Shown here one piece after another: positions 1 through 64,000 of a stretch of DNA of 64,000 bases. Made by a program: the position numbers and the translations under genes. Each line of letters opens with the position of its first letter. The stretch's first letter is position 1. The notes under the pieces were generated by a model that saw only the letters and a program-made list of their open reading frames with translations, did no database searches and was not told the DNA's origin. The stretch lies in contig NC_058368.1 in NCBI RefSeq assembly GCF_018350175.1, positions 9,238,001 through 9,302,000 on the forward strand, written 5' to 3'. The DNA comes from Felis catus. Lineage: Eukaryota.

Positions 1-62
1 CAGAGTACCTTCATACTATGACCGTGCAAAGCAGGTAAAGGCGGGAGAAGCGGAACCGAGTG

Positions 63-112
63 AACCATATAACATCAAGAGGGAAAAAACCATATAAAAT
101 CAAGAGGGAAAA
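63..112. repeat. 25-bp tandem duplication
   Basis: aaccatataacatcaagagggaaaa followed by aaccatataaaatcaagagggaaaa (1 mismatch). Confidence 0.9.
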
Positions 113-359
113 AACTCCACTGTGTGAGTGTCAGAATGTCGTCGCAATGAGAGCCAGGCAGCAACTTTAAAGAAATCCAGGGTGGAGTAAGAAAGCACCA
201 TTTAATACTGTGTGCCTTTCCTTCCACGAGGCAATTTGTGTGCTTGGGAGGGATGCTGAGTTATGTCTGTCTTAGCACCATTCTTCAAACTGCAATTCCC
301 AACCCATTAGACGATCCTGCAATCAATTTAGGGTCTGAGAACCAATATTTTTAAAAACT

Positions 360-870
360 TTTTTATTGCAATACATATATATATATATGATAAATTACAC
401 AAATCTTACATGTATAGCTCAGTAAGTCTTTTCCACCCATAAAACCCATACCTTAATCAAGAGATAGAACATTTCCAGCACCCCAGGAATTTCTTCCATG
501 TGACTTGCCCATCGATACTCATGCCCTTCCAGAGACAACCACTGTTCGACTTGGATAACCAGAGGTTAGTCTTCACGACTCTCAGTTATCATGTAAGCAG
601 AATCGCACACACAACTTTACTTTTCTGCTGGCTTCTTTCATCCACACATTAGGTCCATTTTTTTTTTCCGTAGCTATATAGTATTTTATTGTATGAGTAC
701 ACTACACCTAAACAATTTTATTGGTGATGCACATTGGCCTTATTTCTGGTTTTGTGCTGTGATTTTACAGGTTGATTATATGTCCTTTGGTGGACATAAT
801 CACCCATTTTCCTTGGCTATATTCCTAGGACTGGAATTGCTTTAGTAAATATTTAGCCTTAACAAGTGCT
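360..870 (-). mobile_element. Old L1 (L1M-type) 3' fragment
   Basis: Motifs typical of reverse-strand L1M 3' ends (acacaaatctta..tgtatagctc, atcaaga.atagaacatttccagcacccca, gtattttattgtatga); boundaries approximate. Confidence 0.7.
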
Positions 871-884
871 GTCAAACATGGAGT

Positions 885-1307
885 ACGACAGCCACTGGGC
901 ATAGGCTATCCTCATGGCTATTTAAATTTAAATGTGGCTATTTAAAAAAAAAATTTTTTTTTTTAACGTTTATTTATTTTTGGGACAGAGAGAGACAGAG
1001 CATGAACGGGGGAGGAGCAGAGAGAGAGGGAGACACGGAATCGGAAACAGGCTCCAGGCTCTGAGCCATCAGCCCAGAGCCCGACGCGGGGCTCGAACTC
1101 ACGGACCGCGAGATCGTGACCTGGCTGAAGTCGGACGCTTAACCGACTGCGCCACCCAGGCACCCCTAAATGTGGCTATTTAAATTTTACTTGAAATAAC
1201 ATGTAAATTTCAGCTCTTCAGCCACACCAGCCATTCCAAGTGCTCAATAGCCACGTGTGGCCAGTGGCCACCATATGGACAGTGTAGATACAGAACATTG
1301 CCATCAT
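885..1307. mobile_element. MER33-like hAT-Charlie DNA transposon, interrupted by a SINE
   Basis: caagtgctcaatagccacgtgtggccagtggccacc.tatggacagtgtagatacagaacatt resembles the MER33/MER3 consensus. Confidence 0.7.
947..1166 (-). mobile_element. Young CAN-SINE (SINEC_Fc type)
   Basis: Full tRNA-derived head, (CT)n and A tail; TSD TAAATGTGGCTATTTAAA at 929-946 and 1167-1184. Confidence 0.97.
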
Positions 1308-1616
1308 GTTCCCTCTTTGATGTTTCAGACTGCCAGCACTTTTTCAAAATAAATGAAATCAGAAAGTGTCAGAGTACATTCTATAGAGTAAGGGTAACTA
1401 CTGTTTCGTGGGTCTTTTGTTTCCATACATATGCATGTGGATGCATGTAGTTGGTCATAGCATAAAATGTATTTCTCATTGTATGTCACGGTAAAGCCTC
1501 TGAAAAAGACAGGTTCTTTTCTCTGGGTAGAGAGGTGGAGAGCAGAAAAGGAAAGGAATATTGTTAGGGGAAGGATAAATATGGCCTTTTGTGGACCCGA
1601 TGGGATTAAAACAAAA

Positions 1617-1819
1617 TTTTTTTTTAACATTTATTTGGTTTTGAGAGACAGAGAGAGACAGAGCACAAGCAGGGGAGGGGCAGAGACACAGATCCGAAGC
1701 AGGCTCCAGGCTTTGAGCTGTCGGCACAGAGCCCGATGCAGGGCTGGAACCCACGAACCGTGAGATCATGACTGGAGCTGAAGGCGGACGCTTAACCGAC
1801 TGAGCCACCCGGGCGCCCC
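1617..1819 (-). mobile_element. CAN-SINE
   Basis: Reverse complement of the ggggcgcc..gggtggctcagtcggttaag head plus body and tail. Confidence 0.95.
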
Positions 1820-3739
1820 CCAAATGGGATTTTTGTAAACCTAATGCTTCTTGGTATTTTGTGCGAGATCACATAGAGCACAAATTAATTGCTATAGGTT
1901 CATATAGCTGTCCTGGAGCTTTATTCTTCTAAATGAGTAGGAGAGACCAGTGCTGTATAGCTATGGATGTTCCCAGCTTTCCGTACCCAGCCCAGCCCAT
2001 CGCATCTACCCTCTCCGTGACAGTTTCCTGGCCTGCGTGGGGCCGGCTCAGAGGATTACTACAGTGATCCACTGGGCACATCCAGGATGTTATGAAATAC
2101 CAGTTACCCAGAAGAGAACTGCCTCTGGAAAATCAATATCAATGATCAGTGAAATGTCAAATTAGCTTTGCAGGCTTTCAAACTCCCATTGTGTGCCATG
2201 TGGTCACCTCGTCTCTGGGTAGTCAAGTGCATTGCAGATGTACTTTGAAAGCTCATTAAATATAAACAGTACCCCAAATAATTTTGAATGTACAAGATGT
2301 TCTCAACAGGAAATTATTTCCTTAATCAGTGAACAGTAACTCTTGCATAGTTGTAACCGTGGAAAGTATTCAACAGAGACAGAAACGGATAGAAAATGAA
2401 GCTGTTTTCCGCAAGTATTCTGAGCAAAGTTACACAAAACTCTTGTAAATTCCAGCATGCTTACATGGAGAGTGGCGAATTCCAGTTTGGTCCCTGACAG
2501 CCCGTCTCGGGTGATGGCCCCATATGGGTTCGGGAGGTCCCGGTGGTGTGGGGCAAGCCTTCCACTCTGGGTCACCCTCAGCCCCAAAGCCCATGGGGGC
2601 CCTGAGTTGATTCCAAAAGCAGGGTTGCCGCACACGGGTCAACATGCCCTGGAGATGCTGGGTTACACCGGAGACGGACGGCATCATCCTTTATGAGCGC
2701 ATGTTGTGAAGGTCAGCCTAACCGAACGGACTACGAGGATTTGGTTTCAGGACCTTTCCTCATCCCCGACATTTTCCTCCTCTTCAAGAATATTGATAGC
2801 TAAGCCTTTCTTTGACAGACGTGTTCTTGAAGAGTCATGTCCATTAAATCTGGATGCACTGAATCGTGGTTCCTCTTCTCTAACACTCCAGTCTCCATTT
2901 TATAAATGCTCATTCTCGCCCGCTCTCCAGTGAGGAGCGTCTTCCGACAGTTAAACTTCTCAGCCTGCCTCCCTCTCCGGTCACAGAAGGGATCGTAAAG
3001 AACCCCGTGCAAGTGTTGGGAGGGCAGCAGGATGCTACAATTTAAAAGCATCCCAGCGATCCTTTTGGAAAATGGAGACGCTTACCGTTTATTATTTCGT
3101 GAGTTCAGGTTTTCACAAGTAGGTTTCTCTGAAATGAGGCATGCCTGTATCATTAATCTCAATCTGTTCTCCTGTGGTGTTCCATTGTCCCCAGGTCACA
3201 CAGAACTGGTGAACACCACATTTTATTGAGCTCCTGTTCATAGTGCTTAGTTAGGAATTAAGTATTATTGACTCAGGATATAATCTAAATTCAAGGGCCG
3301 AGCCTACATTTTAAGACTCCCGGCATCCGACAGGATACATCAAAGATAGGAAGTACATTGCAGCAGATTCATTGTGGTTGCCTTTCTTAAGGCCAGCACA
3401 GATATCCCTCATGCATTGTAGCATTCCTTGGCCCTGGGCTCACGTCTGGCCTCTGACTCTTTCTCAACACAGCAGGCCAGGAACCAACTAACAGATAATC
3501 AAAATTCGTGAGATGAAAATTACTTGCCAGCTCTGGAATCCATCGTTCATCGGTGAATTCCGCTTTAATTAATCTTAGGCTGATAAGAAATCCCAGAGAT
3601 GTGGTCATTAGTTTAGACTGCTTTGTCTGAGCCCCGGCCAGAGCGTATTTACAGAACAGAGAATCATGTGTTCGTCGGCCAAATGACTCATCACGTTCCA
3701 CCCTTTCCCTGTAGGCATATCAGAGGGGCACAAGGGAAT

Positions 3740-3944
3740 GTGAATTCAAATCCCGGTCTTGGGCCTTCCTTGTTGTATAACCTTGAACGGATTATTTAAC
3801 CTCTCTGGACTTCAGTTTCCATAACTGTAAAGTGGGATAATGACGTCTACCTCAGAGCGTTGTTGCGAGGTCACGTGAGAAATTGTTAGCATAATACCTA
3901 GTCCATTGCAAGCGCCCAGTTAAGTGGTCGTAATTATATTATTT
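3740..3944 (+). mobile_element. MIR SINE
   Basis: MIR core ttatttaacctctctggacttcagtttcc..ctgtaaagtgggataat..tacctcagagcgttgttgcgagg. Confidence 0.85.
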
Positions 3945-5143
3945 TCAACCGCTGGGACTAGTTGTAGGTACTAAGTTCTCCTGTGGTGAGATTCGAATAA
4001 AGACGTGCGCTGGTAGCTGGAAGCACGACCTCGAGCCTCCAGCTGAAACCTACGAGGAGGATGTCCATCGTATAAGGCAACTAAAGCGACTTCGGTTGGA
4101 TTGTTTTGCACTCTCTGCCCCAAACATGGCTATTTGGACAGAGTCCAAAATCAAGCCCTTAGGAGGCCATCAGGTAAGGAGCCAGCTGCCACTGCATAGC
4201 TTTCTTAACCTCGCAGCCACACCCCTTCGGACGGAGGAGGAGAAAACACATGAGACACAGCTGATTCTGCAGCAGAACAAGTCCTTTTGAGCCGGGGGGA
4301 GATCGATCGGCGTGGCTCACATCACAGGCAGCCTTGCTTCCCACACAACTGTGCCTGGCCTGTTCAATTTGATAGGAGGGCTGGTTTGTAGAATTACTAC
4401 TTTCTCGACCTAGGATGGTACAGCAAGGAGGAAAGAAGACAGGATGAAAAGAGAGAATGAGCGGATGTCATTGTAGGTGGAAAGCGTTTGTTCTAAGTGA
4501 GTCACGTGGCTCTGGCCACCTATCAAGTGACATCTCTGAGAGCCATTTAGGATTCCCAGAATACCTTTTGGCAAACTTCCGCTGGGCCACGAGGGCTGGC
4601 CTATAGCCATTCCATAAAAGCACAATCTGATCGGAGGACATCAGCAAGAAAAGGTAGAGATATTTTTAATTCGGGTCCTTTGACTTCATTCTAGAAGGAA
4701 GTTGGAAAAAAAACCCGCTTCAGATCAATACCATATTGGATTGAGAATATTGTCTGACATGTCGCATAGTGTCTGACATTTTAAGAGAGCAATATTACCG
4801 AATCTCACAGAAATAAACACTGCAGCTGCCCCCTAATCGGGCGTTCAGTGCAACAAAACAACTTTTGGAAAGCCCTGGCCACGGGGGAGAGGACTGCCTC
4901 CCATACTGTGCCTCTCGAGAACGGTGAGCTCCCTCCATGTGCCATCCGTGTCCCGTTTACGTGAAATACTTGTTAGTGATTCCTCCCCACCCTACTGTAA
5001 CCCACCCAGACGCAAGGCCACTGGTCCTCAAACTTCAGTGCCCATGGGATCATGTGGAGGGCTTGTGACAGCACAGATTGCTGGGCCCACCCCCCACGAC
5101 TGTACTTCAATAGTCCTGGGGTTGAGTCTGAGAATTTGCATTT

Positions 5144-5246
5144 TTAAAAATTATCTGTCTATCTATTTTGAGAGAGAGAGACAGAGAGAGACAGAGCATG
5201 AGCAGGGGAGGGGCAGAGAGAGAGGGAGACACAGAATCCGAAGCAG
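5144..5246 (-). mobile_element. 5'-truncated CAN-SINE
   Basis: Only the 3' half is present; outer TSD TGAGAATTTGCATTT at 5129-5143 and 5495-5509. Confidence 0.85.
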
Positions 5247-5260
5247 TTTTGTTTTGTTTT

Positions 5261-5475
5261 ATTTTTTTTTTAACGTTTTATTTCTTTTTGAGACACAGAG
5301 AGACAGAGCATGAATGGGGGAGGGGCAGAGACAGAGGGAGACACAGAATCAGAAGCAGGCTCCAGGCTCTGAGCCATCAGCCCAGAGCCCGATGCGGGGC
5401 TCGAACTCACGGACTGCGAGATCGTGACCTGAGCTGAAGTCGGACGCTCAACCGACTGAGCCACCCAGGCGCCCC
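5261..5475 (-). mobile_element. CAN-SINE
   Basis: Full length, inserted in a (GTTTT)n tract that is present on both sides. Confidence 0.97.
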
Positions 5476-5693
5476 TTGTTTTGTTTTGTTTTAATGAGAA
5501 TTTGCATTTCTAACAAGATCTCAGATGATGCTGATGATGCTGGTTCTGCGTCGGCACTTTGAGAATCTCTGCTTTAAGGACTTGGGCACACACACGGCTT
5601 GTGTTAATAATTGTTGCATGAATGAATGAGTGAGTGAGTGAGGAATGAATGAATGGATGGATAAAAGTCTTCCTTAGCAGCATCTTTAATATC

Positions 5694-5909
5694 CTCAGGA
5701 TTAATGTTTCTGCCTATAGGTATATCTTCTACAAAACATACTTCCTACAGTAAGGGAAAGCCATTTTTCTTTTTTTTTCTCCTTGAAGACAATCTTTTTT
5801 CATCCTGCCAGGCCAAATACCCTATGATAAATAGTTTAGTCTCTCTTGCTAATACCAGGGCACATGAAGTTCTCAACTGTGAAGGTGCCAGAAGTTCTCT
5901 GGATTCAAA
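5694..5909 (+). repeat. Diverged direct repeat, copy 1 (copy 2 at 6458-6680)
   Basis: About 80% identity over the 116-bp core by hand alignment. Confidence 0.85.
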
Positions 5910-6457
5910 GTGTGTCTATCCAGATGGACGGATTGGGGAGCCAGACTCTTCATCGCTTTCTCTGCTCTAAAAATTCTCAGCATTTCGTCTGAACACATCA
6001 AAGCAGGCTGGGCTTAAAGATGAAATGAGCTTGATGCCACAAACACGGTGCCAATTGGACGCCGTAACACTCCAGCCTGGAGAAGGCTGGTCTTGGGCCA
6101 TTGGCCAGCTGGGACTTCACCTGGACGGCCTGCTGCTGCTGGCCTGTCTGTTGGCCTTGGTGGGAGCATTTTTCACCCAAATTGGGCCACTCCTCATCCT
6201 TGAAAACAGTGGAACAGCAGGTTCCGTCAACTGTGGTTGTTTCCCGGCTGTCCGTAGACATGTTTCGTAGCATCAGATTCGCCCTTAGATCATTTGAACA
6301 ATTAATTATATTTCGCCATTGTAATCGGATGACATGTATCTATAGAAAATACAGGAGAGTGGATAAAAGGGGACAAAAGGGGAAATCACTCCTATTCCCA
6401 CCACCCTAAAATAACCCTGTTGACATTGACATATATATATTTAATTCAGTTTCTAGG

Positions 6458-6680
6458 CTCAGGATTATTCTTTATATAGAGATGTGATAAATATGTATTG
6501 TATCTTCAGGAAAGCACCCTTTCTACAGAAAAAGAAAGCTATTTTGTTTTTAAAGACTATCTTTTTCATTCTGCCAGGCCAACTGACCCGCAATGAGTAG
6601 GTTAGTTTCTCTTGTTAATTCCGGGGCACATAAAGTCCTCAACTGTGAAAATGCCAGAAGCTCTCTCTTCCTAGTTCAAA
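6458..6680 (+). repeat. Diverged direct repeat, copy 2
   Basis: Shared blocks tttttcat.ctgccaggccaa and gggcacat.aagt.ctcaactgtgaa..tgccagaag.tctct. Confidence 0.85.
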
Positions 6681-7625
6681 AATGATCTTTAGAAGTATAT
6701 TTGAAAGTCTCCCATTTTAAAAAGCTGATTTAGAATACGTTTACTCAGAATCACAAACTGATTTTGTATTCTACTTGTTTCATTTCAAGGAATCAATTGT
6801 ATGTATTTCCCAGTGATAATATAAACTCTTGTAGAATTACTTTTAAAATCTCCCTATTACTCTTCTCATTTAGATCAGTTGTAGCCAGAAAAACAAACAA
6901 ACAAACGAACGAACGAACGAACACAAACAACACCAGAAAGCCAGAAACAATGAAACTCCAAGGGAGTGTGGAAAGCAGGATTGAATTCTGGGTAGTGCAC
7001 AACTCCATGGCTCCTCCAATGACCAGTGAAAAATAACATCATGACCGTGAAGATCAGACCCATCACTTACATACTTAATCCTGAAGCCTGATAATTAAGT
7101 TTAAAATGAAATTGACTTTGAGATCCAAGTGATCAAGTTGGGTGAGTCTTTGTCGTTGGTGCAGATCACCACATCGTCATTAGGTGTCTACATCTTTTGG
7201 GGTGGCATAAACCAAGATGAGTGAGTGTGTCCCCTGGTTTCGGTAGAGAGGTCCGATTTCCACTGGATCTGGATCCAAATCTTAAGTCCCCTACACAGGG
7301 AATAACTCTTCCTCAAATTACCCTTAAGTAGAGTGATGCCTCACCAGTTGGGCGTTGGCTAGTGCACCAGAGCCGTTAAATATGATCTTACAAATGTGAC
7401 ACGGGTCACCCTTTTGCGAAAATATGTATTATTTAATTTCCTAATACAAGAAAACCCCTAGATATATGTATTTTGGAGATGAAATACAACCTAGTAGACG
7501 AATGCCTGTGTGTGTGCACATCCAGGCTTAACCCTTTTAAAAACATAGAATGAATATGCATCCCCCAAACTTTACAAAAGTAAAGAATGTCAAGGGCAAT
7601 CATCCTATCAAAATAAAGTCGCCAT

Positions 7626-7812
7626 GGGGCGACGGGGTGGCTCAGCCACCCAGTCTGAGAGTCTGACTTCAGCTCGGGTCATGATCTCGCGGTTTGCGAG
7701 TTCGAGCCCAGCATCTGTCAGCACAGAGCCTGCTTTGGATCCTCTGTCCCTCCCTCTCTCTGCTCCTCCACCCCCCGCCCCCCGTAAATAAACATTTAAA
7801 AAAATACTTGAA
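7626..7812 (+). mobile_element. CAN-SINE (older)
   Basis: ggggc..gggtggctcag head, B-box gagttcgagccc, taaataaacatt tail. Confidence 0.92.
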
Positions 7813-7884
7813 ACAAAAAAGTTGCCGTGGAAACCAAAAAGTGTTCCCCTGACACGTAAAGGATCTACTAAAGCTTGTTCCACT

Positions 7885-8393
7885 TACGTGGCCTTTGCGC
7901 CCGATGACCGTGGCGCCATGGGCTGGGTGGCTCACGCGACAGAAATCTGTTCTCTCACAGTTCTGGCAGCCAGAGGTCTGAAATCAAGGTGTTGCTCCTG
8001 GGATGACACGGGGTTCCCTTCAACAGGAATGGCAGGTTTGGTTCCTTCTGGAGCCTCTGAGGAGGAATTCATTCTACGCCCCGTTTTCTAGCTTCTGGAG
8101 GTTGCCAACGACCTTTGCTCTTCCTCAGCTTGTAGACGCGTCGCCCTGATGCCCTGATCGCTGCCTCATCTGCCTCCACTGTCACATGGCCTTCTCTCTG
8201 CCTGTGTCTGTGTCCAGATTGCCCTCTCCTTATAAAGACACCGGCGATCAGATGAAGGTCCGCTTTAATGCCACATGACCTCACCTTAACTTGATTATAC
8301 CTGCAAAGATTCTAGCTCCAAAAAAACATCACGTTTACAGGTCCCTGGGGTTAGAACTTGAGCATATCTTTTGGGGGATACAATTCAACCCCA
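7885..8393 (-). mobile_element. MaLR LTR (MLT1B/C-like)
   Basis: ctctcacagttctgg..agaggtctgaaatcaaggtgt..ctagcttctgg..ggttagaacttgagcatatcttttgggggatacaattcaaccc. Confidence 0.85.
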
Positions 8394-9062
8394 AATGACT
8401 CCTTACTATACCCAGCCATCAAAGGCTATATAGCAGATGGAATGGGGCAAAGCTGATTTCTAAGCAGGTGACGGTCACTTTAAAAATCAGAGGCTAACAG
8501 ACCCTTGCGGAGGGGCCAGCCCTGCTTGGGGAGGAGACACACACAGCGCTCGCTGTTCATCCAGAGCGTTCCCAGCACGCCCTGCCACCTTCCCCAATCT
8601 TTGAGCCGACGCAGAAGCAATGCTAGCGAACACTATGAGAATGAAGAAGAAAACCAAACACATACCTTTTCAAAACTGTAAGCAAATGATGTTTTCCCAG
8701 ACTCACCCATTGGTCCTTATTCTGATCTCTCCTTAACTACAATGGGTTGCTCCTTCAAACTTAGACCTTAACCCCCGCTGGACTGGTGACTGTTCCCAAA
8801 CACATTTCACACATATTCCACCTTCCCCGGGAGTGGCAAACCCAGATCAAACCGTGTGACAAATACGAGGCAAAATTCCCATAGCAGTCCCAACGGAACA
8901 GGTTTACATTAATCCTACACTCTGACTTTGTCCCAGACCGCTATCTAAAAGACCCTAGAAGCTCATATTGACTGAATCTACTTTACATTTGGATTTCTTA
9001 ATTTTTTTATATATTAAAAAAATTTTTTTTTATGTTTTATGACACTTCTCTGGCATATTCTT

Positions 9063-9288
9063 ATTTTTTTTAAATTTTTTTTTTACATGTTTATTTATTT
9101 TTGAGAGAGACAGAGACAGAATGAGAGTGGGTTAGGGGCAGAGAGAGAGGGAGACACAGAATCCGAAGCAGGCTCCGGGCTCCGAGCTGTCAGCACAGAG
9201 CCTGATGCGGGGCTCGAACTCAGGAGCTGTGAGATCATGACCTGAGCCAAAGTCGGATGCTCAACCGACTGAGCCACCCAGGCGCCCC
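9063..9288 (-). mobile_element. CAN-SINE
   Basis: Full length; TSD TGGCATATTCTT. Confidence 0.97.
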
Positions 9289-9300
9289 TGGCATATTCTT

Positions 9301-9534
9301 TTTTTTTTTTTTTTTTTTTAATTTTTTTTTTCAACGTTTATTTATTTTTGGGACAGAGAGAGACAGAGCATGAACGGGGGAGGGGCAGAGAGAGAGGGAG
9401 ACACAGAATCGGAAACAGGCTCCAGGCTCTGAGCCATCAGCCCAGAGCCCGACATGGGGCTCGAACTAACGGACCGCGAGATCGTGACCTGGCTGAAGTC
9501 GGACGCTTAACCGACTGCGCCACCCAGGCGCCCC
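9301..9534 (-). mobile_element. Young CAN-SINE (SINEC_Fc type)
   Basis: Full length with a long pure A tail; same TSD TGGCATATTCTT. Confidence 0.97.
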
Positions 9535-9721
9535 TGGCATATTCTTGATGTATACAATGGAGAGTATGTTTTGGTCTCACTCTCATCTCACTAGTTCCAT
9601 GTTATCTAACATAAATAGGTATGTCTGGGAGGTGGTGGGTGGACGCTTAGTAATTAGCTTCTGATGGAGATTGATCTGGAGAATAATAGTCGCGATCCTT
9701 TAAAAAACGTCCCCCAAAGAG

Positions 9722-9930
9722 GGGGCGCCTGGGTGGCTCAGTCAGTTAAGCGTCTGACTCTTGATCTCAGCTCAGGTCATGATCTCACGGTCTGTGGGTT
9801 TGAGCCCCACATCGGGTTCTGCGCTGATGGCACGGAGCCTGCTTGGAATTCTTTCTCCCTCTCTCTCTGCCCTACCCCACTTGTGAGCTCGCTCTCTCAA
9901 AATAAATAAACGTAAAAAACAAAACAAAAC
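9722..9930 (+). mobile_element. CAN-SINE
   Basis: TSD AAAAACGTCCCCCAAAGAG on both sides. Confidence 0.97.
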
Positions 9931-12347
9931 AAAAACGTCCCCCAAAGAGAGAGGCCTTTCTACAAGCTGTGCGGCATGAGCCTAAATCACCTGCCTTTCT
10001 GCTAACTCGTAGAGATACACCTTCCTGCATTCTCGAATCTGAACCGTGAGCAAGAACAGCCCCGGCAGCTGTCCTCTCTCTCGCTTCCAGAGCTGTGGTC
10101 AAAAGGTAGCGGAAAAAAGCACACCCAGGCTTATGACACCATGACTGAGGACCTAAGTGTAAAAAGTGGGGGGATATTTCTTCAAGCTAATATACCCGAC
10201 ACCCTGAACTGTCAGAGTAAAACAAACAAAAATGGCTTCAGGTGAAAAAATAAATAAATTCTCAGAATCTGCATATGCCTAAAGGCTTCAAGCTCAGTAT
10301 GTACGATCAGAAGAAAATTTCCCCGGGGAAATCAATATCTTTATTGGTACTACCTCTGAGCCAGTCAGAATTGTTAAACGAGAAAATAAACTGGCAACCT
10401 TGTCCAAATGCTTCCTGCTAGGGGATGCGCGTGATCGAGTTATGTAGAGAGACTATCAATCATATATTTATTTGGCTTATCGGGATCAAATCTAGCGTTT
10501 GGGGTAAATCAGAGTGACATCATGACCCCCAGAGTTCCATGATTGAGATGATTAAGTCACCCCCATCCTTGGGGGGGGGTTTCTGAGTCGCCTCCATGAG
10601 ATTGAAGCCCGTTTCGCATTCAGCGCGACACATTCCCCCCTTGGAACAAGGCCGGGAACAAACATACGTTTAAATGGTTGGCCCGGTGTTCAAACGTGGG
10701 GCAGCCAAAACCCGCAAAGCAAAGAATGCACAGAGAGGAGCAGCGTGAACACCTTTAGTTGGCCCAGCCTTGGGAAGTGAGGTCCCAGGAAGGGAGGGAG
10801 GCTGTGGTGGGTGGGGACCCGGAGCCAGGCCCCTCCCCGCGGGGGCGCCAGGCAGGGGCTCCCCTCCCCCACCGCAGGCCCTCCCACCGGGTCACAAACC
10901 GGCCGACTTTCCAAGGGGAGGCGATGCTTTTGTGCTTCCCCAGCACAGCATCCTGAGGGAGGACGGAGGCAGGTGGCCTTTCACATTAGATTCTGTGGCC
11001 TGATGAATGACCACTTGCCCCGACTTCCGTTCATGTTTCCTCATTACCTTCTTTGTGCTCGCCACGGATTTGCTCTGGGTGAACCCGTGGGGCGTCGGGC
11101 TGGGAGTTTGTCAGGGCTAGTGGTCGCAAAGCGGAGCGAGGGGAGAAGTCAAGCCCCCTGTCCTGCTGGTGCAGGACTGGCAAGGGACATGAGCTTTGTC
11201 ATCAAGGGGAGCACCGCGTCTCTTAGAGCTTTAGGGATCCGTGTCTAGCTATGGGCCAAGGTGCGAGGCCAGATTCATCTGTAACGTCCTCATTTCTTCC
11301 TGGCCCCCTCTTCTGTCTTAGTGACCCTTGACTACTACCATTGCCCTCGGCTACGCCCAGTTTGGTTATCTCCAAACTGTAGCATAAATCCCTGCAGCCT
11401 TCCACATTCCAGCCTTTTCCTGATTCCCTGGCCCTATTAAAACGTGCTTCCTCTGCTGTCCGGTAGTAGGGTTTTGCGTTGTCTCCGTGTTATGACATAG
11501 GCATGCTTCGTGGGGGCTCTTCGTTCTTGGGAGGTGGGCATGGGGGAGAGAAGGGCATTCTACCTTCTGTGTGCTTTGTGAGATCTTTATATATAATAGA
11601 TCAGTGAGTAGCTTTGAGCTTCCTGGGAGGCAGAGACTATGAGCCTCATACTCCAGAAAAGATTCACAGAGGTCAAGAAACTTGCTGAAAATCTCGCAGC
11701 CAGTCCAGAGTGGACCTGGGATTCTAGCTCAGTTGGTTCAGAATAATCTGTGCTCTTTTCCCTACCTGGACGAGCCGCGGGCCGGTGGGCTCACGGCTGG
11801 CCCAGAGGGCCTTTTGCAGGCCCCCGTTTCACACCGTGGGCTGCCCGCTGATACGGTGCAACATCTCCAGGCCACTGGAGAGGCGGCGAAGTCCCCGACC
11901 CTGAATCTTCACCTGCTTCCCTCAAGTAGCTACTGGTAACTGCCTTTGCTCCCTCTCGGGAGCCTTCAAGTATCACGAGTGTGGGGTTTATGTCCCTCGT
12001 GCCTGGCACATGCTTGAGGAATAAAGTAAATCCGATGGGGATGATGCATTGCTATGAAATGTGCTGGCCCGTGGGCTGGTTCTGGGAAGAGGACCTAGAT
12101 CGGTGGCCTTGTCACCGGAAGAAGATTGGGCTCTATTCTGTCACTGTAACCAACATGTGAACGGGACCTCTCCGAGCAGCACGGTCAGATCAGAAACATG
12201 GCGTGACTTGAGGGGCGATCGCGTCCTTATTTCTGTAGACTAAACAGCCTGGAGAGTTAAAAGAGGAAGTGAAAACACATCTGTTAGGTTGACGATGCAA
12301 GGGCTACAAATTTAAAAAGAAACATCATTTAAAATGTGAAAAGTCTG

Positions 12348-12570
12348 GGGGCGCCTGGGTGGCGCAGTCGGTTGAGCGTCCGACTTCAGCCAGGTCACGA
12401 TCTCGCGGTCCGTGAGTTCGAGCCCCGCGTCAGGCTCTGGGCTGATGGCTCGGAGCCTGGAGCCTGTTTCCGATTCTGTGTCTCCCTCTCTCTCTGCCCC
12501 TCCCCCGTTCATGCTCTGTCTCTCTCTGTCCCAAAAATAAATAAACGTTGAAAAAAAAATTTAAAAAAAT
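12348..12570 (+). mobile_element. Young CAN-SINE (SINEC_Fc type)
   Basis: TSD AAAATGTGAAAAGTCTG. Confidence 0.97.
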
Positions 12571-12710
12571 AAAATGTGAAAAGTCTGGAAAATATTCTTT
12601 TTTATTCTATTCTATTCTATTTCATGGATAACATTCTTAATCTTCTGGTCCATGATAGGAATTAAAAAAAGAAAATCTCAGTCCCACAGACAAACAATGA
12701 AGTTCTTCTT

Positions 12711-12739
12711 TTTTCTTTTAATGTTTTGTTTATTTTTGA

Positions 12740-12774
<35 letters not shown>

Positions 12775-12941
12775 TGTGAGGAAGGGAGGAGCAGAGAGAG
12801 CATTAGACACAGAATTGGAAGTGGGCTCCAGGCTCTGAGCTGTCAGCACGGAGCCCGACGTGGGGCTCCAACTCAGGAGCTGTGAGATCATGACCTGAGC
12901 CGAAGTCGGACCTTTAACCGAAGGAGCCACTCAGGTGCCCC
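12711..12941 (-). mobile_element. CAN-SINE with internal (CA/TG)n microsatellite
   Basis: Full body; (CA)n at about 12741-12770; degenerate TSD a.gaagtt.ttctt. Confidence 0.93.
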
Positions 12942-14259
12942 ACGAAGTTATTCTTAAAGCCAATTATCAGTTGTTGCAATAAGAAGTCATAGAGCTAGGA
13001 CCCATGCCTTATTCTCCAATACCATAATAGTAACACCAGGAGGAATAAATCGTTTTTTTCAGTCTCTGCCCTGGGATACGATCTAGAGGCAATGGCCGTT
13101 CCAAACTGAGGTCCGGGAACGTTGTAGATAGGTAGCTTCCATAATCTATGCTTGTTGATGATGAATTAGTGAATCCTTTTATTTAACAGCTATTTATGTA
13201 GAGTTTACCACGTGGCCCTTTCTCTGTTATGATTTCTCTTTAATAATGGATGTGCTTGCAAAATGACCCAGGGAACTGGTTATGCCCCTGGCCTTCAAGG
13301 AGCTCCCACTGGGGGACTAGTAAAAGAGTTAATAAGGCATGGAAGGAAAGAGGAATGGAAAAACACGGGCCTTTTGCTTCTGGGTCACAGTTATGAGATC
13401 CGAGTGTGGGGTTGAGGATTTCCCCGAAGGGTAAAAGAGAATCATCGTGAAAAATAGCAACTCACATGGCTTCTTGTCATGCCTTAGTCCCTCAAATTCA
13501 AGCTAGTCCTAGAGCAAGCAAAGGATCCTCCCAACTTGTGCGACTATGTGTGTGTGAAGAGGAGGGAGAGGGGTTAGGGAGGACAGAGGAGGGGCAAAGG
13601 TTAGCTGCGTCTGAGGACCCCACTCCCTCCCGACCTCCTGGTTTTCTGTGCCCCCACCAGGGTACTGTTCGTTACTGCCTGGGTGAGTCTGGTTTGAAGC
13701 CTCTGGACTGCCCCTAGGCTGGCCGATGGGGCGTCCCAGAGGTGCGCAGCAACACCAAGTGTCCCTGGTGGTGACAAACTGCCTGCTAGAGCCACTGCTG
13801 ACGGGTGCGGCCCTTTGGGGCTGGCTCGGGGGTGACCGGTGCCGACCAGTCAGCCGGTTGCCTCACCACATTCTGCTCCCTGTCAGTCACCTAGAAGGAA
13901 GGGCTGGGCAAACTTGACCTCTCCCCCAGGTATCTGCTTGGGACTGTCTTGTTATCAGCTGCCTCCATTCCTGCCTGGAACCTCCCACTTATTCCCCAAG
14001 TCGAGGACAGCAGACTGGGGTCATTTCTTTTTCTTTTCTTTCTTTTTCTTTTCTTTTTTTTTGGTGGTGTGTGTGTGCGGGGGCGGGGGGGCAGGATCGT
14101 TTCTATTAGAAACAGTTGTTAACGTCATGCTTTCGTTCATTCGTTTCATGAACCGGTACAGGGCCCTATCATGGACCCCACACTGTGCTTGGGAAAGAGG
14201 AATCAGGCAAGGTCCCTGTCCAGAACAAGGGACAAATATATAAATAAAAAATAATCCCA

Positions 14260-14490
14260 ACAACCACGATACCTACGGTATGCTTTCATGTCTATGACAT
14301 TCTGGAAAAGGCCAAACTAGCGAGACCAAGAACCTATTAGTATTTGTCAGGGGCTGGGGGAGGGGCGCGGTGGGTAACATAACCTTGCCGGTGTTGGTTA
14401 TGCTACTACCTGTGCATTGGTTAAAACTGGCAGAAATGTACCCTGAAGTTTACTGTCCATGTTATTAGTTGATGTTTAGAAAAAGGAAAT
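14260..14490 (+). mobile_element. Old L1 (L1M-type) 3' fragment
   Basis: tatgacattctggaaaaggccaaacta..g.caggggctggggg..gttaaaactg.cagaaatgtac. Confidence 0.7.
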
Positions 14491-14494
14491 AAAT

Positions 14495-14750
14495 CACGAC
14501 GGAATGTGGTTAAGTGCTGCAGCGGCCTGGTGCACAGAAAGACAGCAAGGAGGAAGTAACCGGCTTCCTGGTGGGGGGGGGTGGGGTGCGGGGCGGGGGT
14601 CAGAGGAGGCTGGACAGAGGAGGGAGCAGCTGACTTGTAGTTTTGAAAGGTGATCCAGTCTGCCAGAGAGACAGAAAGGTGTATTTCAGGGAGAGGGAAC
14701 CGCATGGGCAAAGGTGTGGGGAGGCCGGACAGCAAGCACCTTGCGTCCCA
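14495..14750 (-). mobile_element. L2 fragment
   Basis: cagaggagg..ttttgaaagg..tttcagggagagggaaccgcatgggcaaagg. Confidence 0.6.
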
Positions 14751-14864
14751 TGAGCTACTTGTCATGTGGGGTTACTGGCCCATTGGCAGAGTCCTAGCAT
14801 GGCAGTTCGATACATGGGGCTCAGGAGTGGGGAACAATGAAACCCTGCACCCACAAAGCGTTAA

Positions 14865-14992
14865 CTCCCCACTCCTGGTAACCTCTAACCTATTTTCCGT
14901 CTCCATGAATTTGTTTATTCTAAATATTTCATGGAAGACTTTGAAATCATACAAAATTTGCCCTTTTGTGTCTGGCTTAATTTGCTGAGCCT
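14865..14992 (-). mobile_element. Old L1 (L1MB-like) fragment
   Basis: ctcctggtaacctctaacctattttccgtctccatgaatttgtttattctaaatatttcat..aatcatac..cttttgtgtctggctt. Confidence 0.7.
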
Positions 14993-15698
14993 ATTTTTGT
15001 TTTGTTTTTTAATGAGGCCTTTGGATTAACAAGTGGGCCCCGAGAAAATGCTCTCATTGGAGAGTCAGGGGAGAGGGGATAAGGACGTCTCCTCTGAAAC
15101 AGGAGAACTCAGTACCGGGCGGGGGTGACTTTCTGCGGGAGTCCCGCACATACTGTGGCTCCCCTCTTCATTCCGAGGTCAGACTTGAACACGGACACCC
15201 CTGCGTACCTGCAACTCACCTGCACCTCCGTAGGGCCCTGGTGTGGGAGACAGTCCTGCCACGAATCTGTTGCACACACCCTCCTCGCCTCCTACAAAAC
15301 TGTAAGAGGAATTTTTAAAAAGACGTAAGAAAATAAGTGACCAAGAATTGCAAATGAGGCAGCCCAAGAAGCAGGGTCTGGAGCTAATTAGCCCTTGAGC
15401 TGTCAAGCCCACTGGCTTCCAGTGACTTCTGACATTTCTAAGAACAATTAAGAACTCCGCTGTCACATTTCACAAAGGCCCAACCACGATGCCAACAAGT
15501 TCTACCTGCTCTCCCCACACGATGTCCAGACACAGAGAGAATTATACTCAGTGTAATTGTACGCCCTCGGGTAGAAATGTCATGTTTTGAAGAACTTTTT
15601 ATATTTATGCACCACAACATAACGCTCCTCATTTAAGGGGTGGATTAGAGTTGCAGAAGGGGGGCCTCTTTAAAAACATCTGAAATCACTGATGATAA

Positions 15699-15897
15699 CG
15701 TTTATTTATTTTTGAGACAGAGAGAGACAAAGCGCGAACGGGGGAGGGTCAGAGAGAGGGAGGCACAGAATCCGAAACAGGCTCCAGGCTCTGAGCGGTC
15801 GGCACAGAGCCCGACGCGGGGCTCGAACTCACGGACCGCGAGATCGTGACTTGAGCCGAAGTCGGCCGCTTAACAGACTGAGCCACCCAGGCGCCCC
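15699..15897 (-). mobile_element. CAN-SINE without poly(A) tail
   Basis: Full body; TSD TGAAATC(A/G)CTGATGATAA directly abuts aataaataaacg. Confidence 0.95.
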
Positions 15898-15914
15898 TGA
15901 AATCGCTGATGATA

Positions 15915-16190
15915 ATAGCAAACATTTGCAAGTGTATACTCTGTGCCAGATGCTATTCCAAGTGCCACACCGGAGCCTATGAGGTGGAGATGTATATAAT
16001 AATCGTGACCATTTTATACAATATATACGAATATTTAAATATTACATAAATATTTAAATAAGTATATAGAGGGAGAATCCTCCATTAACAGGTGAGCAAA
16101 ATGAGGCACAGAATGGCTTCACAAGTTTTTCAGGGTCACAGAGTCAAGGCCAAAAGCCAGGCAGGCTAGCTCCAGAACAGGTGCTCTCAA
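15915..16190 (-). mobile_element. MIR SINE (degenerate)
   Basis: tactctgtgccagatgctattccaagtgc..cctatgaggt..acaggtgag.aaaatgaggcacaga..gggtcacag. Confidence 0.7.
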
Positions 16191-16433
16191 CAGTTGTATT
16201 CACATCTCTTGTCTCTAAACCACCCTGAGTTTCGCTGCCACGGGACCAGTCAGCTTTGCTGGTATATGCTTCATGAGTCTTGTCAGAAAGCATTTATTAA
16301 TCACACACCTGCACGTGCTTCTGGTTCCTTGCCCTCTAACAACTGTTTTTCAAGAGAGAAATAAATTCATCTATGATGCATTCAGCCCATCTCATTCTCA
16401 GGTGGCTACCTCATAGTTATTTTCTATCGTCTT

Positions 16434-16560
16434 CATTCAGTCATCAGATACTTATCGAGCATCTACTCATGTTCAAGGCACTGTATCGAGGCGTGTGAGG
16501 GAGACACAGATCGGTGAGAAAGAGAGTCTGTCCAGGAGGAGCTTACCTTCCAGGTGAGGA
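16434..16560 (-). mobile_element. L2 3' fragment
   Basis: cattcagtcatcagatacttatcgagcatctact..caaggcactgt..ggagcttac. Confidence 0.65.
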
Positions 16561-16845
16561 AATAACCCATAGAACACCTGTCATAAGACAAGGTAGTATA
16601 ATACAAGATAAAATATAATACAGGGGGATGTAATTCAAGGTGAAAAATGACAAGAGCCATCGCTAGAAAGAAAGATATTTATTGCTACGGTTGTTCAGAA
16701 GAGAAACGACTTTAGAACGTCTGACGTGTGTCGTACAAGGTGGGGAAATTTGGTGGAGAGAAAGTGGAAGGGGGAAGGGGAGGAAAGGACACAAATGGGG
16801 GATTTTACGAAGAAAGTGATGAGACTGGCCTGCGATATGGACTGC

Positions 16846-17178
16846 GATGTGTCTCTGTTTGGAGATAGGGCCTTTAAGGAGATAATCAAGTTACCATGAG
16901 GCTGCTCGTGTGGGCCGTGATCCAATATGGCGGGTGAACTTATAAGAGCAAATCTGGACACCAACACAGAAAGGTGACCAGGTGAAGACCTATGCAGAAG
17001 ACAGCTGTCTGTAAACCAAGGGTGTGGGGTGGGGGGTTTCTCCCTCAGGAGAAACCGTGCCTGTTGACGCCTCGACATCCAACTTCCAGCCTCCAGGACG
17101 GTGGAGAAAAGAAATTTCTATCGCTGAAGCTACCCCGTCCGTGGTACCTTGCTACCTCCACCCTACCAAATGAATGCA
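16846..17178 (+). mobile_element. MaLR LTR (MLT1B-like)
   Basis: tttggagatagggcctttaaggagataatcaagtta..acttccagcctccagga..gaaatttct..aatgca. Confidence 0.85.
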
Positions 17179-17995
17179 ACCTAAACTCTTAAAAAAGAGA
17201 GGATTTGGACATGTGGAGATAAGGACGGAAGGAAAGGAACTGGGGGTGGGGGAGGGACCATTTAGAACAACCAGATTTTATTCAGTGGATCATAGGGAGA
17301 CATGGCAGGTTTGTGAGCAGGAGTGACTCGAACAGCAGTCATTCAATTTATTTGATTCATTCAGCAAACATTTATTGAGGATCTGCCACATGCCAGGCAC
17401 AGCCAATAACCACCCGGGAGCTTTAAAATGAATAAGCTGCCTCGGCACAGGGCTCTTCATAGGAGTGCACATCTGGGTGGGGAAAAAAAATGGAAAATGG
17501 GCTAGACTGAGGAAAGCATGGGGGTGGAGAGACTAGTGAGAAGCCTTTTATCCTGGCCTAATTCAGTGCTTTTCAATCTTCTTTGAAAGAGTCTAATACA
17601 ACCCTCAGGGAAGTGTCCACCCCACCCCTCCTGGCCCTCCCGATCACAGATAACAGAGGCGGTGCATTCCTTCTGCTCTATGGGCCAAGAAAATATAGTT
17701 GAGCTTTACCTTCTGTACTTTGCATTATGGGAACATGACTTTTAAACATTTCTTTCAAATATAAATGTAAAGCTGGATTATCCTTTCCAAACTCCACATT
17801 CTACCAGGAGATTTTGAAACAACCCCCCTCTTGGTTCCATCCAGTATATCTCTGAATCTACCCCTGCAGATAATCAATCGTCTTTTGATCTCAGACAGCC
17901 TCTCCAAGGGATAATGCTTGAAAAAACAGAAACAAAAAGCAATTCAAAGCAAAATAAATACATAGGATATCTATAGTGACGGGTCTTTCCCCAGG

Positions 17996-18682
17996 GTAGT
18001 AGGTAGAACAATGGTCCTCCAAAAATGTGCAAGTCTGAATCCTTAGAACCTGTGAACATATTACCGTTCATGGCCTTGAGATGATGAGATTAGCCTGGAT
18101 TATCCATGTGGGTTTAATCTAATCCCATGGGTTCTTAAAAAGAGAGAAACTTGCAGCACCTGGGTGGCTCAGTCAGTGAAGCGTCTGACTCTTGATTTCA
18201 GTTCAGGTCATGATTTCGTGGTTCGTGAGTTGGAGCCTCGTGTCAGGCTCTATGCTGCCAGCACGGAGGCTGCTTGGGATTCTCTATCTCCCTCTCCCTC
18301 TCTCTGCCCCTCCCCTGTTCTCGCTCAAAAATAAATAAATAAACATTAAAAAAAAAAGAGAGAGAGAGAGAGAAACTTTCCCAGCTATGGTCAGAGAGAG
18401 ACGTGACTATGGGAGAACACTCAGAGAGATGCAATGTTGGTGGCTTTGAAGATGGAAGAAAAGGGCCATGAGCCAAGGAATGTGGGCAGCTTCTAGAAGC
18501 TAGAAAGGTAAGGGAACGGATTCTCTCCTGAGCCTCCAAAAATGGAACATAGCTCTGCCAACATTTCGCGTTTCGCCCGTTGAGACCCATGTTGGAATTC
18601 TAACGTATAAAGCTGTAAGACAATTAGTCTGTACTGTTTTCAGCCACTCATGTTGTGATAGCAGCCATAGGACACGAATGCC
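17996..18682 (+). mobile_element. MaLR LTR (MLT1D/E-like), interrupted by a SINE
   Basis: gtaggtagaacaatgg..gaacctgtgaacatattacc..ggctttgaagatgga..gccaaggaatgtgggcagcttctagaagct. Confidence 0.88.
18153..18366 (+). mobile_element. CAN-SINE
   Basis: TSD AGAGAGAAACTT. Confidence 0.93.
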
Positions 18683-21617
18683 CTCCATTTGCTGTAACTC
18701 CAGCCAGACCTGCTTACGTAGACAGGGTCACCTTCCAACGTTGGCCTTTGTAGGGCCTCGCAATTGAGGATGTCCTTCCCGGTAGGGTAGACTGCATGGG
18801 CTCACTTCCCCACCAGATTTTAGGCTCCCTCAGGGCAGACACTGACTTTTCTACTTCAGTGCCAGCATAGTATCTGCCACATAGCAGCTTTGAAAAACTC
18901 TGACTTAAATGGTCGTATGAAAGCCCAAAGCAGGCTAGCGTTTCCTGATGCCCCAATGGGACCTCCAGCGGGAGGCATCGGTGCTTTTCAGACGTAAAGG
19001 GGTCAAGTCTGATGTCACCACTGATGTGCATGTATGTCGTTCCACTGAAACGAACTGCCATTAGCTGTCACCAAGACAACAAACCCCATTCACGTGTAGA
19101 GAATGGTGAGTCATTCAGACCAGCGTCGGCGAAGGCCCGGCTTCCCGAGACAATCGTTGTACAATGTCACTCCAGGCCCCTTTTCATGAAGAGCGTTTAT
19201 CAACGGGGCCTGTTCTAAAGGGCTCTCCCTGTGCGATTCATTTAACGGGTCCATCCAGGGAAGGCATGGAACTCAGATACAAAGCCTCGTTAGTTTGGAT
19301 ACACTCCTCCTGAAATTACGTTTATTTTTGGAAAGAGACGACCATTCACAATTTTTCATCGTTGGGTACGAAGCTTTGAAGTTGCTCTCTACCAAAGCTG
19401 GCAGTGGGCAGCCACAGTATAAATAACGCAGCCTCCTCCCCATCATAGCTTTGGTAACCGTTTTCGACTGTCGTTGGCAGAAAACTTGGCGCGGGTGGGG
19501 AACAGAGTCTTAGGGAAAGCCCTACTGGGCCAGGACCTGCTCTGTTGCACTTCTCTCCTCAATGAGGTCGCCCCGCTGTCCCTGCCGTTGCCATCATGGG
19601 TGCGCTGCAAAAACTCTCTGCTGTTGTTTGAGCCTGATGGTTGGGCCCGTGGTGAGGTCGTGCTGCTGGTATGGCTTCCATTCCTTCCGCAGAGCATCGA
19701 AGGGCTTAGCCAGAGTACAGCGCCAGACCCCAGCCTGCCTAAGATTTGGGGCTGTGAGGTGACCTGGAGAGTTTCCGTCTCCTTCCCTTTCTCCCCATGG
19801 CCCGAGCTCCTCTCATTGGAGACTAGTGTTTTCCCTCTTGCTTCTGGCTCGTCTCCTCAGCCATTCTCCTCTCTCCAACCCTGACGTTAGGCAACGGATC
19901 CAGCTATGGCTTCGGCTGTCCTCAAGGTGGTCCCTGAAGGGGTCCTGCCTTCAGGACGATTCATTACGCTCAGGAAATTCCAGCCGGTGGCACCTGTCTT
20001 TAGCGATACTTCCTTTGCTGTAAACCTTTGTGTTAAGAGACCGTGTTTCCCTGCCTCCTAGCCAGTTCCCAACTCCCTCAGCCAGGACGTGACCCTGGAG
20101 GGTGATGGTCCTAAATTTGTCCCTTAGGTCGGAAGAGGAGCAATCCTGCTCCTCCTTATCAAAAGAGCCATTTAGCAGGAGTTTTGGTGACTGCAGTGTG
20201 CCCTGGGCCATAGTGCATACAGGTTCATCAAGTCGTCAGCAGTAAACAGGAAGTAGATGACAGGATATTAAAGTTGGGTGCTTGCCACACAATTTTTTTC
20301 TTCTTGGCTCACGCTTGAGTGTTTCTTGGACTACGGTGCTCTGATAGAAGCATATCAAAATCAAGAAATATTTAATGAGTGACCAATGTATTTTATCTGC
20401 CACAACTTAGCCTGACCAGGAAAGAAAATGGGGGAGCTGGCAACTGGAACATGGGGAATGCACCGTCAATGTTACCCAAACATTCTAAATCCTAAACCAA
20501 TGCCAACCATGGTGTTTCCATGCTATTTGGCCATGGGAAGAGCTGTACCGGGATCTGAGTGGGACTCCTGAGCAGATTCTGTGGCAGGAAGAGCCGGGAA
20601 GGTGCGGGTGCTCTCTGGCAGGCGGGCTCTAACCTCAGGTTGGCCCTGCCACACACAACCTTCCTATGGAGAGGCGAGCCAGCTGCCAGGAACTGGTGAG
20701 TCCCAGTGAACAAAGGGTCAGGACTTCAGGGAAAATCGGACATCAATACTCCATTAAAGAGACAACGTCTCTGGAGAAAACCAGGAAGTGACAGATGGGA
20801 TGGGAGGGTGGACTCTTCTTAGCTCCTTCATCCAGATGAGCTGAAAAGAATGTGTTAGATATCAGAAGCTGAAGATCCGAGAGGAAGCCAGGACCTTGGG
20901 AAAGGAGAGGAACAACTCAGAGCCTACCTCAAGGTCATAGCCATTGGAGCAAGAGGTGTTGCTGTGGATCAGGGAGTAGCTCTAAAGACTGAACCCCTTT
21001 TCCACAAAGCCGTTCAGCCAAGGATGGTTTCCCCGCTGCCAACCTGTGTCAGTGAAATAACCGGGTCCCCTGTTCGACTTTTCTTCCCTCCTCAGAGTCC
21101 CCACCGTGTAGGTTTTGCACTGGGGAAAAGTCGGTGATTCAACTTTAGTATCGATTTACCGCTATGGAACTTGCTGTAAACAGAAGGATCTTTAATGAAA
21201 GCATTTTGCCACAAAGTGGTTACCATGACATAGGTTAAAATCCGCCAACTGCTAACCTAGGCCGTAAAAAAAAAATTTTTTTTTTGAAACAAGGAAGATT
21301 TGTAAGCTACTTTCTTTGATCATAGTGAAAGAGATAGCTTAAAGCTGTCTTTCAAGTGACTCATGTCTAAATCAATAATCCAGTCCTGGACAGAACAATG
21401 GTGTTGCAAACCAGAGGTTTGCAAAGCCACAGCATTTGTACAGCATAACATGAAGAGATGGATATGTTACGGGAATGCAAAATTTACATGAAATTTTAAG
21501 ATATAACGCAAAACTGCAAAGAAAGGTATGCTTTCATTTGGCCACCGCTGGCCACACCCCAAAATCCTAAGTCCCAACAGCAGTTCTCCAGTGGAAGCTT
21601 TGAAAAGTTCTGCCTTT

Positions 21618-21826
21618 GGGGCGCCCGGGTGCCTCAGACCATAGAGTGTCTGACTCTTGGTTTCGGCTCAGGTCATGATCTCACGGTTCACGAGATCGAA
21701 CCCCGTGTCAGGCTCTGTGCCGACAGGGCGGAGCCTGCTAGGGTCATTTTCTCTTCTCTCTCTGCCTCTCCCCCTGCTCGCCCGCTCTCTCAAACACATA
21801 AATAAACAGAAAAAAAATTTAAAAAG
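21618..21826 (+). mobile_element. CAN-SINE (older)
   Basis: Head, body and tail present; degenerate TSD gaaaag.tctgc.t.tgg. Confidence 0.92.
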
Positions 21827-22570
21827 GAAAAGCTCTGCTTCTGGAAATATAAGGAAGTCCCACCTAGCCCGGCATCCCGGGTTCTCAAGTTCCTTGCTTC
21901 TTCCTTGATAGGAAAATCAAGTATCACAAACCATCACAGGCATTGAGAAAGCATACGATGTCTAAGTAAACACATGAGCAACAACCCAAAAATCTGTAGA
22001 GAAGATACCAGGGTCCCTCTCTTTCACGTCAAACACCTGTAACAGCAGCCATCGCTAGCAAAGAGTAAGTGACACCTCGGGACCCTGATGTGCTCAGCCA
22101 GGGATGTGGTTCCTGACAATAAGGTAGGGTCTGTGGAAGAGAACACAGTAGTTCAAGGCTGGCAGGATAAAACAGGGCTCAATGCCAAAGCATCCAGGGA
22201 CTTCCCGAGGAGATAGTTGACTTAACTTCGTGTCCTCTTGTCCTGGACTTAAACAAACAGACAAACAAACAAAACCCCCACGGGATTGTATGCTAACTAC
22301 CTCCCCGGGTGCCTCTGACATTCTTTCTTGGATCCACCGAGAGCCCACTGGCACAGGCCTGGTTCACATTCCTATATGGGGCCTGTCCAAGGCTCCTGAG
22401 GGCTCCCAGGCTACCCGGCAGTTCTGATCCGCTTTCTTGGATTTCTGTGCACTCTGCTTCCTCTCCGGGCTCTCCTCTTCCTGCTGTCACTCCCAGGCCC
22501 ACACCGTGAATCAGCATCCGGGGCTCATTCTTCAGAGCACAGTGGAACTCCTCGAGGAAGCCTTTTCAAA

Positions 22571-22573
<3 letters not shown>

Positions 22574-22603
<30 letters not shown>
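22574..22603. repeat. (CT)n microsatellite
   Basis: Directly visible. Confidence 0.9.
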
Positions 22604-22606
<3 letters not shown>

Positions 22607-22799
22607 CCCGTGGTTGTATCACATGTCGCGGCTTCTGCACAGCCGTCACCTCCTGCTCCCGACTTTTAGTCACTTGTGTGGGTGGCTCCACTCCTCTGCT
22701 CAAAGGCAGCAGCTTGAGGATCCGACCTACGTCTTACCCGTCTTCCAATTTTCCACGCTACCGCTTACCGCACGCCTTGCACACACTAGATCTCGTTGG

Positions 22800-22970
22800 G
22801 TTGGCCTGGGGCAAGTGACGGCATCTCCCTAAGCCTTGGTGTTTTATCCATCAGATGGGACCGTGACTAGGGCGTCTTGCGATTAGCATCAGAACGAAGC
22901 GAGCCGATGCGAGTAAAGAGCGTAGTGCGGAGCTTGGCACACAGTGTGAACTGTTCCTATCAATATTGTA
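22800..22970 (+). mobile_element. MIR SINE (degenerate)
   Basis: gggcaagtgac..ctccctaagccttggt..gtaaagagcg..cttggcacacagt. Confidence 0.65.
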
Positions 22971-23114
22971 TCAGTGGTACCTTGTTCATTTAATACGAAA
23001 AAGTCACTTTTCAGTGTTTGGGGCCTCTCCCAACTCCCCGATTTAACGAAGAAAACACTGTGTACTGTATGTTGGTGTCCTTCGCCCTCTCTGTGTATCA
23101 AAGTCACCTGGAGA

Positions 23115-23300
23115 GGGGCGCCTGGGTGGCTTAGTCAGTGAAGTGTCTGAGTTTGGCTCAGGTCACAATCTTGCAGTACGTGGGTTCGAGCCCCGCGTTG
23201 GGCTCTGTGCTGACCGCTCAGAGCCGGAGCCTGCTTCGGATTCTGTGTGTGTGTCTCTCTCTTGAAAGTAAATAAACGTTAAAAAAAAAAAATTTTTTTT
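23115..23300 (+). mobile_element. CAN-SINE with internal deletion
   Basis: Head intact; the C-rich segment before the tail is missing. Confidence 0.93.
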
Positions 23301-23318
23301 TTAATCACCTGAAGAGCC

Positions 23319-23560
23319 GGGGCGCCTGAGTGGCTCAGTTGGTTAAGTGTCTGACTTCGGCTCAGGTCATGATCTCACTGTTTGTGAGTTCAGGCCCCGC
23401 ATCAGGCTCTGGGCTGACAGCTCGGAGCTGGAGCCTGCTTCGGATTCTGTGTCTCCCTCTGTCTCTGCCTCTGCTCCACTTGTACGCTCTCTCTCTTTCA
23501 AAAATAAATAAACATAAATAAATACAAAAAATAGATAGATAAATAAATAAATAAAAAATA
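23319..23560 (+). mobile_element. CAN-SINE
   Basis: Full length with (AAAT)n tail. Confidence 0.95.
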
Positions 23561-23595
23561 AATCACCCGAAGATCCTTTAAAAAATACCAATGCC

Positions 23596-23817
23596 AAGAC
23601 GCCTGGGTGGCTCAGTCGGTCTGACTTCAGCTCAGGTCATGATCTTGTGGCCCATGAGTTCGAGCCCCACGTCCGGCTCTGTCCTGACAGCTCAGAGCCT
23701 GGAGCCTGCTTCCGATTCTGTGTGTCCTCCCTCTCTGCTCCTCCCCCACTCATGCTGTATCTCTCTCTGTCTCTCAAAAATACATAAACGTTAAAAAAAA
23801 AAATAGATAAAAAATTT
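23596..23817 (+). mobile_element. CAN-SINE
   Basis: TSD AAAAATACC(A/G)ATGCC. Confidence 0.95.
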
Positions 23818-24104
23818 AAAAATACCGATGCCTGGGCTCTACCTCCCGGAAATTCTATCACTTTTCTATTCCCTAAATGTTTCTCCGGGAGGGCCAAAGT
23901 GGGGAACCCCTGAAAATCGTTCGAGAGTTGACCATTTCTGTCACACGTCCGTCTTGGCCCTTCTTTCCAGAGCAAAGGGCTCTTGTGATCTCGGGGGGGG
24001 GGGGGGAAGCCAGTCTCCAGAATAGCCCACCGGTAACACCCAGAGACGAAATTTCCCTTCGTTCTCCGGATCCCCCGCCACTTCACTCCCTCTGACCTCC
24101 CGTG

Positions 24105-24115
24105 ATGACTCAGCA
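24105..24115 (+). promoter_or_regulatory. Consensus NRF2/small-MAF antioxidant response element
   Basis: ATGACTCAGCA matches RTGACTCAGCA; motif only, no functional evidence. Confidence 0.35.
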
Positions 24116-25184
24116 CTCTCATACCTCTTGCTGTTTCTTTGTATTCCCCTAATAGTAAAGTGCTTGTTCAAGAGAACTTCCTGCGTAAAATGCTAAGTGA
24201 TAAGAACACAGGTGGTGATGCGCGGCAGGCGATGATGAACACACGAAGCCCTTCCGACCCCCCCATCTCTCGTTTTTCCGCTCTAGCCCATGAGGAGCGG
24301 TGGGCTTGGTCCCGGCAGCAGTCGGTGGGCAGAGCCTGGAAGAGGGCACGGGAGGGAGGGAGGGGCCTGCCTGCCTGTGTCGGAGTGAGCAGAGGACACA
24401 GGGACAATGGGGCTATTATAGTAATAAGCAGAGAGTAATTGCTGATACAGAGATGCAGATTCCTATTTCTGGCCCTCTAGCCTTTTAAAATACTTGGCTC
24501 ATAATTGTACGCATAAGCTTGTAGTTCTTACTGCGCATTGAATCTCCACGGGAATTAGGCCAAAACGGGGACTGGAGGATCGGCCCCACTGAGGCCAACC
24601 TGGGAATGCTTCGTCAGTCCTGTCCTGCTGACTCAAAGCTCTCTTTGAACTGCAGGGCTTATGTAACTTCAGTATAAGCGTCAAGCCCAGTGGTTGTATT
24701 GCCAGGACAGAGAGAGAAAAAAAAAAAAAAAAAAGGCTGATTAAATTCGAAGGCAGGGCCGATAATGCCAAAAGGCAGAGGAAATGTGATCTGTGACGAG
24801 AGAGAGAGAATGTGTGTGTTTGGAGATAGGGGTATTGGAAAAATGGAAGCCGCATAGTAAGATAATGGCTGTGAAGCAATTGCTCTGAGGAATTTCCGCT
24901 CTTTCCCTGTCCCCTTGGGTGCTGGGACTGGATGGTCTCTGGCGGTGGCCTTTGCTTTTCTAATAGACCCCAGAATGTGACTTAAAACCCGCATGAGGGG
25001 ATCCTGGGGACCGGCTCCATTTCCGGCAGAGGCCGAGTTCTGGCTTAGGTAGAGGACAGGGCAGACACGCTCCCCGGGGGCCCACACCACCCCAGATCAG
25101 ACTCAGAGCTGATCCCACAGCCCATAATGCTCTGGGCCTAATCCAGAACATCCAAGCCTACATGTTTCATTGGGTGGGATCTTG

Positions 25185-25320
25185 GACGTCAGTTTCACCG
25201 GTCGGGAAACCGGTGCCCAGAGAGGTCAGGTAAGTTACCCAGGTCACACAGCATGCCAGTCCGAGGCAGAGACAGGACGGGCAGCTGAGACTTCCAACAG
25301 CCTGGCATTTGCTTGCTCCT
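25185..25320 (-). mobile_element. MIR fragment
   Basis: ggaaaccggtgcccagagaggtcaggtaagttacccaggtcacacagc. Confidence 0.7.
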
Positions 25321-25927
25321 GTCTCTGAACTGGGGAACACCAGGCTAGCATGGGAATGGCCTGGAGCTAGAGAAGGAGATTGTTCCTGGGCCACAAACCC
25401 CTTGGCCCTTTGATTTTGGGGAGGGATACTTTTGAAAATTCTGTCCAGGCACTAATTGCACAAACAAAACCGAAGGGCAAGTGGAGACGAGCGAGAGAGC
25501 CAGGGAGGACATTCTTAATGGATGAAGTCACTGGCAGTGCAAACTATCTACAGAAACAAAGTTCTTGCGTCGACTGCCACGAACAAGGCTTTCCAGGGCT
25601 TGTAGTCGCTGCAGAGAAAATGTGAAGAACCTACAGAACATTCTGCAGCTTTAGTCAGCCCTCCAAACGCAAATATTTGTTTTATATCAGGAAATGGCTC
25701 AGAGCACAGGCACAATCTCGCTAAGTGCACGATTACGGCACCACGTGGCCAGCTAAGTGCCCCAGCTAAGTGACCCGGTATGATTCAGGATTTCTCCTGT
25801 CTTAGCCACTCCTCCGATCCACACCTTTCAACACGGATTCACCTGAGTGGGAACTAGGCTGAGGTTCTTCCAGGGCTGGGAACCCAACCCTCCCATTTGC
25901 TCCCTGTCTCTGGGGCCGGGAGTGGTC

Positions 25928-25946
25928 CAGCGCCCCCTGCTGGTGA
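25928..25946 (-). promoter_or_regulatory. CTCF core motif
   Basis: Minus strand TCACCAGCAGGGGGCGCTG; the core CCAGCAGGGGGCGC fits CCASYAGRKGGCRS at 14/14. Confidence 0.65.
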
Positions 25947-27888
25947 CCACTGCTCACTCCTCGGCTAGTGTATGACCCCGGGGCTGTCACGTCCAATGGC
26001 GATTCAAAGACTTCCCTCTCGCACAAGCGTAAAATGCCCAGTGCCTGGCGCTGTCATGTCTTTCTTGCTCCCCTCTACCCTCCTCTCAACGGAGAAGGCC
26101 ATTCCTTTGGGGTGGTTGGGGGTGGATTATGAAATCCTTCCCTCACATCCTGGGTGCCCCGGGGACAGATGAATCTCTGGCTGGAGGCAGGTGCCGGTCC
26201 TGTGAGCTCCACGCCATCATCTCTGGGCGCTTCCGTAGCCAGAGTGCTCACCATGCAGCCGAGATGCTGGAGAGGGTTGCCAGCTGTCTCATCGGATGGA
26301 ATGCAAACAAACAGAGGCGGGAGAGCCTGGCTTGCTCCTAATGTTCTCTGCTGTGCCAGCGCCTGGGGGCCCAGGGCTCCCCAGGAGAGCCGAGGGAAGG
26401 AGGGCGGCCTTCTCTGCCCAGCAGAGCTCCCTGTCTTCAGGGAGGAGGAACGTTCCCCAGAAGGGGTCTTCCGACCCGGGGGGAGGGCCTGGGGCATCCG
26501 GGTTACCCGTCTACTCAGCAAGATGCAGCTTCGGGAAGTGTGAATGTGCTTCTTGCGGGGAAAGTGTAGGCTCTCGGGGAGTAGAACATAGAGAACACAT
26601 CAGCAGTTAAACGAAGAGGGAGGGAGAGAGAGAGAGGAATAGGCCTCTAAGACCCACAAAAAGGCAGCACCAGAAATGAGGAAATCAGGTTTGAGAACCC
26701 TGAGGCTCCTGTCCCTGCTCACACACACTCACACACTGCGGAGGGGGGGGGGGGGGGAGGGGGGGGGAAGAGAGGGCCACTGGCTCTGGCCTGCACTTCC
26801 CGCTGGGGGCTGGGTGGGGGGAGGCGGCTTTCACTCCACAACTGAAAATAAGACTTAAATACCCATACCCCTCTGATTAAAAAAAAAAAAAAAAAAAAAA
26901 AAAATCAGTGACTCCCAAACTGATCTAACTTGGAAATCATTGATTTCTAAATCCTTTACTCAGACCGATAGGGAAAAAACGATGATACAGGAGCTGGACA
27001 TAAACTGGCTGCTTCCTGATTTTGCCTAAGACTTGGCCTTCTTGCATTAAAAAAAAAAACAAAACACCTTTCGACTCTCCTAACATGGGTAGATTTTTCC
27101 CTGTCCTCTCTGGGCTCTCTGTTATCTTCCTTAGCTTTGGCCCAAGGCTTTCCCAATACTAAGCCTCCAAGTTGTCTATTAACCCAGACTTCCAGTAGGA
27201 CTCCCTGAAAGTGACCAAATACCGGTGAACTTCAGAGCGTCACCCCATCTGTGAGGCTGCGAAGGTCTAGAACTCAAGCCCAGCACCCTGGTTTGACGGC
27301 GAGGAAAGTCGCGCTGCTGGTCTGAGCGAGAGGCTGGCAGAGCTGAGACCACGGTGGTTTCTGCTCAGGGATTTGGCCCACGTTTCACATCTTTCCCCGG
27401 TTCTTTCAATGACCGGCCACACAGCCACACCTGCACATTTCACTTCATCTCAGGCTTCCGGCTTCCGATAGGAGAACAGCCAAAATGCTTCCTTTCGAGA
27501 TCTCTGTGTAATGGAGACCCTAGTTGACTAATCAGGACCTGCGTCTCTGGAATCCCCAAATCTCGGGTGTTAAGTAAACACAGGGAAGCATTTTGTCCCC
27601 AAAGAGCAGGACAACTGCAATAACACGAGAACCCACACGCAGAAGGCTGTAACATGATATTTAATAAAGGTGACCTTCTCTCTTTCTCGGGGAACGAAGA
27701 CCTGGGAGGGCAGATTTAAATCCAGATCTAATAATGCCTCTTCTTGGGTTCTGACTGTGGAGAGAGAACTTGGCCGTGAGGGTTTGTTTATACCCCAGTT
27801 CCTTGTACTGGGGTGGAGGTGTGGGTTCTGTTTTAGGAAGTGTGCACGGCGTTGGCTGATGGTTCTGGAGGAGGCTGGAGAGAAAAAT

Positions 27889-27928
27889 GCACGCACACAC
27901 ACACACACACGCACGCACACACGCGCAC
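27889..27928. repeat. (CA)n/(CG) purine-pyrimidine microsatellite
   Basis: gcacgcacacacacacacacacgcacgcacacacgcgcac. Confidence 0.9.
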
Positions 27929-28744
27929 CCGTGGTTGCCATGGACCCTGGTGTCTGTCCCCCCCGCTGGCTGGCTCAGCGGAAAATTTGGCCGAGTTGCA
28001 AGTCTGTGTGTTGAGGGTGGGAGTTACGAAGAGCAAACACATTTGTTTTTTCAGGTTCAGGAAGACACCAGCAAAAGGGACCCAAGGGAGGAGGAGAGAA
28101 AAAATTTTTTTTCTAATAATTTTTGAAGTCAGAGCTGAATCTCATTTATTAACCTTGACGATGCCGCTTTACCCTCTGCTGTCTTCTGGAGGCCCGATGA
28201 GTCCCGCGAGGCACACCCTCAGCTGTCAGCTGTGATGTAACTTGCTGTTTACAACACATGTTCTGAATATGCCATGACGGCCCGCGCGTGATTGGGTCGG
28301 CTGCAAAAATTTCTAACCTGGAAGTCACCATCATATCGAGAATGTCTCGAAAAGCCATGATAAAGTTATCTTAGGGCTGGCTCATAACTTCTTGGAATAA
28401 CCGTGCTTGCTTCAAATGATACATAGTCAGTAGATGGCAAGATGCGGCCGATGGGAATAATTCAGGAACTCTCCAGGGCTCCCTAGATCTGGGAGAAGGA
28501 AGAAGTAAAGTTAATGCTTTCTTCAAAGGTGTCAAAATTGCCTTAGATTTTCCTGCAGCTTAAATCCGAAAAGTGTCAGCAAGGGCATTGCCAAAGAAAA
28601 TGGCTTGTTAAATTAATGCTGTGTTGGCCCGTTTAAGTGGAAGGACAGGATGAACCCCCAAGTCGCAGGGTTGCAGATGGCATCAGACTCGATTATTCTG
28701 ACTTAAGAAAACAAATTTTGAGAGAAAAAGTTTTATTTACTTAG

Positions 28745-28970
28745 GTTTTTTCTTTTTCTTTTTCTTTTTCTTTTTTTTTAGAGAGAGAGAGAGAGAGCGC
28801 GCGCAGGGGAGGAGCGGTGGGAAGGGGACAGATCTGATCTGAAGCGGGCTCTGTGCTGACAGCAGAGAGCCCGATGCGGGGCTCAACCTCACAAACCCCA
28901 AGATCATGACCCGAGATCATGACCCGGGCTGAAGTCAGATGCTTAACTGACTGAGTTACCCAGGCGCCCC
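28745..28970 (-). mobile_element. CAN-SINE with internal 13-bp tandem duplication
   Basis: TSD TATTTACTTAG; agatcatgacccg twice at 28901-28926. Confidence 0.93.
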
Positions 28971-29952
28971 TATTTACTTAGTTTTATTGTGAAATCAGAG
29001 TTGTGTAAATCAGGCACATAAGGAAAGATTTAGGGGGAAGATCGTCCTCTTCGGAAACAGAGTTCTCTGATCCCTGATCCACATTTGCAAGCCCCCAGGG
29101 TTGTTTCAATTTTGCCAGTGAGTTTCAAGAACTTACTTTGAAAACTCTTGAAACGACATTAAGCCCTTGAAACTTTTTTGGCAAGATGCCGTGGTGCCTT
29201 TGTAGAAAAGAAAGGAGTGATTACGACATGGAACCGATGGTGAGTTGTTGTAAGTCCCAGAGGTGTGGGCGGTCACTGTGGGATCAGATTCTGAACTTCC
29301 AAACAGATCTGGATTAACTACCACTTCAGCTGCTCAAACAGTGGGGGGGGGGGTCCTCTGTGGGGGCCATGGAGAATAATATTTGGCCCCTCAAGTCCCA
29401 TTAAGTCAACTACTCTTCAGAAAATAAAAGGTCTCATTTAGTGTGATTCCTGTAAAATAACACCATTTGGTTATTAAACTCATTTTCTTTTGGCCAGATG
29501 GCTCCCAAATGCTTTAAAATCACAAGCAGGTTGATGAATGAAAATGTAGGGAAGGAACCGGCGCCTGATATTTTTTAATGCGTGTGGATTTTCCCCTTCA
29601 GGAAACAAGGATAGTGTCTACCTTCCCGAGAATTGACGTCGCATTAAGATTAGCTCCCGATGAAAAGAGCTAAGCTGTTACCATAAGCCCTGTTTCACAG
29701 GTGAGGAAACCCAGACACAACCGGGGGCGGGGGTGGGGGCATGAAGACCTCAGCAAAGGACAGACCCCAAGTTCACGGGAGGGGGGCATGGCCGGGAAAT
29801 TGGAATGAAGTTTTTGGGAAAACAGTCTGGATTCTATTCCTATGTTTCTTCATGATTTCAATTCAGTCTATTAACAAGGAGCTCTGCACTTGGATTTTCT
29901 TCAGAAAGAAGCTGATTAGAGATAAACACTAAAAAAAAAAAAAACACCCAAC

Positions 29953-30161
29953 TTTTTGCTAATGTTTACTTATTTTGAAAGAGAGAGACAGACCGTGAGC
30001 CGAGGAGGGGCAGAGAGAGAGGGAGACACAGAATCTGAAGCAGGCTCCAGGCTCTGAGCTGTCGGCACAGAGACCGACGTGGGGCTCAAACTCATGAACC
30101 ATGAGACCACGACCTGAGCTGAAATCAGACGCTTAACCGACTGAGCCACCCCGGGCACCCC
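29953..30161 (-). mobile_element. CAN-SINE
   Basis: Full body. Confidence 0.95.
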
Positions 30162-31124
30162 AAACATGTTTTAATTTTCAAAGTTTTTTTTTTCTTTTTC
30201 TTTTAACCTGCTCTAACCAGAAACCTTGTTAAATTTGGGATGCTGAGTGTGTCTGCGATGAAAAGGTTGAGAAGCATTAGACAAAGCAGGGCTTCACTCG
30301 AACCTTCCAGAAGACGGCTTTCTGTTCTGTAATAGTTTCTTATATATCCCTAAGAGATGCACTGAGGCCCAGCTGGCCATGAGGAAACGGGGAAGAGAAG
30401 GGGAAGGAGTCTGGATGGAGAGGCGAGAGCCACTGGCAAGCTAGCTTATCCTTAATCTGGTTTGCCTAGAAAGCAGAGAGCACGGGTGCCATCATCCCAG
30501 CAGGGAGTGCCGTGCCCAGGAAAGAAAAGTGAGAGAACAGGGGGAAAGAGGCAGGAAAGAGGGAAAGCCAATAAGACGGTGCTTAACTGAGCCGCCCCCT
30601 GCTTGTGGTCAAGCTCAACGGGTTATGCGATCTGGAAGGACTATCTTTTGATGTGCCATTCAAATGACTGCATCTCGGGACAGCACTTCCATAGGAGGGA
30701 GAGATGGAGAGTTTACTCATCTCCTCCCATCTCCCACCGGTCAGAGGTTTGCACCACAGACAGTAACCACCCCCTGATTTCTGGTGGCACACATCGCGTA
30801 GACACTATGTGGTCCCGAGGTATCTCGGGACAGAGCCCGGTAGAGAAGCCCCAAGCTGGACGTGAGGCACTATGAAATCGCTCGTGCATGTCTAAGATGG
30901 GAGGCATGCTCCAGCTCTCGAGAAGCTGGTCACGGCTCGTGCAGATTGGTCAGAACAGCAGTGGCTGGGATGGAAAAAAGTGACCAAAGATCTCAGAAAC
31001 ATGAGAAAGAGAGAATCTGAGTAGTAGAAATCTCTACCTCGATTGCCTCCGGAAACATGGCTTTTTAAGTCATTACGTATGTTATATAGACATATAGAGG
31101 CTATTTGGTGTCCTCGCCGACTGC

Positions 31125-31544
31125 GTACTGTTTCCCCAACGTCTGTCTTCCTCTTCTTTTTTAACAGAACCCACAGTTTTTGACCGTGCACACGGCAGCA
31201 CAGGATAAGGACTACGTACATTTCCTGGCCTCCCTTGCAGATAGTGTCCGTGTGACCTAGTTCTGTTCAATGGGAGGCAAGCAGAAGTGGTGTGTGCAAC
31301 TTGTAAGTGTTCTCAAGTGGAGACAGTATGATCTCCTTTGTCCTTCCCTTCATCCTAGGGACTGGAATTCGGAGGTAATCGATGGGACTCCAGTAGCCAT
31401 TTTGGATCCCGGTAGCCATTTTGGACCCGGAGATGACAGTCCTGAATTGCTTCCAACAGAGAGACCTAAGCATTTAGGTCTTACTTAAGCCACTATTATT
31501 TTGGGCTTTCTGTTCTTTGGGCCAGACTTAATTCTAACTGATAT
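31125..31544 (+). mobile_element. MaLR LTR (MLT1J-like)
   Basis: catttcctggcctcccttgcagatag..gtgacctagttctg..caatgg..gcagaagtg..ttaagccact..ctaactgatata. Confidence 0.7.
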
Positions 31545-31679
31545 AGCATCCAAAGGATGGGGGATATAAATGGAAGAGAGGCATATATATATCCACTTGA
31601 AAAAATGGCTCTCACTGGCCTGTGTCCCCTCATCCCTGCCTTCTCGTAACATTTTTGACTAGCCTGCCTTGTGAGAACA

Positions 31680-31812
31680 GTAATAATTGCTACTTACTGA
31701 GCCTCTACTCTGAGTCAGGCACTGGGAGGCACTTTACATCTGGTATCTCACAGAATATTTACAACGTCTCTGTGAAGGAGGTATAATTATTGCCATTACG
31801 GCCATTTTCCAT
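31680..31812 (-). mobile_element. MIR fragment
   Basis: acttactgagcctctactctgagtcaggcactg..gcactttaca..tatctca..ctgtgaagg. Confidence 0.7.
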
Positions 31813-31931
31813 AACTGGTTGTCCCGCCCCGAATCTTGCTGCATTCGACCTACTGTATAAATAGTAGCCTGCTTGGTTCTTCCCACAGAAATCTTGTTGT
31901 AGTACCCTTCTGTTGAGGATATTTCCATGGT

Positions 31932-32680
31932 GTTTGAGTTATCTAATGCTATGTAACAAATCACCGAAAACACGGTGCTTAAAAAGATAGTTTCGGAGCG
32001 CCCGCGTGGCTCTGTCGGTCGAGCGTCTGACTCTTGATTCCAGCTCGGGTTGTGATATCAGGGTCATGGGATCGAGCCCCGCATCAGGCTCTGTGCTGGG
32101 CGTGGGGCCTGCTTAAGATTGTTCTCTCTCCCTCTGCTGCTTGTGCTTTCCCTCTCACGCTCTCTCCCTCAAAAGACAAAGCGAAACAAAACAAAAACTT
32201 CTGCTTCTGTTGATCAGGAATGTGAGGAGGACTCAGCCTGGCAGTTTTCTCTTGGGGCCCCTTGCCTGGTTGCAGTCATGAATTGGCCGGGGCCGCAGTC
32301 ATGTGAAGACTTGATAGGGGTGTCCAGTCTGCTCCTAAGATGGCCCTCTCACGTGCCCGGGAAGCTGATGGTCGCTGTGGGACGGAGGCCTTCTCTGCGG
32401 GGCTGTTGTGCGGCCTCAGGAGATGGAGGCTGGCATGCCCCGGATGGAGCCGCCCAAGGCATCTGGAATGGAAGCTGCGCTGCCTCTTAGGCCTAGCCTT
32501 GGAGGTCACACCCGTGACGTCCACCATATTGTTGTGGTTGAGGAGCTTGCCAGTGTCTGCCCAGGTCTGAGGCGAGAGACTACAGATCCCGCCTCTCCGT
32601 GAAACAGTGCCAATTGTCACTGGTGGAAGGGGGGACAGACTGATGCGGTCATCTTGGGGAGACACAAAGCCTTTGCCTTT
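31932..32680 (-). mobile_element. MaLR LTR (MLT1G/H-like), interrupted by a SINE
   Basis: agttatctaatgctatgtaacaaatcacc.aaaac..gatcaggaat..ggccgcagtcat.tgaagacttga..cctagccttggaggtcac. Confidence 0.7.
31995..32197 (+). mobile_element. CAN-SINE (older subfamily)
   Basis: gcgtctgactcttgatt..gggatcgagccccgcatcaggctct. Confidence 0.9.
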
Positions 32681-32961
32681 AGCCATAGAGCTATCCTATC
32701 CCCCCCCCCCCCGTGGAACATACCACACCCGGAGTCAGTTCTGGTTAGCGTTGCTTTCTGCCATTGCTGCCTTCGCGAAGCCATGAAGAAACTGATAGAA
32801 TGAAAGAAAGCAACTGGTGTTGAGGTTCTAACGTACTGATATGGTTTGCTCTTTCTGGGACGGTAGATCCCGCTTGTGCCCGACAAACCCCTGTGACGCG
32901 ACCGCTGGCCACAGCACAGACTACGTTTCTGGGTTTCTATTGAGATGGATGTGTGGGTTTT

Positions 32962-33184
32962 CTTTATTTTTTTTAAGTTTGTTTTCTATTTTGAGAGAGA
33001 AAGGGGTGGAGAGAATGACCAAGGGAGGGGCAGAAGGAGATAGAGAGAGTGAGGGAGAGAATCTTCAGCAGACTCCACGCTCAGGGCAGAGCCCAATGTG
33101 GGGCTCCATCATGGCCGTGAGATCAGGACCCGAGCCGAAATCAAGAGCTGGATGCTTAACTGACTGAGCCTCCTGGGTGCCCCC
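32962..33184 (-). mobile_element. CAN-SINE (older)
   Basis: Degenerate TSD gga.gtgtgg.tttt. Confidence 0.9.
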
Positions 33185-34512
33185 GGAGGTGTGGATTTTA
33201 AAGCCACGTTTCCCAGCCCATGGTCCTTTTTGGGCTCCCGACTCATTAGGAGACTTTGGCCACATTCCCCCTCCCTGGCCTCTGTCTCTTCAGCGTTTGC
33301 CTGGGAGAGGCAGGAGGCCCAGAGGCAGGAGGGGACACAGCAGGAAGTTGCCAGTGCGCAGGGCAGGCTGGCTGAGGGAGGGAGGGGGGTGGGGGGAGAG
33401 AAAGGCCTTTGGTGGGGCAGCTCCAGGTGACTGGGTGACGCGTGAGGCCTGAGGCAGCCAGGCCCGGGGTCCAGCCGTGAAGCCCACACACCCACAGTCA
33501 CAGCCGGCCTGGCCAGGAACGAAGCAAGATCAAATATGGCAGAACACAGTGAGCTGAGCTCAGTGGCTCGGAAAAGAGCGGGGTGGCAGAACAGGACGCG
33601 GGGGGCGTCCCGTCACTCAGAGGTGCCGCTCAAGGTAAGAGGGCGGGAGCCTCCCTTGGTGTTTTTCACAACACCTCACAACAGGTTGTGGCCTTCCTTC
33701 ATTCATGTCAGACCCAGAGCGGTGGGAACGGACCCTTCTCCCCACCCGGGGCCGTTTGTCCCCAGACCACGTTCCCTATGCGTCCTGTTCTCCCACTTAA
33801 TCGGAGAGTGCGTCCCCCGCACCCCGCACCCCTGCTTACTCCGTCTTCTGACCCGCGGCTGATTGTATAGGTGTTTGGAGGTGTCGGCTCTGAAGTGTTA
33901 AAAATAAAACCAAGCTTTCCATACTGGGATTTCTCATTATCGTGCTTACAAATGAGGCCCGCTGCCGCGTTTCAACAATTGGCTAACAAGCTCTAATTTG
34001 AGCGTTTCGGCTGGACCTTTGCACAGCAGGAGCCGACTCGGAGCAGATGCCTTCTCACAACTGCCTGTTTGGGGAGCTGGTCACGTTCCCATTCTAGCAC
34101 AGCCTCCCTGAATAGAGAAGCCCCAGGTAGGGTGGACAAAAGGACGGCCAAGTCTGGAGAGCCTTCTGGTAGACGGCTATTGTGCCGGGCGGGCGGCGGG
34201 CCCAGGGAGAGGTTGCGGACGTCTGGCCAGGTACGCACAGCCTCCCCAGCCCGGCAAGAGGGCACTCGCCAGGTGAAGGTCAAGGTGTGGAGAGGAGGGC
34301 CTGGATACTCCTTCCACAGCTTCTTGGCCCCTGTGAAATGTTCCCACCAGAAAGTGCACGGCTCTCCGACTGGTGCCGAACTCAGTATACCTTGCGTGCT
34401 GAGTCTGCTTCCTGCCAATACTGTGCTTGTGACGGCAGAAGTCCTGGGCCAAGAACTGGGTTTGGCCAGTTCTTTTAGGGCAGGTTGAGTGGGTCAGCTG
34501 TAATAGACTTTT

Positions 34513-34710
34513 CTTTTTTTTAAAACGGTTAGTTATTTTTGAGAGAGCACAAGCACGGTCCGGGCAGAGTGGGGTGGGGGTGGGGGGTGCAGAGGATCCA
34601 AAGCAGGCTCTGTGTTGACAGCAGCCAGACCCACTTGGGGCTTGAACTCATGAACTGTGAGATCACGACCTGAGTGGGCCACTCAACCGACCAAGCCACC
34701 CAGGTGCCCG
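34513..34710 (-). mobile_element. CAN-SINE (older)
   Basis: Body and head recognisable. Confidence 0.9.
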
Positions 34711-36844
34711 TGTAACGAACCTTTAAAGAGGAAGAGAGAGAGGAAGAGCTCAGTAGAAGCTAGATGATGTTGGTGGCTGGCACTAGGTCCCCACTCCTGT
34801 TGTCCTAACTGCCTGGTCCACTGATGGCATCTGGAGAGAAGGATCGAGGAGTGACCAGAAGCAGCAGCAGGGGCTGAATTAAGGAGCCGGGATCCCCCAG
34901 CCCCAGCCCAGAGGCGCAATAGAATGTTCAGGGAGTCCTGTTCCTCCCTCCTCCCCAGGCCCCTCCCCAGAATGTCTGTTTGGCTCTTGCTGGATCCCTC
35001 CCACAGAAGTGCTTAGCAAATGTCTGCTCAAAGAATGAACGAATCTGGCTGGCGCCCTTCTAGTGGTTTCTTTCACCCCTGCTCACGTGCCCTTAAGGCC
35101 CCCCAACTATCCACTCCAGAATCTCCCCTGCTCCCCGTGATTCCCTCCCCTTCTTAACATTTTTGCTCCCCTTCTGTCCATTTCTGATTAATTATTGGTC
35201 TCCAACCAATAGTTAGCCCTTGCCTGATGTGCTCAAGTTAACAAGGTCGAAATTTCTCAAATAAAACATGTACGTGTAGCTTTTATCAGGGATATTTCCA
35301 AACAGACAAGAAACTGGAAAGACTAGGATAATGGCCCTCCTCCCCACCGTATGCTCATCGCCCAGTTTCCCACAATTATCCGCATTTTGCCAATCTTGTG
35401 TCCTCTTTCCTTCTGACCTTTTTCCTTCGCGGAGGGGTTGGGGAGGAGAGAGTATTTTCATTCTAGCTTTCTGAGTGCAGCTAAAAGCCTCCCTTACTTT
35501 CATTACCACATTAGCTCGTTAGGCCCGCATGGACAGTGTGGCACCTCCTGGCTCAATTATCTTCTGCTTGGAATGTCACAGAGTTTTACTTCTGTGCTGT
35601 GAGCTGTTGGAATTACACAGTTCTTACTGCTTTAAGTGCCGTTATTTAGAATCCAATTTGGCTCGCTTTAGATGAGCTATAGAGTCTCTACATTGTTTCT
35701 CTTTTCCCTCTTTTCTTCTGAGGCTAAAAGTCAGAGCCGCCCAACCCCCTCCACCTGCCCCCTCACCCCCATCCCATAGTGTGTTTCTTTTTCTCCCTTT
35801 CTCTTTTCTAACCATACCCTGAAGCATTTCACCAATGACCCTTTGTTATCTAACCACATGTCACCAGCTCAGGAGACAATCTGAAAATTGACAGCAATAA
35901 GGAAATAGCCTGGATCCAGGCTACTTCTCGAGGAGCCTCAAGCCCCAAGACAGGCCTACTAGGCTGTGTCAGGGAAATTCTCCGTCTCCTTGCTGTCTGG
36001 AGGGACAGGGACAGATGGAGGGACACATTGGGGGGTGGAGAGCTTTCCTGGGGGGCATCTGGTAGGTCTGCCTACCAGGCCTTCCTTACGTGTATGAAAT
36101 TGACAACGATTCCTTGTGTCAGAAATTTAAAATTTGTGACATACATATTTCTCTTTTATGTCTCAGTCCTGGCATGCTTTGTTTTGACCGTTTTATTCTT
36201 AGGCAGAGAACAAAAAGATCGAGTTCGATTGCTTCCTCACCAGCATCCTGAAGGCACACGTGACGATATTTGGGGGTTCCACGTGTGCCCTTCGTGCAGA
36301 CAGTCAGCTCTCCACGTTCTATGAATTTCTCTCAGCACAGCAAGCACATCTGCCAGGGGGGTCCCAGAGTTCCTTTTCTCCTTGATTACCCAGCCCAGCT
36401 CAGCCAGGGAATATTTCCCAGTCTCATCCTGCCTGTGCCCAGACCTTCCCCACCCTCCCAAATCCCCCTAAACGGGAGCCAGTTGTGAGGGCCAGTGGAC
36501 AGAGGGGTGTCTCGTGGGCTGAACCGGTCCCCTCGCCCTGGTCCCTTTCACGATCCTCCCTTCCTTTTAGTTCCTCTTCCCCCGTGGTCTCCCCCTCCCA
36601 CCTGCTGCTCGGAGGCTTCTTGCAGAGACACACCTCCCGGTCCCAGACCTCAGCCCCCCCACCCCCACCCCCTCCCTTCCCCTGGCCTTCACCTAGTGCC
36701 TCGGGTCCTCAGAGCAATGCTCAGCCACGGGGCTGCTTGCAAGAAGTGGCTACTGCATAGGTAATTGACAGAAATCTGTGTGTTGAGTTGCTTCATTCAT
36801 TCATCAACCCTGCCCAGATAGCCCGCCTTCCCTTGTCGTGAGAG

Positions 36845-37040
36845 CTGACATTTTTTGAGGGCTCACTGTGTGCCAGGTACATATTCACTCATTGTCCACA
36901 TTACCTTATTTAATCCGCACACCGACCCTATGAGGCAGGTATTATTGTTACCCTCGTTTGGCAGATGAAGCACAGAGAGGTTCAGTCACTTGCCTAAAGG
37001 CACACAGCTGATAATTAGCAGAGAGGAAATTCGAATCTGA
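36845..37040 (-). mobile_element. MIR SINE
   Basis: ctcactgtgtgccaggtac..atttaatcc.cac..accctatgaggcaggtattatt..cacagagaggttcagtcacttgcctaagg. Confidence 0.85.
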
Positions 37041-37709
37041 GATTCCCATTCAGCACCTGATTGGAGAACACGAAAGTCCTTAAAAGAGAACCCGAAACTA
37101 TGTAAAATTGCATACGGCATGGAAATAATTGGATAAGGACCTTGGCTCAGGTGGTGGAATTCTGATTCGGATGTTTCCGTTTTTATTTTCTCATTTCCAT
37201 TATTATTATTTTTTTAATTATAGGATTGCTCACATAGTGACTGTCGAAAATGAACCTGATGGTGGAGCTTCAGATGACATAGAAAGCCAGTGGAGGAGAC
37301 GCTTTTGGTTAGGTTGCTTTGTATGTCCTACTAACCTCGGGCAGACAGTCCCCCTTCCGTCCGGCTTGTGACCTTGTTTAAGTCCTGTAAAGGAAGACCC
37401 AAATTCCCAGGAATCATCAGTGATTTCTAGTCATTACGGAAATACTATGGGCAAAGTCTCCAGAAAGAAGGCATCCATCTTTAAGGATCTGAGGGTCAAC
37501 TAAAATTGTAGGAGAAAGTAATTACGAGCGAGATAGATCTGTGATTATGACATTGCTTGGGACGAGAAACGAAAATATCCACAAACTCCCCGAGAGAGGA
37601 CTCAGAATGGGAGAGCTGGGGTGTCACCAGGATAGACCTTGCCCAAACCCCCATGGTTTCTGCCTCCACTCTCTTTCCAGGATACTGTGGGCATAATCGG
37701 AGGGCAGGA

Positions 37710-37815
37710 CCATGTCCATTCCTCTTGGTGCCTTGGCATCTAGCTACAGTACCTGGCACACAGCTGGTGCTGGGGGAAAAAGCAATGAATGAACGAACGG
37801 ATGAATGAATGAACA
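37710..37815 (+). mobile_element. L2 3' end
   Basis: acagtacctggcacacag..gtgct..(tgaa)n tail. Confidence 0.7.
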
Positions 37816-39337
37816 CGGTGACGAAGTGTTGCCGTGAAGTCAGTCAGGTGTGTGCAGCCTGAACTGCCACTTAGGCATCTGTCACCTACTTCCCCTATTC
37901 GTCTTGCCAATTTCTTCGTCGTCCTTTAATCGCATCACTCAGACCTCTCAGCACGGCTTCAGTCGCGGCGTCGTCACTCACAGTGGCAGGTGTCAGGCTT
38001 CGCCCACTGCATTATTCAGTGTGTCACGAGCTGCCTCTGTTCTAAAGGAGAAGGAGCCTCAAAAAAGTGGCTTCCCTACTTGCAGGCATGACACAGTGTC
38101 TTTGCTGCACGAACTTTTGGTCTCCCGCTTGGATCCTACGGAGGTAACCTTTGCGGGGGCCTCAGGGAAAGTGGGACAAAGTGGGTAATGGCACTGAGTG
38201 AAGGCAGTACAGACAACACCTTCCTCTGGGCTCTTAGACAAGCCTTTCCTGGCCCTCTCTGCCCCAGTCCCTCTGCAATAGGACAGGGGTGGCTGTACCC
38301 CCTTGTGCCACCTTCCGGGGTTCTCATGAGAAAAATAGACGGAGAAGCTCTTTGAAAAATTTGATGTTCTATTTAAATGTTCTCTCTGGAGAATGAAGTT
38401 TTCCTAGGGGCACATCTTTTAGCTTTTCCTATAACCCTGTCGCTCCCTAAGCCTTTTTCTTTTCTTTTTTTTTCCTAAATGAGAGAAAAAAAAATCCCAT
38501 GTGCCATTTCCTCCTCCGCCTTTCTCTCATTAGGATTAAAAAAAAAAAAAGGCATTATTTTCTGAGTTCCTCAGCAACTGAACTTTACGAGATAGGAAAT
38601 TCTCAATTCTGAGTCAAAATTCACATGTAAACCGATTTTCTTAACCTGATGGCTACTTATACATTCAGAAAAGCTTCAGATTTCTGTCTTCACATTACCG
38701 TGAACTCTCCATTTCTCCTGAACTTGTTCATCAGTCTCTAGAAAATTCTCCCAGCAACTCCCCCCACCCCCCCCCCCCGCCCACAGTAAGGTCCTCCAGA
38801 TCAGTGTGAAACCCTTAATTTAATAACACCATTATGGCTTCCCAACATGGGTAAATGAGATAAACTACATATACGCCAGGAAAGAAGGAAATTAATTTTT
38901 CTCAGTTGAAAAAAGGAGAAAGCCTTGCAAAAGCAGTAATTTGACAGCTAATAGCAGTAGGGATCATGGAGAATCCCGAATCAAGAGGTGGAGAGGTCAT
39001 GTATCCTTGACAGGTTTCAGAATACCTCCAGAGATCCCAACAGCCACAGATTGGAAAAGACCCAAGAGGCAAAACATTCCTTAAGACACGAGAAGTGATG
39101 GATGGGAGTCTGAAAAGAGAGGACCCCGTCCTATTCCGAACTCAGGTTTGACACCGGGGATTCACATTAAATCCAGAGTCCCCAGAACTTGTGTTTTAGC
39201 TACGTCAAAGACTTTTAGTCAATGTGTTGTTCAGGTCATGAGCAGAAGACACCCAGCACCTTGTTTTCTAGACCCAGATTTTTGGGGAGTGGAAGGGAAG
39301 AGATTCATAATTTACAAGACATTTGAAGTAAAATATA

Positions 39338-39533
39338 GGGGCACCTGGGTTCAGTAGGTGAAGCATCCAACTTTGGCTTGGGTTATGATCTCGCGGTTTG
39401 TGAGTTTGAGCGCCACATCAGGCTCGCTGCTCTCAGCACAGAGGGCACTTCAGATCCTCTGTCCCCCTCTGCACCTCTCTGCCCCTCCCCCTGCTTGCAC
39501 TCCCTCAAAAATAAATAAACATTTCTTAAAATA
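39338..39533 (+). mobile_element. CAN-SINE
   Basis: Head, body and aaaataaataaac tail. Confidence 0.92.
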
Positions 39534-39759
39534 ACGTAAAGTGTACACTAAGATGATTAAAACAACGTGTAGTAATATTTGGGGGTCAATGCAAATGGGT
39601 ACGCTGTGACCAAAACGTGCCGATCGTGTAAAGGTTGGCTGCGGACTAGTAGGTAAAAGAGCCAGGAAGGAGGCCCGGAATTCATCACCGATCCCAAGCT
39701 GGGAAATACGCCAACTTTACTGCATTATTCTTGTGGGGGGAAACAACCCACCACGATTC

Positions 39760-40100
39760 TAGAATGCATTAAAAAGTAAATCGCATCCGAGGGAAGGAGA
39801 AATAGTCATTTTGTTATGCTTCCCAGTGGACTCTTAGAAAACCACAAGCCAACTTGATTATTGCACTTTTCCAAAGATATGGAAAGACTTGAGACCATCC
39901 AGAAAGAACGACACAAATGTCACGAGAGGACGCGTGCGTTCGTCCCGTGAGGGAAGGTTAAAGCCTCAGGACTATTTCACCTCAAAAGGGATGAAGTGTC
40001 GTTGTTTCAAACACATGACAGGTTTGGAGCAGGAGGAGGCTGGTCTTTTGTTTCCTGAGTCTGTGGAGGCCACGACAAACAGTATAGATGGAAATAAGGA
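39760..40100 (+). mobile_element. L3/CR1 LINE relic (3' ORF2 region)
   Basis: Colinear CR1-like blocks: tgcattaa..agggaaggagaaatagtc; gatatggaaagacttgagaccatccaga; gtcccgtgagggaaggttaaag; ttcaaacacatgacagg. Confidence 0.6.
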
Positions 40101-40578
40101 CGATAAATAAGCCCTCTGGTGGCTTTCTGTTTCCTACAGACCACGGCAAAGCTCCTTTGCAGTGCAAGCCCACTTCTCATCACTGCCACCATTTGGCTGC
40201 AAACCCATGCCAGCTGCTGTCCCTCTGCCTCTGTTCCTTTGTGCCTTCCACACATCTTCTTGTCTCCACCAGCCTGGCTGGCAACTTTGCAGGTCCTCTG
40301 GGTTGTACCCACTCATGTTTCTGGCTTCTCCCAACACCAGGAGCTCCCAGCAACGGCGCTGGACCCAAGTGGGAACCCAGTGGAAGGTTGTTAAATCAAT
40401 GAACAATTTAAAGAGGAAATACTTCATGCTAAAGCAAAGGCCAGGAGAGAGATGCCTATTAAGGAATTTGGGGGCAAAATGCTGTGTGCTGTGCTCTGTG
40501 AACTCCTCTTCACCCCCCCGACCCAGTCTTCAGTCAAACCTACGCTGCTCACTAGTACTTTAGGCGGCGGGTTTTCTT

Positions 40579-40764
40579 GGGACGCCTGGGTGGCTCAGTC
40601 GGTTAAGCATTTGACTCTTGATCCCGGCTCAGGTCGTGAGCTCGAGGTTTGTGGGATTAAGCCCTGCATCCAAGCCCTGCTTGGGACTCTCTCTCTCCCT
40701 CTCTCTGCCCTATCCCCACTTGCACTCTCTCTCTCTGTTTCTTTCAAAATAAATAAATAAACTT
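40579..40764 (+). mobile_element. CAN-SINE with internal deletion
   Basis: gacgcctgggtggctcagtcggttaagc head and aaaataaataaataaac tail. Confidence 0.92.
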
Positions 40765-41070
40765 GACGTAGTGGGTTTTGCCTCTGGGAATGTAGTTCAG
40801 TGGGTAGTTCTGCTTCAGGGTGACGAGGGGCGGAACACCTGTGGCTGTCCAACACCTGTGTAACATGGAAAATCTGCTTTGCCTTTGAAGAAGTTTTGCT
40901 CATCCTCCTGTTTACGTCTAGGATCGAATCCCTCGAGAGGACTTTTCTCGGTCTCATTTCCTCACTGATCCCAAAAAAGAGTTCGTGTAGCTAGCTGAGT
41001 AACTAGCTTTTCCCATGGTAGGTTCCCAATAAATTCTTCAGATCTCATGGTAGTTCAACACCCATGCCCA

Positions 41071-41212
41071 TTCTGGGGTAGGAGCCATTGAATTTCTCCA
41101 TTACGCTGACCATCCACGGCTTAGCCCACCTCGGCCTGTCTGTGCAGAATTGTTGCTTAGAGAGTATTGTCCTGGGAGCCACACAGCCTCCTGGGAGGAG
41201 GTGGATGGAGAA
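41071..41212 (+). repeat. Inverted repeat arm A (partner 42268-42410)
   Basis: Reverse complement matches 42268-42410 with 9 substitutions and 1 indel (hand count). Confidence 0.95.
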
Positions 41213-42036
41213 TCTTTTAGAGTTACTCGGCACCTCCACTTGACCTGGGCCCGCTGCCCGGCGAACTTGACGAAGTACAGGGAGAACGCAGTGGTAGCAA
41301 TTGGCCCTCTACCACCGGAGACCTCGTTTGGCAAACTCTATTTTCCTGAAGCCATACTGCATTTTACGAGACCAGAAGGGATGGCGAGACTTCAGCTAGG
41401 TCACGCCTGTCTGTCTGAGCAGAACGGAACTCTAGTTCAGAGTTAGTTCCGAAGAGCTAGTTGCAGAAAGCTGGCTCTTCCTCTAAATCCCTACATGCCC
41501 CGATGACATTTCATCTTTTTATTTGTTTCCAAACCACGTTCCTCTCCCAAACAAGCCTTTGCTGTGTTTGCTTTAAGATACATTAGAACTCCAGTTTCCC
41601 ACTGTGCCTTTGTACCCCTTTGCCAAAATTATGCAAATTAAGAATAACCCCAATCTGGTTGGGGTTGCTGGTGATTGAAGAGTAATTGGGCTGTAATGTG
41701 CTAATCCGTATGCTAATATTTGTCCCTGAAGATACAGAGACCTGAAAACGCTAATGTGAGAGCCCCTCCATAACAGACTAAGATAGCTGGGAGTTTGGGG
41801 GAGGAGGAGAGAGGCGGGGAGCCAGATGGGGCTGAGAAGTCGCATGAGGGAATGGGCCTTCTGGAAACAGTGAGGGTTTTCGTTGGCTTCCTTACATTTC
41901 CCAGACTTGCAATGGTGACTACGTGTTACTATTACGAGCGGGAAACTGAACGTGAACCGTGGGAAGGAAAGATGATGAGGGACGCAGAAGCAGATGAGAG
42001 GGAGGTAGAGATGGGCCTTGCCAGAGCATCTCCCGG

Positions 42037-42070
42037 GAAGAGTTGGGTGCAGGAACGTTCCGCGGCACCT
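42037..42070 (+). repeat. ~34-bp direct repeat D1 (partner 42408-42442) flanking the composite insertion
   Basis: gaagagttgggtgcaggaacgttccgcggcacct vs gaagagttgggtgcagggacgttccacagccccct. Confidence 0.9.
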
Positions 42071-42410
42071 GGCTGGAGTCTTTCAACTCTATGGTGTATA
42101 TGTGGGATCCACCTGCTTCCTGGCGAAGGAAGCGGGGAGAATTCGCTAAAGAAATCTTTAATATCTCCGAGAAGACATTAAAGGGTTTTAAGAGTGTCAC
42201 AGAAAAAGACACATGTGACCAGGAAAGGACAGCCAGTCACTTATCATGGAAGTTCAGAGCTTCCTGCTTCTCCATCCACCTCCTCCCAGGAAACCGTGTG
42301 GCTCCAAGGACAATACTCTCTAAGCAACAATTCTGCACAGATGGGCCGAGGTGGGCTAACACGTGGATGGTCAACGTTAATGGAGAAATTCAATGGCTCC
42401 TACCCCAGAA
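42069..42410 (+). other. Composite templated insertion: inverted copy of 43138-43337 joined to inverted copy of 41071-41212
   Basis: Direct alignment on both strands; also visible as duplicated peptides in the ORF track (MSFSVTLLKPF..., ..APRTILSKQQFCTD..). Confidence 0.92.
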
Positions 42411-43137
42411 GAGTTGGGTGCAGGGACGTTCCACAGCCCCCTAGGGTCCGGGGGAGCGGCAGAGTCAGCTTTTAGGTGGTGAAGGCCCCAGCCGTGGCAC
42501 CATGGGTCTCGGGGCCCTTGAGTCTGAGAGAAATCAGAAACGACTTCACACCCAGTAGGAGAGGCAAATGCGAACACCACTCGGAAACTGTAAATGCCAT
42601 ACCCAGACCGTGTCTCTCCGTTCATTCCTTCAACACAATGTGTTCTACGAATAGAGATTAACTACAGTCCCAGCGCAGTACCCTCTCCTCTCTGTGGGGG
42701 AAGGGAAGATAAGTAGAGATGAATAAAACATCCTTTTCCTGTCTAAGGAGAAGAAGGCTTTCTGAAGGGAGCTCTGGTAATGAACTTGCAAGGGCAGTCT
42801 GTGGCCGGGGGCCTTCTCGTGGCTTCTGGCAGCAAAGAGCTCTGGCCCCCTGGGCTGACTGAGGGCTTAGCCAGGAGGGACGGAGAGGAGGCCATTGGGG
42901 ATGGTGGGATGATTGACTGGTTGCTTCGGAGAGGTGCTGAAGAAGGGCTGTGACCTCCTCGCATGGAAGGTCTTAAGAAAGAAGGTGGTGATCATGCAAA
43001 GTGCCTCAAACGGCGGCCCTTTGTTTGGGGGCTGCCTCTGGCCGCGTTCTACACTTGATCTTAGCCAGAAGGCCGAGAAACGACGGCCATGTTCTATCCC
43101 ATACCTTCATCAAACCCTTCCCACACATGATCCCACC

Positions 43138-43337
43138 AGCGGGAAGCTCTGAACTTCCATGATAAGTGACCGGCTGTCCTTTCCTGGTCACGTGTGTCTT
43201 TTTCTGTGACACTCTTAAAACCCTTTCATGTCTTCTCGGAGATATTAAAGATTTCTTCAGCGAATTCTCCCCGCTTCCTTCGCCAGGAAGCAGGTGGATC
43301 CCACATATACACCATAGAGTTGAAAGACTCCAGCCAG
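43138..43337 (+). repeat. Inverted repeat arm C (partner 42069-42268)
   Basis: 200 bp with 5 substitutions (hand count). Confidence 0.95.
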
Positions 43338-43890
43338 AGAGACACGAGTGCCATCAATGAAAGCAGCAACCTGTCAGAGAATAATGTGAATCATCTGGAC
43401 CAGCGGAAGCCATTTTCAAGGCGTACCTTTCTGATGTCATGGCTTCTGGTTTCCAGGCTCTGGTCTCAAATGGTCTCAGGCAAAGTACGTTAATACTGAT
43501 GCCATTTATTTGTACCAACGTACGGGAAAGGTGGTGGAAATGTTGGAAGACCTCTGCAGTCTCATTAGTTGGGTTGAGGCTAGGACCCTGCTTTCCACGC
43601 CGGAAATTGGGTCTAAAACCAGGAAAGTGAAATCTCCCAACGACGCAAATAACGTGCCATATGGGTACAGGTGATCAGTGCTCAGTGCCCGTTCTAGACG
43701 AAAGGTGTCTCCAGGATACTCTTTTAACAAAAGTAATGAGCTGTTCTTTGGTTGTAGGAAAAGAGGATGTTTGTTGATCACACGTCTTTTTAATCAGTAA
43801 TAGACACAGATGTTTTCCCATAGTTTTTTTTCTGACACAACTTCTCTAATCAAAGGTTCTCAGCATAAAAATAAAGGAGACAGATTTCTT

Positions 43891-44110
43891 TTTTTTTTTT
43901 TTTCAATGTTTATTTTTATTTTTGGGACAGAGAGAGAGAGAGAGCATGAACGGGGGAGGGGCAGAGAGAGAGGGAGACGCAGAATCGGAAACAGGCTCCA
44001 GGCTCCGAGCCATCAGCCCAGAGCCCGACGCGGGGCTCGAACTCACGGACCGTGAGATCGTGACCTGGCTGAAGTCGGACGCTTAACCAACTGCGCCACC
44101 CAGGCGCCCC
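43891..44110 (-). mobile_element. Young CAN-SINE (SINEC_Fc type)
   Basis: TSD GAGACAGATTTCTT. Confidence 0.97.
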
Positions 44111-45154
44111 GAGACAGATTTCTTTAAGCCACCAGAAGCGTCTCCTCTCTTAACTTCTGTGTTGTTGGCTCAACGTAAGTTACCCTGAAAACGACCACCT
44201 CCAAAGCCCTGAAAGTTCTCCTTGAATCATTTCACCCTAACAGGCTCTCTTATTTCATATAAACACAGCAGCAGGTACAATGCTTTAGGCAGGCAGAAAC
44301 ACGACAGGCGTCAAGCAAGAGTTGGGTTAGTTTGCGCCCATCTCGTTCAGACTAGAGCTTTGTATAATTTCATTCCTCTCTCTATCAATAACAATCCATC
44401 TGTCCTTGAAAAAAAAAATTCATTGACCTTCTCCAGGCTTCAGCTGGCTTGTCTGTCAAAAGATGGCTGAACTAAGTGTGTTTCCAAGTACCTCCTGGTT
44501 TAACTAAGCTGCCACGCTGAAGTAGTGTCCCCCCGCGGGACACGAGGGAGGAACAGCAAGGCCACCCCCCTGCCCCCCGCCCTCCTGACGACGCAGCCAG
44601 GTGCTCTCGGCTTCAGAACATGCTTTTATGTTCTCTCTTGTCTGACCGGAAGGAAAAGTTGGGACAGCCCGACTTTTGCTTCAAGGTCCAGCTCCAATAC
44701 CTTCTCTTGATCTGTCCGTCCCTCCTCCTTCCGCGTGTGTCAGCGGCTATACGTACATACGATGCAGGATCAACTCAGTTCTACAGGCGTGCCCCGAGCA
44801 CTTTATACATATCCCGATTACAAAAGAGGCATTTCTACGATGATGGCTAAGTTTCAGGATCAGTGAGGGGGGCAAAGTGGTCACAGACAGAATTTACCTT
44901 TGAAAAACCCTCAAGCTATCCCATGTGTGAGGGACTGTGTTTAGGAAAACTACTCCCGTCTTTCCCCCCGCCCCCGCCGTTTTATTGAGATATAATGGAC
45001 ATATAACACTGTATAAGTCGAAGATGTACAACATAATGATTTGATATATGATGTATTTTGTAAAATGATCACCACAGTAAGCTTAGTGAACATCCATACC
45101 CACGCATAGTTATTTTTTCTTGTAATGAGAACTGTTAAGATCTTCCTTACCAAC

Positions 45155-45211
45155 TTTTTTTTTAAGTTTACTTATTTATTTTGAGAGAGAGGGTGTGAGC
45201 TGGGAAGTGGC

Positions 45212-45244
<33 letters not shown>

Positions 45245-45377
45245 AAGAATCCCAAACAGCCTCTGCACGGTCAGTGAGGAGCCTGATGTGGGGCTCGAAC
45301 CCACGAACCATGAGACCATGGCCTGAGCTGAAAATCAAGAGTCTGACACTTAACCGACTGAGCCACTGAGGTGCCCC
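45155..45377 (-). mobile_element. CAN-SINE
   Basis: Full body inside the L1. Confidence 0.93.
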
Positions 45378-45414
45378 TCTTCGCAACGACTTTCTAATAG
45401 GCACTGCAGTATTA

Positions 45415-45630
45415 AAATTTTTTTTTTCAACGTTTATTTATTTTTGGGACAGAGAGAGACAGAGCATGAACGGGGGAGGGGCAGAGAGAGAGGGAGACAC
45501 AGAATCGGAAACAGGCTCCAGGCTCTGAGCCATCAGCCCAGAGCCTGACGCGGGGCTCGAACTCACGGGCCGCGAGATCGTGACCTGGCTGAAGTCGGAC
45601 GCTTAACTGACTGCGCCACCCAGGCGCCCC
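45415..45630 (-). mobile_element. Young CAN-SINE (SINEC_Fc type)
   Basis: TSD ATAGGCACTGCAGTATTA. Confidence 0.97.
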
Positions 45631-46652
45631 ATAGGCACTGCAGTATTATTAACTGTAGTCACCGTGCTATACATTGCATCCCCTGAGCTTGTTTATTTTA
45701 ATAGCTGGAAATTTGTACCTTTTGACCCCCTTCACCCCTTGCCCCCACCCCAAACACCAGCCTCTGGCAACCGCCAATTATTCTCTGTTTCTGTGAGCTT
45801 ATTTTCTTCTGCTTCCGCATATAAGTGAGATTATACAGCATTTGTCTGTCTCTGACTTATTTCACTTAGCATAATGCCCTCAAGGTCCCTCTGTGCCATC
45901 GCAGGTGGCAGGATTTCTTGCCTTTTCATGGCTGAGTAACATCCCATTGTGTATGGACGCATACCACATTTCCTTTATCCATTCGTCTGGTGACGGGCAT
46001 TGAAGTTGTTCCCATGTCTCGGTTATAGCGAATAATGCTGCAGGAAACGTGGGGGCACAGCTATCTGTCTGGGGTATGGATCTCCTTTCTTGTGGCTAAA
46101 TACCCAGAGGGGGAGCTGCTGGATCGTACCCGAGTTGTACTTTTCATTTTTTGAGGAACCTCCACACTGTTCCCCATAGTGGCTACATGAACGGTGCATA
46201 TGGGTTCTCTTTCCTCCGCACCCTCGCCAACACTTGTTATCTCATATCATCTTGGTATTAGCCATTCTGACGGGCTTGAAGGGATAGCTCATTGTGGGAA
46301 AACTACCAATGTCTTTATCACTGTCAGTATGTCGGCTCGGGAGGCATCTGGGCCAGGAGAGTCAGGAGAGTGGGTCTGGTCAGAGCCTTGCCGCTTGGGC
46401 TCCTGAGATAGTCATGCCTTTCTCTCTTTCCCTGGAAAGCCCAGTGCTCAGGAGAGGAAACTTGGGCACCTCTCCGATTGTGTCGGCTTAGTATCACCCA
46501 GCCGTCTCCTGGGCAGTTCTTGAGTGATGTCAAGTCTAGGGTCATGTCTCTTCATCTTCGGCGCTCAGCAGGGCTCAGGCTTTCTCTGGAAGCACACAGC
46601 GAATGACTGGCTGACCCACAGACCATTTACCTTACATTAAAACCATATTCCT

Positions 46653-46856
46653 GGGGCGCCTGGGTTGGCTCGGTCGGTTAAGTGTCAGACTTCGGCTGAG
46701 GCCATGATCTTGCGGTTCGTGAGTTCGAGCCCCACATCTGGCTCTGTGCTGGCTGTGCAGAGCCTGCTTGGAATTCTCTGTCTCTCTGCCCCTCCCCTGC
46801 TTGTGATCTCTCTCTCAAAATAAATCAATAAACTAAAAAAAAAAAAAAAAAAAAAA
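46653..46856 (+). mobile_element. CAN-SINE
   Basis: Full body with long A tail. Confidence 0.95.
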
Positions 46857-48423
46857 TTCCTGCACAGGAAGTCAGTGACCTTTATTTTAAAGAGACCTTT
46901 GTAATAAGCCATCTCCACTGAATGAGAAAGGAGACCCAGGATCCAGAGAACAAGGGATGGTGGCACCCAACGGATTTCGCGGCGCGTGTCCTTGGGGCTG
47001 CGACTTATCTCTTCCACCCCCAGGGAGCCAGGACAGGTCAGCTGTTGCAGACACCAGTCACGGGGTGGTTTCTATATTAAATGACCTGTTGTACTAATGG
47101 TGGGGTACCAAGGGGGTGGGGACCAAGGACATTAGTAGGAGCAACTGGGTGCCCCACAGCAGGAAGCAGCCACTGTGAGACCGTCACGGGACTGAGAGAC
47201 AAGGCGTTTCATCACAATCGTTCAGGGGTGTCTCTGTCCCTCGCAGGTTGGTTTCGCTCTTACTTTTTTTTTTTTTTTTCTCCTGAGCCCAGGCCCCCTT
47301 GACGTGCCCTGGCCACCACCGCGATCATTCTTTTTCCATCTTCTCCAAGCACTCAGCTTCAATTGGGGAACGAGGTGGGGAAGGCTTTCCTCCACCTCCC
47401 TGTATTCAGGAGCCCTGCGTCCGCTCTCTGCCGACTTCCTAGTCCAGCTCGTAAGCTAACTACTCGACCGCGATCAGTCAGTGCAGGGGGCACAAATGGA
47501 TAGACTCGGGGCACCCCTCTCCCCTCCACCCTCCCAGCCCAAGTGGTGGCCGACCCCCCCCGAGTCGGGGAGCCTGGCAAGCCACGGTCTCCCTCCTTGG
47601 GGTCCACTACATTTTCCCACCTCCACGGTCACGAGGGGAGAGGCCCGACACGTCTACATCTAGATTTGGGGTTTAGTCCCAACGAAGCTGGGAAGGAAAC
47701 ACGCATTCGCGTCTATGAGGCACCCTCTTTTATGCTTCTCTCCCAAGTCCCATGCAGCAAGCAACTGGAGGCAGCTGTTGGGGGAAAGCAGGGCTTGCTT
47801 GTCCTTACCTCTCCTGCCCCCATCGGGGGGGACAGCTCCGGCTCCGAGGGAAGACTCCCGGGGCAGGAAAGGGTCAACGCGGACAGAAATTTCCCGAGGC
47901 CCTAGACACTGTTTTGAGAGCGAAGGGAAGTCTGGGAGCGGGGAGTAAATGATGGGTGTTATTTTCAGTTGCCGGTTTAAATTATTAGTGTCCTCTGCTT
48001 AGCTGTCATCCTGAGCACCGAAGTTACAGCCTTGGCCTCACGACGATCTGTGTCCCTGCCCAACCGACCAGGCACGGGCGAGGAGCATCCCGTGCTGTCT
48101 GAGGACCCCGAACCTTCCCTTGCAGCCATAGGCAGCTGAGCTGCCCACCAGGCTGACAGACCCACGCCTGGCAGCGGGCATGTGTCGGCCCCGCCTGGCT
48201 GTGCCGTCCTCGCGGTTAGCGGTTTACGACCACAGAAAACAGGGGCGGCTGCAACTCAGGATGAACCTACGTCAGCCTATCCTACGTCTAGAGAAAAGGG
48301 CTTTAAGTATTAGAGAAAGCGAGATCCTGGATCGCCTGCCCTTGTTTTCTTGTTCCTCCTTTAACCACTCTGGCCTGATGTCCTGAAGGGACCTGAGCCA
48401 CGTTCCTGGCAGGGGTCTCCCCA

Positions 48424-48443
48424 TCTCTCTCTCTCTGTCTCTG

Positions 48444-48474
<31 letters not shown>

Positions 48475-48476
48475 CT
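48424..48476. repeat. (CT)n/(CTGT)n microsatellite
   Basis: Directly visible. Confidence 0.9.
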
Positions 48477-48860
48477 TAAACCCTGCACGGATGCCCCTCC
48501 ACTCCTCTCCACTCTCATGCATAAATTCTCTTCTCAGTTCCTCTTAATAATTTACTCAGCCACTGAAAATAACACCCGCAGTGGGCTCCAAGCTTCCAGA
48601 CTTTCTTGAGCTCTCAAACAGATACAAGAGCCTTCGGGAATCTGTGCGCGGCCGTCCCGTTGGTTCTTACGACCCCCCGCTCTCCGTCCTCCCAGAGGGG
48701 AACATTCGGCGTGCGGAATATTTAGGGCCTTTCTTCTCCTTTTTCGCTGCTGCCCCACAGCATGGCATTTCACCAGGCAGCTTACATCCCTTCAGAAAGT
48801 GGACCAGATCAGGGACAGAAGAGAACACTCAAGGGCAGATCCTTCTTGCCACAGCATTTG

Positions 48861-48863
<3 letters not shown>

Positions 48864-48892
<29 letters not shown>
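48864..48892. repeat. (AT)n microsatellite
   Basis: Directly visible. Confidence 0.9.
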
Positions 48893-48895
<3 letters not shown>

Positions 48896-49200
48896 GGTAC
48901 TGGAGGATTTTGAAATTAACAACACAAATATGACGGCGTGGGTTTATTTATAAATTTCGATTTCCCATGCTAAGAATGGTTCATCATGGTCCAGAAAAGG
49001 AGCGTCTGTTTACACGTTCAATTTCCTGATGATCGCAACACTGCGAACACAGAAAATCCAGAGGAGAGCTGTCGAGGCTGCAAAGTTTCTTTCCTTTATC
49101 TATTGTCTGATGCACAGTGCAGGGTTAAGTGCATAGCAGCATCTCACTAAATTCGTTCCGGTCTTTTGAGAGTAGCTTCACATTGTCAAAAGTATATTTT

Positions 49201-49419
49201 GGGGCGCCTGAGTGGCTCGGTCGGTTAAGCGTCCAACTTCGGCTCAGGTCATGATCTCACGGTCCGTGAGTTCGAGCCCCGCGTCGGGCTCTGTGCTGAC
49301 AGCTCAGAGCCTGGAGCCTGTTTCAGATTTTGTGTCTCCCTCTCTCTCTGCTCCTCCCTTGTTCATGTTCTGTCTGTCTCTGTCTCAAAAATAAATAAAC
49401 GTTAAAAAAAAATTTTAAA
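49201..49419 (+). mobile_element. CAN-SINE
   Basis: TSD AAAAGTATATTTT. Confidence 0.97.
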
Positions 49420-49489
49420 AAAAGTATATTTTATCTCAGGCCCTGCTTTGAAAATGATAGGTAACTTTTTTTTTTTTTCTTCACAAAAA

Positions 49490-49680
49490 GCATTTTATTG
49501 TGTGCCGGGCTCTGTGATAAGCACAGAAGATTTGGGAGATAGCATTCTTGTCACCATTTTACAGTAAGGAAAACCAAGGCCCGGAAGGCATAAGCGTCTT
49601 GCTCAAGATTTCATAGCTAGTAAGTGGCACAAGCTGAGACTTTGACCCTGCATCTAACTGACTCCAAGTGTGCACTTTTA
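49490..49680 (-). mobile_element. MIR SINE
   Basis: ccattttacagtaaggaaaaccaaggc..cttgctcaagat..agctagtaagtggca..ctaactgactcca. Confidence 0.8.
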
Positions 49681-49682
49681 AT

Positions 49683-49741
49683 ATTTCTTTAATGTTTATT
49701 TATTTTTGAAGGAGAGAGAGACAGAGCGTGAATGGGGGAGG

Positions 49742-49778
<37 letters not shown>

Positions 49779-49890
49779 AGACACAGAATCTGAAGCAGGC
49801 TCCCACAGAGCCCGACGCAAGGCTCAAACTCATGAGCTGTGAGATCGTGACCTGGGCCAAAGTCGGATGCTTAACCGACTGAGCCACGGA
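49683..49890 (-). mobile_element. CAN-SINE
   Basis: Body with long (GA)n; degenerate TSD ctccaa.tgtg.a.tttta. Confidence 0.93.
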
Positions 49891-50022
49891 ACCACACCCT
49901 CCAAATGTGTATTTTAACCTCAGAGAGCACCGTCTTGTAGGAGCATAAGATACCTAGAGTCGATGGAGTGGGAACTCAACGCACGGAGGTCTGGTTAGTT
50001 GTTTCAAAGCACGGGGATCTAC

Positions 50023-50244
50023 AGGTGGCCGGGTGGCTCGGCCAGTTAGGTGTCCGACCCTTGATTTAGGCTCATGATCTCACAGTTTGTGAGATCGAGC
50101 CCCACGTCGGGCTCTGGGCTGACAGCGCAGAGCCTGCTTGGGATTCTCTCGGCTCTGCCCCTCCCCCACTCGCGCTCTCTCTCTCTCTCTCTCTCTCAAA
50201 GTAAATAATAAATAAACATCCAAAAAAAAAAAAAAAAAAAAAAG
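50023..50244 (+). mobile_element. CAN-SINE
   Basis: TSD AAAGCAC(G/A)GGGATC. Confidence 0.93.
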
Positions 50245-50727
50245 AAAGCACAGGGATCCAAACTACCTCCCTCAGCTTCCCTTTCTAGAAACTTAACGCA
50301 GCATACCCCAATTATTTCCAAGGTATCGACAGAGCACTGAAGGACAGAAGGTTGAGTTGCATTTTTTACAAACTCATTGCTTTCTCCTTAATAAGGGATG
50401 GTGAGCCACACCCAGTGTAAGCCTGACCCTGCATCAGTGATTGAATATCTCTTGATGTTATAAACGTCTTCGTGGCTCTAAGGTTTAGGAAAACTTCATA
50501 GATGAGGCAGTTAAGCTCACTTGGCCCGTTCCAAGTGGCCGGACGTTGACAATTCCCATTCCATGGTTTAGCATAGCCGGGATAGCTAAGGAAGAGGAAA
50601 ATGAAAACTCATTTCCTGTTTACCATTCTGATTTTGTTTCTGAGAGCTAAACATATCCATTTTCTTGCCCTCTGAAGGTTTCCTCCGTCCTGTTTATTTA
50701 AGAGAATACCTTGTTGCCTTTCCATTT

Positions 50728-51268
50728 TGTTGGGAGAGGAAAACTTCTTCTCTATCCTTCAAGATTCTTCTGGCTGGTCTAAGAATGAAAGTGACATGAG
50801 GCAGATTAACAGGAGATAATCAGATTTAGTTCTGTGCCTACAGGGAATCCGCATACATAGGGGTATTCCAAAGACAGTCAGGCAAAATAAAGTATATATG
50901 TCATTCTGGACTAAGAAGAAGGGGGTGGGTGTCTGTGGCCACAAAAGGAAGGCAAGTAATTCCCGGGAAAGACAGAAAGAATACATGTTTGGTAAACACA
51001 TGTTTTCTGTGCCACCTGGAAGCAACGGGATGGTGGAAGGACCAGATTAAACAGGCCCTGCTAGGTTCCCGGCTCTCTATCATACCCAGTTCATATTCTA
51101 CTATAGTCATCTATGATGCTCACTTCCTACAGTAGGCCCTCTGTCTAAATTCTTTTAGGCAGTTAGGGTGGAGGCAAAAGAGAAAAAAAATTCCTCAAGT
51201 CTTCCATTTCTGAAAAACAATCGGCCTAAAGTAAGCCACATGCCAAAGAGACACATTTTCAGGTGGCA
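50728..51268 (-). mobile_element. ERV1 LTR (MER34-like)
   Basis: Minus strand starts tgccacctgaaaatgtgtctctttggcatgtgg, resembling the MER34-family 5' end, and ends ..cccaaca. Confidence 0.65.
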
Positions 51269-51564
51269 GAGGTACTAGATAAGGCAACCCTTCCAAACTT
51301 GTAAGGACGAGTGGCCTCATTGTGCAAACCCTCGTGTGCGTTTCAGACATCTAAGGGGAATAACAGGCAGCCCGATTCTAACCTGGCAAGGGTCATGGTA
51401 GCCCAAACATGGCTCCACCCAGCAATTACCATGGTTTCCTTGAAAACCTTTTGGGTTCAGAGTCACCAGTGGCTGGAGGAGACTCCACAACTCACTAAAA
51501 CCTCACTAATGGCAGCTTGCTCATGGCGCTGGTATGGGGTAGTGATATTAGAAGTTACGTGGTT

Positions 51565-51771
51565 GGGGCGCCTGGGTGGCGCAGTCGGTTAAGCGTCCGA
51601 CTTCAGCCAGGTCACGATCTCGCGGTCCGGGAGTTCGAGCCCCGCGTCGGGCTCTGGGCTGATGGCTCAGAGCCTGGAGCCTGTTTCCGATTCTGTGTCT
51701 CCCTCTCTCTCTGCCCCTCCCCCGTTCATGCTCTGTCTCTCTCTGTCCCAAAAATAAATTAAAAAAAAAAA
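51565..51771 (+). mobile_element. Young CAN-SINE (SINEC_Fc type)
   Basis: TSD AAGTTACGTGGTT. Confidence 0.97.
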
Positions 51772-53311
51772 AAGTTACGTGGTTTTCGAAACAGAAATGG
51801 CTTGCCAGTTGTGAATACAGAATGGACGGGAACATCTGCCCCCCTCCCCTCTCTTGCAGCAAATATTTGCTGGTTCCGATAACGTGCAAGTATTTTCCCA
51901 AGGTCTGTCTGGTCTCAAGCAGGACAAAGGCGCTCACAGAAACGGTGCTCACCATCCTGGTACAAATCGCTGATGGCATGGTTATCATTATGCTTTTCTC
52001 TGCATCCTTTTTTGTGCCAACATATTAGAACAGTAATAGTCACCTTCATGCCAGAGAGTACGTCTAACAACTAAATTATAATGATAAGCATGGTCACCCA
52101 GCCCCTTTCTTTATAGAGAAAAAATTGCTCAAAGTCTTCTGGAAGCGATGGGGATTTTCCACGACGGGACTGAATTCATCTGAAGAAATAGAATGTGAAA
52201 TGTGCAAGGAGTTTGTGCATTAAATGATAACCTTGAATCATTTGGGGAAGGAACTGTTGATAGGAAAGCCTCATAAAATGCATTCGTTCAGCCTTCCAGC
52301 CAAACCTTAATTGGGAATGAATTTCTCCCACAGGCTGTGCTTGGTAGTTGGTAGAATTTTAAAAGAGCAGATGTCGTTTCAGTCTAGGTGGGACCACTGC
52401 GGCTGAGAAACCTGGCATTCCACTCTGCAGGTAATAAGGGTGGAAAGGAAGGACCGGGGTGGAGGAACAAGCCAGAAACAAGCTGGGGACACATTTGAAG
52501 AAAACATTACCCTTGCAGTAACACAGTGGTGCTGTACCAACGTGATAGGTGCAGAGACTGATGGCACAAATGGCGTAATGGGGGAACCTGGCTTCATCGC
52601 AGTCCCTCTTTTCAAAATACCTGGGGGTTTTCTTTTGCCCAAATGCTTGCGATACAATAGAGTGATATGGTTGCTTTAAACAGCTAATATAATAGCAGGC
52701 TCCACTGAGTAGAAACAGGAGGTCTAGGTAGTAACAGTAACAAAACAGTAACAATGTATGTCGGTAGGTTGGCACCGAAAAGATACAGTCAATTCAAGGC
52801 ACTGCAATTTAAGATGTATCCTAACCTATAATAATGTGTCTACAGAAGGGAAGTGTAGGGGCAGAGGACTCTGGAAACAATGCCAGACGTGAAATGGTGA
52901 GAGGTTCTGAGCGTTTAGCTTGGAAGGAGGAAAACCAAGCAACAACTGTCTTCGCATGTGGGAGGAGCTGTTTGGAGGAAGGAGGAAGGAACAGGTTTAA
53001 TTTTAGGAAAGACAGAATCGGAGCAAAGAGGGAGTAAACGTGGAGGGGAAAGTGGAGGAAGTAGCTGAGGGAGGAAGCGCCAAGGAGGTGATTTCTAGCT
53101 CAAGTCAAGGGATCCACTTTCTAAAACCAGCTTCCTCACAAACCAAAATGCTCAGTAGTGGAAATAGCACTCTCCAGGCGTAGACAGTTCTTTGTTGTCC
53201 ACCAGAACGTAAACTCTGTGACCATTTGTCAAGACTTTGAGGAGAGAGTTCTGGCATCAGGCGGGATGTTAGTTGTCGAAGGGCTTATTCATCTCCGAGA
53301 TTCTGGGTTTC

Positions 53312-53869
53312 TGTGATGGGCCAGACCTGAAATGGTCCCGCTAAGAACGTTGGGAGTCAGGGCGGGAGATAGAGCACAAGTACCTGAGCTCATCGATCAA
53401 AGTGGTTTTAAACAGATGCTGTGTGAAGCAGACCAAATCCCTTGGACAAATCTGTTGGGCAAATCCGCCATGATGACTGGTCCATGACCCCTGCTCTCAC
53501 ATTCTTTCCTTCCGTTTAACCACACCCTTAAGTACACCCTTGGGGCATAGTGTCCTTGATTTGCCCTGGAGATAAGACTGGGACACACACCTATTCTTAA
53601 ACATTCTCCTCCTGGGTGGTCCCTCAGCTGGGCTCCCTCCCAGCCTCTAGGGCTATAAAAGCAAGTCTTAAGGGATGTGGGGGTTAGAGGGGGGCGGGCG
53701 GAATCTACTGGTTTTGTGGGTTTTGTGGGCACCCCAGATGTGCTTCTGCGCCCAAGTCCCCTTAATAAACCATTTCTCATCAAGCTGAACTTGTCAGTCT
53801 TTTTCTCTGGTCTTATGGCTCCTCAGGCCTTTGGAGGTCGTTTTGCACAGACTTCTCTTTCACAGAACA
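53312..53869 (+). mobile_element. Solo LTR (ERVL, MER74/MER73-like)
   Basis: TG..CA ends, TATAAAA at 53654-53660, AATAAA at 53764-53769, 3' end ggcctttgg..tttgca..ctttcacagaaca. Confidence 0.75.
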
Positions 53870-54290
53870 GACAGGCTACTCTAGAGGCATTAGTTAAAGC
53901 CCCAGAACGCCTCTCAGGGACAATTCTAGAGAAGGGACCTTTCCCTAAAGAGTGGAGTCAGAGAGTAGGACTGGCAAGGTCCTCATGAGATGTGCTCCTT
54001 CTGTGACAAATATAAATGAGAAGAGTCACTTGGTCACTGGTAACAGCTCCCCTCAAAAATTCCAGGTGAGGCTCTGGGGAAAGGATGCTGAGCTATGCAA
54101 AGGACAAAGAACAAAGACAGAGAAGGAACTAGGGACTCAATCCGAACGGAGTGCTTCCTCCGGGGGCTGTCTGTGAGACTGGTCTGTCATTCTTGCACTA
54201 TTTCAGTGCAAAGACTTAGGGAACACAGACGCACACGCAGGATGGTGGTTCAAACTGACTGCTTCATCAGGTGACAAAAAATAAAACTTT

Positions 54291-54480
54291 GGGGTGCCTG
54301 GGTGGCTCAGTTGGTTAAGCATCCAACTTCGGCTCATGTCGTGATCTCAGAGTTTGTGAGTTCGAGCCCCACACTGGGCTTGCTTCTGTCAGTGTGAAGA
54401 GTACTTCGGATCCTCTGCCCCCCCCCCGCCCCCCACCCCTTCCCTGTTTGCACTCTCGCAAAAATAAATAAAACATTAAA
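54291..54480 (+). mobile_element. CAN-SINE
   Basis: Full body; the tail runs into an AT-rich expansion. Confidence 0.93.
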
Positions 54481-54760
54481 TATATTAATATAAATATAAA
54501 ATATACAAAAATAAAAATATATTTTTATATATTATATACATTTATCTTTATATGTTTTATATATAATTATATACTATATGTTATATATGTAATATATAAT
54601 ATGTATAATTAAATATAAAATATATGTATTATGTATAAATATAAATATAAAATATATAAATATATTTTTATATATTATACACATTTATCCTTATATCTGT
54701 GTTATATATAATTGTATACTATATATAACATATAATATACAATATATAATATATATAATA
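54477..54760. repeat. AT-rich low-complexity tract with internal two-copy duplication
   Basis: aatatatttttatatattata..catttatc.ttatat..ttatatataatt.tatactatat occurs twice. Confidence 0.85.
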
Positions 54761-55157
54761 GGTAAAACATTTATTCAGTTCAGTCCAAAATTTCATACAT
54801 GGGGGCATAACATTTGGTTCAAAAACTTACTCTTTCCTTACTATACCAAGAACTCTTTGAGGTTTTTTGTTGTGTTTTGTTTTTGTTGTTTGTTTTTTTT
54901 GGTTTCCCTGGAGTTTTGCAGAGCATCTGGCACATAGTAAATGTTGCAATAAATATTTAGTATACTAAACAGAAATGCGTTTTTTGGATAGTAGAGAGGT
55001 TGAAGTACGTGGGCAAGGCCAATGACTCCAACTTTCCCTGGTCTTCTGTTGGCTCAGCGAAACCTCCCTCTGCTCTAGGTAGAGCATTATACTCCGAAGC
55101 ACTTGATTCCGGCATATAGTCCTCTAGCACCTTCCGTGGCAACCTCAGTTGATCTGC

Positions 55158-55260
55158 TCACTCATTCGCTCAACAAATGTTTATCGAGCCCTTACTTTGT
55201 GCTAAGCTAGCGCTGGGTTACAGATGAACAAGGCCAGTAAGATACCTGCTTCCTGCAACT
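55158..55260 (-). mobile_element. L2 3' fragment
   Basis: tcactcattcgctcaacaaatgtttatcgagcccttactttgtgctaagc..gatgaacaag. Confidence 0.7.
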
Positions 55261-55696
55261 CTCCTCCTGTGTCTGTGGTTGGGAGAGTCCCTAGGAACAA
55301 TAAAACAGAAGAAAACAGTTTCTTTTTTAAATAATTGAGATATATTGATATAGTGAATGAAAGCGACTTTTAAAAGAACTCAATTGTAGAACCTCTGTGA
55401 TTCATCAAAAAGGTAAAATGATTATAATCAAACACCACTCCCACTTGATTTGACCAAGGCCATTGTTATAAATAGAAATTGTTCTATCAGATGTCTGGAG
55501 AATCACTTTCTCTATACCTGCCACCTGCTTGCTCATCAGCGATTTCGAACAGGTCAGCAAATAAGGAGATTTGAAAGGGCTGCGACAACCACACTATTGA
55601 CAATCTGAATGTAAATTGGGTCATCTTGTTGCTCTATGGTTGGTACTCCTCTCATATCCTCAGACAAGCATGGCCAAAAGATGATAGAGGAATGGA

Positions 55697-55704
<8 letters not shown>

Positions 55705-55731
<27 letters not shown>
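55705..55731. repeat. (GA)n microsatellite
   Basis: Directly visible. Confidence 0.9.
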
Positions 55732-55732
<1 letters not shown>

Positions 55733-56787
55733 TGAAAGAGGGCAGATCCAGCAGACCTTGAAGACCAATTAAAACAGAACGGGCTGGGGGAAAAAAAGGA
55801 CACTGTGGACAAGAAAGGAAAGAAGGAAGTGAGAAAGGAAGAAAAAGAGGAACTGAATTTTTTTCAGAATCCTTCAGCTCTAGTTTGAACTTGCTGGAGA
55901 ACAGACATTTCCTTGCTGTTGATCTGCGGGGGGCCACTGCAGTCGGCTGCCTGCGTTGCCAGGGAGTGTGTCCCCTGATGTTGGAGGCCAGTGATGGATT
56001 GAATGTCACCAGCTGGATTCTGCCCAGAACAAGGCGGACGTTGACGCCAGCGTAGCCTGAGTGCAAAGGAGACCCAAACCCAGGAACAGATGGCAGAGAC
56101 GCACTAAGCGTCTATATTCAATCCCTCTGAGATGTCTCCCTGGGAAATCCTGTTTCCTCTTTCTCGATTGGTAAAGCAAGACATTACAATATTCTCTAAT
56201 TGTCCCTACCTACATAGGGTAGGTTTCGTAAAGGCAGCGTTAACAGTGAACTGGCCAAGGGCAAGGTCAGCTAAGTGCTGTTGAGACAAGAGGGCTGAGA
56301 AACAGTGTAACCCACCCCCTCTCGCTGCATGGGGCTGGAGGAGTCCAGGAGGGACACCGGAGCCTTGTGCCTGCCTTACCTAAATATTGTAAAGATTGAT
56401 ATGATCGTGTTGGCAACCCGCTCCATGCTCCTGAGAGAAAGAGAGTTACAAGGATACGATTTTATTATTCATAACACGGTGTGTGCTTCCCGTTGGAGAA
56501 CTCAGATGCAAACTGCCTGAGGGTTGTAATTTCACTCCGCTCCTCCCCGCTCCTTCTGAGTTGGGGACTGGCAGCTTCGGTTTCTATATTTGAAAAATGA
56601 GTGCCTTCATTACTCCAATGCATCAGAGAAGAACGACGGAGCAGAGAAAGTTCGATAAGAGCAGCTCTATTGCCCTGGTGATATTTGCCCCAGATGGGAC
56701 AGTGCAGCCAGTAAGGGGGGAAAACAGACCAACAATGAGCCTTGTCTCCACTGAGTCGGGATTCTCTGTAAGCAAGACACTGCTAAG

Positions 56788-56821
<34 letters not shown>

Positions 56822-57368
56822 ATAGCAGGAGAAACAAGATCAAACCATGCCCGGGTTTCAATGCCTTGGGGAAATAACGGAGAGAAGGAAACTTTATTAA
56901 GGCGATCCCGTCAACTCTACCCATTCCTCGGAGGCGTTTCTGCTTTAAATATTCCAGTCCATTTTGGAGAGTGGAGGCAGATTGATCTCGCACTAAATGG
57001 ACGTTTAGTTAGATATAAGATGTGTAACCAGAGATGTTTTTTTCCCGTGGAGGCGTGAGGGGGGAGCCCCTCCAACTCCCACTACGGACAGGTCCAAGAC
57101 TCGCTGCACTGCTTCATTGCCTGAGAAGAAACTAGAATATTGTTCACAGTGCAACAGGGACACATCAGAAGAAAGGAAGAACAGGCATACATACATGACT
57201 TGGAGAAATGATGCGAGATGGGGCTTTTTTCCCTGGCTATCGTCCTTAAATGAATCCCAAACAAATGACCCTGTAACTTCTCAGTACTAACCCCAGAGCA
57301 AGGAAAAAACAACAACAACAAACAAAACCATTTTATTTTCTGGTCTTTCTCCTTTTTGTTTCACTCTT

Positions 57369-57564
57369 TTTTTTTTTTTTGGACAGAGAGAGACAGAGCA
57401 TGAACGGGGGAGGGGCAGAGAGAGAGGGAGACACAGAATCGGAAACAGGCTCCAGGCTCTGAGCCATCAGCCCAGAGCCTGACGCGGGGCTCGAACTCAC
57501 GGACCGCGAGATCGTGACCTGGCTGAAGTCGGACGCTTAACCGACTGCGCCACCCAGGCGCCCC
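57369..57564 (-). mobile_element. Young CAN-SINE lacking the terminal AATAAA repeats
   Basis: TSD TGTTTCACTCTT. Confidence 0.97.
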
Positions 57565-57928
57565 TGTTTCACTCTTAATAAGCTCAGGACAGCTGTGAGC
57601 CGCTCCTCCACCCCCCACCCCTCCCCCGTTGTCCTGACACTTTACTGCAAAGCTCTAAAAATTGTCCGGCCTGTATCGTATTCAAGCTGGCGCAATCCAG
57701 CAATTTCTTGATTATTTGACTGGGGGCCTGCAACAGGTTCAATGCTTTCCTGAGCACCGTGGAGTTCAGAAAAGAAAACTATTCTTTGTCCTTGTCCCGA
57801 AGGAGCCTACGGATTTGCCAACACGCAGGAAGTTGTTAGAGACTATAGCACAGGGGATTAGTAACCCAGCCCCCTAAAGCATGGGACATAGGATAACTGC
57901 TGCTTCTCCAGTCTTGAGGAACAGTCTT

Positions 57929-58149
57929 GGGGCGCCCGGGTGGCTCAGCTGGCCGAGCGGCAGACTCTTGATTTCAGCTCAGGTCGTGATCTCAGGGTTC
58001 GTGAGACTGAGCCCCACGTCGGGCTCCCGCTGACCGCGCCCGGAGCCTGCTTCTGATTCTCTCCCTCTCTCTCTCTGCTCCTCCCCGGCTCACGTTCTCT
58101 CTCTCTCAAACAAACTTTAAAAAGAAAATTTAAAAAGAAAAGAAAAGAA
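57929..58149 (+). mobile_element. CAN-SINE
   Basis: Head, body and tail; degenerate TSD aaca.tc.tg. Confidence 0.92.
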
Positions 58150-59010
58150 AAACAATCCTGATGCTGATAAGACTCCTTTGCTGCCTCCCTCCGTCCTCCA
58201 TTATGGTCCTGGGAATCCCACTGGGCCCAGGGCCCACCCAATTGCAAGGATGGTTTCACCTCCGTTCTTAGCAACTGCGCTTGAGATAGGGAGTTTGTAC
58301 CCAGCGGCAAACCTTTGTCCCCTCCTCCCCCAGGGCGGCCCCCAATCCTGTCCCATCCCCCATCTCCTGTTAGGGGTGTGTGCCGATCTCTTCTCTCCCT
58401 CAGAGACAAAGCTTCAGAGGGCTGACCTGTCCCATCTGCTGCCCCCAGGGATAAGAAATTGATTTTGTTCCCACGAAACAGATCGCTGGCTGACAGAAGG
58501 TCAGGTTCAACCCTCTAGGAAATGCAAGCAACAAGATGTATGAGCTCTGAACCCGAAATAGGAACGAAGGGGCTAACGCTTCTTGAGTTAGGAGGGCCTT
58601 CTGATTCATCGCTAATGGAAAGAGAAGGTCAAGGGAAAATTTGGCGAAGGCAAATGAGGCCTTCAAAAGCTTGCTTTGGGATAACCATGGCCCCCTGTGC
58701 TTTGGGGGTGGGTTTCTTCATCCTCAGCCTGTCCAGAGCCAACACAACAGCAGCTGCTTTGCCCTCGAGAGCCAGATGTGAGATGTGAGCCACTCTCTGA
58801 GGAGCCAGGCTGCTAAGCGGCCTCCTAGAAGTCCACCCCATCCCCTGGCCTGCACGGTGTCCTGGCAATGTGTCAGGGACCTGGGCCAACACCTCCCTTC
58901 CCCCGACCAAGCACCTGAGTGCCAGCATTTGAGTGGAGCTTGATGGGGGAGTCACAAGAAGCTGTCTCGGTAGCAGCAAGAGCCCCCGATCTGTTAAAAC
59001 TATCAGCCTT

Positions 59011-59215
59011 GGGGCGCCTGGGTGGCGCAGTCGGTTAAGCGTCCGACTTCAGCCAGGTTGCAATCTCGCGGTCCGTGAGTTCGAGCCCCGCGTCGGGCTC
59101 TGGGCTGATGGCTCGGAGCTTGGACCCTGTCTCCGATTCTGTGTCTCCCTCTCTCTCTGCCCCTCCCCCGTTCATGCTCTGTCTCTCTCTGTCCCCCCCC
59201 CCACCAAAAAAAAAA
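59011..59215 (+). mobile_element. Young CAN-SINE (SINEC_Fc type)
   Basis: TSD TTAAAACTATCAGCCTT. Confidence 0.97.
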
Positions 59216-59639
59216 TTAAAACTATCAGCCTTGAAAATCGCTTTCTAGGTAAAGAGCCGGAAGCCTCTTGTGCCTCCAGTTCTACCAGCCAGTCGAGGAG
59301 ATTTGGTCCAGGTCTCCTTCGTAAAGCCTAGAGCTTTTCTTCCGCAACAGTCCAAGATCCTGCTCCGTTATTGCAGCCCAACCCGCCTGCCACCTCCTCC
59401 GAGATGCCCTCGAGGACCGAGAGACACCCTCCCACCCCATACCTCATTTAACCCTGGCCCATTCCTGTCCCTGGTCATCCTAGCTAATGGCTCCGCAGTT
59501 TTGGTCCTTATCTCCCAGCCCTGTGTGTGTCCCGTGTTCCATTCCTCGTGGTGTCACCACACGCTGCTTGGCTGGAGGTGATGCTGGGCACCGACAGCGG
59601 CAGCTTTTGATTGGCGAGGATACAACACTCGACCTCCCC

Positions 59640-59878
59640 GGGCGCCTGGGTCGCTCAGTTGATTAAGCATCTGACTGTTAATTTTGGTTCAGGTCACGAT
59701 CTCATGGTTCTCGAGTTCGAGTCCTGTGTAGGGCTCTGCGCTGACGGCATGGAGCCTGCTTGGGATCCTCTCCCTTCCTTTTTTTCTGCCCCTCCCCTGC
59801 TCACGTTCCCTCTTTCTCCTCTCTTTTTCTCAAAATAAACAAAATGCTTAAAAAATTAAAAACAAACAAACAAACAAA
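59640..59878 (+). mobile_element. CAN-SINE
   Basis: Full body with (AAAC)n tail. Confidence 0.93.
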
Positions 59879-59908
59879 AAACACTGCCTCTTGCTATTTG
59901 GACCGGTT

Positions 59909-60483
59909 TGTTCCTGATGTGGAAGGTTGGGATCCAGGAGCAAATGATCAAGAAAGAATTCTTGAGATACCTTCAGGGCAAAAAGTGGTGCTGTTAAAGC
60001 ATAGGGACGGAACCGGAGGCAGAGAGAGTTGCACTGGCCTGTTTATATGCTTTCCAGTTGGGAGGGGGCTAGGGATAGTGTACGTCTCTAAGGACTTTGG
60101 AAGCAGGGTTTCCAAGACCTTGAAGGGCTCGCTGCTGTTAGGAAAAGGGCATTTACTACTGTCTAGTAAAACCTTGGTCATGAGACCCCTCGGGTGTATA
60201 TCGGTGGGCCATACGCTTGGAGAATGATTGCTAACCTATACCTTGGGGGGTGGCGGTGGACGTAAAGGAAATTTCCAACGGGATTTTTATGTGTTAAAGA
60301 CTTACCGGATCCCGGAGGTTGGGGCTAATGTCACGCTAAGGTTGCCTTTTATCCTTAGCAAAGTATTAACACGAGGCAGATGAGTTCCTGGAGGAAGGTC
60401 AGGCTGCCTGTCTCAAGTAGTTGTCAATGGGCTGTGAGTTGTAAGGAAATTATTTTTTTCTTTTGCCTTGGTTCCCCACATCA
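59909..60483 (-). mobile_element. Carnivore ERV-type solo LTR
   Basis: TG..CA termini; minus strand begins tgatgtggggaaccaaggcaaaagaaaa..aatttccttac..cagcccattgacaa, resembling carnivore LTRs as I recall them. Confidence 0.7.
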
Positions 60484-61769
60484 GTTCCTACTGCCATTCT
60501 GCCGCCCCCCCCCCCCCCCCCCCCGCTGAGTCTTGCCCCTGAGTCTCCCCCAACCTCTCTGCTCTCCAGACATCTGGCTGATGCGTCGTCACTGCTCCGA
60601 CTTTGCCCTGGTCCCAATCTCATTTATTACTGGGTGCCTATTCCGTGGAGGGGAGGCGTATACAAAGACGAAACAGAACCAGGGCCTCCCCCACCCCCGT
60701 CTCCCCATAAGGGTCTGACCTGTCTCCTGCCGGGTTGGCATCTGCCCCAGGCTATAGAACAGGGGGAGTCGGTCCTATAAAGGCAGCGCCTTCCAATCCG
60801 CTTAGGCACACAAAGCAAATCCTGCAAATAGGGCACTAAGAAGAAGACACATGGCCAACGAAGATCTGGCAGCTCTTAGTGGACCACACAGGGAACGTGA
60901 GTCGGCTTGCTGCCGTGGTTTTAAGAGGCGTGAATGAGCTCCGGGTGAGCCGCCTGTAAGGGCTTCTGATGGTGCCCAGAGGAAGGCTGTCTTCTGCAGC
61001 CCCAGACTGCCCTTCTCACCTCACAAATGCGTGTCACTGGCCTCAAGGGACAGGCGAAAGGAAGTGATGGATCGACTAGACAAGGAGGGAAGGACAAGCC
61101 AGCTCTCCACTAAAGCATGCCCGGAGCACGGGTCCCCCGGGGGCCTCTTCCCAAGTCACCAGCTGAGCTCAGTCCCCTCTCCCCACCCCGGCTCCTTCTC
61201 AACTGCTGTCCAGGAGGAGAAAGGCAGGTGCCTTCATACCCTTTCCACTTCCCCTCCCCCAGCCTGCAGGCCCCGCCCAGTGGTGTCACAGCAGTAAATA
61301 ATCACTGGGCCCAGGTGGCCTCTGGCAGGGCTTTCTAGCAAACAGGCCACCTCTGACGAAAGCAGCCCAAACAGCTGAGCAGTTAGAAAGTGGCAGCAGT
61401 CACACGCTGGGTCAGCCCTGCAGGAAATGAGAGGGCAATAAATATTCAGCAGCCACACCTGCCCACCCCCAATGCAGCGAGATCTCTGAAGAGGATGCTT
61501 ACCTCCAAATGGGTCCCTCTCCCCAGTGGGCGCCAAGCTACTTTGAGCTCAAACACTGATTGGCTGGGCTAAAGACAGGTTCATGGTGCACTGTGCCCAG
61601 GCGCCTGTTGGGGGGGGGGGCGGGCGGGTGGAGTGGGGGGGGGCACCTCTCAGCCACCCAGCCTTGGGACAATGTGGAGTCACCCTGGGGAAACCCCAGA
61701 GCAATTGCACCAGAACGCCAGGGGTGAGAGGGTGGGGTGGAACCCAGGAGTTAGGATTATAAAAAGAAT

Positions 61770-61886
61770 CTTTTTAGACCTTTATTTGGAAATAATTTTA
61801 AACTTGCTGACAAGTTGCAAGAGTAAACTTGGGACTTGTTCTATCAGGAACATTTTAATCTATTTGCTTTATCATTTCTCTCTTTC

Positions 61887-61924
<38 letters not shown>

Positions 61925-62050
61925 ACATTAAAATTTTTTCCTGGTCCTTTGCCCCTAAATACCTTGGTTTGTATGTACTTCCTAAGGATGGGGACATCCT
62001 TCTATAGACGGTGATTAACTTCAATAAATTTAACATTGTTACAATACTTT
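61770..62050 (-). mobile_element. Old L1 (L1MC-like) fragment with (CA)n
   Basis: tttggaaataattttaaactt..aagttgcaa..cccctaaatacctt..ttcctaagga..ggacatccttcta. Confidence 0.6.
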
Positions 62051-62258
62051 TGGAACCAGTCTGGTTTCTCACACTCCAGGTGAGCTCCGTGTAAAGCCAA
62101 GTGTGAGAGGCACTGGGGTCACTAAAACTCCCCCCCTAGGATCTTGGTTCCTGGTGAAGTGAGAGAAGTGAGAGGATTCATTTTCAGAATTAGCAGATAA
62201 AAGCTGTGCTGTCTAGTTAACAACAGGTTTATAACCTATTGGAGATATGTACGAACGG

Positions 62259-62259
<1 letters not shown>

Positions 62260-62290
<31 letters not shown>
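62260..62290. repeat. (CA)n microsatellite
   Basis: Directly visible. Confidence 0.9.
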
Positions 62291-62292
<2 letters not shown>

Positions 62293-62379
62293 TGGAGTCC
62301 CAAACCCTTAGACACTTCACTTCCTGGTTTTTCTTCCTCTCTTCATTTCAGAAGCTTATTTTTTCGCGGGCTTTGCAAT

Positions 62380-62695
62380 GAGCATGTGCCAAAGAACTGA
62401 AGTCTCTGTGTCACCTCAAGGAATGTACCTTTGTTCCAATCAGACTACTTTTTTTTTTTTGCCTTGCATGGGCACAGGCGACTTCCGGGCAAGACCGTAA
62501 CCCCTGTAGTCCTCAGCCAATGAGAAATCAGGGGAGGGACTTCACGCTAGGAGGTAAATTGCCTGCTGTAACTGCCCAGAGTGTCCCTGTCCATGGGACA
62601 CCGCTCTTGCAAGAACATTGATTAAAGCGTCACTTCACTGTGCCTCAAGTCTCCGTGTCCCTCCTTTGATTGGGTCAGTGGGCTTATATCTCACA
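62380..62695 (+). mobile_element. ERV LTR fragment (possibly MER110-like)
   Basis: CCAAT box, ATTAAA signal, ends gattgggtcagtgggctt..tctcaca; 5' boundary uncertain. Confidence 0.5.
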
Positions 62696-63064
62696 TGAAG
62701 GAAGCAGAAAGGAGGTTGATGGCCAGACTAGGTTTTCCAGCTCACTGGGATTCCAGCAGAACAAACTGGTCCATGCACAAAGGAGATGCAGAAGAAGTCT
62801 GGGTCTGAAGTGTCACTCTCAAAAGCCACATTTCTGAGACCCTCCCCCTTTCTTCTTCCATCCCAGGGCTCCATTTCCCCCTGGGGGACCTCTCGCGACT
62901 GAGGCTTATTTGATAAGCAGCAAGTGATTTGTTAGCAATCTAATGTAGTGCAACAGCCTACTGAGAAATGACCATGAGCTTGGTTCATACTACTTTGGAC
63001 TTTTATAACGAAAATAAGTATGTCCCCTTCCTTACAAATCATCCTCACAGCCTTTGAAGAGGAG

Positions 63065-63480
63065 TGTGATGGTTATAACTGTATGTGTCAACTTGACTGG
63101 GTCACAGGGTGCCCAGTATTTGGTTAAACATTATTCAGGGTGTCTGTGAGGGTGTTTCTGGAGATTAACATTTGAATCCGTAGTCCGAGTAAAGCAGATC
63201 GCCCTCCCCAATCATTCAACCCAAGGACGGCCTGAATAGAGCAAAAAGCTGGGTAAGGGAGAATTCACTCTCTGCCTGACTGTCTCAAGCTGGGACTCAG
63301 CCTTCTTCTGCCTTCGGACTTGAACTTAGACTGGAACTAACATCAGCTGTTCTGGGCCTCCAGCTTGCAGACTGTAGATTTGGGGAGTTTTCAGCTTCCA
63401 TAACCACAGGAACCAGTTTCTTAAAATGTATATGTATGATATATTTGGTTCTGTTTCTCTGGAGAATCCAGACCGATGCA
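63065..63480 (+). mobile_element. MLT2B-like ERVL LTR
   Basis: tgtgatggtta..tatgtgtcaacttgactggg..gagattaacatttgaatc..gagtaaagcagat..ggttctgtttctctggagaa. Confidence 0.92.
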
Positions 63481-64000
63481 AGAAGTGAGCTGGAGTTTTC
63501 CAGAAGAGAAAGAAATGGGGTAGAGAAAGTTGAAGAAGGATTTTCCAACCTGGAAGGTGGTAGTTGGATATTCAGAGATGGGATGGTGGGTTGTAGGCTC
63601 TTCAGGGAACTGACCTCCTCAAAGGTAAGTTCTTTGAGGTGGCACATTCTCAAGTAGGGATGGCTGGAAAGGGCTGGGCAGAGAGTGCCAGGGTCCTGGG
63701 ACCCAGGTGAAGATCCTCTAGGGCTGAGCCTGGCCCAGGGTGGATGGAGCTACCACACAGGCCTTTAAGGAGCCACTCTGGCTTGGCTGGAAGCCAGGCA
63801 GGTGGATATCTCCAGGTAGAGCCAGAGGGAAATGCAGGACCAGCTCTACCGGCAGTCTAGGTGACATCCAAGAGATGTGGTGGGATGAAACACGTTAAAA
63901 CCTCAGGTATCTTATATACCCTTGGGAAGGCAAGGAGACCAGAAAATGACCCATACTGGATTTCCAGTTTTCCCTAAGTGTCAAGAAGTAGTTGACATCC

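Follow-up and report, generated by a model that had tools for sequence, protein, structure and literature searches.

Polymerase-theta inserts are usually tens of bp in length and are copied from immediately flanking DNA. Two template-switching schemes, FoSTeS and MMBIR, are said to have been put forward by Lee et al. in 2007 and by Hastings et al. in 2009, respectively, and the four-point model of short-range template-switch mutations reportedly stems from the work of Loytynoja and Goldman in 2017. In the available text on this model, a template lying ahead of point 1 denotes an inter-strand switch, and a return point that precedes the departure point gives rise to one large insertion accompanied by a direct repeat (Walker et al., 2021, PMC7954356). 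Templated insertions of the human germline are described, in the portion of the source at hand, as inverted, multi-part and joined by microhomology (Osia et al., 2021, PMC8421209). Tumor genomes offer a further class, the 'cycles' of templated insertions, which the accessible sections of that study define as strings that return to re-replicate a segment of the host (Li et al., 2020, PMC7025897). Among de novo germline structural variants templated insertions are rare, accounting for 6 of 1,870 in the excerpt that reports them (PMC12583596). Template switching has also been credited, in the available part of another report, with the origin of hairpins and new miRNAs (PMC10710096).

The locus considered here lies in the window, the whole stretch of 64,000 nucleotides of Felis catus DNA that was analysed (C1:9238001-9302000), in which there is no N. 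A repeat search of 40000-44500 combined with local alignment finds in it an insert of 342 nt (C'+A'), composed of backward copies of two nearby stretches and placed between two copies of a duplicated target, D. The elements, in order along the window, are as follows.

41071-41212, plus strand: A, 142 nt, source template of the second inserted piece; single-copy.
41213-42036, no strand: x, unique spacer from A to the insertion site; left part of the skipped 1,925 nt, with neither internal nor genomic repeat.
42037-42069/42070, plus strand: D1, left copy of the duplicated target, 33-34 nt; abuts the left edge of the insert.
42069-42268, plus strand: C', 200 nt, inverted copy of C; first piece of the insert.
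42268-42410, plus strand: A', 143 nt, inverted copy of A; second piece of the insert.
42408-42440/42442, plus strand: D2, right copy of the duplicated target, 33-35 nt; direct repeat of D1.
42443-43137, no strand: y, unique spacer from the insertion site to C; right part of the skipped stretch, including a decayed U2-like fragment.
43138-43337, plus strand: C, 200 nt, source template of the first inserted piece; single-copy.

Over its 200 nt, C' differs from the reverse complement of C by 5 substitutions (97.5% identity), and A' matches the reverse complement of A at 93% identity, with 9 substitutions and 1 indel, an extra T at 42377. The direct repeat of D1 (42037-42069) and D2 (42408-42440) is identical at 29 of 33 nt, with 4 substitutions, or extends to 34 versus 35 nt with one indel when the terminal CT is counted in. 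The starts of the two D copies are 371 nt apart, which equals the net gain. In a 3.5-kb self-comparison the blastn E-values are 4e-76 for C, 2e-46 for A and 1e-5 for D; given these values and the position of D exactly at both edges of the insert, all three matches are far beyond chance. The original prediction had set out coordinates, element order and difference counts for A, C', A' and C together with a direct duplication of ~34 bp in D1/D2, and each of these survives repeat search and local alignment. The self-comparison that it proposed for 40.5-44 kb, run on 40500-44000 with a word size of 7, reproduces the structure and, apart from a weak match to a SINE tail at the edges, yields nothing else, which means that no additional piece has been overlooked. 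A third D-like copy, at 41190-41227, was considered and set aside, its match being weak (63% identity) and taken as chance.

In the reverse complement of the insert, A runs straight into C, with native order and orientation kept, and one strand, read in one direction, therefore served as the template for both pieces. The middle 'switch' amounts to a jump over 1,925 nt (41213-43137) of a single template, D and the insertion site lying within the stretch passed over. As in other templated insertions, a copy of nearby DNA is present with its source retained, since C' and A' match C and A, both still in place beside their copies, and microhomology is found at each junction (2, 1 and 3 nt). Measured from the insertion site, the templates lie 825-999 bp upstream (A) and 1,068-1,268 bp downstream (C). 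The earlier placing of the switches 'within about 1 kb' is loose.

This is the same signature as that of the germline MMB-TIs in the available text of Osia et al. (PMC8421209). The MMB-TIs recovered by MMBSearch, as far as that text specifies them, have a template at ≤100 bp and an insert no longer than the read length, whereas the case here, although inverted too, has its templates at 825-1,268 bp and an insert of 342 bp (PMC8421209). That the locus falls outside the MMBSearch settings reflects a limit of the detection method and not biology.

Adjacent elements overlap by CT between D1 and C' (42069-42070, 2 nt), by T between C' and A' (42268, 1 nt) and by GAA between A' and D2 (42408-42410, 3 nt); these are the overlaps first proposed, and sequence reading and local alignment agree on them. 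Their sum, 2+1+3 = 6 nt, is reached or exceeded with P = 0.034 analytically and P = 0.038 in 20,000 random breakpoint triplets from the same 3.1 kb. The excess of microhomology over chance is modest, the overlaps being short and one of them a single base. The A'/D2 junction additionally displays extended imperfect homology (6/8 nt). When unusual DNA folding was assessed, none of the six breakpoint contexts performed better than shuffled sequence (z -0.56 to +1.20), so nothing marks a stalling site. D1 contains a 10-nt perfect palindrome at 42052-42061, overlapping CCGCGG, which is given no weight because the fold test at the breakpoint contexts is null.

The best reading of the structure is a heritable templated insertion that persists as a neutral mutational scar. 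A single episode of template switching of the FoSTeS/MMBIR type, carried out by a nascent 3' end with its templates within 2.3 kb on one strand, is given about an even chance, and within it we infer the order of the switches, the single round and the enzymology. The ancestral arrangement would have been A - x - D - y - C, all of it unique non-coding DNA. The growing 3' end would have departed from its template where D ends (42069/70), paired via CT with the opposite strand ~1.27 kb further on and copied C in reverse, from 43337 to 43138. It would then have skipped 1,925 nt on the same template strand, re-primed on one shared base and copied A backwards from 41212 to 41071, before returning via GAA to the original template at 42037, 33 nt behind its departure point. 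A return at that distance would have led to D being copied again, which accounts for the direct repeat D1/D2. With all templates within 2.3 kb and on one strand, the arrangement fits switching in one stalled fork or in one repair-synthesis tract. A mirror-image route, with replication arriving from the right, would be equally possible.

Two described systems come close to this single-episode scheme. The four-point model shares with it reverse-complement copying in one fork, and the direct repeat expected when 'point 4' lies 'before point 1' corresponds to D1/D2; in the available text, however, that model involves one fragment of tens to hundreds of nt, whereas two fragments, six points and a kilobase reach are found here (PMC7954356). 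The six points comprise the departure at 42069/70, the ends of the copies 43337-43138 and 41212-41071, and the return at 42037. Since the C template lies ahead of the departure, the first jump would count as an inter-strand switch under the model as Walker et al. present it (PMC7954356). The cycles and local n-jumps of cancer genomes likewise involve a copied string that returns, a host segment replicated again (D in the present case), local templates, one-copy gains and inverted junctions, but they are somatic and detected in tumors at a larger scale in the sections at hand, while the insert is inherited, sub-kilobase and millions of years old (PMC7025897). In the vocabulary of that study, as far as its accessible sections set it out, the insert is a miniature, all-local 'cycle of templated insertions' or a local 3-jump (PMC7025897).

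The three junctions might instead have been produced in one event without replication. A double-strand break at D would have been mended by microhomology-primed synthesis, as in synthesis-dependent or polymerase-theta end joining, or by capture of nascent strands. The 1-3 nt overlaps fit such a history, and the 200- and 142-nt pieces share strand polarity, as lagging-strand fragments would. In size, the insert departs from polymerase-theta end joining: at 342 bp, with templates ~1 kb off, it is long against inserts that are usually tens of bp. Re-copying the 33 nt of D also needs an intact D template, which is natural at a fork or on a sister chromatid and less so at a simple break. Yeast double-strand breaks do gain inverted, multi-part templated insertions through microhomology-primed synthesis and end joining, and the available text on them describes a new strand being unwound and complex inserts whose two pieces are drawn from a single locus, in parallel to the case here (PMC11724301). 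Yet the local fold-back insertions in the same text are mostly <14 bp, reach at most ~150 bp and depend on end joining, whereas no break is demonstrable at the cat locus (PMC11724301). Repair of a break is on balance an unlikely origin. Of what was originally proposed, then, templated insertion by template switching agrees with the composite inverted copies, the target duplication and the short microhomologies; FoSTeS/MMBIR and polymerase theta, and more generally the replicative and break-repair versions, cannot be separated by sequence alone.

The collinearity of the insert with A...C, with precisely the interior missing, brings to mind a long inverted duplication of the whole of 41071-43337 at D whose middle 1,925 bp were later deleted. 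Long inverted repeats are generally regarded as unstable and deletion-prone. This route requires two events, however; a sensitive self-blast reveals no x', D' or y' remnant in the insert, and the unequal divergence of the pieces is left unexplained. It is considered very improbable. In a paired-duplication inversion (dupINVdup), the segment between two duplicated blocks is itself inverted. Such an event was rejected for this locus, where self-comparison finds x and y once each and in native orientation.

The original prediction also described a single germline event, which is not established, as the pieces differ in divergence. Substitutions affect 5/200 positions of C (2.5%), 9/142 of A (6.3%, plus the indel) and 4/33 of D (12%), with 13/175 (7.4%) for A and D pooled. 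A chi-square test over the three pieces gives p = 0.031, and Fisher's test of C against A+D (5/200 vs 13/175) gives p = 0.030. Restricting the latter comparison to non-CpG sites (2/186 vs 8/159) gives p = 0.049, and a CpG-stratified Poisson model returns an age ratio of 2.7 (likelihood-ratio test, LRT, p = 0.047). The value becomes p = 0.12 when adjacent doublets in A are counted once, and CpG sites alone give p = 0.69. A common origin of all junctions in one episode is therefore not secure, the divergence appearing heterogeneous at p = 0.03-0.12 depending on the counting scheme, and two successive insertions at one point stay a live rival.

Two successive templated insertions, A' with the D duplication first and C' later, are possible but doubtful. 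The A/A' inverted repeat would have been made in the first step. A nascent strand would later have stalled at its loop-side edge (42268, the pairing partner of 41212) and switched to C, ~1 kb further on, where 200 nt would have been copied before it came back to the same point. The lower divergence of C/C' relative to A/A' and D1/D2, as seen in the Fisher, non-CpG and stratified comparisons, points in this direction, as does the precise location of C' on the border between D1 and A', where the edge of a stem made by the first event would lie; each step, moreover, would be a plain two-switch event. The signal is nonetheless borderline, as the doublet-corrected and CpG-only values indicate, and without genuine hotspot activity of the inverted repeat a second hit 0-1 bp from the first junction is improbable. 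Gene conversion between C and C' could also produce the divergence gradient, and so could synthesis that becomes ever more error-prone along its tract, a behavior taken from the available part of PMC4352052. The corresponding picture of stepwise growth, in which the A/A' inverted repeat acted as a fork-stalling point and a later switch at its inner edge added C', is put forward tentatively. If true, it would mean that templated insertions seed further ones at their own junctions and that composite inverted-repeat clusters accumulate stepwise in germline DNA, with the ~2.7-fold lower divergence of C/C' as its trace.

Whether one episode or two, the copies have diverged on both sides since they were made. 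CpG sites account for 8 of the 18 substitutions, distributed over C', A, A' and D2. Three of the five C differences are CpG-to-TpG/CpA changes on the insert side (42214, 42235 and 42265 in C'), another CpG difference lies in A (41185), one CpG has decayed twice, on opposite strands (42342 in A' and 41137 in A), and two of the four D differences represent decay in D2 (42433 and 42435). Such a spread over both copies implies that they are old and real. Kimura distances are 0.026 for C, 0.067 for A, 0.135 for D and 0.050 for the pooled pieces. The mammalian neutral rate is ~1-2.2e-9 per site per year, at which the pooled divergence suggests an age of roughly 11-25 million years and C alone suggests 6-13 million years. 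The SINE copies of the window are pairwise 2.5-10% apart, and the event therefore falls in the period over which that family was active.

Long-read assemblies are known to contain inverted local duplicates as one class of artefact, and the 33-nt flanking repeat superficially resembles a target-site duplication. An origin of the insert in chimeric or fold-back reads, or in the arrival of a mobile element or retrocopy, is nevertheless barely credible. Fold-back or chimeric reads would give identical copies, whereas those here are 2.5-12% apart, with CpG decay on the insert and its sources alike; the argument against an assembly artefact that was first drawn from CpG differences across the insert, arm A and D2 thus holds. 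Sequencing runs bear on the same point: 20 runs from nine studies hold 0.88-0.94 of the words sampled from the locus, against a ceiling of ~0.89 for an insert-free allele.

Mobile elements are addressed by copy number. When the 2.43-Gb assembly (71 contigs) was searched, the 342-bp insert gave 3 matches only (to itself, to A and to C), which rules out the involvement of a repeat family. The interval 40700-43800 has at least 44 matches in the genome (the best 40 of 220 candidates were scored): 1 to itself, 4 internal, 37 to its first ~65 nt, which are a SINE tail, and 2 to a 37-nt U2-like stretch. Among the matches listed, A, C, D, x and y have no other genomic match, the U2-like stretch of y aside. 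Across the window, only C/C' and A/A' are repeats of at least 100 bp and at least 90% identity with a single partner, all others being SINE copies. A DNA transposon or dispersed repeat was accordingly ruled out on the three matches in 2.43 Gb and the lack of terminal inverted repeats. No A or T run that could represent poly(A) or poly(T) occurs at either end of the insert, and neither strand of the skipped 41213-43137 has GT-AG or AT-AC ends, even allowing for the 1-nt ambiguity. These negative findings, together with the missing terminal inverted repeat, exclude a mobile element and a spliced retrocopy; a LINE-mediated processed pseudogene was likewise rejected, on the same poly(A) and intron-end results and on the GC-rich insertion site. 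The original prediction had noted neither transposon signature nor poly(A), which is borne out and now extends to terminal inverted repeats and canonical splice sites, and it had named dispersed-repeat membership of A and C as one of the findings that would overturn it; each of the two occurs exactly twice in the 2.43-Gb genome.

Polarity can be read from the arrangement. A chimeric, contiguous block bounded by a direct repeat is found only at C'A', with no such repeat at A or C, which by structure and parsimony fits C'A' as the derived insert and A and C as its sources, as was originally suggested. Word shares were obtained from 303 sampled words of 40700-43800 in 20 runs of one organism. As 340 of the 3,071 words in this interval (11.1%) depend on the insert, an allele lacking it could reach ~0.89, or ~0.925 with two binomial standard deviations of sampling. 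Nine runs (8 samples, 4 studies), one of which, a top run, may be the assembly's own source, stand at ≥0.93 and must therefore hold insert-dependent words; two others, at 0.89 and 0.88, are compatible with lacking the insert. The word shares of the 20 runs support fixation of the insert indirectly. Unique anchors of the locus gave 0 stretches in two metagenome scans.

In its significance, the insert is a clean but ordinary scar of faulty copying, with no function indicated. It provides a clean natural case of a multi-template, all-local templated insertion kept in the mammalian germline, in which both sources, both target copies and all three junctions can still be read. As such it may be of use in teaching, in dating clades (as a rare-genomic-change marker, once orthologues are aligned) and in asking whether inverted repeats left by one template switch attract a second. 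No new mechanism is revealed, and to a specialist the case will be tidy and unsurprising. If the region were transcribed, long double-stranded RNA could arise from the two new pairs of inverted repeats. Judged from its ORFs of at least 95 aa, the interval looks non-coding: across the window, 122 stop-to-stop ORFs of that size gave 0 Pfam matches above the curated cut-off, with one sub-threshold match, DUF6060 (20.1 bits vs 26.5).

At the gathering threshold, Rfam has 0 matches in the window. Under a relaxed threshold, a decayed U2 snRNA-like fragment appears at 42965-43084 on the minus strand, within spacer y and 54 bp from the left edge of C (RF00004, 32.9 bits vs a gathering score of 46, E = 3.6e-4). 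The 5' 36 nt of this fragment are well kept, and a 37-nt core recurs at 97% identity in at least 2 other places of the genome.

Other repeats in the window belong mostly to a SINE of ~215 bp, present in at least 10 copies that are pairwise 90-97.5% identical and have 19-24 partners each. Its head appears to resemble the carnivore tRNA-derived SINEs. Copies are located at 950-1167, 5247-5476, 9306-9535, 12348-12574, 43894-44110, 45412-45630, 49196-49412, 51565-51766, 57353-57565 and 59011-59195, and the youngest pairs are as similar to each other as C is to C'. An older local duplication may account for another pair with a single partner, the direct repeat at 5783-5900 and 6550-6666 (119 bp, 81.5% identity, 650 bp between the copies). 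The window begins 9.2 Mb from the contig start. Its CpG observed/expected ratio is 0.48 over 64 kb, a value that is high for bulk mammalian DNA, and CpG-island-like stretches occur at 11751-12250, 33501-34250, 47251-48250 and 59001-59750.
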